This document shows positions 1 to 64,000 of a stretch of DNA of 64,000 bases, piece by piece. The number at the start of each line of letters is the position of its first letter. Position 1 is the stretch's first letter. The position numbers and the translations under genes were made by a program. Origin of the DNA: the human T2T-CHM13v2.0 reference genome, Homo sapiens. Under the pieces are notes generated by a model. The model did not search any database, had not been told where the DNA came from, and was given only the letters and a program-made list of their open reading frames with translations. The stretch lies in assembly GCF_009914755.1 (NCBI RefSeq), contig NC_060939.1, one strand, 5' to 3'.

Positions 1-1649
1 TTCATATATGCTCAATTGATTGAAAAATGAATTCTGTGTACAAGTCTTCCACTGTTAGTGAAATTTCTTTTAAAAAGCCCCAAGTTTTCCAAAGTGGAAT
101 TGTCTCAAGGATGGGCTTTAATTATGCCAGGGCCCTTGTGAGGTCTAGTCCTGATTACTATGCAAAAAGTGTGTCTTAAATAAGTGAATCACATTTGGCA
201 CCACCAAGCTAATCATAGTATAGGCTTTCACTTCCCTTTATCCTGGGAAACGTGACCTGATCTCAAAGAAAAGTTCTAGGTATGTTTTAAGTAATAACTA
301 CATTATTGCAATGAGTGTGGAGCCTCAGGTAAAAGTCTTGGCACACACACGCAAATTTAGATATACAGATTCTTTGTGTTTCTTAATAATACAATCAGTC
401 CTTCTAAATTATGGTCAAGTTGCATACATTGCACATTCCCTATGAGCAGTGAAATTAAAGAAGAGGTGAAATACATGGTCATTTGCTGTTAGGAATTTAT
501 AACAGAGCAGAATAAAGAGTATAAAAGCATGCATAATTACTCCAAGGAACAGAAAAAAAAAATCATAAAAAAATTCACAACCAATTAGAGGTCTGCATAC
601 ATGCTAATTGCCGCCTGCTAGGGGTGTCCCATCAAGAATGGCAGGCTTGTCCCTGTGAATAGGAGAAGTGTGAATGAGTGAGCATGTTGGTTCTGAAGTA
701 AAAAAAAATTCTTATGTCACAGGTTCAAATTCTCCAGGCTTATGAATATGACACATTAATATTCATTAAGTGGAACACATTATCATTTTAGAAGGAGATT
801 ACTGGGGACTCACTATTTTCATTCCATCACATTTTCCAATTAGGAGTCCCACTTTTGCAAATAATCAGCTTTCTGTTGCCAAGGGCTTTTCAGTTGCTTT
901 CTGGCAAGGGGGTTTGGAGCTAAGTTCAACATTCATTTAAGAAACAGGAAAAACCTGAAGTACAATTATCTTTTTTAATGACAGGTTAATCTTGCTGTAG
1001 TGAACCTGATCAGAGAAGAGCCAAACTCTAAAGGGAGGAAGCACAGAGTCCTTCTGGGGGAGGGGAACTCAGACAATAAAGTTTGAGAAAGAGTTCACAG
1101 TTTTCTTGGTTGCCTGCAATCATTGAGAAATAAATGCACTCTGCAAAAGATCTTGAAACTGAGCAAGGAGAAGTGCCCACATAAGGGGAAACTCCAGTGA
1201 TGTGGAAGTGAGCACAAGGGCAAGGTAATATCCATCCCTGAAGGCTACCAACAGGGCAGAGAAGGAAATAATCAAAACATATCGGCATTTCCTCTAGGTT
1301 AACAATTTAGTTCTAAAGTCAGACACCTTTGCTAAGGTTTATAATATCATTAATGACTTAACCAGAAAAAACAGTAGACAAAGACTGGTTTGATTTTGAA
1401 AACTATCAGATAAGTTTGATAAATTCAAGTTCAATCACCATTAATCTCTAATCAAAGCAGAATTTCTAAATGAAGTCACTTAATGTTTATTTAAATTATA
1501 TATTCATGATTTATTAAGAGATTGCTAAGATTCTTATTTGAATGAAAATAAAAAAACTCACTTGTTCTGCCCTTTTATATTTATGAAGAATTGCATATAC
1601 CTGGCAAAACAAAACATATGCTAAAAAAAAAGATATAAGGAAAGATGAG

Positions 1650-1865
1650 TTTCTCTTCATAATAGCCCACCAGTTCTTTATTCTCCTTCCCAGAAGTAGC
1701 TACTTCACTAGTTTCTTGGCTCTTTTTTCAGAAATCGTCTATGCTGAGATGTTCTTGTTTCTGCCTCCATACTTAGAAGCATGCTCTATGCACGCCACTT
1801 TTGCAATTTTACTAAAAATCTATTCTGGATACAACTTTATATGAACACCTGTAATTTAACTCACT
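1650..1865 (-). mobile_element. Degraded L1ME-type 3' end fragment
   Basis: Resembles the reverse complement of an old L1 3'UTR (ctccttcccagaagtagctact...agtttctt). Boundaries are approximate. Confidence 0.4.
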
Positions 1866-6395
<4,530 letters not shown>

Positions 6396-6859
6396 ATATT
6401 TTATTAAAATATATAGGCAACTTTTCACCAAAACTTTTCTTCTTTGATCTATATTTGGATTTCTAGGGAAGACATAAAATTATCAATTTCTTAAAAGAGA
6501 AAAATGTTATTATTTTCACCTAGACATGGAACCAGTTGTAGTTCTTGCCAAAAGATTTAAAATAAAATTTAAGAGATCTTTCTGTTGGTTTTTAAGTTCA
6601 ATATTGTGAACAAAGCTCACATTTGTGGATAAAGTATTCCCCCGACCCCAATTGTTATCTCTCAATGAGACCTACACATAAATACTAAGCAGACTGAGGA
6701 TACAATTTTAAATTAGATAGCTGACTATTTATTTTAGGCAGAGCCTAAATGAATACAACACAAAGAAAGAATTACAACTATTTACACAGAATCTATCAAA
6801 GTTTCATTGGATAATTAAGAGTTTGCCTACACCACTGGAGGGAATGCTGATTAATAGAA

Positions 6860-6985
6860 TCATGGAAAATTAGAGTATGGAGAAACTCTAGGGATCATCT
6901 AGTCCAAATGATTAATTGTAGAAAATGAGGATACTGAAACCCAGAAAGGGGAAATGTTCTGCTCAAGGTCATGTGAGCAAAGCAA
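6860..6985 (-). mobile_element. MIR/MIR3 fragment
   Basis: Degenerate MIR core atgaggatactgaaacccaga...ctcaaggtca. Confidence 0.55.
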
Positions 6986-7065
6986 GGCCACATTTTCAGA
7001 CTTATTTTTTTCTGAGCTAGTTACATAGCTACAGACAAGAGGAGTTCAAAATTATGTTGATTGGC

Positions 7066-7278
7066 AGGGAACATCACACACCAGGTCCTGTCATGGGGTG
7101 AGGGGAGGAGGGAGGGATAGCATTAGGAGAAATACCTAATGTAAATGAGGAGTTAATGGGTGCAGCACACCAACATGGCACATGTAGACATATGTAACAA
7201 ACTTGCATGTTGTGCACGTGTACCCTAGAACTTGAAGTATAACCAAAAAACAAACAAACAAACAACAACAACAAAAAA
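7066..7278 (+). mobile_element. 5'-truncated L1PA (PA4-6-like) 3' end with (CAAA)/(CAA) tail
   Basis: Canonical L1PA 3'UTR ggagggatagcattaggagaaatacctaatgta...taccctagaacttgaagtataa followed by an A-rich tail. Confidence 0.9.
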
Positions 7279-8934
7279 GCAGGCTTTTGTGAAGGGACTG
7301 TAGACTATTTCAAGATGCAGAAAATCTAACTTCAAATAAAAATCATTTGTACCTTTAAAGTATTGATCCAGTATTAACAGTGGCTAAGCATTTAAGATGT
7401 GATTATGCTCTACATAGAATATTTCCGTTAATGTCCATGCAGAGGAAATAGAAAGGAAAAGAAACCTTGTATGAGTGACTTTGGCACAAGAGACAGTTGA
7501 AAAGGAACCTGGAATGTTTAGAAAAACTATGAATTCAGAAAGGAGGAAGAGGAGAAACTCAAGGAAGCTGACCAGAACTTGATTCTAAATGATTCTAATT
7601 ATTAAAAAGGTCACCCTTATATTGATTAAAAGAGTTGCTTTCCTGAAATTGTAGACCATTAATCCTAGTCTTTTCTCTGGATCAGATGAGAATAAGTTTG
7701 CTTCTTCTTCAACAGAACAGTATTTCATATCTAAATAAAATGTTCATATATTCCTTTAATGATCTTTTCTCCGAATCAATCATCCTCAGGTCTGTCAGTA
7801 AATTCTTATGTAACAATGCTCTCAGAACATCCAAGCCTCAGCCATGTTTCTGTGATGTTCTCATCCGATATCATGATTTATAGGTGTTCAGAGTAAATTT
7901 TAGCCAAAATATTCCACCCTCTAATCTAGTTAAATTTTACCTTCAGGTTTTTCACCATCTCTGTAATATTAAGTAATTGTAATACCTGTATAATTACTTA
8001 ATATTTTAAATTCATTTCACTTTTTCTACTAAGTAGTGATATACATAAATTCAGTTATGATTTTGATGGGCTTATGATGGTTTTTCTCTAGTAAATAAAG
8101 TAAAATATGTAGGAAGACTAAATGTACTGTTGGTGTACAATCTAAAGTCAATTTATATATCACCAGCTTATTTCATTCTGTGCTTTTGGAAGCTCTAGTC
8201 AACTGAAAGTTCCTCTGAGATTATTCTCCATCCTCCCATCTTTATATAAGCTTATTAAAATGAATTAGAACAAATTGCTCATATTTATTAACTGGATTAT
8301 TGGCAGTGACAATAACCCATTAAGTCTGAATTATCTTGGGAATAAAACAGTATGTATCTGGAGGTTGTGTGCTGGAGCCCACATGTCAGAAATGACAAAA
8401 AAAAAAAAAAAAAAAATGGGGAAAAAGAGAATCTAGAGACAGTGAGTTCATGAGGGCAGGACCTTATCTCTGTGATGTTATTCACAGTACCCTAAACGCT
8501 GACCATTGCTCTTGGCATAGAATCCATGCCCACTTTACATTTAGTTTAACCATTAACTCTCACTCCATTAAGGTAAATATCATTGTTTTTTTAGGATTTA
8601 CTTATTTGTTCAAAGATACATTACTAACAAGTGCCAAACTTGACTCAACATCAGCTCTGTCTGACTCCAAAGCTCTGAGTCTTTCCCCAGCTACAAAGAG
8701 TGTCCAAGTCCAACCTTTGTCTATGTGGATTAAGAACACTCCTAATCCTTTTTCCTATTGGCAACAGAGAGACACCAGTAGATTCAAAGTTGTAGCCTGG
8801 AGAGGCTTTGAGTCCAGGCATCAATATGCTCATCCACCATTTCTGTTGCATGAGAAAGACTATGATTCTACCTAAAATTGTGATTACTTGCAGTTAAGCC
8901 AAACTCAAGTTTTGACTAGAAATAGACTGGTTCA

Positions 8935-9277
<343 letters not shown>

Positions 9278-9649
9278 TCATCTTCATTGAATGAACTTAA
9301 AAAAAAAATTCAACTCCTAACTCACCTTAACAGTATAAATCTGTAATTGGCATAAACTGTTAATTAATTTAATTTAAGCAGAATGTTACGTTGTTGTTTG
9401 AACAAATTAAAGTATGCATACTAGTGAGAAGGGAAGAGGGAAAGGAAGAATGAAAAGATAGAGGGAAGGAGTTGGAGGGAGGCTAAAAGCAGGAGACTAG
9501 ACAAGAAAACACTTCCGAAGGACCCCTCAGCCACCGAGGCCTCATTGTCTTCCTCCTGGAAGCTCTGCACATTTATGGTGCTACCCAGACACCACCAGCT
9601 ATTTATTCCTGAGTTTATGATCACATTATAGTGTGACTACAATTGATGC

Positions 9650-9890
9650 TTGTATAGCATTTTAGGGTTCTCAAGATGTTTTCACAACATATGATCCTCA
9701 TGGAAATCCTGTGACACAGGGTAGAACAAGAATTATGTTCTTTGCTTTCAGACATGAAACCGGAGTCTTAGACCAAGTCACTTACACACACACTCATGCA
9801 TGCACACACATGCACACACATAAAAGTGGTAAGCCCAGAAGAAAAATTACTTAAACAGGCTGACTCCAGATTCACTATTCTTACCACTTC
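9650..9890 (-). mobile_element. MIR fragment
   Basis: MIR-like blocks (atcctca...aatcctgtga; tgactccaga...ctattcttaccact). Confidence 0.5.
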
Positions 9891-11106
9891 ACCATGAAAA
9901 CTTCTCTGCTTTAAGGAATTATTTTGGTACTAGTAGTTCATTCAGACTTCAACCAATATGAATAAGGAAGTACAATGTTCCAAGGTTACTGTAACAAAAA
10001 GGACAAAATTGTTGTTCTATTACATGCTAGTGTGAAAAGAGAAACAATAAACAAAGATCAAATCAATAAATAATAAGTCAGAAATTATTAGTATTATGAA
10101 GGAAAAGGAAAGAAAAAGCCCAGGTAAGGGTGATAAGGAAAGCAGGGGGCTGGAGAAAGGTGCCATTTTACATATTTAGAAATAGAATATATTTTATATA
10201 TTGATAGAATTCCATCCATTTAATATCAGTTGAGGAAAGGACATAGAAATGTCATCTTTAAGTATTACTTGCTTAGTGAAACGAATTCACACCGACTGCG
10301 TAGAGTCAGGGATTGTTAAGATCCTTATGTCCTGGTATATGCAAAAGGGGTGTATATTCAGAGTGAATCATAGTTCAGATTCTGAACAAATCCTAACTCA
10401 GTGCTCCAGAAAAACCCATTGCCTACCCTGTACTTTGTTCATCAAGCCTGGAAGAGTGCATTAAAGATATGGGATATCCCTGGAAACTAAGACTATGTCT
10501 AGACAGAGCTTCCAGAGAAAAATAAATAATACATAAAAGACGTGCTTGTCATAAGAACAGTAGATGTGGGATTCTAGAATACACTGAGGTTTACATTACC
10601 ACCACGGCTCAATGTATCATTTGTCACTTTTCAGGGGAAGGCAGGTGTCAAGGGGGTGACAGATTAAGGGCCTGGTGAAAGCCCTCCAGCTGACCAACCT
10701 CATTACCTTCAGCCCACATGTAGCTATCCATCAGTGTTCTGAAGCAGGCACCTTGGAGCCTCTGAGATGGCTCATTCAGATCCCCTTCCTTTGGTCATCC
10801 TAGAGCAAGTCATGTTGAAGTCTTCATATTCTCAAAAAAAGAAGTAGAGGGGCTATTTATAAGCCCTCCTGATATATCATAAAAATTCAACAAATTAAAT
10901 AATGTGGACAAAAGAAAGGAAAGGAAAAGATCTCTCTTTAGTTGCATTCAGCATATATTTATCAAGAGCCTACTTAACTCTTAAGTCCCTACGATGTGCT
11001 AAATCTTCATCTAGCTATTTTTCATGGGCCTTCTCTATCTTACCTTGCTTTAATACTGTGTCTTCCTCCTAAATTTGTATTAACCACGGTGGTTTACCTT
11101 TTAGAA

Positions 11107-11260
11107 CAGAGATGGCAAGCAAATATGTTTATTTTTACTGTTGATGTTGATCAATTAATCATGTCTACCTGAGGTACCAAATGAAAGAGCACTGGGACCC
11201 ATTCTGCTCATTTGACTAGTGCCATGATTTATTAGCAATGTCTGCCATGGCCTCAGGAGA
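11107..11260 (+). mobile_element. MER103C-like hAT DNA transposon fragment
   Basis: Starts cagagatggca and contains gatttattagcaatgtctgccatgg, matching the remembered MER103C consensus. Confidence 0.6.
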
Positions 11261-11469
11261 TAAAAACTTCAGAGCTAGTGCTGTCACTTAGAAAAGCATT
11301 AGGGGAACAACAAAAAATTGCAGATACCTAGGTAGTCTTTAAAGGTCTCAGAAGTATATCAGCAATCATGTCATTTTGAATCTCAAGTCTGGTTAAAGAT
11401 TTAGCATAAGACTAAAACTTAAATATCATGCATTTGAGGCATTAAAATAACTCATGAGTCTTCTGGGTC

Positions 11470-11930
11470 AGATAGTCAGGAGTTCACATTCCAATTTTGT
11501 GACTTATCTTTGGATAACTTATTTATCCTTTATACTACTTAATATATTCATACACTATAATAATGAAAATATTCACCTTGTACTGATGTTAAGATTAATA
11601 AGGTCGTGGAAATAAAAGTGAAGTGTACAGACAGCACCCGGCAGAGGGTAGGAAGCTCAATAAATGGTAGCTATTATTATGCTTAATCGTAATTTAAGGC
11701 AAAATAAACCATTCTGTTTTCTTGATTTTAAGGCAATGTTTACAACTTTACTGGGGAATTATTGCACTGTATTATAGTTTTACTTTTTTTTTTTTTTTTT
11801 TTTACCATTTGTCTTTCTTTTAGTGTGAGCCCTATGGGAAAAGGAACCATGTGTATTCATCACTGACTCTCAGATATAATTCAATGCCTGGTATATAGTA
11901 GGTGGCAAAAGGTGTTGCTGAATGGATGAC
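11470..11930 (+). mobile_element. MIR (to ~11680) followed by an L2 3' end (~11760-11930)
   Basis: MIR tail gctcaataaatggtagctattattat and L2 tail tgcctggtatatagtaggtggc...tgttgctgaatggatga. Confidence 0.6.
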
Positions 11931-12329
11931 AGAAAGAAACAAAAACAACAAAAAACACTTGAGCACATCTATATTCAAGTGCATGTTCCTCATTTGCTAG
12001 AAAGTTTAATTAAAAAAATCATAACTCAGAAATCTAAAGAATTTTTTACTGGGTTTCTTGTTTTTCTTTGTGCCTATTCTAGCTTGGGCTAGGCAATCAA
12101 AGAATCATGCCTCGGAAGAGAAAACTGAAGCAGAGAGACGAATGTTTGGTAGACCCTGTTTCTACATCCCATTTTTTGTCACATTGAACTGTAAGCCATA
12201 CCCTAATTATGGATACCGTATGCTCCTCATTTTCTTTGCCAGGCCCACTTTCAATGTTCTGTCACAACGTTTTATAAGTACATCTATAATTGCCACATTA
12301 TAAGTTTCAGTTTTTAATTCTGAAAACAT

Positions 12330-13985
12330 GGTCATCATAGACATATGGCAAAGACCAGGGCCCAGGCCATCCAATACTCTCTAGAATCTGAAGCAGAGCA
12401 TATTCTGCCTGAAGACTTTGGGTCACGAGTCCCAAACGTTTGTAAGCATCTTCTATATATTTTATGTCTATACAGGCATCTTTTTCCTCTTCTGATAAAT
12501 TTTTATTTGTTTTTTGCTTCTAGGTTCATGTTATTTGGCTGGGTCACCTTCATGCCTCCTCATCAGTATCATCCTCTTTATTTTTGTAAGACATTGACTC
12601 ATCTTTTATTATTTCACCTTATACTCATGTCATTATCTTGGATTATTTAAATGTCCATTTGGGTGGCCCATTCAATTCCCTGATGTCTCAATTCCTTGCC
12701 CTCTTCATCTCCTGTGTATTTCTTTTCCATATCCTGCAAGTTACCATTCCTCATGTGCACATCTTAGACATTCTCAATCCCTTAAAGTGCTGCCATTTCT
12801 TGATAATTAAATTCAGACACTTAAATTTGTTCAGTCATCTTTCATTCAGGTTCTTCCAATTATTTCTAAAACATTTTCTGTTTGTAATTTATTGGGTCTC
12901 CAGTTATTTGATTTTTTCTTATTATGTAAGCCTCTTTGTTTCTTCACTCTGCTTCTTATTTTGCTAATAGTTCAAGGTCTGACGCTTCCCCATTTTTACC
13001 AGTTCCCTAAGATTTTGTGTTAGTTAGCGCCTTTCCATCACTGAAGTCTGGCCAAAGCCCATAACTGAATGAACATAGCTGGTTTATGTGTTCACTTTTG
13101 CACATGGGCAGCTGTATACTGCTGGATACAATTCCATAATTAAACAGATAGGCATTTATAAATGTATAGTCCCCAGTAACAGCTGGAATGTGTCAATTTG
13201 CTCTTCCATTTCCTATAAAATAATTTTGAAACATCCCATTTTCCTCAAGACTCCCATTTTCTTCTCCCTCTCACTCAACAGATAGCTTTGGGTTTTATTT
13301 CATGGAGAAAGAGAAAAAAATATTCCATTGGAAGACATAATTTAACTTCTCAACTCAACTCTAGTACCAACATTTACTTTTCCTCCTTTATTTCTCTGAC
13401 AAAGAGAAGAGCTAAAGCCAATAAATTCAGCTGTATTCTGGATCCTGTCAACTCCAATAACCTATAGAATTTTATTCCTTTAGTTATCCTTTCTCCTGTC
13501 TTCAATTTATCAACCATTACTAGATTTTTCTCACATGCTGCAATCTCTTCTATCCTACAACAAAAACAAAAACACCCAAAAACCTTTTGATATCCATCTC
13601 CTCCTTCTCATATTGCCACTTTACTTTTCTCCTCTCCTTTATATAACTGTATTAAAAGAATTGTCTATACTTTTTGCCTACCATTTCTTCGCCTTACACT
13701 CACTCCTTAAACAATTATATTTTAGTCCTCACCCTCACATTTCCAATGATAATGTCTTCAACAAGATCACTGATGACTCATGCTTAGAAAAGCCTGATGC
13801 TTGAAGTCTTAAGTGTGTTTATTTTACAAGAGCAATGTATACTTTTCATAGCTACTTACCTATTGAGATATTCTTTTGTTCCTTCTAATGATGCAAGATT
13901 TTATTTCTTTTTACTGCTCTGAGCATGCCTATTCTATCTCTTTTGTGAGATTCACTTTCTCAATCAATATTGATATGTTAATGTT
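12330..13985 (+). mobile_element. Long L2 fragment reaching into the endonuclease-coding region
   Basis: ORF 12638..12967 (DYLNVHLGGPFNSLMSQFLAL...HVHILD) resembles the L2/CR1-clade APE motifs GDFNIH...ASQFLDL...GHTLDL. Pyrimidine-rich L2 body follows. Confidence 0.7.
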
Positions 13986-13991
13986 TGTTGA

Positions 13992-14451
13992 TGTTTTAGT
14001 CCTGATCCTCCAAGAAGCAGAAGCCAATACGATATTAAACATGCAAATAAAAAATCTATTATGGGATGGTCTATGAATGAAATTGAGGAGAGAGTCATGG
14101 GACACACATCCATGAATTCATCCCTGAGTAAGGAAAAGAGGAAGAGAAGAAAAGAAGGAAGAAAGGTTGAGTGGAAGTATCCTAAATTGTAGTACAATTC
14201 CAAGAAAAGTTTAAGGCCATTTAAGAGTCCTCAAATGAAAGTTCCCTATCAACAGAGCCCCATATCTCCCAAGAATAGGCCTGCCTTACTATTCCTGCCA
14301 TTATCAGTCATTGTCTGGAGCAGCCCAAGGGAAGTGTGGGCTTGGTATAAATGAAGCCATAGATATTAGAGCACACCAGCTGGATCCCCCACCCACCACT
14401 CCAACTCCCTGCAGTTAGAGATCTGAGAGATTTGTTCCCATGGCTGCCACA
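13992..14451 (-). mobile_element. LTR16-family (ERVL) solo LTR
   Basis: Ends ccatggctgccaca (reverse complement of the LTR16 start TGTGGCAGCCATGG). Also contains cagtcattgtctggagcagccc. Confidence 0.7.
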
Positions 14452-14509
14452 CTCGAGGTTCATAGTTCATGTTCATTTTTGACTTACAATGCTATGTAGA
14501 CAATTCACA

Positions 14510-14826
14510 TAGGGTGACAATTTATAGAATGTGACTGGGTGGCTACTTTACATTAACTAGTCATAAAATCTGAAGAAGTTGGTCACATAAAAGTTGGGGA
14601 GAACAGCATGCCAGGAAGAGTATAGAGTTGCAAAACCTGTAAAGCAAGCAGATCTTGATATAGCAAGGAAAGAGAAAGAAGCTAACTTGGTTAGACCATT
14701 GTGAGCTAGCAAAAGAGGAGTATAGGATACAGTCAGGGGAGAAGGCAGACACCAGATAACAATGGCTTTGTGAGCTAGGGTGAAAAGTTTGTATTTTATT
14801 CTGAATATCATACGAGAAGCTACTTA

Positions 14827-14858
<32 letters not shown>

Positions 14859-15190
14859 GAGGCAGAGTCTCACTCTGTTGCCCAGGCTGGAGTGCAGTGG
14901 CGCGATCTCGGCTCCGCCTCCTGGGTTCACGCCATTCTCCTACCACAGCCTCCCAAGTAGCTGGGAATACAGGTGCCCGTCCCCACGCCCGGCTAATTTT
15001 TTGTATTTTTAGTAGAGATGGGGTTTCACCATGTTGGCCAGGATGATCTCGATCTCCTGACCTCGTGATCCGCCCGCCTCGGCCTCCCAAAGTGCTGGGA
15101 TTACAGGCGTGAGCCACCGCGCCCTGCCTACTTAGGACTTTTAATTAGGAAGATATATAGCTGAGATTTACATTTTAAAAATATCATTTA
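14510..15190 (-). mobile_element. L2 fragment, interrupted by an Alu
   Basis: Purine-rich antisense L2 motifs (tttgtattttattctgaa...gagaagc; gatttacattttaaaa) continue on both sides of the Alu. Confidence 0.6.
14835..15128 (-). mobile_element. AluY/Sc-type Alu with a small internal deletion
   Basis: Poly(T) followed by the Alu reverse complement. TSD TACTTAGGACTTTT at 14821-14834 and 15129-15142, followed by AA (canonical TTTT/AA L1 endonuclease site). Confidence 0.95.
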
Positions 15191-16321
15191 AGATGAGAAA
15201 CAACATCTACAACTGTGGGACTAATTGATACACATAATAGAATAATATATAATTGTCCAAAAATAAAAACAGATAAGGAAGCTCCATATGGACTGATATA
15301 AAATTATCATCAGAATATAATGCTAAGTCCAAATGCAACATGCAGAAAGGTTTGAATAATATGATATGATATGTGTGAAATATGAACATGGATATACTAC
15401 TCTCTGGGAAGTTGCACTAGAAACTGGTAGCAATGGCTGTATTTGGGAGGGTACTTGGATATTTGGGTGACAGAGGTTGAAGGAAGACTCACTTTTTATT
15501 GTGCAGACTTCAGTATATTTTGGATTTTGAAACATTATTCATGGATAGCATATAAACGGAATTAAAATTAAACATGATAGACGAATACATTACCATTCAA
15601 CTGGAGGACCAAATCAATATCTGCAATCCGGAATTGTCACTTAAGCTCCAGACATGTTTATTCAACTGACTACTGGGTATCCACACTTGAAAGGATTTCA
15701 CTAAGCTTGATGTGACCAAAACCGAAATCACCATCTCCTTTTCATCTTTCAAATTTTGGCTTAAAAATTATTTGTTCTGAGACTTCTACTCTGGCCTGCT
15801 ATGCATTCCTTGTCCCCTGAGATTTTCACGCTACTGACTCTCACTACACTGCATTTTTCACATGACATCAACCCTACCTAGCTGTTAACCACAGCATCCT
15901 CACTGCCCAACACAGAATATTGCTCAGAGTACATCTGTGATTTAATAAAGACAGTCCTTCACATGAATTACCTCCTAAGATGCCTAACACATCATTAACT
16001 GAACTAAAATACCACTTAGAGAAGCACTTTTGTAAGTTTGCTATCTGTTGTGGAAAGTAGTAATATAATATTTCCTTTCATTTATTTTTAAACTGCTTCT
16101 TTCAATTTCATAATCTGCTTTCTAAATCCAGTCTTCTTTGATTTTATGAACAAGCTATAATTACTGTTTCCATAATATCAATTATTTTACAGATTGCAAA
16201 GTGAAAGATTGAGAAGTGATGTGATTTAAGACACAGGGGAGAGATACCAATTTAATATGGCTAAGAAGAAACTTCCTTTCCTGGTTTAAACCATAAACAA
16301 TTGACTAACTAACTTAATGAG

Positions 16322-16401
16322 TAGATAGACGGATGGATGGATGGATGGATGGATGGATGGATGGATGGATGGATGAACAGATGATAGATAGATAGACAGA
16401 C
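16322..16401. repeat. (GGAT)n/(GATA)n microsatellite
   Basis: Directly visible. Confidence 0.95.
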
Positions 16402-17450
16402 ATAATCAATAAACAGAAACAGCTGAACCAGTAATCAAGAAAGGAAAACTCTCAAGTACATACTGAAAGAAACCAAGAGGAAACAGAGAGGTGGGGCAAT
16501 GAGCAACAGCTGAAAGTGAGGCTCCTGATGAATTTCCTGCTAATTTGGGGGGATAAAAACCACAGATTCCTGAATAAAGGGAGCTGGAACTACTAGGTAG
16601 CACTAAGCTGGCTTTTACAAAAGATTATTCCATACCTGAAACATGACTTTAAAAAAAAACCCAAAAACAAAACTTCTCAGGTGCATAGGTAAGAGGTAAA
16701 GAAATTTAACGTCTTACGGGAGCTATGTGTGTAAAAGGAATTACCTGCAAACAACAAAGAGTTGAGGGTTACATCATATGTGTTTTTGAAATCCAAATTT
16801 ATACTTCCCAAATGTATACTTGCAATAAGAGACATTTGTTTAATTTCAACTCAGGATTTTGCAAACTAGTTGACCATTGATTCTTTTATTTGGCTTTCTA
16901 TAAAACACTCATTTAACATCTTCACAGGATCCTCTTATCATACCTAAGCAGATATCATCTATAAGCAGACAAAATGGTACAAAACTTAGCCTAGGATTTG
17001 AAAATCCATGAGTTCCTTTCTATTCTCCCTAACCTCCCACCCAAGAGATGTGAGAATGCCACAGAAACACGTGAAGGTAGAATTGCATTTACATTGCAAA
17101 ATTTCATAGCCATGAGTTAATCAACTACCATGAGGGAGAGTCACAGAGAAAGAGATGAGAATGTGCATTCCAAAACTAAGAGGAAAGAACAACATAAAAG
17201 GGCTTTTAAATAGGCATGATTAAAACATTCAAATTAATTTTATAAAACAGGGAAAGGAAGGGGAAAAACAAAGCCAAAACAAGCCATTAATTTTAAGAAC
17301 TAAATCAAATTTCAAGGTTAAAAAAAAAAGATGTTAAAAAAATAGAACAAAACTTCTGTGGTCAATTTGAATGGTCGACTGGATATAGCTGAAGGGTGAA
17401 TTAACGAATTGTTAAATTGATCTGTGAAAGTCACCCAGAATGTAAAACAT
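16402..17450 (+). mobile_element. Ancient L1ME/HAL1-like 5' region and ORF1 remnant
   Basis: gatatagctgaagggtgaattaacgaa...gtcacccagaatgta resembles the ORF1 coiled-coil segment D(T)AEERISELED...EITQN. The sense strand is A-rich. Confidence 0.4.
16818..16937 (+). repeat. 120-bp dispersed direct repeat, copy 1
   Basis: Matches 18244-18362 with 4 substitutions and one 1-bp indel. Confidence 0.95.
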
Positions 17451-18243
17451 TTTCCTTACAAACTTTACCAAAAATAAAATCTATTTTCAATTTTAATTAT
17501 CTCATTTGATAGAATTATAACCTTGAGCATATAATCTCTTATGGTTTCTTCTTTTTTAAAACAAAATCTCTAAAATTGGAACTAATAATAGATAAATCCC
17601 AGTGAATCATTGTGGTAATTACATGAGGTTAGGGTTATGAATGTAATATTCAAAGTGCACATATATAAAGCAATATTATCAATATTGTTGCTAATAAATA
17701 TCAAAACCTTGACTTAGTTCCTTACGCTTCTCTAGGTCTCCTCTAGAACTAATATCTCTTTAGTGTTTAGTCTTTGGAGATAATGCCTAGAATTGATGTC
17801 TTTAGTTTTTGAAGAATACAGATACACTAGATTTTGTTTCTGAAAAATTATTTGTCTAATTCCAATATATATTTTGGATCTTTTAGGCAATATTTAGAGA
17901 AAATTCTAAAATGGTTATCACAATTTCTGTTCCCAGAGTAGTTCACTGCTTTCAAATGACACAAGTTTAGGAGGAGGAGAGAGAAAGCGCAACGTCAAAT
18001 CAGCTTGAGAGAGACAGGGGAACATGTATTGAAGCAGGCAGAAAGAATACAAAAGCATTTTCCACTTTTCATTTTTTGAAAATGCAGTATTCATATACAA
18101 AATGTTCAACCATTTTGTACATTAATATTGGTTATGCAATATTGTACGAAATTGGTTGTACAAAACCAAATTTTCTGAATTTAAATATATTTAAATTAAT
18201 GTTAATGCTCAATGTATATTAGCATATTAAATTTTCTGGGAAA

Positions 18244-18362
18244 ACTTGCAATAAGAGACATTTGTTTAATTTCAACTCAGCGTTTTGCAAACTAGTTGAC
18301 CATTGATTCTTTTATATGGCTTTCTATAAACACTCATTTAACATCTTCACTGGATCCTCTTA
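18244..18362 (+). repeat. 120-bp dispersed direct repeat, copy 2
   Basis: Matches 16818-16937. Confidence 0.95.
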
Positions 18363-19009
18363 GAAAACACTAAGTTAAAGCTTCTTTCTGCAACTACTGA
18401 CATTCTGTCTACATGTCTTGCTCTGTCTCACACATTTTGTTGCTTCTGTCTTTTGGCTTTCAGGCATGTGGAAATACTGTTCTTTATGCTCTGAAGTGCA
18501 GAGCTCAGTGCCACCCCCTGAGCTGCCCTGTTGGTTTTAGGTAACATTTTAAGTATACATAAGCCAAAAGGCTGCTTAGGCATGCATCGGGGACCACCTG
18601 TCCTGTACAGCAAGCATCTTTAGTCTTTAGGGCTTAGAAGCTTAGAGGGCTTGTAGCAGTTTTTCAGAGAAATGGACCATGGACAATCTAGATATTTTGC
18701 CTGTTTGGACTGCCAATGGGATGAGTGAAAAGCACTTACATACATACACAAAACAAAGGGACTTCTGAGTTGGACATCCAGGGTTCTAACCTCCACTTGG
18801 CCAAACACCAGCTACCTGACCTCCTGTAAGTTAACTTCCAAGTCTCAGGTTCCTCTCTTGTGAGATGGAAGTGATATTATTTCACAGAGGTTTTTCATCA
18901 GGCTTTGATATAAATAGTTTTTGGAGGGTTGTTGGTTTTCAATAAATAGTAGCTGTGCTTAATTTTTCTAACACATATATGATTTTATATAAATGGCTAA
19001 ATGATATAC

Positions 19010-19527
19010 TAGCTATCTAGTGTGGCATACACATATACCACAAATTTAGCAGCTTAGAACAATATTTCTTATCTTATATTTTCTGTGGGTCAAGAGTTCA
19101 GGCACAGCTTAGCTAAGCTATATCCTCTGCAAGCCTGCAATCAAGGTGTTAGCCAGGCTGGGGTCTCATTTGAAGGTTCAACTGAGGACAGATTGACTTC
19201 CAAGCTCCTGTTGTTGTTGGTAGGATTCAGTTCCTTGCTCTCTGTTGGAAGCTGCCCTCAGTTTCTTGCCACGTGGACCTTTTTACATGGCAGCTTATGT
19301 CATTGAAGCCAACAAAGGAAAAAGTCAATAAAGAGTCTTTTAGCAAGATGGAAGCTACAAGTTAGAAGTAACGTAATTGTGAAAGTGACATCCCATCAAC
19401 TCTGCTACATTCTATTGGTTAGAAATACATCACAGGCCTACCCACATTCAAGAGGAAGAGATTATACAAGGTATGAATACTAGAAAAAAGCAGTAATGTG
19501 GGGCCATGTTAGAGTCTGTCTGTCACA
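19010..19527 (-). mobile_element. MLT1 (F/G-like) MaLR solo LTR
   Basis: MLT1 motifs taccacaaatttagcagctta, ttctgtgggtcaagagttcagg, gacttccaagctc and ttctattggttagaa; ends ...tcaca. Confidence 0.75.
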
Positions 19528-19812
19528 GATGAGGTCAAATCACACATGCTGGATTTTAGTTTATTTTCCCCATGTTTTGCTGTGATTCCTTCATTCCCCT
19601 TTGCATACCCCTTTACCTGGATCATCCTCCGTTGCTATGCACGGGAGATACATTTTAACATGCCAGCATGTATAATCTCATATTTTTCTTCAGATACAGA
19701 TAGATAATGGATATATGAAAACATATATATGTACATATATATGCATGTATGTGCATGTGTGTGTGTATTTCATTTAATAAATGAGATAATATTACACGCT
19801 TGTTTGTGATTT

Positions 19813-21582
19813 TTTACTTTAATTTCTGGAATACATGTGCAGAACATGTAGGTTTGTTACAAAGGTATATGTGTGCCAGAGTGGTTTGCTGCACCTATTA
19901 ACCCATCATCCAGTTTCCTTCTCCTTGCTTCCCACCCCACAAACAGGCCCCAGTGTGTGTTGTTCCCCTCCCTGTGTCCATGTGTTCTCATTGTTCAACT
20001 CTCACTTATGAGGGAGAACATGCGGTGTTTGGTTTTCTGCTCCTGTGTTAATTTGCTGAGGATGATAGCCTCCAGCCTCATCCATATCCCTGCAAAGCAC
20101 ATGATCTCATTGCTTTTTATGGCTGCATAGTATTCCATGGTGTAAACATACCACATTTTCTTTATCCAGTCTATTATTGATTAGCATTTGGGTTGTTTCC
20201 ATGTCTTTACTATTGTGAACAGTGCTGCAATAACATACATGTGCATGTGTCTTTATAGAAGAATGCTTTATATTCCTTTGGGTATATACCCAGTAATGGG
20301 ATTGCTGGGTCAAATGGTATTTCTGGTTCTAGATCCTTGAAGAATCTCCACACTGTCTTCCACAGTGGTTGAAGTAATTTACATTCCCACCAACAGCGTA
20401 AAGCGCTTCCTATTTCTCCACAGCCTTACCAGCATCTATTGTTTCTTGACTTTTTAATAATTGCTCTTCTGACTGGCATGAGATGGTATCTCATTGTGGT
20501 TTTGATTTGCATTTCTCTAATGATCAGTGATGTTGAGCTTTTTTTCATGTTTGTCAGCTGTGTAAACGTCTTCTTTTGAGAAGTGTCTGTTCACATCCTT
20601 TGCCCACTTTTTGATGGGGTTTTTTTTTTCTTGTAAATTTGTTTAAGTTCCATGTAGATTCTGGATATTAGGCCTTTGTCAGATGGGTAAATTGCAAAAT
20701 TTTCCTCCCATTCTGTAAGTTGCCTGTTCACTCTGATGATAGTTTCTTTTGCTTTACAGAAGTTCTTTAATTAGATCCCATTTTTCAGTTTTGGCTTTTG
20801 TTGCAATTGCTTTTGACATTTTTGTGATGAGGTCTTTGCCCATGTATATGTGTTGAATGGTATTGCCTAGGCTTTCTTCTAGGGTTTTTATGGTTTTGGA
20901 TTTTACACTTAAATCTTTAATCCATCTTGAGTTAATTTTTATATAAGGTGTAAGGAAGGGGTCCAGTTTCAGTTTTCTGCATAAGGCTAGCCAGTTTTCC
21001 CAGAACCATTTGTTAAATAGGGAATCCTTTCCCTCATTGCTTGTTTTTGTCACATTTGTTGAAGACCAGATAGTTGTAGATGTGTGGTGTTATTTCTGAG
21101 GTCTCTGTTCTGTCCCATTGGTCTATATGTCTGTTTTGGTACCAATGCTATGCTGTTTTGGTTACTACAGCCTTGTAGTATAGTTTGAAGTTAGGTAGCA
21201 TGATGCCTCCAGCTTTGTTCTTTTTGTTTATGATTGTCTTGGCTATACAGGCTCTTTTTTGGTTCCATGTGAAATTTAAAGAAGTTTTTTTCTATTTTTT
21301 TTCTAATTCTGCGAAGAATGTCAATGGTAGTTTGATGGGAATAGCATTGAATCTATTAATTACTTTGGGCAGTATGGCCATTTTCATAATATTGATTCTT
21401 CCTATCCATGAGGATGGAAAGTTTTTCCATTTGTTTATGTCGTCTCTTATTTCTTTGAACAGTGGTTGGTAGTTCTCCTTGAAGACGTCCTTCACATCCC
21501 TTGTTAGCTGTATTTCTAGATATTTTATTCTCTTTGTAGCAATTGTGAATGGGAGTTTATTCATGATTTGGCTCTCTGCTTT
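19813..21582 (-). mobile_element. 5'-truncated L1PA7/8-like LINE-1, ~1.8 kb
   Basis: ORF2 C-terminal peptides at 20754..21053 and 21292..21600. 3'UTR ttctggaatacatgtgcagaac with an ~40-bp deletion near 19912. Confidence 0.9.
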
Positions 21583-23603
21583 ACTACTGTTTACACCCAT
21601 TTTTTTTTTTTTTGCATTCTGCTTTTCTTGAATACATCATGGAAATGTTTCCAACTCAAGCAATACAGTACTACATTGTATAATGTTCTCTAACACTCAC
21701 AATATCCATTCATTCTACTACCAATAGGAATTCACCAAGCTATCACTCTTTTGGCACAACAAATAATGATGCAATAAATATTCTTGTTCATGTATCTTTA
21801 CCTCCTGCTGCATATTTTCCTCTGGGTTATGTTCCTATAAGTTTCTGGGTCAAAGAATATTTTTAATTTAATAGATATTGCCAGACTGTTTTCAAAAAGA
21901 GCTATAGTAATGCACATTTTTTGCCAGAAGTATATTCAAGTATCCCTTTTTCCCACGAGCAATAGGTGTTATTGCTCTGTTCAATGCCTGCCAGTATCAT
22001 GGGCATAAAGGGATATCTCATTACTTTAATTTGCATTCACTGACAGTTGGTGAGGTTGAGTATCTTAATGTTTGTTGGCCATTTGGAATTGCTTTTTTGT
22101 GCATTGCTTCTTTGCTAATCTTTCTACTGGAATGTTTGAAAGGGTTCTTTACATAAAATAAACTCAGATCATTTATATTAAAAATTTTCCCAGATTCATC
22201 ATTGTTTTCTATTCTTTTTTTTTCTGGAATTTTGCTACATACAAAGGTTCTTAAATTTTGTATGGTCCTTATACATATTTTGCTATGTGCAAATGCTAAA
22301 CAACATATGAGGTGTCTTAAATATTACTTTTATAATGTTTATTGTCTTATTATTTTTTAGCACAATCTTTAATCTTTATAGCATTATTTTATGATTTGGG
22401 TAAAACAAGGATTAACTGTGTTTTCTTCTGGAGGGATAGCCAGTTATGCCTGTACCATTTGTAAATAATCTATGTTTTCTTACTGGTTCAAATATTAATG
22501 TCATTGTGTATTACATTTTCACATATTTTTACATATAGTTCTGGATTTTCCAATCTGTTACACTAATCTATGTGTCTGTTAATATGCCAATACAATGAGA
22601 AACTGATTTGAATGGATATTTTGAATCATCTTTTATATAAGTCATATTGTCCATTTCTAGTTTTCTTTTGCACGCTTTTCTTGGCAATTCTCTGGCTTTC
22701 ATTTATGTAAGTGCTTAGAATAATTTTATCCAGTTATTAAAAAATATATACTAGAATTATAATTGGCATTGTATTAAACTATGCATTGATTTCAGAAGAA
22801 TTGGCATTTTTATAAAATTTTTCAATCACTGGGTGTCTATTTGTTCAGATCTTCATTTATATCATTTAATACAAATTTGTAAAAATTTAAATCATAAAAT
22901 TTTCTGTTACTTTCTTATGTTTATTCCTAAGATTTTATATTTTTTGCCATTATGAATGTAATTTTTGTTCTGCTTTAATTTCTGGATGCTTATTGATATA
23001 TCAAAGATATTCTTTTTGTAATTTTATCACATCACAAACCACCTTACCAAATTCTTTTTAATCAAAGGAGAACTTTTTAACTATACTCTAGCGAGTTTTC
23101 TAGGTATCAAATAATTTTATCTAAAAGAGATAGGTTTATCACTTATCCCTTATATTTGTACTTTTTCATTTTTCTACTTCATTTTTAGAACCTCCAAGAA
23201 AATATTGACTAACAACAGGCATCTATATCTAGTCCTTGATTTAATAGTAAAATAATTTTACTGATTTGTGATTGAAATAATATTTGCTATTGACTGTTGG
23301 CAAATTTAATTAATATATTGGTAGTCCCATTTTGCTTTCTAAAGAATGGCTAATGACTTTTTTCATTTGCTTTCCTGAAAGAAATGCTGTTTCTTCATAG
23401 TATGACAATACCTTTATGTATCTTCATAAAATCTACTAGTTTATATTTTAGATATTTTTCGTGTATATTTATACATTTTTGCATTTGTATTTAAAAATAA
23501 TCTTGATTTACTTTAGAATTTTTTCATGTGTATTTTATACTTTTTGCATGTGTATTTATAAATAATATTCCTGATTTACTTTATCTAATATTCATTTACT
23601 TTA

Positions 23604-23919
<316 letters not shown>

Positions 23920-24250
23920 AGCTTTACTGAAATGCAATTTACATACTATAAAATTCACCCATTTTATATATACAATTCAATGACTTTTAGTAAATTTATA
24001 ATTGTACAACCATCACCACAATCCAGTTTCCATCACCTTGAAAAGATGTGCCCATGTGCAGCCAATTTCTGTTCCTCCAGTTCCAGGCCACCACTAACCT
24101 GTTTTCTGTGTCTACAGAAACAGAACATTTTATGTAAATAAATCTTACACTATGTGGTCTCCACGTCTTGCTTCTTTCGCTTGACATAATGTTTTTCAGG
24201 TCATGCATGTTTCAGCATGTATTACTATTTCATTCTTTTTTATTGTTGAA
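23920..24250 (-). mobile_element. L1MB 3' end fragment
   Basis: gctttactgaaatgcaatttacatactataaaattcaccc is the reverse complement of an L1MB 3' terminus. Confidence 0.75.
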
Positions 24251-26546
24251 TCAACTTTCTTTTTAAAAAAATGTATCTATTTGAATTTTGGAATTAAAGC
24301 TAAAAAGCCTTCTTAAAATGATCTGAGAAAATTTTTCATCTTTTTGGTGGTGTGTAATAGTTTTTCCCTAAAGATGAGATAGAATTTTGCTATGAACCCA
24401 TGTGATGACTTTTTCAGTATGAGATATGTAATTGTTTATTCATTTTTTATAGTAATTGATCAATTTAAGTTGTCACTTTTGGGGGGATAAATTTTAATAA
24501 CATCTTTTTCTAAAAAATAATCCATTCTCCTAAGATTTCAAATGTTTGTCATGTATTCTGTTATCCTGTTAATTTTTTCTCTACCATTGTGTTTGTGATA
24601 ATACATTTTTTTCAGTCTTAATCCTGTACTTTGTTTTTTCCCTTTATTGCTCCTTTTCCTCCTCCTCCTCCTCAAATTCCTCCTATTTCTTCTTTTAGGT
24701 ATCTCATCAGGCTCATGAGGTATTTTATAATTTTTCAAGCAATATCTGTTTTAACGTCTATAACCTTTTTGCTATTTTTAGCATTAATTTTAATTAATTT
24801 CAACTTTTTAAAATAAATTCTTTCTTCTTAGTCTTTTTTTTTGGTTGTCTTGTTTTGTTGATGTTCTTTTTCTAAAATCATGAGATGAGTAATTTAGATT
24901 CAATTTAGATTTTGTTATTATATTTTTATTTACAATTTCATCAAAATGCTGTTTTATATTTTTGTTAAATACTCTTTTCATTGCTTTCTGGAGTCTGTGT
25001 TGTTGGTTTGATCTTCTTAATGATTTAAGGAATATCTATTCCAATATCTATTGGAATTGTTTCTCAATTTCCAAGTGGATGACATTATTCTGGTAATCTT
25101 TGAATGTTATATTTGGCCTATCAAATCTTCTTGGCAATCAGGTTTAGCTCAATTTATGTAAATGTCCCATGAACCTACAGAAAATGAATATTATTTCTTT
25201 TACGCATATATGGGCCTACATTATTGAATATAATTACTATATTATTAATTTCCTTCATGTCCTTAATTTTCTCTGATTTCAAAATTAGTGAAATATTCTC
25301 CTACATTGAAGGCTTATCAAATTCTCCTTGATTTTCTAACAGATTTATACATATAGCCGTTATTTAGTATGTAGAAGTTTATGATAGAAGTATCTTCAAC
25401 ATTAGTTATCTTTATTATCATTATATTATGCCCCTCTGTTTGGTGTTTTTAATAGTTCATTTCACCTAGATTGTATTAGGTAAAATGTAATTGCCACTTC
25501 TGCTGTTAGTTTTGTTCTCATTTGCCTAATATCTCTCTTTATCTCTTACTTTTTTAATTTTAAAAATGTATTAAATATATATTTTTAAATAACTAGCACA
25601 TTTTCATCCAATTTTTAACACTATCAATCTCTTGCTTCTAATGGAAGAATTTAATTCATTTCTAAATTTATACATTAATTGTATTCCTGCCATCTTTATA
25701 TTTACTACCTAATGTCTTTAGTCATTTCCTTTTTTATTTTCCCTGGTTTTGGTTTGTTTGTTTTTTTCACCAATTTACTAAAGTTGGTATTTATTTCATT
25801 TCTTGACTTTTAAATTTAGAAACTGTAGTACACGCTTTACATTCTAACTGATCACTTTCCCTTTTCAAGGACTCATAATCGGACCCTATTTATCTACTAA
25901 TATGATTCGCACTCTTTCCTATACCTAATATTCCATTAACCTCATCTCCTTACCCTTCTATGAGATGAAATCTTACACTACTTTTATCTTTCTTCTTTCC
26001 TTCTTGCCACTGTTCAAGTCTCACACGGACGACATTTTTAGAATACTTCTTCCCTTTCCCTGCCATCTACCAACCGACTCTGGTTTCACAGAGCTAATGA
26101 AATATGTTCAGATGTAATCTATTATAATTTCCTTGCAGATGCTCCATTTTAATAAACCATATTATTATTCTATTTCACATTACTAGAAAGTCTGTCACCA
26201 TCCATTTAGATTTATATGTGTAAACCAGGGTTCTTTGCTCACCACATTTCTCTCTTCCTCCCTTTTCCTTACCTTGAGATCTCTATTATGATGGATCTGT
26301 TTGTTGGAGTTGGTCATTGAGTGTTTTCTTCTGATGGACTGAGCGATCTATTCTTTGAATTCTAATGTCTTTGTAAATATATTTCTTTTACTCCCAAGAG
26401 ACAAATAATAACTTGACTAGGCACAGGATAGTTTAGTTGTAGTCCTTCCTCTCAGTAGTCTTCAAATATTATCCCAAACTCATCTAGCTTCCAGCCTTTT
26501 AGACAATCAGAGAGCAATGGCGGTCTCATTTTTCCATTATAAACAT

Positions 26547-26947
26547 TGTTATGTACAAAATTGTGTCCCACAAAATGTTGTATGTTGAAGCCCAATTCCA
26601 ATGCAATACATTTGGAGATAGGGCCTTTTGGGAGGTAACAGAGGTTAAACGACATCATTAGGGTGTGGTCATAATCAAATAGGACTGATAGAAAGAGAAA
26701 AAGATGCCAGATCTCTCTGTCTCTCTGTCTGTCTCTTCCTCTCTCTCTTTCTTTGCTTGTGCACCCAGAGGAAAGGCAACGTGAGGACAGAGCTGTCTGC
26801 AAGCCAGAAAGAGGCATCACTAGAAACCATCTCTCCTGATGCTTTGATCTTGAACTTCTGGCCACAAGAACTGTGAGGAAATAAATTCATGTTGTTTAAG
26901 CCAACAAGTCTGTCATTCTGTCATGGTAGCCCAGGCCAAGTAATACA
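26547..26947 (+). mobile_element. MLT1A/B-like MaLR solo LTR
   Basis: TG...CA termini; tttggagatagggcctt, ttgatcttgaacttc, agaactgtgag and gttgtttaagcca motifs. Confidence 0.85.
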
Positions 26948-27474
26948 GGTCCTTTTTGCTTTTTATCTGAAAGCACTGGAACTCTATAATTTTATTAGAA
27001 TGAACTTAAGTGGGTGTGTCTTTTATCACCAAATCTCACTGGAACTTCTGTCATTTTAATTTGCCCTACCCACATCCCTCAGGGAAATCTTCCTATAGGC
27101 ACTTATTGCTTCTCTCTCTCTTTTTTTTAATCCTCCTGAAATCCTATTATTTGTACTTTCGGTCGCTGAGGTTTATTCTCCAAATCTCTTATCTGTTATC
27201 TCATGTTTTTCATCTCTGTGTAATTTGAGATGTTTCTTCCAAATAGTGTTTCAGGTTATGAATTTAGGTCTCGGCAGTGATTGACTATCCTCTCAACCAA
27301 TTTATTTGTTACTTTTTGTTTATTTCAGAAATCATGGTTTAGAAGACCTAGACAAGTATTCTGAGTACTGCACTACAATCTCTTGTTTTATTCAAGAAAT
27401 TCAAACACATCTGCCATTTTTCTGTTTCCATAAAAAGTCTAGTTCCACCCAACTGACATCATAATATATTCCTA

Positions 27475-28440
27475 CATTCTTCATTCAAAAAAATAACATA
27501 ACTAATATTGTCCAGGGTATCTGTAGATGGGTATAGGGTACTTAGTTAAGAAAATTAACATAATTATTACCCTCATTGAGTTTATAGTCCAGTGGTATAA
27601 ACAGGCATCATACAAACCCATAAATGAATATCTGCAAACAAATTTTAAGATATGCCATAAAAGAAAATAAGAGTACAAGATAAAATAACAGGGCAGGGTA
27701 GTGGTATAGTAATAATTACTGTAAATAACATGGCTGTGAAAACTTCTCTGAGAAGTGAAATTTAATCCAAGAATAAAGGATGAGTTGGGAGACTAAGATT
27801 TAAGTGGAAAAAGATTAAAGAAAAAGTTTATAAAGATAGTGAGCAAGGAATTGAAAGGAGGCCACCACAACTGAAACAAGCTGGGCTTTGAAGGTTGCTG
27901 TGGTGTGAATGTGTCCCTCAAATTTCATGTGTTGGAAACTTAATCCCCAAATTCTTACATTAATTGGTGGTGGGGGTCTCTGGAACATAATTAGGATTAG
28001 ATGAGGTCATAAGAATATGGCCCTGATGATGGGACTGGTAGCTTTATAAGAAGAGGGAGAGAGACCTGAGCAGGACTGCTCTTGTCCCCTCACCATGTGA
28101 TATCCAGTGCTGTCTCAGGACTTTGCTGAGAGTTCTCATCAGCAAGAAGGGCCTCACCAGATACAGTCTCTTAAACTTGGACACTTGGACTTCTCAGCCT
28201 CTGGAACTGTAAGAAGTAAATTTATTTTTTTTTATAAATTACCCAGTCTTGGGTATTCAGTTACAGCAACCAAAAAAAAAAAAAAAAAAAAAAAAAAGAA
28301 AGACAGGCATTGTGTAACAGTGTAGTATTCACTGTAAGAGCATGAAAAGTCATTGTCATTTTTAAGAGCAGAGTAATATCATCCCACTTTCATATAAAAA
28401 GGATGACTCTGGAGGTTGTTTGAAGAATAGACTGGAGTGA
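27475..28440 (-). mobile_element. L2 fragment, interrupted by an MST LTR
   Basis: Antisense L2 motifs (ttcattcaa, ccctcattgagtttatagtccagtgg, actctggaggttgtttgaagaatagactgga). Confidence 0.6.
27896..28304 (+). mobile_element. MST (MaLR) solo LTR with an expanded A-tract near its 3' end
   Basis: tgctgtggtgtgaatgtgtccc...gttggaaacttaatcccc; ttggacttctcagcctc; ataaattacccagtc; ends aagaca. Confidence 0.85.
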
Positions 28441-28490
28441 ATGAATCATGGCAATTTATAAGGAAACCTGAGATTTTAGAGTTATCTAAA

Positions 28491-28710
28491 CCAAAGGTTA
28501 GCAAACTTTTTCCATAAATGACAAAACAGTAAATATTTTAGGCTTTGGATTACATATGGTCTCTGTTGTAACTCAACCACTACTGCAGCATGTAAACTGC
28601 CACAGATAATATATAAATGAATGACTATAGCTGTGTTTTGTTAAATTTTATTAAAAGGAACAGGTAGTAAAGCTAAATTTGGCCTGCAAGTTGTAGTTTG
28701 CTGATTCCTG
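28491..28710 (-). mobile_element. MER58A (hAT-Charlie) DNA transposon
   Basis: Terminal inverted repeats caaaggttagcaaact ... agtttgctgattcctg; internal gtaaatattttaggcttt. Confidence 0.85.
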
Positions 28711-30244
28711 ATGTAAACATTTAGAAATTCCTTTCACTCATGCCAAAAGATTATCACTAAGATGTTAATTCTGAAGTTCTGTGATGTATCCCATAGACTA
28801 ATCACAGTGACTGGCACGTGGTAGTTGTTCAGCAAATACTTGCTGAAAAAATAATCAGTGTAAAGAACCATAATATTTAAACTTGTCTAATCAGAAAACA
28901 AATTTGTTTAGTCATTCCCTTGGCTTGGTGTCACTAAACCAGCTTTCTGCCCATATCAGAGCATATTGCAGAGTGACTAAAAGTAAGCAGTGCTGGACAA
29001 TTAGCTTAACGGGTAAGATATTTCAAATTTGCCTTGGCTTGTAATCCTTTCTAATATTCTATATTTCCTTATCAATAAAGAGAGTCTACATATGAAAGAA
29101 CTGCATCCCCATTTATCTTAGAATACATTACAGTCTACTTTTGATGTTAGGATACAGTGAAATAGATTCAAGTTCTTCACTTATTCCCTATTTGATATAT
29201 AAAATTTATGTAGTAATGTTATTAATCTTATGAAATTTGAATGCTGGATAATTGGAGGGTATATGGGTCTAAGCAGCATTCCCAACACCAAGATGTTGGG
29301 AGAGTATGGGAAAATCTGGTGCATACATTACCAATGAGTAGGAGACATGTTCTAAATTCCAAGACCCCACAAACAGAATACATGATTACTAGATAGGACC
29401 TTGAAGGTTGAGCAACTCTGAACTGGGGATGATTTTGAAATCAACGCGTCCATTACCCCCACTTTCTTGAAAATAGTCCTCTCTGTGCTTATTATGAGAT
29501 GTCACTTGTGAAGGTGACAGGTGTTTGCTAGGCTGAGATGAAGACTGGGAAAGATGTTGCAATGTTTATAAAAGCTTACTCTGTGTAAACCTTTCTCAGA
29601 ATTTATTCCTTTTTAGGTCAGCTTAAGATGTCATATACGAGGGACACCATGGCCTATAAAAACTCATAAGAATCTGCCAGCCAGGTTGGACTTTTTCCTC
29701 ATTATAGTCCTTGAGAGACGCCAGGAATCATAGCTATGAGCACTATTTATTATTTATTTATTTTACTTGTAAGAAAAACATCACTACCAACTCATGGTAA
29801 GCTCGTATAATTATAATAGCTTATTTTTCAAACCTTGAGAAGCTTTTTAAAAATTTTTCAAATTACAAAATAAATGTGTTTTCACAGAAGAAAATTTTCA
29901 AAATGCACATGTAAAAATAAAAAAAATACCACCATGTATTTTTTCGAAATCAGTATCATGGTGAAAGCATTATTTGTGACCTGCTTTTAAAAACTTTATA
30001 ATACAGCATACGCATGTCATTAACAATTCTTCTAAATATCAAAATACATTCGACAAATCATATATCTTTGGATACACTGGATACATTGGTTGACGCTAGG
30101 TTTTTACTATTACAAATGATAGTATAAAGAATATTTTTGTATAATATATTAATTTCCTAAGCATTTTCTTAGCATAAATTTAGACTTGACCCACGCCTCT
30201 AAATTACCCTGCATAGAGTTAATGATGTATTTATCCCAGCAGTG

Positions 30245-30769
30245 TTAAGAGATTAGCAGTTTTAATATAATTTCACCAAAACTGAATCTTGTCTTCAGTT
30301 TTTTTTTTTTTTCAAAGAGACAATAAGGGGGGGAGGAGCCAAGATGGCTGAATAGGAACAGCTCCAGTCTACAGCTCCCAGCGTGAGCGACGCAGAAGAC
30401 GGGTGATTTCTGCATTTCCATCTGAGGTACCGGGTTCATCTCACTAGGGAGTGCCAAACAGTGGGCGCAGGTCAGTGGGTGCGCAAGCCAAAGCAGGGCG
30501 AGGCATTGCCTCACTCGGGAAGCGCAAGGGGTCAGGGAGTTCCCTTTCCTAGTCAAAGAAAGGGGTGACAGACAGCACCTGGAAAATTGGGTCACCCCCA
30601 CCCGAATATTGCGCTTTTCCCACAGGCTTAAAAAACAGCGCACCAGGAGATTACATCCCGCACCTGGCTTGCAGGGTCCCAAGCCCACAGAGTCTAGCTG
30701 ACTGCTAGCACAGCAGTCTGAGATCAAACTGCAAGGCGGCAGCGAGGCTGGGGGAGGGGCTCTCGCCAT
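30245..30769 (-). CDS. L1 ORF0-like antisense ORF running out into flanking DNA (174 aa)
   Basis: MARAPPPASLPPCSLISDCCAS matches the ORF0 N-terminus. The frame stays open to a stop at 30245, outside the element. Confidence 0.5.
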   Translation of the reverse strand: MARAPPPASLPPCSLISDCCASSQLDSVGLGPCKPGAGCNLLVRCFLSLWEKRNIRVGVTQFSRCCLSPLSLTRKGNSLTPCASRVRQCLALLWLAHPLTCAHCLALPSEMNPVPQMEMQKSPVFCVAHAGSCRLELFLFSHLGSSPPYCLFEKKKKLKTRFSFGEIILKLLIS

Positions 30770-31220
30770 TGCCCAGGCTTGCTTAGGTAAACAAAGCAGC
30801 CAGGAAGCTCCAACTGGGTGGAGCCCACCACAGCTCAAGGAGGCCTGCCTGCCTCTGTAGGCTCCACCTCTGGGGGCAGGGCACAGACAAACAAAAAGAC
30901 AGCAGTAACCTCTACAGACTTAAATGTCCCTGTCTGACAGCTTTGAAGAGAGCAGTGGTTCTCCCAGCACGCAGCTGGAGATCTGAGAACGGGCAGACTG
31001 CCTCAAGTGGGTCCCTGACCCCTGACCCCCCAGCAGCCTAACTGGGAGGCACCCCCCAGCAGGCGCAGACTGACACCTCACACGGCCGGGTACTCCAACA
31101 GACCTGCAGCTGAGGGTCGTGTCTGTTAGAAGGAAAACTAACAAACAGAAAGGACATCCACACTAAAACCCATCTGTACATCACCATCATCAAAGACCAA
31201 AAGTAGATAAAACCACAAAG
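30328..31220 (+). promoter_or_regulatory. L1 5'UTR internal sense promoter and antisense promoter
   Basis: YY1 core CAAGATGGC at ~30340-30348 and a partly retained CpG-rich region. The promoter function is established for this family, not shown for this copy. Confidence 0.75.
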
Positions 31221-32237
31221 ATGGGGAAAAAACAGAGCAGAAAAACTGGAAACTCTAAAAAGCAGAACGCCTCTCCTCCTTCAAAGGAACGCAGTTCCTC
31301 ACCAGCAACGGAACAAAGCTGGACGGAGAATGACTTTGACGAGCTGAGAGAAGAAGGCTTCAGACGATCAAATTACTCTGAGCTACGGGAGGACATTCAA
31401 ACCAAAGGCAAAGAAGTTGAAAACTTTGAAAAAAATTTAGAAGAATGTATAACCAGAATAACCAATACAGAGAAGTGCTTAAAGGAGCTGATGGAGCTGA
31501 AAACCAAGGCTCGAGAACTACCTGAAGAATGCAGAAGCCTCAGGAGCCGATGCGATCAACTGGAAGAAAGGGTATCAGCAATGGAAGATGAAATGAATGA
31601 AATGAAGCGAGAAGGGAAGTTTAGAGAAAAAAGAATAAAAAGAAACGAGCAAAGCCTCCAAGAAATATGGGACTATGTGAAAAGACCAAATCTACGTCTG
31701 ATTGGTGTACCTGAAAGTGACGGGGAGAATGGAACCAAGTTGGAAAACACTCTGCAGGATATTATCCAGGAGAATTTCCCCAATCTAGTGAGGCAGGCCA
31801 ACATTCAGATTCAGGAAATACAGAGAACGCCACAGAGATACTCCTCGAGAAGAGCAACTCCAAGACACATAATTGTCAGATTCACCAAAGTTAAAACGAA
31901 GGAAAAAATGTTAAGGGCAGCCAGAGAGAAAGGTCGGGTTACCCTCAAAGGGAAGCCCATCAGACTAAGAGTGGATCTCTCGGCAGAAACTCTACAAGCC
32001 AGAAGAGAGTGGGGGCCAATATTCAACATTCTTAAAGAAAAGAATTTTCAACCCAGAATTTCATATCCAGCCAAACTAAGCTTCATAAGTGAAGGAGAAA
32101 TAAAATCCTTTACAGACAAGCAAATGCTGAGACATTTTGTCACCACCAGGCCTGCCCTAAAAGACCTCCTGAAGGAAGCGCTAAACATGGAAAGGAACAA
32201 CCGGTACCAGCCGCTGCAAAATCATGCCAAAATGTAA
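31221..32237 (+). CDS. LINE-1 ORF1p (338 aa), reading frame intact
   Basis: Full-length ORF with REKG, ARR and YPAKLS motifs. Substitutions versus the remembered L1HS ORF1p include R101P and T250R. Confidence 0.92.
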   Translation: MGKKQSRKTGNSKKQNASPPSKERSSSPATEQSWTENDFDELREEGFRRSNYSELREDIQTKGKEVENFEKNLEECITRITNTEKCLKELMELKTKARELPEECRSLRSRCDQLEERVSAMEDEMNEMKREGKFREKRIKRNEQSLQEIWDYVKRPNLRLIGVPESDGENGTKLENTLQDIIQENFPNLVRQANIQIQEIQRTPQRYSSRRATPRHIIVRFTKVKTKEKMLRAAREKGRVTLKGKPIRLRVDLSAETLQARREWGPIFNILKEKNFQPRISYPAKLSFISEGEIKSFTDKQMLRHFVTTRPALKDLLKEALNMERNNRYQPLQNHAKM

Positions 32238-32300
32238 AGACCATCGAGACTAGGAAGAAACTGCATCAACTAATGAGCAAAATCACCAGCTAACATCATA

Positions 32301-36122
<3,822 letters not shown>

Positions 36123-39100
36123 ACAATGAGAACACATGGACACAGGAAGAGGAACATCACACTCTGTGGACTGTTGTGGGATGGGGGAGGGGGGAGGGAT
36201 AGCATTGGGAGATATACCTAATGCTAGATGACGAGTTAATGGGTGCAGCACACCAGCATGGCACATGTATACATATGTAACTAACCTGCACATTGTGCAC
36301 ATGTACCCTAAAACTTAAAGTATAATAATAATAAAAAAAAACAAAGAGACAATAAGTATCTAATTTTAGTTTCATTTGCTTTGATTTTAATTAGTTGAAT
36401 ATTTTTTCAAGTCTTGTCATTGATATTTATTTTATAAATTACTGATCTTTTATTTCTCCTTTGTATATTTATTTTATATAGTTATAATTTTATTAGTCGT
36501 TCATCTATTACAGACATTTACATGTTGTATTTTCTCAGTTCATCATTTGTATTTATTGTTATAAAGTTTTTAATATGTAAAATTTCAAATTGCATTCATT
36601 AATAGCCCACATTTATGTAGCTGGTCTATAGACTTCAGATTGTACTAAATTTTTAACACATGCAATTTTATTTAATCTTTAAACCACCTTTAAAATGCAT
36701 ACAATAAGTATCCTTATTTCATTGGGGAAACTGAGCCACAGAGAGGTTCAGTGTCTTTCCCAAGTTGCATACCAGTTATTATATGTTAGAGCTTGGTATT
36801 TAAAATTAGAGAATCTGATTCTAGAGTTCTTTTTATTGAATATTTTCTTTTTTCTTTTTTCTTGAGGTATTTGCCTAGAAAGTCTTGACCCACTCTAACA
36901 CTGGATTTTTTTTGTTAATTTCTTACACTCTTCTCTTTATCTAACCCTTCACTTTCTTTTTTTCCATTCTCTTTTTCTTCTTCTTTACCATATTTCCGTT
37001 CCTTCTTCCCCAACTTCTACATTCTCTTGATTTTATCTGGAATTGATGTTGCTATGGTAGGATGAAAGTTAGTTCTCCAAATAGTTAACCAATTATGTCT
37101 GAACTACTTATTAAACAATCTAGCACTTTGTCAATAATTTGAATGCTAAATGTATCATATGAATAACAGATATACTTGGATGTGTATTTTATTTTATTGT
37201 TCTATTGTTATTGTACTAATGCCACATGGTTTAAATATTCTGTAATATTTTATTATCTGAGAGTGTAAATACTTTATCACAATATTTTTTCAAAATTGTT
37301 TTACTACTAATGATTATATGTTTTGCCATATAAACCTTTTCTTGCTTATCAGTTTTCAAATAATGAGTTGATTTTCTACATCTCCAAAGGTAAACAATAA
37401 GGGTATTTTTGTGTTTTGTTTTTTGATATTATAAACTGATGAATTTTAAAATACTGCTGTGTTTTAATATCCTTATTAACACTCAAATTTTCCATTTTTG
37501 GGCAGTGGAAGCCTCTTAAAATTTTATCTGAATGATTTTGAATCAAACTCCAACTGCCTTTTGTAACTTTCATACTTTCAATGATCTAGACTCATTTTCT
37601 ACCTCAAATCAGGAATCAGTCGTATCTTCAAAGATCCCCGATTAATGTTGTGATTAAGTTTATGAGCTGAGCATTAGGGGTGCTCATTGCTATTGCTTTA
37701 GCCATGATTTCAAGTATTTGTTTTCCTGCCAAAGAAAATACAGTATGAGTTCATACTGATATTTTCACTGAAATGTGGGATTAAACTTCTTGGCATTTCT
37801 TATTTGATTTTAGATATGATCTCTTCTTTAACATTGAAAGTCTTTGTTTATTCACATAATTATTTTCTCTACACACACACACAATTGACTAACAATAAGC
37901 TTTGGTGTGTTTATGTTTTGTTTTAATTATTGTTATCTTCTGCATTTAATCCGTTAAGGGCATGCAATAAAATTACCACATTTTAAAGTTATTTGAAACA
38001 GTTTCTCTCTGCATCATTTTTCCAATAACTCAATTCAAAGATTGTTTTTTTTAATTATTAGCAATTCCTTTTTTAAGTCTTATGTAATTTTGTTTCAAAA
38101 GTATATGCATTTACATGGTGTTAAAGTCAAACCTACAAAACAAAATGTATTAGAAAAGTCTAACTTCAATCCTGTCTCTGCTATTCTCTGTTAAAAAAAA
38201 TTCAGTTTTTTCTTCCGTTTTTAAGTAAAGGATTTATATGTATATATATCCTTTTATATTCCATATCTATCCAGTTTAAAAATAAAGGATTTATGTACAT
38301 ATACCCTTTAATATATATTTATATGTACATTAAATATACATATGAATATATGGATATATATAGATATAAATTATATATTAGTCCCTTCTTTCTCAATTAA
38401 ATGTTGTGCCATATTATACAAAAATGTTTCCAATAGTTTTATTGTTTTTTACTTAATACATCCCCAAAGATAATATAAGAGCAGCAGCATACAAATATAT
38501 GTTTAATTACACACTAGAATAATACTTCATTGTGTATTCATAGTTTAGTTAGTTTTGTTTTGTTTTTATTTTTATTTTACCTTGGTGTTTTCTTTTATTG
38601 AATCATACAAAATTGTTTGTATGATTTATTAGCTAAATAAATCTTTTAGCTAATATACCTTTTAAGAAACAACCGATTTCAAAACATTCAGCAGCTTCTC
38701 ATTTTTATGTAGCATTTTTTTTAACCTGTAGCATATTTTTTCAAAACAAAACTCTTAAATAGATGTGCTTTGAAAGTTAACGGATAATGATTTGATTTAT
38801 ATCATAGCTTAAGAGAACAATTAGTTTAAAAGGACAGACTAGACATGTGTTTCTTTAAAAAAAATACAATTTTTGATCAGGTGAATTCAAGTTCAGATTT
38901 AAAAACAGACAGCATCCTAATGTGCCTCCTTTTATTTATAATGCCACTTCTTGAAATTATAGTGATCTACAGTGTGAACAGTAAAGCAAATAATTTCAAA
39001 CTATATTTTTATGTACATTTAAAGCCCTTTAGGATTATGTACCACGATTAAGTACGTGGACTGAAACCAGGGCACTTCCAACATATAGCTCATGCTTCTA

Positions 39101-39251
39101 TGTGATTATTTTTAAGAGCAAACTTAGAGGCATTCTTTTTCCTCCACCCCCAACTGAAACAATTTTCAGCTACAGAGGAGAGCTGCTACCTCACTCCAGC
39201 AATGAAAAATATTACTGTGAATCCAATTTGACCAGCCAGTTTCTCAAGATC

Positions 39252-39531
39252 CTTTTTTATTTATTTATTTGTTGTAGAGATGGGTGGTCACTATGTTGCC
39301 CAGGCTGGACTCGAACTCCTAGGCTCAAGATACTCCCGACTAAGCTTAGAGTAGCTGGGGCCACAGCCACCTACCACCACACCCTGATCTCATATGTTGT
39401 CACTCCCAGCTAACTTTTTTTTTAACTTTTTGTAGAAACAGGGTCTCGCTATGTTATCCAGGCTGGTCTCAAACCCCTGTCTTGGTCTCCCAAGGTGCTG
39501 GGATTACATGTGTGAGCCACCACGCCCAGCC
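39252..39531 (-). mobile_element. Atypical Alu-family composite (FLAM_C-like arm, start of a right arm, FLAM_A-like monomer)
   Basis: Two left-arm-type units (ctatgttgcccaggctgg; ctatgttatccaggctgg) flanked by TCAAGA(T/C)CCTTTT. Confidence 0.65.
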
Positions 39532-39541
39532 ATCAAGACCC

Positions 39542-39712
39542 TTTTTTATTTTATTTTTATTTTTTTAAATTATACTCTAAGTTCCAGGGTACATGTGCAC
39601 ACCGTGCAGGTTCGTTACATATGTATACATGTGCCTTGTTGGTGTGCTGCACCCATTAACTCGTCATTTACATTAGGTATATCTCCTAATGCTATCTATC
39701 CCTCCCCCTACT
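39542..39712 (-). mobile_element. Short L1PA (PA4/5-like) 3' end
   Basis: tatactctaagttccagggtacatgtgcac...cattaggtatatctcctaatgctat with a T-rich tail. No clear TSD. Confidence 0.9.
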
Positions 39713-40023
39713 CTCAACTTATCAGCACAGTTTTACGTTCTCTTTCTTTCCTTCTTCTTACAAAAACAAAACATCAAAACATATAGGAGGGCATCCCTGC
39801 TGGCCTGTTCATCCTGCAAGGTTTCTCGAAAAGGCAGAGCCTGTTGCAACACCTTCTCTGGTCAGCCATGCAGGGTGAGCAGACACCTGTGCTTGGCCTC
39901 ACAAAGCAAAAAGGTGGACCTAGAACCCACTCTTCCCACAGCAGAGACAGAAGGTTAAAAAGTAACAACAAATCACAAAGTGACTTCAAGCATATTAAAG
40001 AAATCAATGATTTAGTGTCTTAA

Positions 40024-40272
40024 ACGCATGTTCTCACTTTGAAGTGGGAACTAAATAATGTGTACATGTGGACATAGAGGTTGGAATAATAGACCTTGAA
40101 GACTAGGAAAGGTGGGAGGGGCAGGGGGTGCTAGGGATGAGAAATTACTTAATGGGCACAATGAACACTATTTGGGTGATGGTTACACTGGAAGTCCAGA
40201 CTTCACCACTATGCAATATATCCATGTGGCAAAACAGCACTTGTATCCTCAAATCAATAAAAATAAAAAAAG
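40024..40272 (+). mobile_element. L1PB4-like 3' end fragment
   Basis: gaaattacttaatggg...ccagacttcaccactatgcaatatatccatgt followed by an A-rich tail. Confidence 0.8.
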
Positions 40273-40372
40273 AATTAAAAAATTCACTGGTCTCCTTAAA
40301 CTAATATAGACAACTTTGTGAGCCACAGTCTTTGAAAAAATTATAATCATAATTGGCCACACTCCATTGTTT

Positions 40373-40414
40373 CATATATATATACACACACACATATATA
40401 TATACACGTGTGTG

Positions 40415-40446
<32 letters not shown>

Positions 40447-40477
40447 TATACACATACACACACACACACACACACAT
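40373..40477. repeat. Compound (TA)n/(CA)n microsatellite
   Basis: Directly visible. Confidence 0.95.
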
Positions 40478-40769
40478 AATCTTGAAATGGTGTGATTTAG
40501 ATTCTGCCTTGGCCTGAGCTCTAAGGGCTACACTTACCCATCTGGGAATTGTAGCACAGGTTTAACTTACTTTTCTTTTTTTTAATATTTAAATTATGTT
40601 AAGTATTCAGGAGGCTGAGAACACAGACTCCCTCTCCCCTATGATCGTCTATACTTAGGCTAAGAATTAAACAAGAACCTTTGTGTTCAGCTAGTGACAA
40701 AACAAAACTGAGCCCAAAACAGGTTGCCATAAGCATGCTGGCTTTGCTCAGTGTTTAATGTTTTTTTTT

Positions 40770-40879
40770 AAAAAAAGCATGGAACACTTCACGAATTTGA
40801 GTGCCATCCTAGTGCAGGAGCCATGCTGATCTTCTCTGTATTGTTCCAGTTTTAGTATATATGATACAGAAGTGAACAC
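40770..40879 (-). pseudogene. Full-length U6 snRNA pseudogene
   Basis: The reverse complement GTGTTCACTTCTGTATCATATATACTAAAACTGGAACAATACAGAGAAGATCAGCATGGC...AAATTCGTGAAGTGTTCCATGCTTTTT aligns end to end with U6 (about 17 mismatches in 107 nt by manual count). The ACAGAGA box is retained. Confidence 0.95.
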
Positions 40880-42989
40880 TCATAGCTTATTTAACTAGTC
40901 CCCTATAGATGGACACTTGGGGACATAGTCTTTTACTATGACAAAGAGTGCTGTAATGAACATCTTTGGGAATATGTCGTTTTGTACTTTTGGAACGTAT
41001 CATTGTGACAAATTATTAGAAGCAAGATTGCTGGGTCAACGGGTCAATATGTATGCATATGTTACATGGATATATAATTTTGCTAGATGTCACCATATTG
41101 CTTGTGTAATTTAATATATCCATTGCTAATCTACAAGAGTGTGTATGTCTTTGAAGTTTCACAAGTAGTGTGCTTATCAACCTTTTGGATTTCGGCAATC
41201 TGGGAGGAAAGTAATGGCATATCAGTGTCGTTTTTAAATTTCATTTTTCTTACTATAAGTGAGGTTGAACATCTTTTCATAAGTTAAGGACAATTTGTTT
41301 TTTACTTTCTGTAAATCAATGTCTTTATATATCTCATGCATTTGTCTTGTTGTTTCTTATGTTTTTAGAAGTTCTTTTTATGTTAAGATTACTGACTCTT
41401 CTGGTGTGTTTTGTAAGTAAGTTACAAACTATTTTGGTACTTGCAAAAATTATACATATAAATTATACATTAAAATACATAATATTATACATTAAAAATT
41501 ATACATATATTATAAATATTTACATCATATTATAAATATATATGATATAATCTATATATTATATCCTATTAGATTATATCATATATAATTATATACATTT
41601 ATATACATTCATATATCTCAAGATTTCCCCTATTGAATGTGGATTTACGTATTATTAATTATTCCCATTTCTAGATCATAAAATAATTACTTCATACTTT
41701 ATTCCATTATATGTTAGTTTTTAACATTTAAATCTTTGATTCATTTTGGATTCTTTTTTGGTATATGGGATGAGGACTAGACCAATTTTCATTTTTTATT
41801 TTGTTATTCATATATTCCATTACCATTCATCAAGAAGTTCATCTTTCCCCCAGTAGTATGAAATGTTATGGTATTATAAATTCAATTTTTGTATATAAAT
41901 CTATTACTGGTTCTGTTCACAATGTTTTAATCAGAGAGATTTTAGCTATTTTTGCTTTTTGTTCTTGTAAATGTACTTTATAATTAACTTGTCTGGCTCC
42001 AGAAAAAAAAAACATATAAAAATTTTTCCTTTTAATTTGGTCCTATGATATTTATATATTAACTTTAAAATAATATATTTTAATGATGTTGAATGTTCCT
42101 TCCAGGAATATGATACATCGTTCTATTTGTCCAACTCTACTTCAGGAGTGTTTTATAATTTTTCTCATATAAATTTTGCCTGTTTTAAACTTTTTTTATG
42201 TTACTGATGGAGTCTTCTCTTTAATACATTGTTCAGGTCTATTTTTGAATTAATTATTGTCTATGTTGTAAGGCAGTAGTCCAACTTCATTCTTTTGCAT
42301 TTCATATCCAGTTATCCTAGTATCTTTAGTTGGAAACACTATTATTTCCCCCACTGAACTGCCCTAGCATCCTTGACAACAGTTGAGTCGAAATATGAGT
42401 TTACTTCTAAACTCTTCATTTCATTATTTTGATCTGTGTGACTATTCTTATGCCAGTACACATTTACTAACACTATGTAAATTTTTAAGTCAGGAAGTTT
42501 GACTCCTCTCACTTTGTTCTTCTTTTTCAAAATTGTTTTGGCTATTCTGGGTCCCTTGTATTTTCATAGCTGTTGCTTTTGGACATATAATTTGAAACCA
42601 ATCAGTGTTTTAAATTCTAATATTTGCTTTATTAGAATTTTTAATTGTTCCATTTGATTTCATCAAAGAATTAATTATGAACTTTCCCTCCTCTCTATTT
42701 CTTGTAACTCTACCTAATTTTCCCATCTCTTATTTCCATTACTAAAGTTTCGGATCAATGTTAAATAATAGTTGTGATTGCATGAATTCGTGTAGCATTC
42801 CTGACTTCAATGAGAATTAAAGGCTTACTGTTAATTTTGATGTTGGTTATTAATTTTAGCAAAAATAACAATTCAGCAAATTGTTTCTCGTTAATTAAAA
42901 CCTTGTAAACAGGAATGACTATGAGGGTGTCTCAAATTTCTGAGTCTTAATTTCCCTGTGAAACTAGGGAACTGAAGCTAGATTGGATC

Positions 42990-43200
42990 AGTGTCCAGTC
43001 AAACAAATGCTGGCTTTAGGGTTCAACACAAACTAGCTTTCCTAACTAACTCTGGAATATTGGACCTGTTAATTAATATTTCCAAGCCTAAATTCCTCAT
43101 TGATGAAAAATTTTGACTGGTCATGCTTACCCTGCAGTGTTTTAGGGATTAAAGCTAATATAAGAAAAGCGCCTGGCATATAATAACCAAGAGACAGTAG
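42990..43200 (+). mobile_element. MIR fragment
   Basis: aagcctaaattcctcatt...ttagggattaaa...gcgcctggcatata. Confidence 0.55.
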
Positions 43201-44974
43201 CTTTTATTCATTTTATAACCTACAACGTTTTTCTAGCTCTAAAATGCTATGGAGTGCTCTGAACGTCTCTTTTCATACTCAAATATGTAAGAAAACGAAT
43301 TGCCAAATAATTATGCCCTAACTGGGAGTGGAAGTTTAAACCTCAGTAAAGGACAGACTGAATTATCCCAGTCAGATCCTTGACAGTTTCGTTATGGCAG
43401 ATAGATACGCCACACAGCAATAAATATAAGAAAACTCAACAATGGAACCGAGATAAGATTTTGTGTGCTATTCACATAACCCAACATCAAAATGAGTTGC
43501 CTACTTGACATAGATTCAGAGAGATCTTACGAGTTGGAAGGAACATCGGTGGGTGATGAATTTCATCTCAGGCACAAAGTGTCACTATTCATTCTATGAC
43601 TTTATTGTGACAAGTTTATCTTTCCATTTGTTATTCCCTTCCACCTATCCATCTCCTAAGATAATTAATAATCACTTACCATGAATTTAGTGACCTATGT
43701 ACATGTCTCATGTCTCTTACTAGACTGAGCCATCCATGGGTCAAGCACCATGTGATATTCAAATCAGTGATTCCTGGTAAGCGCAGAAGAATGAATAAAT
43801 AGCTCTGTAGTTGAATGGATGAAAGAATGAACCAATAAATTAACTAACTGGTTAATCAACCACCTTCCTGCCTTTTCCATTCCATTTGCATTCACTAGGT
43901 TTAAGTGTAAAGGAAAAAAATCATGTGCAATCATGTAAATAGGTATCTCAGGAATCACTTATGCTTCCCAGCAAGACCTTGCTCTAATATAACTGATGTC
44001 ATTTCTAAGCACCTCATTTATTAATTAGTTTACCTATGTCAATTTGATTATCTTATCTTTGGGAGGTACACAAAGACTGAAAATATATGTACATACACAC
44101 ACACACATATTTATATGTGTATATTTATAAATACACATATATTTATATTTTTTAGTGTAAATTATTTTTTCCTGGAATTTGTACGTCACTAATCCAACTT
44201 GAATAACTAGTTCATGGAAGGAACAGTACAAGGGACTCTTTCAGTGTCACAGGAGAAAGAATTGTTGGAGACCCACTGCTCACTTTCGCTTTTTCTCCCC
44301 CGGACACCTGAGTACCCTCGAATCCCACCACAGTTTCTCCTAAGGCATGTTTGTCAGTGCGTTTACAGAGGTTCTAATTAATTCTTTGTAATTGCAGAGT
44401 GTTTTCTGCCTCCATTTCTCACCGCTGTCCCAGCCTTGGAAACAAGATGTTCCACCTCTGGAGGCTGCCCTGGTAAAAGCCTATTAATAAATAATTAAGT
44501 TTGGAGACTCCTGCAGTGGTGAGTCATGGCTGGAGATCATGTGGAAGCTGTCTCCATGGTAACTCACCAACAGGAACTGCACTGCTCTATTTCTCTTTTT
44601 GTATGTGTGGAGAGAGTGGAGGCAAACGCGTAGATTAAAAAGAGATTTGTTTTATGTATGTTTCTTTCTTTTTGTTTTGAAAAAACATCTGCCACTGAAT
44701 TTAGAATTCGAGAAAGGCTATGTTTATGGCAAATGAAATGTGACCTTCAGCTGGGTGCAAAACCTTCTCACACCTCTCTTCCTTATCCCAAGCTCATCTG
44801 CTCCTTCTTCCGGATCTGTTACTGGCTCCACCCTACCTTACTGGGTGTACTGTTGCTTTCCACAAAGCTATTGCCATGTAGTCATTACTGTGCCACTGGC
44901 CCCTGCCAAATGCTTCTTCACTCACTTCTCTCCCCATCTCTGTTAACTTGCTCTTCAGTGTAAGCTAAACTTAT

Positions 44975-45380
44975 ATAGAATGCAAAGAACATGGATTTTG
45001 GAGTAGGGTGGGTCCCCAGCCTCTTCTCCTAACTAGCTATGCGACTTAGGAAAGTTACTGGACTTCTCTCCGTCTGTTTCCCTGCCCATAAAATGCAAAT
45101 AATAATCCCCCTGCAGGATTGTAGTGAAGTTACAGGAGGCAGCATAAAGTAGGCAATAAAAACATACATTTTTACATCAGATTGGATTTGAATCTTCTCT
45201 TTGCCTTTTACTCACTTTCTCTTTTAGGGAAAGTTAATTTCCCTAAGTCTCAGTTCCTTATCTAAAAAGCTGATCAAACAATCACAGACAGATTTATTTG
45301 AAACATTAACTTACAGGAAGGTATGTGAAAGCCTTTTGCAAAGTGTGAATACTTAGTACATGCCCATTACAGTTTATTAA
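44975..45380 (+). mobile_element. Two adjacent MIR fragments
   Basis: Two MIR cores (ctgtttccctgcccataaaatg; ctcagttccttatctaaaa). Confidence 0.6.
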
Positions 45381-46309
45381 AGGATGTAGCATTATAGTTG
45401 GTGTCTAAGAAATAAAGCTATTTTTATGATGATGAGTTTGTTGTGAGACAATGGTAACTTGATATAAAGGTCTGACAGGTGGGGGTCAGCAGCTTGGGCA
45501 CAACAGAGCGAAAGTCATTGAACCCTTGTGTCCTTGCCTAGATTGACACTCGATTCTGCTTCAGATAGAACCTTTGACTTTCTAACCAGATCTAAGCTCA
45601 GACTCCTTTGCAGAATCATGACCCAGGCCAATCTTATCCCAGCACTGAGGTCATTTGTTCTGGATATTCTGCATTTTCCTCCCTCCTGTGCTCTGTTCTG
45701 TGATCCAAAAGGTTGACTGTATCTCTTAAGCTTGCTTTCAGGTGGCTTCCAGGTGTATAAAACCAATAAAAGAAACCCAATGAGAGCTACACAATTATTT
45801 AATAGGAGCAAAGAGAACGAGGTCTGGAACCCAGGAGATTCACTGGGCTCTCTGTTGGTACATCAAAGTTTAATAATAAATAGAAAACTAAGGCAACCTA
45901 ATCAATCCTGAACAACTGAGAACTTAGATCCTTCCATCATGAAGTCATGGATCATTCTCCCAAGCAAAGAATTTTGAACTGATGGCAGAGGATGAAGGTA
46001 AGGAATGGCTGGTGTCAGAGGAAAGCTACGATAATTAACATAGGTCTTGGGACTAGCCATAGAAGTGATAACTATAGAAACCATGCACATTTCATGTTAC
46101 TTGACTTTTCCCATCTGTTCTTCCTACCTTAAATAAAAAATTCCAGAAGTGTCCATCAAGTTTCAGGGAGATATGTGAGGGAACTGACATCATCCTATGA
46201 AAATATGGTAGCTGGTGAGACTTTTTCTCTCCTCTGTTTTGGGGGCAACTGTTTCTTTACTTAATAAAAAGCAAGAAAAGATGCTGAATGGCAAAACGGG
46301 GAGACTGAA

Positions 46310-46720
46310 GAGGTTCTCCTGTACTTATTCCACCTCTCACATCCCAAGTCTCTTCTTTCTCTGACCCACTCTGGGGCCAAGAAAGCCGTTGCCTGCATAC
46401 ACCTTGCAGATGGTTTCAAGTTGAGTTTGGCCAATGGGATGCATCAGCAAGAGACTGAAGGGTGAAAGAAGACGTAAGTAGAGGGGAAGTGCTTCGGCTA
46501 TGCCTGCCCTGCTCCTTCTGTAGCTGAGCATCTGTGGCAGATGCTGTGTCCTTCCATGACCACAGCTTTTGTGAGGCCACCTGCTGTGCTATGTTTTTAG
46601 ATGCCACCCTATCTGTATTTACTCTCTTACCCTGCCAATTCCTCTGCACGTCATCCCTTCATTGAAATCTTTCAGCTGAACCGAATTCTGCTTCCTACTA
46701 GGCTGTTACTCACATTGAAC
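46310..46720 (+). mobile_element. LTR33-like (ERVL) LTR
   Basis: Signature ttgagtttggccaatggga...cagcaagagactgaaggg; cccttcattgaaatctttca near the 3' end. Confidence 0.6.
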
Positions 46721-48359
46721 CTATTCCTGGACCCCATTCATGTGTCAGTGCCTTCCATCTCTGCATTGCCTACACGTAGCTGGTTCTCAATAAAGGTTTG
46801 TTAAAATAAAATATTTTGTAATTAGAGTGACTTAGGGTTATCTAAAAGGAGGTCAGCCAGAGGTCAGCTAGAACACGGACATAATTTGGCATGACCATAA
46901 CTCCCATTTGCTAACCACATCTGTAGGTAAGTACTAAAATCTTGGTCTTTTTCATCTATCAATGTCACCAATCATTTGAAATCATTGCTTTTAAGAAAAA
47001 TCAAACACAGTCAGAATGGTTCATCACTGTTGAGAACTATTCAAATTTTCTTCAAATTGACTTGACATCTGTGGTTACTACCATAGGCAACAGTTAGCAG
47101 TGCCTTAGGAAGCAGACTGCAAGATAAGTCTAAAATAAGAAATAATTGCCTATTTATTTTGAAAAGTTTCTAAGCCAAGAAGAGTGGAAATAATGTCTCA
47201 AGATCCCCTGGAATCACTGGCCCCCTAAGCAATGAGAATTGCTAACATAGAACTCTGCTCAATCCTAGAATCAACTCAGCAGGCTCCTCACAGGCAAGTT
47301 CTCTGCAGGCTGTTGTCTCTTATTCCTTCCATGAGATATGATTTTTGTAGCCATAGTTAATGTTCTACTCTGCCCTCTAGACATCACTTCCATCTTATCT
47401 GTGTCATATTAGTGCCTGTGAATCCTACAGGAGAGGACAACTTAAAAAACAAAATATAAAAAACTGCCATAAGATCCCTAGTGTTTTTTCTTTTAATCTC
47501 CAGGAATATTTCATTTCCTGCATTGGGAAGCAACCTCCTGTCTCTTTCTACTGTCTGGAGTTTTTAGTTTATCACTTCAGCCTTGGAAACTTATGAAGTC
47601 CCTGTGTTATCTGCTGGGCAGAGTTTTAACCCAATTGATCTATTTATTTATTCCACACATGTGCAGTCCTGTCTAATTCATTCTCCCATCTTGGCATTAT
47701 CTGTGATTTCTGAGCTCTTCTATTGGTTTTACTTCCCTGTTAGCCACTGTGTAGTTTATAAACAGCTTGACTGAGGGGTTTCACTTAGAGTAATGTGGGT
47801 TCACCCCAAATGAATGCTTAGAAGCAGCAGATGAAATTTTAGTTCTCTGAAATGCAATGGATGTAAATCAGATTAATTGTCTCACTGACTCTGGGAACAC
47901 CCAGGCATCTCATTTCCTGCCTAAGTCGTTGGAGCTTTCACGTTAACTTTTGGCAGGTAATGCGGTTGGGACCAGTCATTCACCACCAATAACTGCTCTG
48001 AAAACACATCAGGTTAAAAACTGTGACAGGTAGGTTGGGCTTTGCTTTCCAGCAAATCAAATTCCAGTAACTCAGCCCCTTTGTCCTTTTACTCTCTCCC
48101 ACTATCCCAGAAAGGTTTCCACATGTGAGCATGGGGTATGCAAGAGGCTCTTTCTCTTCTGCCATTACTCCAGGAAAGAAACAAGACCATGTACCTACAG
48201 GGTTCTCTCTTAAATAATGTATGATTTCAAGAAAAGAATGTCATGCTAGGCCATCATTTTTTACTTATCGTAGGGTTTGTGGAACCCACTTCAAACAGAG
48301 ACAGGCATTATAGTAGTTTTGTGATTAAAAGCATGGAAAACAAAAGTCTGTATAAATAT

Positions 48360-49370
48360 GTGTATATTCATGTTTATGACATATTCTAATTCAGGTTAAT
48401 TAGAATAGCCAAAAGCTGGAAACATCCATGTGCCCATCAACAGGTGAATGGATAAACCAATTGTGGTTGTATCTATATGATGAAATACTACTAAACAATA
48501 AAAAAAGAATATACTACAGATACACTGTGAATGTACCCTAAAGGAATTATGCTAAATGAAAGAAATCAGATAAACAGGTACATAACATATGATTCCATCT
48601 ATATAAAATTCTAGAAAATGTCAATGAGTCTATAGAGTCAGAAAGTAGATTAGCGGTTTTCTGGGATAGGCAAGTAGAAGAGATGACAAAGGAGCATGGG
48701 GATGGTTGGTATGTATTCCTCATCTCATTTGTGGTGATGGTCTCATAAGTATGTATGTATGTCAAATGAACGGATAAGGAAAATGTGGTACATATAGACA
48801 ATGGAGTAGTATTCAGCCATAAAAAAGAATGATATCTCCTATCATCTGCAACAACATGGATGGAACTGGAGGTCATTAAGTGAAATAAGCCAGGCATAGA
48901 AAGACAAACATCACATGTTCTCACCTATTTGTGGGATCTATCAATCAAGACAGTTGAACTCATGGACACAGAGAGTAGAAGGATGGTTACCAGTGCCTGG
49001 AAAGGGTAGTGAGGGGCTGGGATGGCTAATGAGTACAAAAAGAACAGAAAGAATGAATAAGACCTATTATTTGATAGCATAATAAGGTGACTATAGTCCA
49101 CAGTAACTTAATTGTACATTTAAAAATAACTAAAATTGGATTGTTTGTAACACAAAGGATAAATGCTTGAGGTGATGGATAACTCATTCTGGAAGGCATG
49201 GTTATTTCACATTGCATGCCTGTACCAAAACAGCTCACGTACTCCAGAAATATATATACCTACTATGTACCCACAAAAATTAAAAATTTTTAAAAAACAG
49301 AAAACTCATCAAACTGTACACTTTTAAGAGTCAGTTTACTGAATTTCAATTATATCTCAATAAAAAATAA
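48360..49370 (+). mobile_element. Old L1M 3' end interrupted by a younger L1MA 3' fragment (~48764-49297)
   Basis: Two different L1 3'UTR types are nested. The outer one resumes at aaaactcatcaaactgtacac. Confidence 0.8.
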
Positions 49371-49384
49371 AAATTATAGAAAAC

Positions 49385-50860
49385 CCCAGGGATCTGGAGT
49401 CAGACTGCCTGGGATCAAATCTTGGTTCCAACACTCCTAAACTGAGTGATGCTGTCAACTTACCCAACTTCTTTATGTGTCTGTTTCCTCCATCGTGAAA
49501 GGGGAATGATATTAACCTAATTCTTGTGTTTTTGTGTGTTTAATTTGTTGATCATGTGAAGCACTTAAAATAATGTCTAGCACATAACAAGTCCTCAACA
49601 GTGTTATTTTCATGTTTACGATGTGTCTGGCACAGTGTCTTGCCATTTACAGATGTTATCTCATTTAACCCCCAAATAATCCAGTGAAGTGCTCACGCTC
49701 ATTACACAGAGCCAGAATCTGAAGTCTCATGTCAGGTGGCAATGACAAAGCTGTAATTACTTTTCTGGCCTGTATGACTCCAAATCCCTCAGGTTGTCTT
49801 TCCAATAAGCCACAAGTCCAATCCAAGGCCCCGAATGATGTTTGTCATGTACTCTCTGCGTTTTTGACATATCCTTAGGAAAATGGAGAAAGAAAATGGA
49901 GATGCTGATGGCTCTGCTCAGCATTCCCTCTTGTAGGAGCTGTACATTTCTAGGTGGTGGTGACCAAAGAGTTACCTGGCCTTGGTGGTAGGTACCTCCA
50001 ACTAAACTCTGCAGATTTATTGAGAGAACTGAGTCCTATATGTAAAATTAATCTTCAAATAGGTATTTCTTTCTCTCCTTCCTTCTCCTTTCTTGCTTCC
50101 TTTCCTTTCTTTTCACTCTTTCTCTTTTCTTCCTTTAGATAAATGAGTACACAGATGAACAGATACAGTGTGAGGCAAGAGTCTACATGAACCAGGGAAC
50201 ACAGAGCCCAGATCAGGGGTATTTCACATCCAGCAGCCTGCAGTTCATCAACCTTGCCCTCTACATTTATGTCTCAGACCTGCTCGCAGGAGGAGGTAAC
50301 ATGATTAGAGTGGAAAGAGCACTGGACAAAGAAGGAGGGCAGCTAGAGACAGGTTCACAGGACATCACTTTTATCCTCCCAACCCTGGACAAGTTCACTA
50401 CATTTCTCTGAGTCTCAGAATTTTCTGTAAAACAGAAATAATAATCCTGCTTTGAACAGCACTTTCTAGTTTCATACAGTATGTTTGCATGCCTTGTTGC
50501 TTCTGTTTCTTGTAACAGGATAAGTATTACTGTGTTCAGTAATGGAAATGGAAGTTCTGAGAGGTTAAATTTTGCCTTTTAAAGCTAGTTAGTGGTAAAA
50601 CATTGATTAAAACTCAGCACGCAAGGCCACCTACCTTACAGAACTGAGGTGAGAATCAAGAAGAACACCAAATAGAATACTCTGTAAGTTGCAAATCATT
50701 CATTAATATAAAGATTTGGGGAGTTGCTGAGTCACATCACAGAGGCCACTGGCTTTGGAATTGGGCTTCTCAATTTCTGGATCCAGTTCTGTCACCAGAT
50801 AACTGGGTGCTTTTGAAAAGTTGTAAAACTTGTATGGGACTCAGTTTCCTCATTTGTAGA
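49385..50860. mobile_element. Cluster of MIR fragments in both orientations
   Basis: Several MIR cores (tggagtcagactgcctggg, ctgtttcctc, gactcagtttcctcatttgta, ctgagaggttaa) interspersed with unique DNA. Confidence 0.55.
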
Positions 50861-51585
50861 ATAAAATGATTTTTTTTCTGGGTGATTGCTACTATCTAAT
50901 GATTTTTCTAAAGAATAAAAATATTTTCTTATGGTCACTTACACAGCCTCTGTCCCATTAAATTCAGTAGAACCCTTCTAAAAGTGGATTGGGAAAGGAA
51001 AAAAAAGAAAAAGAAGAATGTGGGGGTTAGGAGGTGACACTCAGAGAAGGGGTCTTGGAAGACATTAGGCCTATATAATAACTCATCATGTTTTAAGACT
51101 TCATTTTCTCTTTTTCATGCTGAATAACCATAATTACTGTGAGTACTCTTCACAATTTTTTTCAGAGCTTTAATGATTCCCATTGCTTTGTTCTAGATGT
51201 TCTCAAACTTTCTAAAGTGGGCTCTTTCCATAAAAAAAGAAAAAGCTGAAGATGATGATTTGTCCTTCAAGGATAATTTATCCACTCAGGATTTTATCTA
51301 AAAACCTCTGGGAAGTTGGTCTGAGATGATAATCCATTTAATATGATTACTGTAAATAGACAAACCAAAAATTCAACCAGATGGTTTGTAGTCTAAGTAA
51401 TTTAATTTGCCCATTTATTTACACTACTGAAATAATTTACATAGCTTTCCAACTAGGTCCTTGCTAGAGTTCTTCATCCCTGGGGTCAGGTGGTGGGGAG
51501 AACCCATCGCTCTTTAGATTTGCTCAAAAGCATTTTAATATTTTTTAGAACATCATCATGTCTGTATTATTGTACAATTGGTATC

Positions 51586-52612
51586 CAGAGACTATGACCT
51601 ACACGACAAACCAGCTCACCACCTGATTTTGTAAGTAAAATTGTATTGGAAAACACTCCTGCTTGGGTGTTGTCTATAGCAGTGTTTGCACTATAATGGT
51701 AGAGTGGAAAAGTTGCAACTAAGACCATACGACCTACAGGCCTATGGTATCTTCTAACTGTATTATCTTTTCTTTTTTTATTATTATTATTATACTTTGA
51801 GTTTTAGGGTACATGTGCACAATGTGCAGGTTAGTTACATATGTATACATGTGCCATGCTGGTGTGCTGCACCCACTAACTCGTCATTTCCATTAGGTAT
51901 ATGTCCCAAAGCTATCCCTCCCCCCTCCCCCCACCCCACAACAGTCCCCAGAGTGTGATGTTCCCCTTCCTGTGTCCATGTGTTCTCCTTGTTCAATTCC
52001 CACCTATGAGTGAGAATATGCGGTGTTTGGTTTTTTGTTCTTGTGATAGTTTACTGAGAATGATGATTTCCAATTTCATCCATGTCCCTACAAAGGACAT
52101 GAACTCATCATTTTTTATGGCTGCATAGTATTCCATGGTGTATATGTGCCACATTTTCTTAATCCAGTCTATCATTGCTGGACATTTGGCTTGGTTCCAA
52201 GTCTTTGCTATTGTGAATAGTGCCACAATAAACATATATGTGCATGTGTCTTTATAGCAGCATGATTTATAATCCTTTGGGTATATACCCAGTAATGGGA
52301 TGGCTGGGTCCAATGGTATTTCTAGTTCTAGATCCCTGAGGAATCGCCACACTGACTTCCACAAGGTTTGAACTAGTTTACAGTCCCACCAACAGTGTAA
52401 AAGTGTTCCTATTTCTCCACATCCTCTCCAGCACCTGTTGTTTCCTGACTTTTTAATGATTGCCATTCTAACTGGTGTGAGATGGTATCTCACTGTGGTT
52501 TTGATTTGCATTTCTCTGATGGACAGTGATGGTGAGCATTTTTTCATGTGTTTTTTGGCTGCATAAATGTCTTCTGTATTTTCAAAGGAAATGATTGCCA
52601 ACCCCATCCTAG
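51586..52612 (+). mobile_element. MER58A split by an L1PA insertion
   Basis: MER58A body at 51586-51767 (cctgattttgtaagtaaaattgtattggaa); its right end (ggaaatgattgccaacccc) resumes after 52583. Confidence 0.75.
51768..52573 (-). mobile_element. 5'-truncated L1PA2/3-type LINE-1, ~0.8 kb
   Basis: ORF2 C-terminus with CCHC region (ORF 51993..52640). TSD CTGTATT(A/T)TC at 51758-51767 and 52574-52583. Confidence 0.95.
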
Positions 52613-53170
52613 GTGACAGGGGAACTATTCTGGTTCTCAACTTTAAATGTAAGCAATAAAGGTTTAAAGGAATGGAAAAATACAGTTTGGTTCATTCTTA
52701 CTTTTTACTTAGTTTATGACTTTTTTTTTTTAAGTCAATCCGGACCAAGTGAATTCCAGGTACATAACAAAATCACCTTGAACCCAGCAAAAATAACTGA
52801 TCACCTGAGACTTCTACAGTATGGCTCTATATTTGCCAATTGCTTTTGCCTCCATGGTCATTGAATTCTCACCAAAATGCTAACAGGCATCAAATAACAA
52901 GAAGCTATTTCAAATCTAATTTGCTTTTTTGCAAATGAGATTAAATGAGGATCAGAGAAAGTGAATGGCAACTGATAGCACTCTGATAGCAGGGACCTTT
53001 CTGCACCAAGGAGCTTAACTTATTGTTTCATTCAATCCTCGCAATAACATTACATAGCAAGAATTATTGTGTTTATTAGGCAGATAAATTAAGGACTTGA
53101 AAAAATCAGGAAAGTTGCTGAAAGTCCAATACTTATAAAATTAGCATATTTGTACTAAGTCAATGAGTAA

Positions 53171-53488
<318 letters not shown>

Positions 53489-53507
53489 AAGTGCTAAGTT
53501 TTAAAAA

Positions 53508-53676
53508 ATTTTCTTTGGAGTTACGGGTCTCACTATAGTGTCCAGGCTAGAGTTCAGTAGCTACTCATAGGCATGATCACAGCACACTATAGTCTCAAAT
53601 TTCTGGCCTCAAGCAATCCTTCAATCTTAGCCTCCCAAGTAGCTGCAACTACAGATTCAAGCCACTGTGCCAGGCC
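53508..53676 (-). mobile_element. FAM (fossil Alu monomer)
   Basis: Retains the 7SL-like segment cagtagctactcataggcatgatcacagcacactatag typical of FAM. Confidence 0.75.
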
Positions 53677-54899
53677 AACCACTAATTTTGTGGTTTGGTC
53701 GAATTTGTTTTTAGATCAAAAGACCTGAGATACTTATTTTTTCCCACACATGCAGAATTTAAAGGAGACATAGAATGCAAATGGCATACGAGGCCATATC
53801 TGACACACCTCTAAGTACCTCTTAGGAGGCCACCTGAAGGACTGAGGGAAGACGCTGGGCTAAATGACAAAATACTGCCATTTGGTAGTGCTCCAAGGCA
53901 CATTTGAGGGGCTTGAAGTCTCCCTCTTACCTGTTTCCAAACTCCTTCATGCAGCTGAGGGAAATGACTCTACATTTAGAATTATAGGGTGGGAAGAACA
54001 CTCTTAACAGTAGGCAATTGAAAATGGCCTACAGGACCCTATAGAAGAGAACCTTATAACACTAAGCAACGTATTTATTGTGGGTGACCGACCATCTACT
54101 CATGGCCAGGAAGCATGAACAGTAGAAATGGTTGTTTTCTCAGTAGAGACCACTTACTCTACCCTATGGGTCACTCTCTCATACTCACTTGAGGATAAAT
54201 CACTCAGCAGGATAGAGCATCCTTCATTCCTTAAGGTCATCGTCATGTAACTGACAAAACATAAAACCTAATATTAGAACCAAACCATTTTTAACATAGT
54301 TACACATGTGATCTAGCCAACAGACTAAGTAAGGGCTGATAAAGCCTGGGTCAAAAATAGATCTATGGAATCTATGGAGTTGCAGGAAAGAACAGACTGA
54401 GAAAGCAATTACATGTTTTCTAAATGGTGTGCAAAGGAAAGGAATAAATCAAAATTAATTATGACATACATTCTCAGGATAAACAGGCTTTGAAAGGTCA
54501 CTGCGAGCAGCCAGGAAACTGAATACCATTAGGAAAAACAAATGCAAAGTTTTGACTATTTTAACAAGTCATTTTAATATAGTTGACAAAGTAGAAATTA
54601 ATCCCTATCTGCAGGCAGCCCCAAACCCTAATGAAAAACCCTGGCAGAATAGAGATGAAAAGGGTATCTGACCCCAAAGAGATGCCCTCTGCCCATAAGA
54701 GGAAGCCATTATACAGAAGGTTGGCAAGTGATTAAAAACTACAATGGTAGTGAGATATAGCTGAGATAAAGAACCATTTAAGTAAAATGTATAGAAACCA
54801 TCAACTCCCAATATCTTAATCTCAGTAAAAAAAAAAAATTCTCTTGCTGAAGCCTTATCAGTGGTACAGATTTTATTTAGCCTTAGGGGATGTATAAGA

Positions 54900-55480
54900 A
54901 GTGATGCGGCATGCCCCACTTGGGGAAGGAAAACAAGTGTGGCCTTTCCATCTCTATTTCCTTAAATGTGCCCCAGTTATCGTATCAGGATCCCTGAATA
55001 TTTTTCTAATGGCTTAATTCTCCCAGAATGCACTATTTGCATTTTTCCAAACTGTATTTTCTTCTTCCTATTTTCTTACCATGTTGTAAACCCTCTAGGT
55101 TCACTCTGTTAACCAAATCAGCATCCTTGTCAAATTTAATTAATACACTGTGTGCTTCCCCTTCCACATCATTACGAAAGATGCTGAATAAGACAGGGTC
55201 CATGTCAACATATTCCCAAAAGCCTGTCATTTCTAGTACGTTCCCTCTGCATGCAGCCAGCCAGTTCTCCACTGCTGCAAATGTTCACTTCTAAGACAAT
55301 TTAAATGCCCTGATGGGCTATCGTTTTGTGAAGTGCTCTGTGCAATGTGTTAATCAAGTCAAGACCAGGGACATTCACTGTATTCTATTTGTCCACTCAT
55401 TTGCTAATTAAAGCCAATAATGAAGTTAAAATTTGTCTGGCAAGATTTCCTTCATTATTAGTACTACAATTAGGTTTGTA
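54900..55480 (-). mobile_element. CR1/L3 LINE fragment (RT region)
   Basis: ORF 55033..55272 DPVLFSIFRNDVEGEAHSVLIKFDKDADL resembles CR1 RT GPVLFNIFINDL...LIKFADDTKL. Confidence 0.75.
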
Positions 55481-56189
55481 TTTCTTGTTCTTCTCATTTA
55501 GATGTTTACACACACACACACACACACAGTTAAAATCTTAAAACCTGGGCATTTTCTACTTTACTGTTAAGAAAATCAAGTTCAATTTTGAGCCTACTAA
55601 TTATAGATTATCATTCTGAAAGAATTGCCTAGCAGTCCAATGATTAATGTCTTACTTTTTTAATTCCAAGGGCAGTCAAAGCAGATCCTGGAGTTCTGGC
55701 CAGAGATTGGCTCTGGGTTGGGTTTTACAGGACTGGGTTAGGAATAGAGGATTCCTGCTGAATACAACTCCAGTTGCCAAGGACAATCTAGCAACCCAAA
55801 GTCCACTGTGAAAAGCTGAAGTTTAAGCAAAAGGGTAACAAAAATCTATCAAATCCAGAAGTGAGAAGCAAGAATAAAAGAAGGCTTTACAGAGGCCAAC
55901 TGGTGATTAGAAATGGAATCCAAACAAGAGATCAAGAAGGTACTGAGTGAGAATGTTACAATAATTTCCTTGAGCACTGGAACAGAACATTAAATTATTT
56001 TGAGAGACTCTGAGTTAGCAGCTGGAGCTTGCTGACGAAATTAAAGGGTGGATAGAAACCACCAATCATTATCATCATCATCACCAACCCAGGAGGCAAG
56101 TATTTTTAATATAGAATGTGAGAATTTAGAACAGGAGGGCTCTTGAAATAATCAACATCTCCTTTGGGTTCCAATCCTCCTGCATCTCA

Positions 56190-56770
56190 TATGCTTCATT
56201 CTGCATTCACAGTGAAAGTGCTCCAGATGGAGACAATGACACTGGGGGATGTTCAGAGAAGTTTGGCACAGCTACAGCACAGAAGGGAGGTCCAAACTGA
56301 TGCAGCATATTGTGCAAGGAGGGTGTCAAAGAGCTGAGACTTGAAGAGGTTAACAAAGGCCAAAGAAGCAAGACCTTGTTCAATGTATGAGGAGGTTTTC
56401 ACAGTATCCCAAGAACAATTGGAAGTCACTGAGGGTTTCAAGCAAGGCAATGACATAATTTTCTCTGCAGTTTGGAAAGCTGAGTCTGGAGGCAAGCTGC
56501 ACACTGAGTGTGCAGTTTTACGTAAGACTAGAGTCGGGAGACCCAAGAGGGATCTGTTGTAGGAGTCCTGGACAAAGTCAAACATGGCCTGAACTGAGTG
56601 ATGGTAAGAAAAAACATCGTCATTTCCGACAGTGTCAGAAAGTGCACTAGACATAGAGGATAGATTAGAGGGAGATGTCAAAGGCTGCCCCCAGGTGTTC
56701 CACTTGAGCAATCAGGGCTGGTTCTACCATTCACTACACAGGGTATAACTGAGGAAAGTGGGTATGGGGG
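56190..56770 (-). mobile_element. L2 fragment
   Basis: Antisense L2 motifs (ggaagtcactgagggtttcaagcaaggcaatgacata; gagatgtcaaaggctgccccc). Confidence 0.65.
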
Positions 56771-57349
56771 AAAGATTAATAAATTGGATAACTAATATAA
56801 TCATAACCACATTTATTGAGGTTTATCTCTTTGTTGGTCACTTATGTGTTTCCAAATATTAATCTCATGGGATTTTCCCACTGCCACTATGAGATGGGGG
56901 AAAAATAACTGAAGACACACAGTTGGTCAGGCATAGAGCCAGATTCTAAACCAAGCAGTCTGGTTGCAGAAGCCTGGAGTTGGGCTGAGTCTACAATATG
57001 TCTACATGGAAGGGCCTCACAGGTCTCAATCTTAGGAGAGAGGTCTAGACCAGTAGTTCTCAGTGTTTATAGTCTGAAGGGATTCATAAAAACAAAACAA
57101 AACAAAACAAAACAACAGATGTTTTATTTCTGAACTTTAAGCATTAATTATTTAAACCTTCCACATGACAAATATTATGCTATAGGCACAGGAAAGAGCA
57201 TGGAAAGAGCATTTGCTCCAATCCCTACCTCCTTAGCCATGTATTTCTCACTACAGCTCACTGCTCCTGCCCCAGTGAATAGCATCAGACAATTGGGAAA
57301 ACACAGGATGATCTTCTTTTTACCTCTGAGCCTTGAAACGGGACTCCTC

Positions 57350-57530
57350 TTTCCTTAATCTTGGATACATATGAGAATCACTCACATAGGATTTGAAAAT
57401 GTAGATGCTTAAGCCCCACTCCAGATCTACTACATATGAATCACTGGGTTTTTATTGCTGCCGTTGCTGCTGTTGTTTACAGTTTAAGAAATATTTCAAG
57501 TGTGTAGCTGCGCAGTCAAGATTCACTGTC
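57350..57530. mobile_element. MER5-like DNA transposon remnant
   Basis: gagaatcac...agatgcttaagccccactccaga...gaatcactggg...gcagtcaagattcactg. Confidence 0.5.
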
Positions 57531-57871
57531 CCATAGACTAAAAACTCCTCTACAAGTGAAAGTACTAAAGGCTAAACTACTAAAGAATAAAAAAAAAAAG
57601 GGGGGGATTTGACAGTCTTCGATGAAATAGAACCCTCACTATTTTACTTTTTATTTTAGGTTTAGGGGCACATGTGCATGTTTATTATACAGGGAAATTG
57701 CATGTCACAGGGGTTTGGTGTACTGGTGATTTTGTCACGTAGATAATAAGCATAATACCCAATAGGTAGTTTTTCGATCCTCACCCTCCTCCCACTCTCC
57801 ACCCGCAAGTAGGTCCCAGTGTCTGCTGTTCCCTTCTTTGTGTCCATGTGCACTCAATCTTTAGTTCCCAC

Positions 57872-58245
57872 TTATATGTGTTTAGCTGTGATCCCACCCA
57901 AATTCTCATCTTGAATTGTAGTTCCCATTATCCCCACATGTCATGGGAGGGAGTCGGTGGGAGGTAATTGAATCATGGGGACTATTACCTCCATGTTGTT
58001 CTCATGATAGTAAGTGAGTTCTCCTGAGATCTGATGGTTTTACAAGGGGTTTTCTTCCCCTTCACTCTGCACTTCTTGCTGCCACTATGTGAAGAAGGAC
58101 ATGTTTGCTTCCTCTTCTGCCATGATTGTAAGTTGCCTGAGGCCTCCCCAGCCCTGCAGAACTGTGAGTCAATAAAACCTCTTTCCTTTATAAATTACCC
58201 AGTCTCAGGTATTTTTTCACAGCAGCGTGAGAACAGACTAATACA
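57872..58245 (+). mobile_element. THE1C-like LTR 1
   Basis: Degenerate start ttatatgtgtttagctgtg, THE1C body, end gaacagactaataca. Confidence 0.9.
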
Positions 58246-58249
58246 GGAA

Positions 58250-58627
58250 TGAAATGGTTTGGCTGTGTCCCCACCTAAATCTCATCTTGAATTGTGGTTC
58301 CTATAATCCCCACATGTCATGGAGGGGAACACAGTGAAAGGTAAATGAATCATGGAAGCAGTTACCTCCATGCTGTTCTCATGACAGTGAGTGAATTCTC
58401 ATGATATCTGATGGTTTTAAAAGGGGCATTTCCCCTACTTCCCTCTACAGTTCTCCTTGCTGCCACCATGTGAAGAAAGACGTGTTTGCTTTCCCTTCCA
58501 CCATGATTGTAAGTTTCCTGAGGCCTCCCCAGTTATGCTGAACTGTGAGCCAATTAAACCTCTTTCCTTTATAAATTACCCGGTCTTGGGTATATCTGTA
58601 TTAGCAGCATGAGAACAGACTAATACA
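58250..58627 (+). mobile_element. THE1C-like LTR 2
   Basis: tgaaatggtttggctgtgtcccc ... gaacagactaataca. Confidence 0.9.
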
Positions 58628-61371
58628 TCCACTTATAAGTGAGAACATGTAGTATTTGGTTTTCTGCCCTGTGTTAGTTCACTTAATAGCCTCTAGATCC
58701 ATCCATGTTACTGCAAAAGACATGATCTCATTCTTTTTTATGGCTGTGTAGTATTCCATGGTATATACATACCACATTTCCTTTATCTAGTCTACCACTG
58801 ATGGGCATTTAAGTTGATTCCATGTCTTCACTACTGTGAATAGTGCTACAATAAACATAAACATGCATGTGTCTTTACGGTAGAATGATTTCTATCACTT
58901 TGGATATATACCCAGTAATGGGGCTGCTGGGTCAATTGGTAGTTCTGTTTTAAGTTCTTTGAGAAATAGTCAAATTGCTTTGCACAATGGCTGAACTCAT
59001 TTACCTTCTCACTAGCAGTATAAAAGTGTTCCCTTTTTTTCCACAACCTCACCAGTATGTGTTATTTTTAAACTTTTGCTGCTGTTGTTCCTAGTTTATG
59101 AAGTATTTGAAGTATGCAGCTGCAGTCAAGACTCACTGTCTCAGAAACTGAAAATACCTCTGAAAGCGTAAATACTAAAGAGAGAGAGAGAGAGCCAAAC
59201 CATCAGGATTTGTTAGATTCCTAGAAGAAATAGAACATTCATTATTTAAAATAGTTTATATTCCAAGCACTAAATGACACGCTTTGCATATCTTAAATTA
59301 ATTTCACCTTGAACAAGAAAGTAGCTTCAATAATTAGCATTTTATTAATGGGGAAACAGAGTCACAATGAGATTAGAATTAGTTCCCATGGTGATATAAT
59401 GGTTGACCCAGTCTAACTGCACTTTTTTACTACAGTAATTTTACAAAGATGCTCTCTCTCTCCTGCACCAATACCAGCTCAGATGCTTTTTTATTCTTAT
59501 CAAAATGCTCTATGGTCCAAGATAAATTGGTAGTACACTGGGAGTGAGAAGAATGAAGAAACTAAGGCAGATCAGATGGAAAGGCCAGTCTTATAGAAGT
59601 CCATTGAGAAAAGTACCAACTGAAAATTCTGTCACCCACAAGTGCATCAGCATGCAGCTCTCAGGGATAGCTATGCCTAATCCACCCTTATCTGAAACAA
59701 AAAGCCAAATTATTGTTTCAAGAGAAAGCTGTGTGTATAAGGTGCAGTCTTGGGGAGCAAAGCAGAGAGCTGAGTCCATATAGGATTGGGGAAAGTATGG
59801 AGTTTCTGGACTGGGGGACTTTAACAAGCAATTAGTGTGTAGGGATTGCTTGAACTTTAGCTGCAGAAGTTTAGGCACTCAAGTGAGGCTGGTTCTGATT
59901 GGCTGACTTTCAGAAAGGCAGTCACTAGAATGAGGACGTTGCCAATTGACTGATTTCAGAAACATGGTGTTGTCACTGATGGGCTTACCCTTCAGAAGTT
60001 GGATTACTTGAGCTAGTTGTCACTGATCAATGAAGCATATTTAAGACCAGCTCTTATAGTTATTTTTGCCTTGATGACAGAGCAAATTTTCCTAGGAGGA
60101 TAGAAACTTTTATTTTCAAGAGTTGGTCAAAACATGCTGCTCCAAGATCCTCTGGTTAGGAGGCATGGAAAGGCAACTGGACCCTTAATTGACATTTATC
60201 GGGATTGAGCTACAAGTAAGAAGGTATTGGTAGACTTAAAGTGCACCCTGAATGATCATCTCTAATCAGTATTTCCCTGAAGAGAATTATTAGCTTATAG
60301 ATTTCAGTCTAGTATTTATAAAATACTCATTCCAGTTGAGTATTTATAAAAACTAAAGCAAACTTAAAAAAAAATCCAATTGAATCTGCCTGAATCTTTA
60401 AAGTCTTACTTTCTGTATTTATATTCTTTAAACACTTAGGGCTCTTTGCTGTTGCTGTGCTTAACTCTTTTAATAAACTGATCAGTTTTGGTTATAAAAG
60501 AAGATTATCAAGTGAGAAAGCCTGCTAATGTCAGCCAGTTTGTATACCTAGGGCAAAAGCCTAGCTGTGTGGATTATGAAGTCATAGCCAAACCTCCATT
60601 AGTCACCTGACAGCTGTCTTCAGTAAACTACCTATGTGGAATTAAAACTCTCATGAGTGTGCTACTGTCATAATTAAGCTTAAACTCCATTATGACCATA
60701 CCATCACAGAATCCTTCTCCATCCAATAAACTTCTCCCATACCCTTACACTCCATTTCCCCAACAAAAGAGAATAACCATTTCTGAGTGATATTGATTTT
60801 TTACATCGTGGGTAGTGAAGATAAATAGCCCTGGTGTACATTTGGTTTTGGCTATTTCTACACAGTACCTAAACAACTGGCTTGTTCTTTTAATTCAGTG
60901 AAAACCAAATATCAGACCTACTTTCATAGAATTTTATGTATCACATAAACAGTTTAATTTTTTACATTTTATTTTATTTTAAACTTTTCAGCTGGCTGCT
61001 TCTGTGTTAATGCAAAGATGCAAACTTTACTGGTCTTCATTTGTTCCAATTGAGTTACAGTCTGAGACTATCTGAATGACTCCAACAATCTGAATATTTT
61101 TTCAGTCAATTCAGTTATTTCTGTCATGAGGCCAGCCAGGCGCTAAGCTGTCTGATAACCATTCAGCTCCTTTCAGTCACTAGGCTGATGCCATTAAGAT
61201 TGCCTTGGCTGTTTGAATGAAATATCACCATGCATTCTGAAGCATCCATTTGCAATATGATGATTAGGTGTCGGATATCATGGTTCTCTCCCTCAGTTTC
61301 TCCTTTTACACAATTATGGCATGAATCTCAGGGCTGTAGGGGCTTTTACAAATGAAATTACACAAAGCACT

Positions 61372-61753
61372 TGTCTTAGTGTATTTGGGATGCTGTAACA
61401 AAAATATCATAGACTGGGTAATTTACAAACAACATAAATTTATTGCTCACAGTTCTGGTAGCCGGGAAGTCCAAGAACAAGGCACCAGCAGATTCATTGT
61501 GTGGTGAGGACTCACCCTCTGCTGTGAACATGGTGCCTTCTAGCTGTAACCTTATATGGCAGAAAGAGCAAACAAGCTCACTGAAAGCTGTTTTTATAAG
61601 AGCATTAATTCCTTTCATGCGGGCAGCACTCTTATGACCTAATCATCTCCCAAAGCCTCCACCTCTTAATACCATCACGCTGGGGATTAGGACTCAACAT
61701 ATGAATTGTGGAAGTTGGGTGATGGGAGGGACACAAACATTCAACCCATAGAA
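61372..61753 (-). mobile_element. MLT1A0-like MaLR solo LTR
   Basis: MLT1A motifs (tttattgctcacagttctgg, gaagtccaaga, atgacctaatcatctccc). 5-bp TSD GCACT at 61367-61371 and 61754-61758. Confidence 0.88.
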
Positions 61754-61799
61754 GCACTTTATAAATTTAAAATGAAAAAAACACACTGTAAAAATTTCA

Positions 61800-62870
61800 A
61801 AGAGTCTTCCAATGTGTCTTTATCTATTTTGATGTTCTTGAAGGGGTGTCCCTTCTCCGTGGTGAGCACCTCCCCTGGTGTTCATAATCCCAGTCATTCT
61901 AACTTCTTTTGAGTCACTTGTCTATCTATTAGGTCCGCTCTTTCTTTGACTTTTGTTATCTCTTATCCCTTGGCTTCTTCCTCTTTGCCTGTAATTGTCC
62001 TCAAACTCCCATTCTGCCATCCTTCCCTCTCCTTTGCTTCCTCTGTTTGTCATTTCCTAGTTACACTCCAATACCTGGTTTCTGCAGCCATAGCCTTCTT
62101 AGATCTTATCAACATTCTAAGTGCCAAATACAAAGACACTTGCCAGGCTACAACTTGCATGATTTCATGTTAATATTTGACCAAGCTCCCCACTCCAACT
62201 TTCTCTTCCCTTAGCTTCTATAACTTACCCTTTGGTTTCTTTTATTGCCTCTCTGTCCCATCCCTCTCAGGCCCCTCTGCTTCTTTCTTGGCATTCAATG
62301 TGCATGTTCCCCATTTCTCATGCTTAAAAGTCCTCTCTTCTCATTCCTAATCTTTCTCACTCCATGCCTTGAAGTGACCCTGTATCATGAATGATTCCCA
62401 AATCAGTAGCTCCAATCTAAACTCTCTCTTGAGCAACAGGTTCATGTGTACACCTGGCTGCTACCCATTTTTAGATGCAGATTCAGAAAGCACAATGATT
62501 TCAAAATATACAGGGTCAAACCTACATCCCCACCTACCCTCCAAAATCAAGCTCTCCTACCTTACTCCCTCCTTTCAGTAGTGGCACCAAGATTCACCTT
62601 GTCACAAGGTTAGAAATATTGTAGATACAGGATGCCTTCCTCTTGCTTAAATCCTAAAGTCATATTGGCCACCAAGTCCAGTGACTTTTCCTCTCCGTTC
62701 CAACAGCTATCCCCTTGATTCAGGCTCTCACCATCTTGCTAGGCCCCAGTGTGAATTCCCTAACTGGATACCCTAACCCCAGGGCCTCTCCTCTCGGTCC
62801 CACCACAGTGAGTTAAATCTTGTCACTGCCCTGCTTAAAATTCTTCAGTGGCATCTCATGTCTTTTTTCA
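61800..62870 (+). mobile_element. L2 fragment
   Basis: Pyrimidine-rich L2 motifs (atgattcccaaatc, caccaagtcc, tcactgccctgcttaaaattcttcagtggc). Confidence 0.65.
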
Positions 62871-64000
62871 GGAGGTTATAAGCTATTTTTAGCAGTGTGA
62901 CCTTTCTCTTCAAATATATTCTTTCATACAACTCTATTGTGTGAAGCAGAGGCACTCTGTGAGGCTCTGGATTTGGTGGATCTTAAGGGACCAGGATCCT
63001 CCCCAGCTCAGTCACTCTCTCTCTGCCAGATAGAGGCCCATGAGGCAGCTCCATAATGAAGGACTGATTGAAAATCATTGATGGTATAAAGTCCACATGA
63101 TGTGAATTGATGTATCAGAGTATTGAGAGAGAATGACTATGACTACTACTATCACTCTCACGGCTACCTTGGCAGCTGGAACTAGAATTCTACTTACAGA
63201 GGACACAGGCTTTGAGAAAATACCTATTAAATCCTGGTGAGAAGTTGTGTTTGCCAAGGCTTAGGCCCTGGCTATTGCCAAGTTTTCTGAGAGAGGAAAG
63301 CATCTCATCTGCCTTAAAAATGAAGAAGGATTTCTATGTTTCTTTGAGGAGGAAAAGGCCAGATGACAAAAGAGAGGTTATATGAGAGAGAAACAGGAGA
63401 GAGAAAGCAGAGAAGAATATCAAGATGGAAGTAGTATGGGAAAAAATATTTTAAAAGGTACAATCCTGGTGGCAGTGTCTGAAAAGGGAGCTCAGAGAAT
63501 AGTGATATCCAAGATGTTTTTAGAGATTTGGGAGTTGTTGTTTGTTATGTTTTGCTGCACATTACATAACAGAAACCCTCCCTATGACCCAAAGTGTTGA
63601 GTAATATGCTTTTGAAGGACTTTGTGAGTGTATTATCTTTGGAAAGTTTAAAGGGCTGACTTTTGCATCTAGACCAATGGACGGTAAAAGAAATAATATT
63701 TACAGATACAGAAAGTATGAGTACAATGGGCTTGGGAGAATAGCAGCCCCAGATATTTGCAGAAAAATGTGGGAAAGAATAAGGTGAACCCTAAGCCATG
63801 GTTTGGGAGAATCCTGAAATGGACAAATGTCTAGGGATCAGGAGATCCTAGTTGAAAATAATTGATAGTGCAATCTTTGAATTTATTAATCACATTCAAA
63901 ATAGCTCACTGATGAAACTAAGCATTGTACGGAAGGCTGTTTCACAAAGAACAGGATGCTGGGGGCTCCTGAAGTTGCAAAAGAGACCAAACTCATTCAG

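What the first reader, a model, noticed from the sequence alone, without database searches (positions are those of the whole stretch)
38538..40892. Candidate U6 snRNA-mRNA 3'UTR chimeric retrocopy inside a single TSD
Seen: an old antisense L1 is split, and its halves rejoin at a near-duplicated 13-mer (TCATAGTTTAGTT at 38538-38550; TCATAGCTTATTT at 40880-40892; 11/13 identical). The right copy ends in an endonuclease-type TTT/AA. Read on the minus strand, the insert begins exactly at U6 nucleotide 1 and runs through the full U6 and its U-tract. It then has 9 A's, ~2.2 kb of 3'UTR-like sequence (with nested repeats), AATAAA, and 15 nt later a decayed poly(A). Established: full-length U6 fused 5' of L1 or mRNA 3' fragments is a known L1-mediated product, attributed to RtcB ligation of the U6 2',3'-cyclic phosphate or to template switching. 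mRNA partners are rarer than L1 partners. Inference: this is an old (U6 ~84% identical) U6/mRNA chimera that repeat annotation would show only as a lone U6 pseudogene. I cannot name the parent gene.
Basis: partly seen in the sequence, partly recalled or inferred. Interest (0 to 1): 0.8.

Follow-up and report, generated by a model that had tools for sequence, protein, structure and literature searches.

The report
U6 plus FAM13A 3'UTR composite retrocopy
An ancient LINE-1-made insertion places a full copy of the U6 spliceosomal RNA directly in front of a copy of the tail end of the FAM13A messenger RNA; it is an inert fossil of a known process, and nine extra A's at the joint leave open whether it arrived in one step or two.

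Summary
Read on the minus strand, an old L1 is interrupted by these parts in order:
- a 13-bp target-site duplication (TSD, 40880-40892)
- a full-length U6 (40773-40879, from nucleotide 1)
- T7
- A9 (40761-40769)
- 2.18 kb ending in AATAAA and an A-rich tail
- the second TSD copy (38538-38550)

It is the terminal-exon 3'UTR of FAM13A on chr4. The copy is collinear in four blocks at 72-82% identity. It starts 818 nt after the stop codon and ends at a FAM13A poly(A) site. About 0.8 kb of the 2.18 kb is later insertions: an Alu, two L1 3' ends and a microsatellite.

The A9 itself comes from neither parent. Published chimeras, and 22 of 22 partner-bearing U6 loci I examined, are joined directly. 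Two readings remain:
- one TPRT event with an A spacer (about 0.5)
- an mRNA retrocopy inserted into the T7/A(n) endonuclease site of an older U6/poly(A) pseudogene (about 0.4)

U6 and the FAM13A part are equally diverged (about 0.11 per non-CpG site). Either way it is a known kind of element, of low to moderate interest.

The parts
40893..41316 (-). Host old L1, upstream half (ORF2 3' region by eye). The last two bases, TT (40894-40893), precede the TSD.
   Evidence: Matches dispersed L1 copies at 69-88% identity. It aligns to the uninterrupted copy L051 up to the TSD.
40880..40892 (-). 5' target-site duplication copy, AAATAAGCTATGA. Endonuclease site TT/AAAT (plus strand TTATTT/AA).
   Evidence: It matches the 3' copy at 11 of 13 positions. 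The same L1 positions occur once in L051.
40770..40879 (-). Full-length U6 snRNA retrocopy (RNU6-185P) from nucleotide 1, ending in a 7-T run (40776-40770).
   Evidence: Rfam RF00026, 92.3 bits, model 1-105, at 40773-40879. About 84% identical to canonical U6.
40761..40769 (-). A9 spacer between the U6 T run and the FAM13A-derived sequence. It is not templated by U6 or by the parent.
   Evidence: The parent has GATTTTAT at this place.
38581..40760 (-). 5'-truncated retrocopy of the FAM13A 3'UTR. About 1.34 kb of parent sequence, from chr4:92,058,059 to 92,059,400 on the minus strand, plus about 0.8 kb of later insertions.
   Evidence: Collinear BLAST blocks: 40756-40474, 40362-40301, 40022-39722 and 39255-38565 match L009 7397-7132, 7104-7050, 7025-6727 and 6711-6044 at 72-82% identity. 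Parent identity comes from the terminal-exon ORF.
40748..40760 (-). First 13 nt after A9, CATTAAACACTGA. It matches the parent at 9 of 13 positions and the TSD at 9 of 13. I judge it parent-derived.
   Evidence: all 4 differences from the parent are transitions and all 4 from the inferred target are transversions. Likelihood ratio 45-770.
40374..40481 (.). (TG)n/(TA)n microsatellite expanded inside the retrocopy. The parent has 28 nt here.
   Evidence: (family D1). It gives sub-threshold miRNA-family hits.
40023..40300 (+). Nested interspersed repeat absent from the parent. By eye it is an L1 3' end, in the opposite orientation to U6, with its A tail at about 40262-40290.
   Evidence: The parent has 25 nt here. 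There were 4539 first-look candidates, and all 40 scored (one being this stretch itself) match at 78-84% identity. The L1 assignment is by eye and recalled.
39548..39711 (-). Nested younger L1 3' end with an A-rich tail.
   Evidence: 82-91% identical to the L1 3' ends of five U6/L1 loci. Absent from the parent.
39244..39547 (-). Nested Alu (39259-39532) with its own 15-bp TSD, AAAAAAGG(G/A)TCTTGA, at 39533-39547 and 39244-39258.
   Evidence: (D6). Partial SRP/Alu match. Alu matches. Absent from the parent.
38594..38599 (-). AATAAA poly(A) signal inherited from FAM13A.
   Evidence: The parent has the same signal at L009 6080-6075.
38551..38580 (-). Decayed poly(A) tail. Not present in the parent locus.
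   Evidence: The parent continues with unrelated sequence.
38538..38550 (-). 3' target-site duplication copy, AACTAAACTATGA.
38400..38537 (-). Host old L1, downstream half.
   Evidence: It continues the L1 alignment in L051 from the TSD onward.

Best explanation
Near certain (about 0.95):
- This is a dead, L1-made retro-insertion about 50-70 million years old inside an older L1.
- It consists of a full-length U6 copy, T7, A9, and a 5'-truncated copy of the last 1.34 kb of the FAM13A 3'UTR with its poly(A) tail.
- The whole unit is bounded by one 13-bp target-site duplication at a TT/AAAT endonuclease site.
- It was later broken up by an Alu, two L1 3' ends and a microsatellite.

Most likely, but only narrowly, the unit arrived in one TPRT event:
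- L1 ORF2p nicked the host L1 and primed on the FAM13A poly(A) tail.
- It copied 1.34 kb of 3'UTR up to a break in the RNA.
- The cDNA was then continued onto U6.

The A9 is not explained by the standard routes, which are RtcB ligation of U6>p or a jump onto mature U6. It needs either an over-uridylated, oligoadenylated U6 as acceptor, or a brief passage through another RNA's poly(A) tail.

Shown: the parts, their order, the parent and the shared TSD. Inferred: that there was one event, and where the A9 came from.
For: - One TSD pair encloses everything. The L1 halves rejoin with a 12-13 nt overlap in an intact L1 copy.
- U6 is full length from nucleotide 1 and in the same orientation as the mRNA part.
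- The parent is FAM13A. The ORF 818 nt upstream of the copied segment is 100% identical over its 42 C-terminal residues to human and primate FAM13A. The chr4 locus has no poly(A) tail and continues on both sides.
- Homology runs from the base after A9 to the poly(A) site.
- Ages agree. U6 has 10 mismatches at 93 non-CpG sites (0.108; my hand count). The FAM13A part has 49 lineage-specific changes at 462 non-CpG sites (0.106).
- U6/mRNA chimeras are a known class (PMC4476161 sections read; PMC6789731 passages). Two U6 loci with mRNA-like partners are among the 30 best U6 loci of this genome (L040 actin-like and L033, both by eye).
- A T7 run fits chimeras: 6 of 21 distinct loci have T7 or longer. 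Among the 8 U6/poly(A) copies whose T runs I counted, 1 has T7 or longer (hand counts).
- Under the nested rival the partner should usually be an Alu or an L1, not an mRNA. This last point is inference.
Against: - The A9 spacer is not in the parent (GATTTTAT there) and not in U6.
- Published chimeras are "directly joined" (PMC2104539). U6/L1 junctions are T4-8 joined straight to L1 (PMC6789731).
- In my sample, 0 of 22 partner-bearing U6 loci (18 L1, 2 Alu, 2 mRNA-like) have an A run at the joint.
- Doucet et al. treated a single extra A at a junction, together with the lack of a TSD, as a hint of two events.
- RtcB ligation cannot use an A-tailed U6.
- The equal ages have wide errors (U6 standard error about 0.03) and do not exclude two events close in time.
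Confidence: 0.5

Rival explanations
1. Two sequential L1-mediated events. First, a U6/poly(A) processed pseudogene (U6-T7-A(n)) inserted into the old L1 and made the 13-bp TSD. Later, L1 endonuclease nicked the bottom strand exactly at the T7/A(n) boundary, a perfect TTTT/AA site. The T(n) primer annealed to the FAM13A poly(A) tail, and a 5'-truncated FAM13A 3'UTR retrocopy was inserted. Its own TSD is about 9 A's, so it cannot be told apart from tail sequence. The outer 13-mers then only appear to bracket a single unit.
For: - It explains the A9 and its exact position after T7 without any special RNA species.
- U6/poly(A) pseudogenes are common: 6 of 36 characterised U6 copies in PMC4476161 table 1.
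- Of the 7 other loci matching U6...T4+(N0-4)A7+, 6 are U6/poly(A) with a TSD right after the A run (by eye). Examples with T6-T7 and A7-A8 exist (L073, L080).
- The structure fails the "directly joined" criterion.
- The equal divergence of the two parts is compatible with a short interval between events.
Against: - It needs a rare coincidence: an mRNA retrocopy, about 1% of L1-mediated insertions (recalled figure), landing in one particular U6 tail, in the same orientation, and soon after the U6 arrived.
- None of the other 7 U6-T-A(7+) loci shows any nested insertion at the T/A boundary.
- There is no independent trace of a second TSD.
- My order-of-magnitude estimates of expected genome-wide counts for this route and for the one-step route overlap. 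They rest on recalled endonuclease-site frequencies and are inference, not a tool result.
Confidence: 0.4
2. The FAM13A retrocopy inserted first. An independent U6-A9 pseudogene then inserted at the same nick. CATTAAACACTGA would then be the U6's own 3' TSD (a third copy of the 13-mer), and parent homology would begin only after it.
For: - The 13-mer after A9 matches the TSD at 9 of 13 positions.
- In 6 of 6 other U6/poly(A) loci the TSD follows the A run directly.
Against: - The same 13-mer matches the parent at 9 of 13. All 4 differences from the parent are transitions, one of them CpG to CpA. All 4 differences from the target inferred from intact L1 copies are transversions.
- The likelihood ratio is 45 with a transition share of 0.5 and 772 with a share of 0.67, in favour of parent origin.
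- It also needs the second-strand nick to fall on exactly the same base as in the earlier event, giving a TSD of exactly 13 bp.
Confidence: 0.02
3. A direct U6/mRNA junction with no spacer. In this reading the ancestral FAM13A 3'UTR carried an A run at this position, which the parent gene has since lost.
For: The older retrocopies (chr15, chr6) preserve states that the parent lost later, for example a 6-nt indel. So the UTR has changed since the copy was made.
Against: - The parent has GATTTTAT here. Turning an A9 into that needs 6 or more substitutions, or a replacement, in a UTR that otherwise evolves slowly. The parent branch length is about 0.013-0.015 since the chr8 copy.
- No other retrocopy covers this region.
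Confidence: 0.03

Closest known systems
U6/L1 and U6/processed-pseudogene chimeric retrocopies (Buzdin 2002/2003; Garcia-Perez 2007; Doucet 2015; Moldovan 2019)
   Same: - Full-length U6 at the 5' end
- A 5'-truncated polyadenylated partner in the same orientation
- One TSD pair
- An L1 endonuclease-type target
- An age within the 90-30 million year window in which most U6/L1 chimeras accumulated (PMC11838501)
   Different: - Nine A's separate the U6 T run from the partner, whereas the class is defined by direct joining
- The partner is an mRNA 3'UTR (FAM13A) rather than L1
U6/poly(A) processed pseudogenes (Doucet et al. 2015, "Polyadenylated snRNA")
   Same: U6 followed by a T run and then an A run, next to an L1 endonuclease-type site. 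Copies such as U6-T7-A7-TSD exist in this genome (L080).
   Different: Here the A run is followed by 2.2 kb of FAM13A-derived sequence, not by the TSD. The matching TSD copy comes only after the FAM13A poly(A) tail.
Ordinary 5'-truncated processed pseudogenes of FAM13A (chr6:84,195,533-84,196,059 and chr8:1,646,744-1,647,315 in this assembly)
   Same: - The same parent 3'UTR
- 5' truncation
- A poly(A) tail at a FAM13A poly(A) site
   Different: - Those two copies have no U6 or other Rfam RNA at or above gathering score in the 10 kb around them
- They start about 800 nt further 3' in the UTR

Membership tests
U6/pseudogene chimeric retrocopy (one-event chimera) | The 5' part is a full-length copy of the small RNA | tested here: met
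   Rfam model positions 1-105. U6 nucleotide 1 abuts the TSD.
U6/pseudogene chimeric retrocopy (one-event chimera) | The 3' part is a 5'-truncated copy of a polyadenylated RNA that ends at its poly(A) site with a tail | tested here: met
   The FAM13A 3'UTR copy starts 818 nt after the stop codon and ends 14-17 nt after AATAAA, followed by an A-rich tail absent from chr4.
U6/pseudogene chimeric retrocopy (one-event chimera) | Both parts are in the same transcriptional orientation | tested here: met
   Both are on the minus strand.
U6/pseudogene chimeric retrocopy (one-event chimera) | The parts are directly joined: the U6 T run abuts the partner | tested here: not met
   An A9 run (40761-40769) lies between them and is absent from the parent. 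0 of 22 partner-bearing U6 loci in my sample have such a spacer. The criterion is quoted in PMC2104539.
U6/pseudogene chimeric retrocopy (one-event chimera) | The whole unit is flanked by one short direct repeat at an L1 endonuclease-type site | tested here: met
   A 13-bp TSD matching at 11 of 13, the TT/AAAT site, and the L1 overlap in L051.
U6/pseudogene chimeric retrocopy (one-event chimera) | Both parts arrived at the same time (presence or absence across species) | not testable with these tools
   No other mammalian genome is held here. Divergences are equal (0.108 against 0.106 at non-CpG sites), but that is only compatible with simultaneous arrival and does not prove it.
U6/poly(A) processed pseudogene | U6 followed by an A-rich tract | tested here: met
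   T7 and then A9.
U6/poly(A) processed pseudogene | The TSD copy follows the A tract directly | tested here: not met
   The 13-mer after A9 is better explained as FAM13A sequence (likelihood ratio 45-770). The clear TSD copy lies 2.2 kb further on. This is expected if a later insertion split the tail.
Processed pseudogene of FAM13A | Collinear with the mature mRNA, with a poly(A) tail at the gene's poly(A) site, while the parent locus lacks the tail | tested here: met
   Absence of introns cannot be tested because the segment lies within a single exon.

The most novel reading that the evidence does not exclude
The insertion is a one-event fossil in which L1 reverse transcriptase, after copying a broken FAM13A mRNA, jumped onto a U6 RNA that was over-uridylated (U7) and oligoadenylated (A9). 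That form of U6 is a nuclear-surveillance intermediate, not the mature 2',3'-cyclic-phosphate form. If so, A-tailed snRNAs serve as template-switch acceptors, which would link the U6/poly(A) and U6/chimera classes. At least some chimeras would then form without RtcB ligation.
Probability: 0.3. Interest if true: 0.4.

Novelty: new member of a known kind. Interest (0 to 1): 0.25.

Why it matters
- For annotation, it names the origin of 2.2 kb that the supplied RefSeq table labels only as RNU6-185P, with one 299-bp masked stretch. It is a FAM13A 3'UTR retrocopy, one of three in this assembly.
- For mechanism, it is a cautionary case. A shared TSD and a full-length U6 are not enough to call a one-event chimera when an A run sits at the joint. 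The T(n)/A(n) boundary of a U6/poly(A) pseudogene is itself an ideal L1 endonuclease target, and a nested insertion there hides its own TSD.
- If the one-event reading were proven by cross-species alignment, the A9 would be evidence that oligoadenylated U6 can take part in chimera formation.
- I see no sign that the element has any function.

Tried and rejected
- **Independent U6 with its own TSD.** Rejected by the transition/transversion pattern of the 13-mer.
- **chr6 or chr8 as the source locus.** Rejected. Both cover only the last 530-580 nt and carry A-rich tails (A16 on chr8, decayed on chr6), and only chr4 is collinear over all four blocks and lacks a tail.
- **A small-RNA partner at the 5' ends of the chr6 and chr8 copies.** None at or above Rfam gathering scores in 20 kb.
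- **Dating the host L1.** Related copies align only in 50-180-nt pieces at 69-88% identity. I can say only that it is old.
- **Searching with the downstream L1 flank.** The result was swamped by a TA-rich simple repeat and was of no use.
- **miRNA-family hits at 40374-40477.** All are far below gathering scores and lie in the (TG)n/(TA)n repeat. They are artefacts.
- **Pfam on the FAM13A terminal-exon ORF.** Nothing significant. The protein search gave the name instead.
- **A wider census of U6-T(n)-A(n)-X composites.** Only 4 further loci of 451 nt were read.
- **Literature.** No paper holds "RNU6-185P". In the search for FAM13A, "U6 snRNA" and retrocop*, none of the 8 listed of 17 papers joins FAM13A with a retrocopy. 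The one listed paper holding both FAM13A and "U6 snRNA" is, by its title, on retinal lncRNAs (listing only). Buzdin 2003 and Garcia-Perez 2007 are not held, so I know their tables only from recall and from citations in the papers I read. The supplements of PMC4476161 were listed but not read. That study kept only U6 copies at least 97.5% identical, so this copy cannot be in it.

Full report
**What is there.**
- Rfam places a complete U6 (RF00026, 92.3 bits against a gathering score of 44, E 2e-23, model positions 1-105) at 40773-40879 on the minus strand. This is the RefSeq RNU6-185P span.
- Read on the minus strand, the order is: old L1 sequence; TT; AAATAAGCTATGA (40892-40880); U6 from nucleotide 1; a 7-T run (40776-40770); nine A's (40769-40761); CATTAAACACTGAGC and about 2.18 kb more; AATAAA (38599-38594); a 30-nt A-rich tail; AACTAAACTATGA (38550-38538); L1 sequence again.
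- Against the canonical U6, which is identical in the 6 best loci of this genome, the copy has 16 mismatches and one 1-nt gap in 107 nt.
- The two 13-mers agree at 11 of 13 positions.

**The L1 halves rejoin.**
- In an uninterrupted L1 copy on chr1 (L051), the upstream flank aligns up to subject position 112 and the downstream flank starts at position 100. The 13-mer is therefore present once there and twice here.
- Two other L1 copies (L047, L050) match the upstream flank almost to the junction, but their downstream alignments were weak. The clean two-sided result thus rests on 1 of 3 copies.
- From the two TSD copies and these L1 copies I infer the target as AAATAAACTATGA.

**The parent.**
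- Searching the window's own genome with the three non-repeat stretches gave one locus matched by all three: chr4:92,058,043-92,059,396, minus strand.
- BLAST of the whole insert against 10 kb of that locus gives four collinear blocks at 72-82% identity: window 40756-40474, 40362-40301, 40022-39722 and 39255-38565.
- The chr4 locus has no poly(A) tail after AATAAA...CACCAAG, and it continues upstream with unrelated unique sequence.
- 818 nt upstream of the first copied base, an ORF ends in a stop codon. Its last 42 residues are 100% identical to human and other primate FAM13A isoforms (for example P0015 and P0084).
- The insert is therefore a 5'-truncated copy of the last 1.34 kb or so of the FAM13A 3'UTR, ending at a FAM13A poly(A) site.
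- The remaining 0.8 kb or so is absent from chr4 and consists of later insertions:
  - an Alu with its own 15-bp TSD (39244-39547)
  - an L1 3' end that is 82-91% identical to the L1 3' ends of five U6/L1 loci (39548-39711)
  - a high-copy repeat in the opposite orientation (40023-40300), with 4539 first-look candidates and all 40 scored matching at 78-84%; I read it as an L1 3' end by eye only
  - a (TG)n/(TA)n microsatellite (40374-40481)

**The junction.**
- The parent reads ...CTGATTTTAT|CGTCAAACACCAAGCC... where the copy reads ...TTTTTTTAAAAAAAAA|CATTAAACACTGAGCA....
- The 13-mer after A9 matches the parent at 9 of 13 positions. Parent and target match each other at only 5 of 13.
- Every position of the 13-mer agrees with one of the two.
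- The four differences from the parent are all transitions, one of them CpG to CpA. The four differences from the target are all transversions.
- A simple likelihood gives 45 (transition share 0.5) to 772 (share 0.67) in favour of parent origin.
- The "independent U6 with its own TSD" model would also need the second-strand nick to fall on exactly the same base as before. I put it at about 0.02.

**The problem: A9.**
- The nine A's are templated neither by U6 nor by FAM13A.
- The class of chimeric retrocopies is defined, among other features, by parts that are "directly joined" (PMC2104539 background passage).
- U6/L1 junctions are described as U6 ending in 4-8 T's joined to L1 (PMC6789731 passages).
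- Doucet et al. took one extra A at a junction, together with no TSD, as a hint of two independent events (PMC4476161 section read).
- I sorted the 30 best-scoring U6 loci of this genome (of 48 scored) by eye from their flanks:
  - 5 without retro features
  - 18 followed directly by L1 (17 distinct, since two are duplicates)
  - 2 followed directly by Alu
  - 2 followed by mRNA-like sequence (L040 actin-like, L033)
  - 2 U6/poly(A)
  - 1 with a short tail
  - None of the 22 partner-bearing loci has an A run at the joint.
- A pattern search for a conserved U6 13-mer followed by T4+, 0-4 bases and A7+ found 8 distinct loci including this one.
  - Of the other 7, 6 are U6/poly(A) pseudogenes whose TSD follows the A run directly (by eye).
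  - The seventh is a U6/L1 chimera whose A's belong to L1.
  - U6/poly(A) copies with T6-T7 and A7-A8 exist (L073, L080).
- PMC4476161 table 1 counts 6 poly(A)-type and 14 repeat-associated copies among 36 characterised U6 copies.

**Two surviving models.**
- (A) One TPRT event in which the cDNA of a broken FAM13A mRNA was continued onto U6.
  - The A9 then needs an oligoadenylated U6 acceptor. Polyadenylated snRNAs as L1 substrates are Doucet's second model.
  - Mature U6 normally ends in five U's with a cyclic phosphate (PMC7988573 passage).
  - The alternative is a short passage through another poly(A) tail.
- (B) Two events. A U6/poly(A) pseudogene made the 13-bp TSD. L1 endonuclease later nicked exactly at the T7/A(n) boundary, a perfect TTTT/AA site, and a FAM13A retrocopy went in with a TSD of about 9 A's. 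This reproduces every feature, including the exact position of the A run, and hides the second TSD.
- Sequence alone cannot separate them.

**Dating.**
- U6 shows 10 mismatches at 93 non-CpG positions, or 0.108 (my hand count).
- The FAM13A part shows 49 lineage-specific changes at 462 non-CpG sites, or 0.106. This was polarised with the parent and the two other retrocopies.
- A distance-based branch length is about 0.15 (my arithmetic).
- At a recalled rate of about 2.2e-9 per site per year, this is roughly 50-70 million years.
- The ages are equal within wide error (U6 standard error about 0.03). That mildly favours A.

**Weighing.**
- Using recalled figures for L1 target-site use and for the mRNA share of L1-mediated insertions (inference, not a tool result), the expected genome-wide numbers of A-with-spacer and of B overlap within an order of magnitude.
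- Four points tilt slightly to A: same orientation, an mRNA partner (an Alu or L1 would be expected for a random nested hit), the T7 length, and the equal ages.
- The failed "directly joined" criterion and the mechanistic neatness of B tilt the other way.
- I give A 0.5, B 0.4 and everything else 0.1.

**Comparison with what is known, and novelty.**
- Both readings belong to described kinds: U6/pseudogene chimeras, or U6/poly(A) pseudogenes plus an ordinary nested processed pseudogene.
- No paper in the held library contains "RNU6-185P".
- No listed paper links FAM13A with a retrocopy (8 of 17 listed, listing only).
- The specific locus and its parent therefore appear undescribed in what I could search.
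- Buzdin 2003 and Garcia-Perez 2007 could not be read, and their tables might list it.
- It is a new member of a known kind, inert, and of low to moderate interest. Its main value is as a worked example of why a shared TSD does not by itself prove a one-event chimera.

Noticed in passing
L010 5533-6059 (chr6:84,195,533-84,196,059, +) and L011 5744-6315 (chr8:1,646,744-1,647,315, -): Two further 5'-truncated retrocopies of the FAM13A 3'UTR. Their 5' ends lie within 15 nt of each other in parent coordinates (L009 6593 and 6608), although they differ in age (79% and 88.6% identical to the parent). This could reflect a recurrent RNA 5' end or break in the UTR. The chr8 copy uses a second poly(A) site about 40 nt downstream and keeps an A16 tail.
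   Followed up: partly
Alignment of window 38580-39145 with L009, L010 and L011: The chr15 and chr6 copies share a 6-nt stretch (AAAAAT region) and other states that the parent and the younger chr8 copy lack. The old retrocopies therefore preserve an earlier state of the FAM13A 3'UTR. The parent branch is very short (about 0.013-0.015), so the UTR end looks constrained.
   Followed up: partly
window 40374-40481: The (TG)n/(TA)n microsatellite gives many sub-threshold Rfam miRNA-family hits (mir-297 at 58.6 bits against a gathering score of 90, and others). These are low-complexity artefacts.
   Followed up: yes
L040 (chr1:27,166,453-27,166,559, +) and L033 (chr8:138,222,490-138,222,596, +): Two young U6 copies joined directly (T5) to non-L1 partners. 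One partner is an actin-like coding sequence. The other is a short AATAAA-bearing 3' end. By eye these look like clean U6/mRNA chimeras and could serve as comparators.
   Followed up: no
L031 (chr15:28,047,677-28,047,783) and L032 (chr15:30,078,867-30,078,973): The same U6/L1 chimera with identical flanks occurs twice, in opposite orientation and 2 Mb apart on chr15. It is presumably part of a segmental duplication.
   Followed up: no
L020 (chr4:92,016,486-92,016,592, -): An unrelated young U6/L1 chimera lies about 42 kb beyond the 3' end of FAM13A. It has no bearing on the chr15 element.
   Followed up: no
window 38230-38380: A TA-rich, (TATATG)-like simple repeat lies inside the downstream L1 flank. 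It dominated the genome search with that flank.
   Followed up: no
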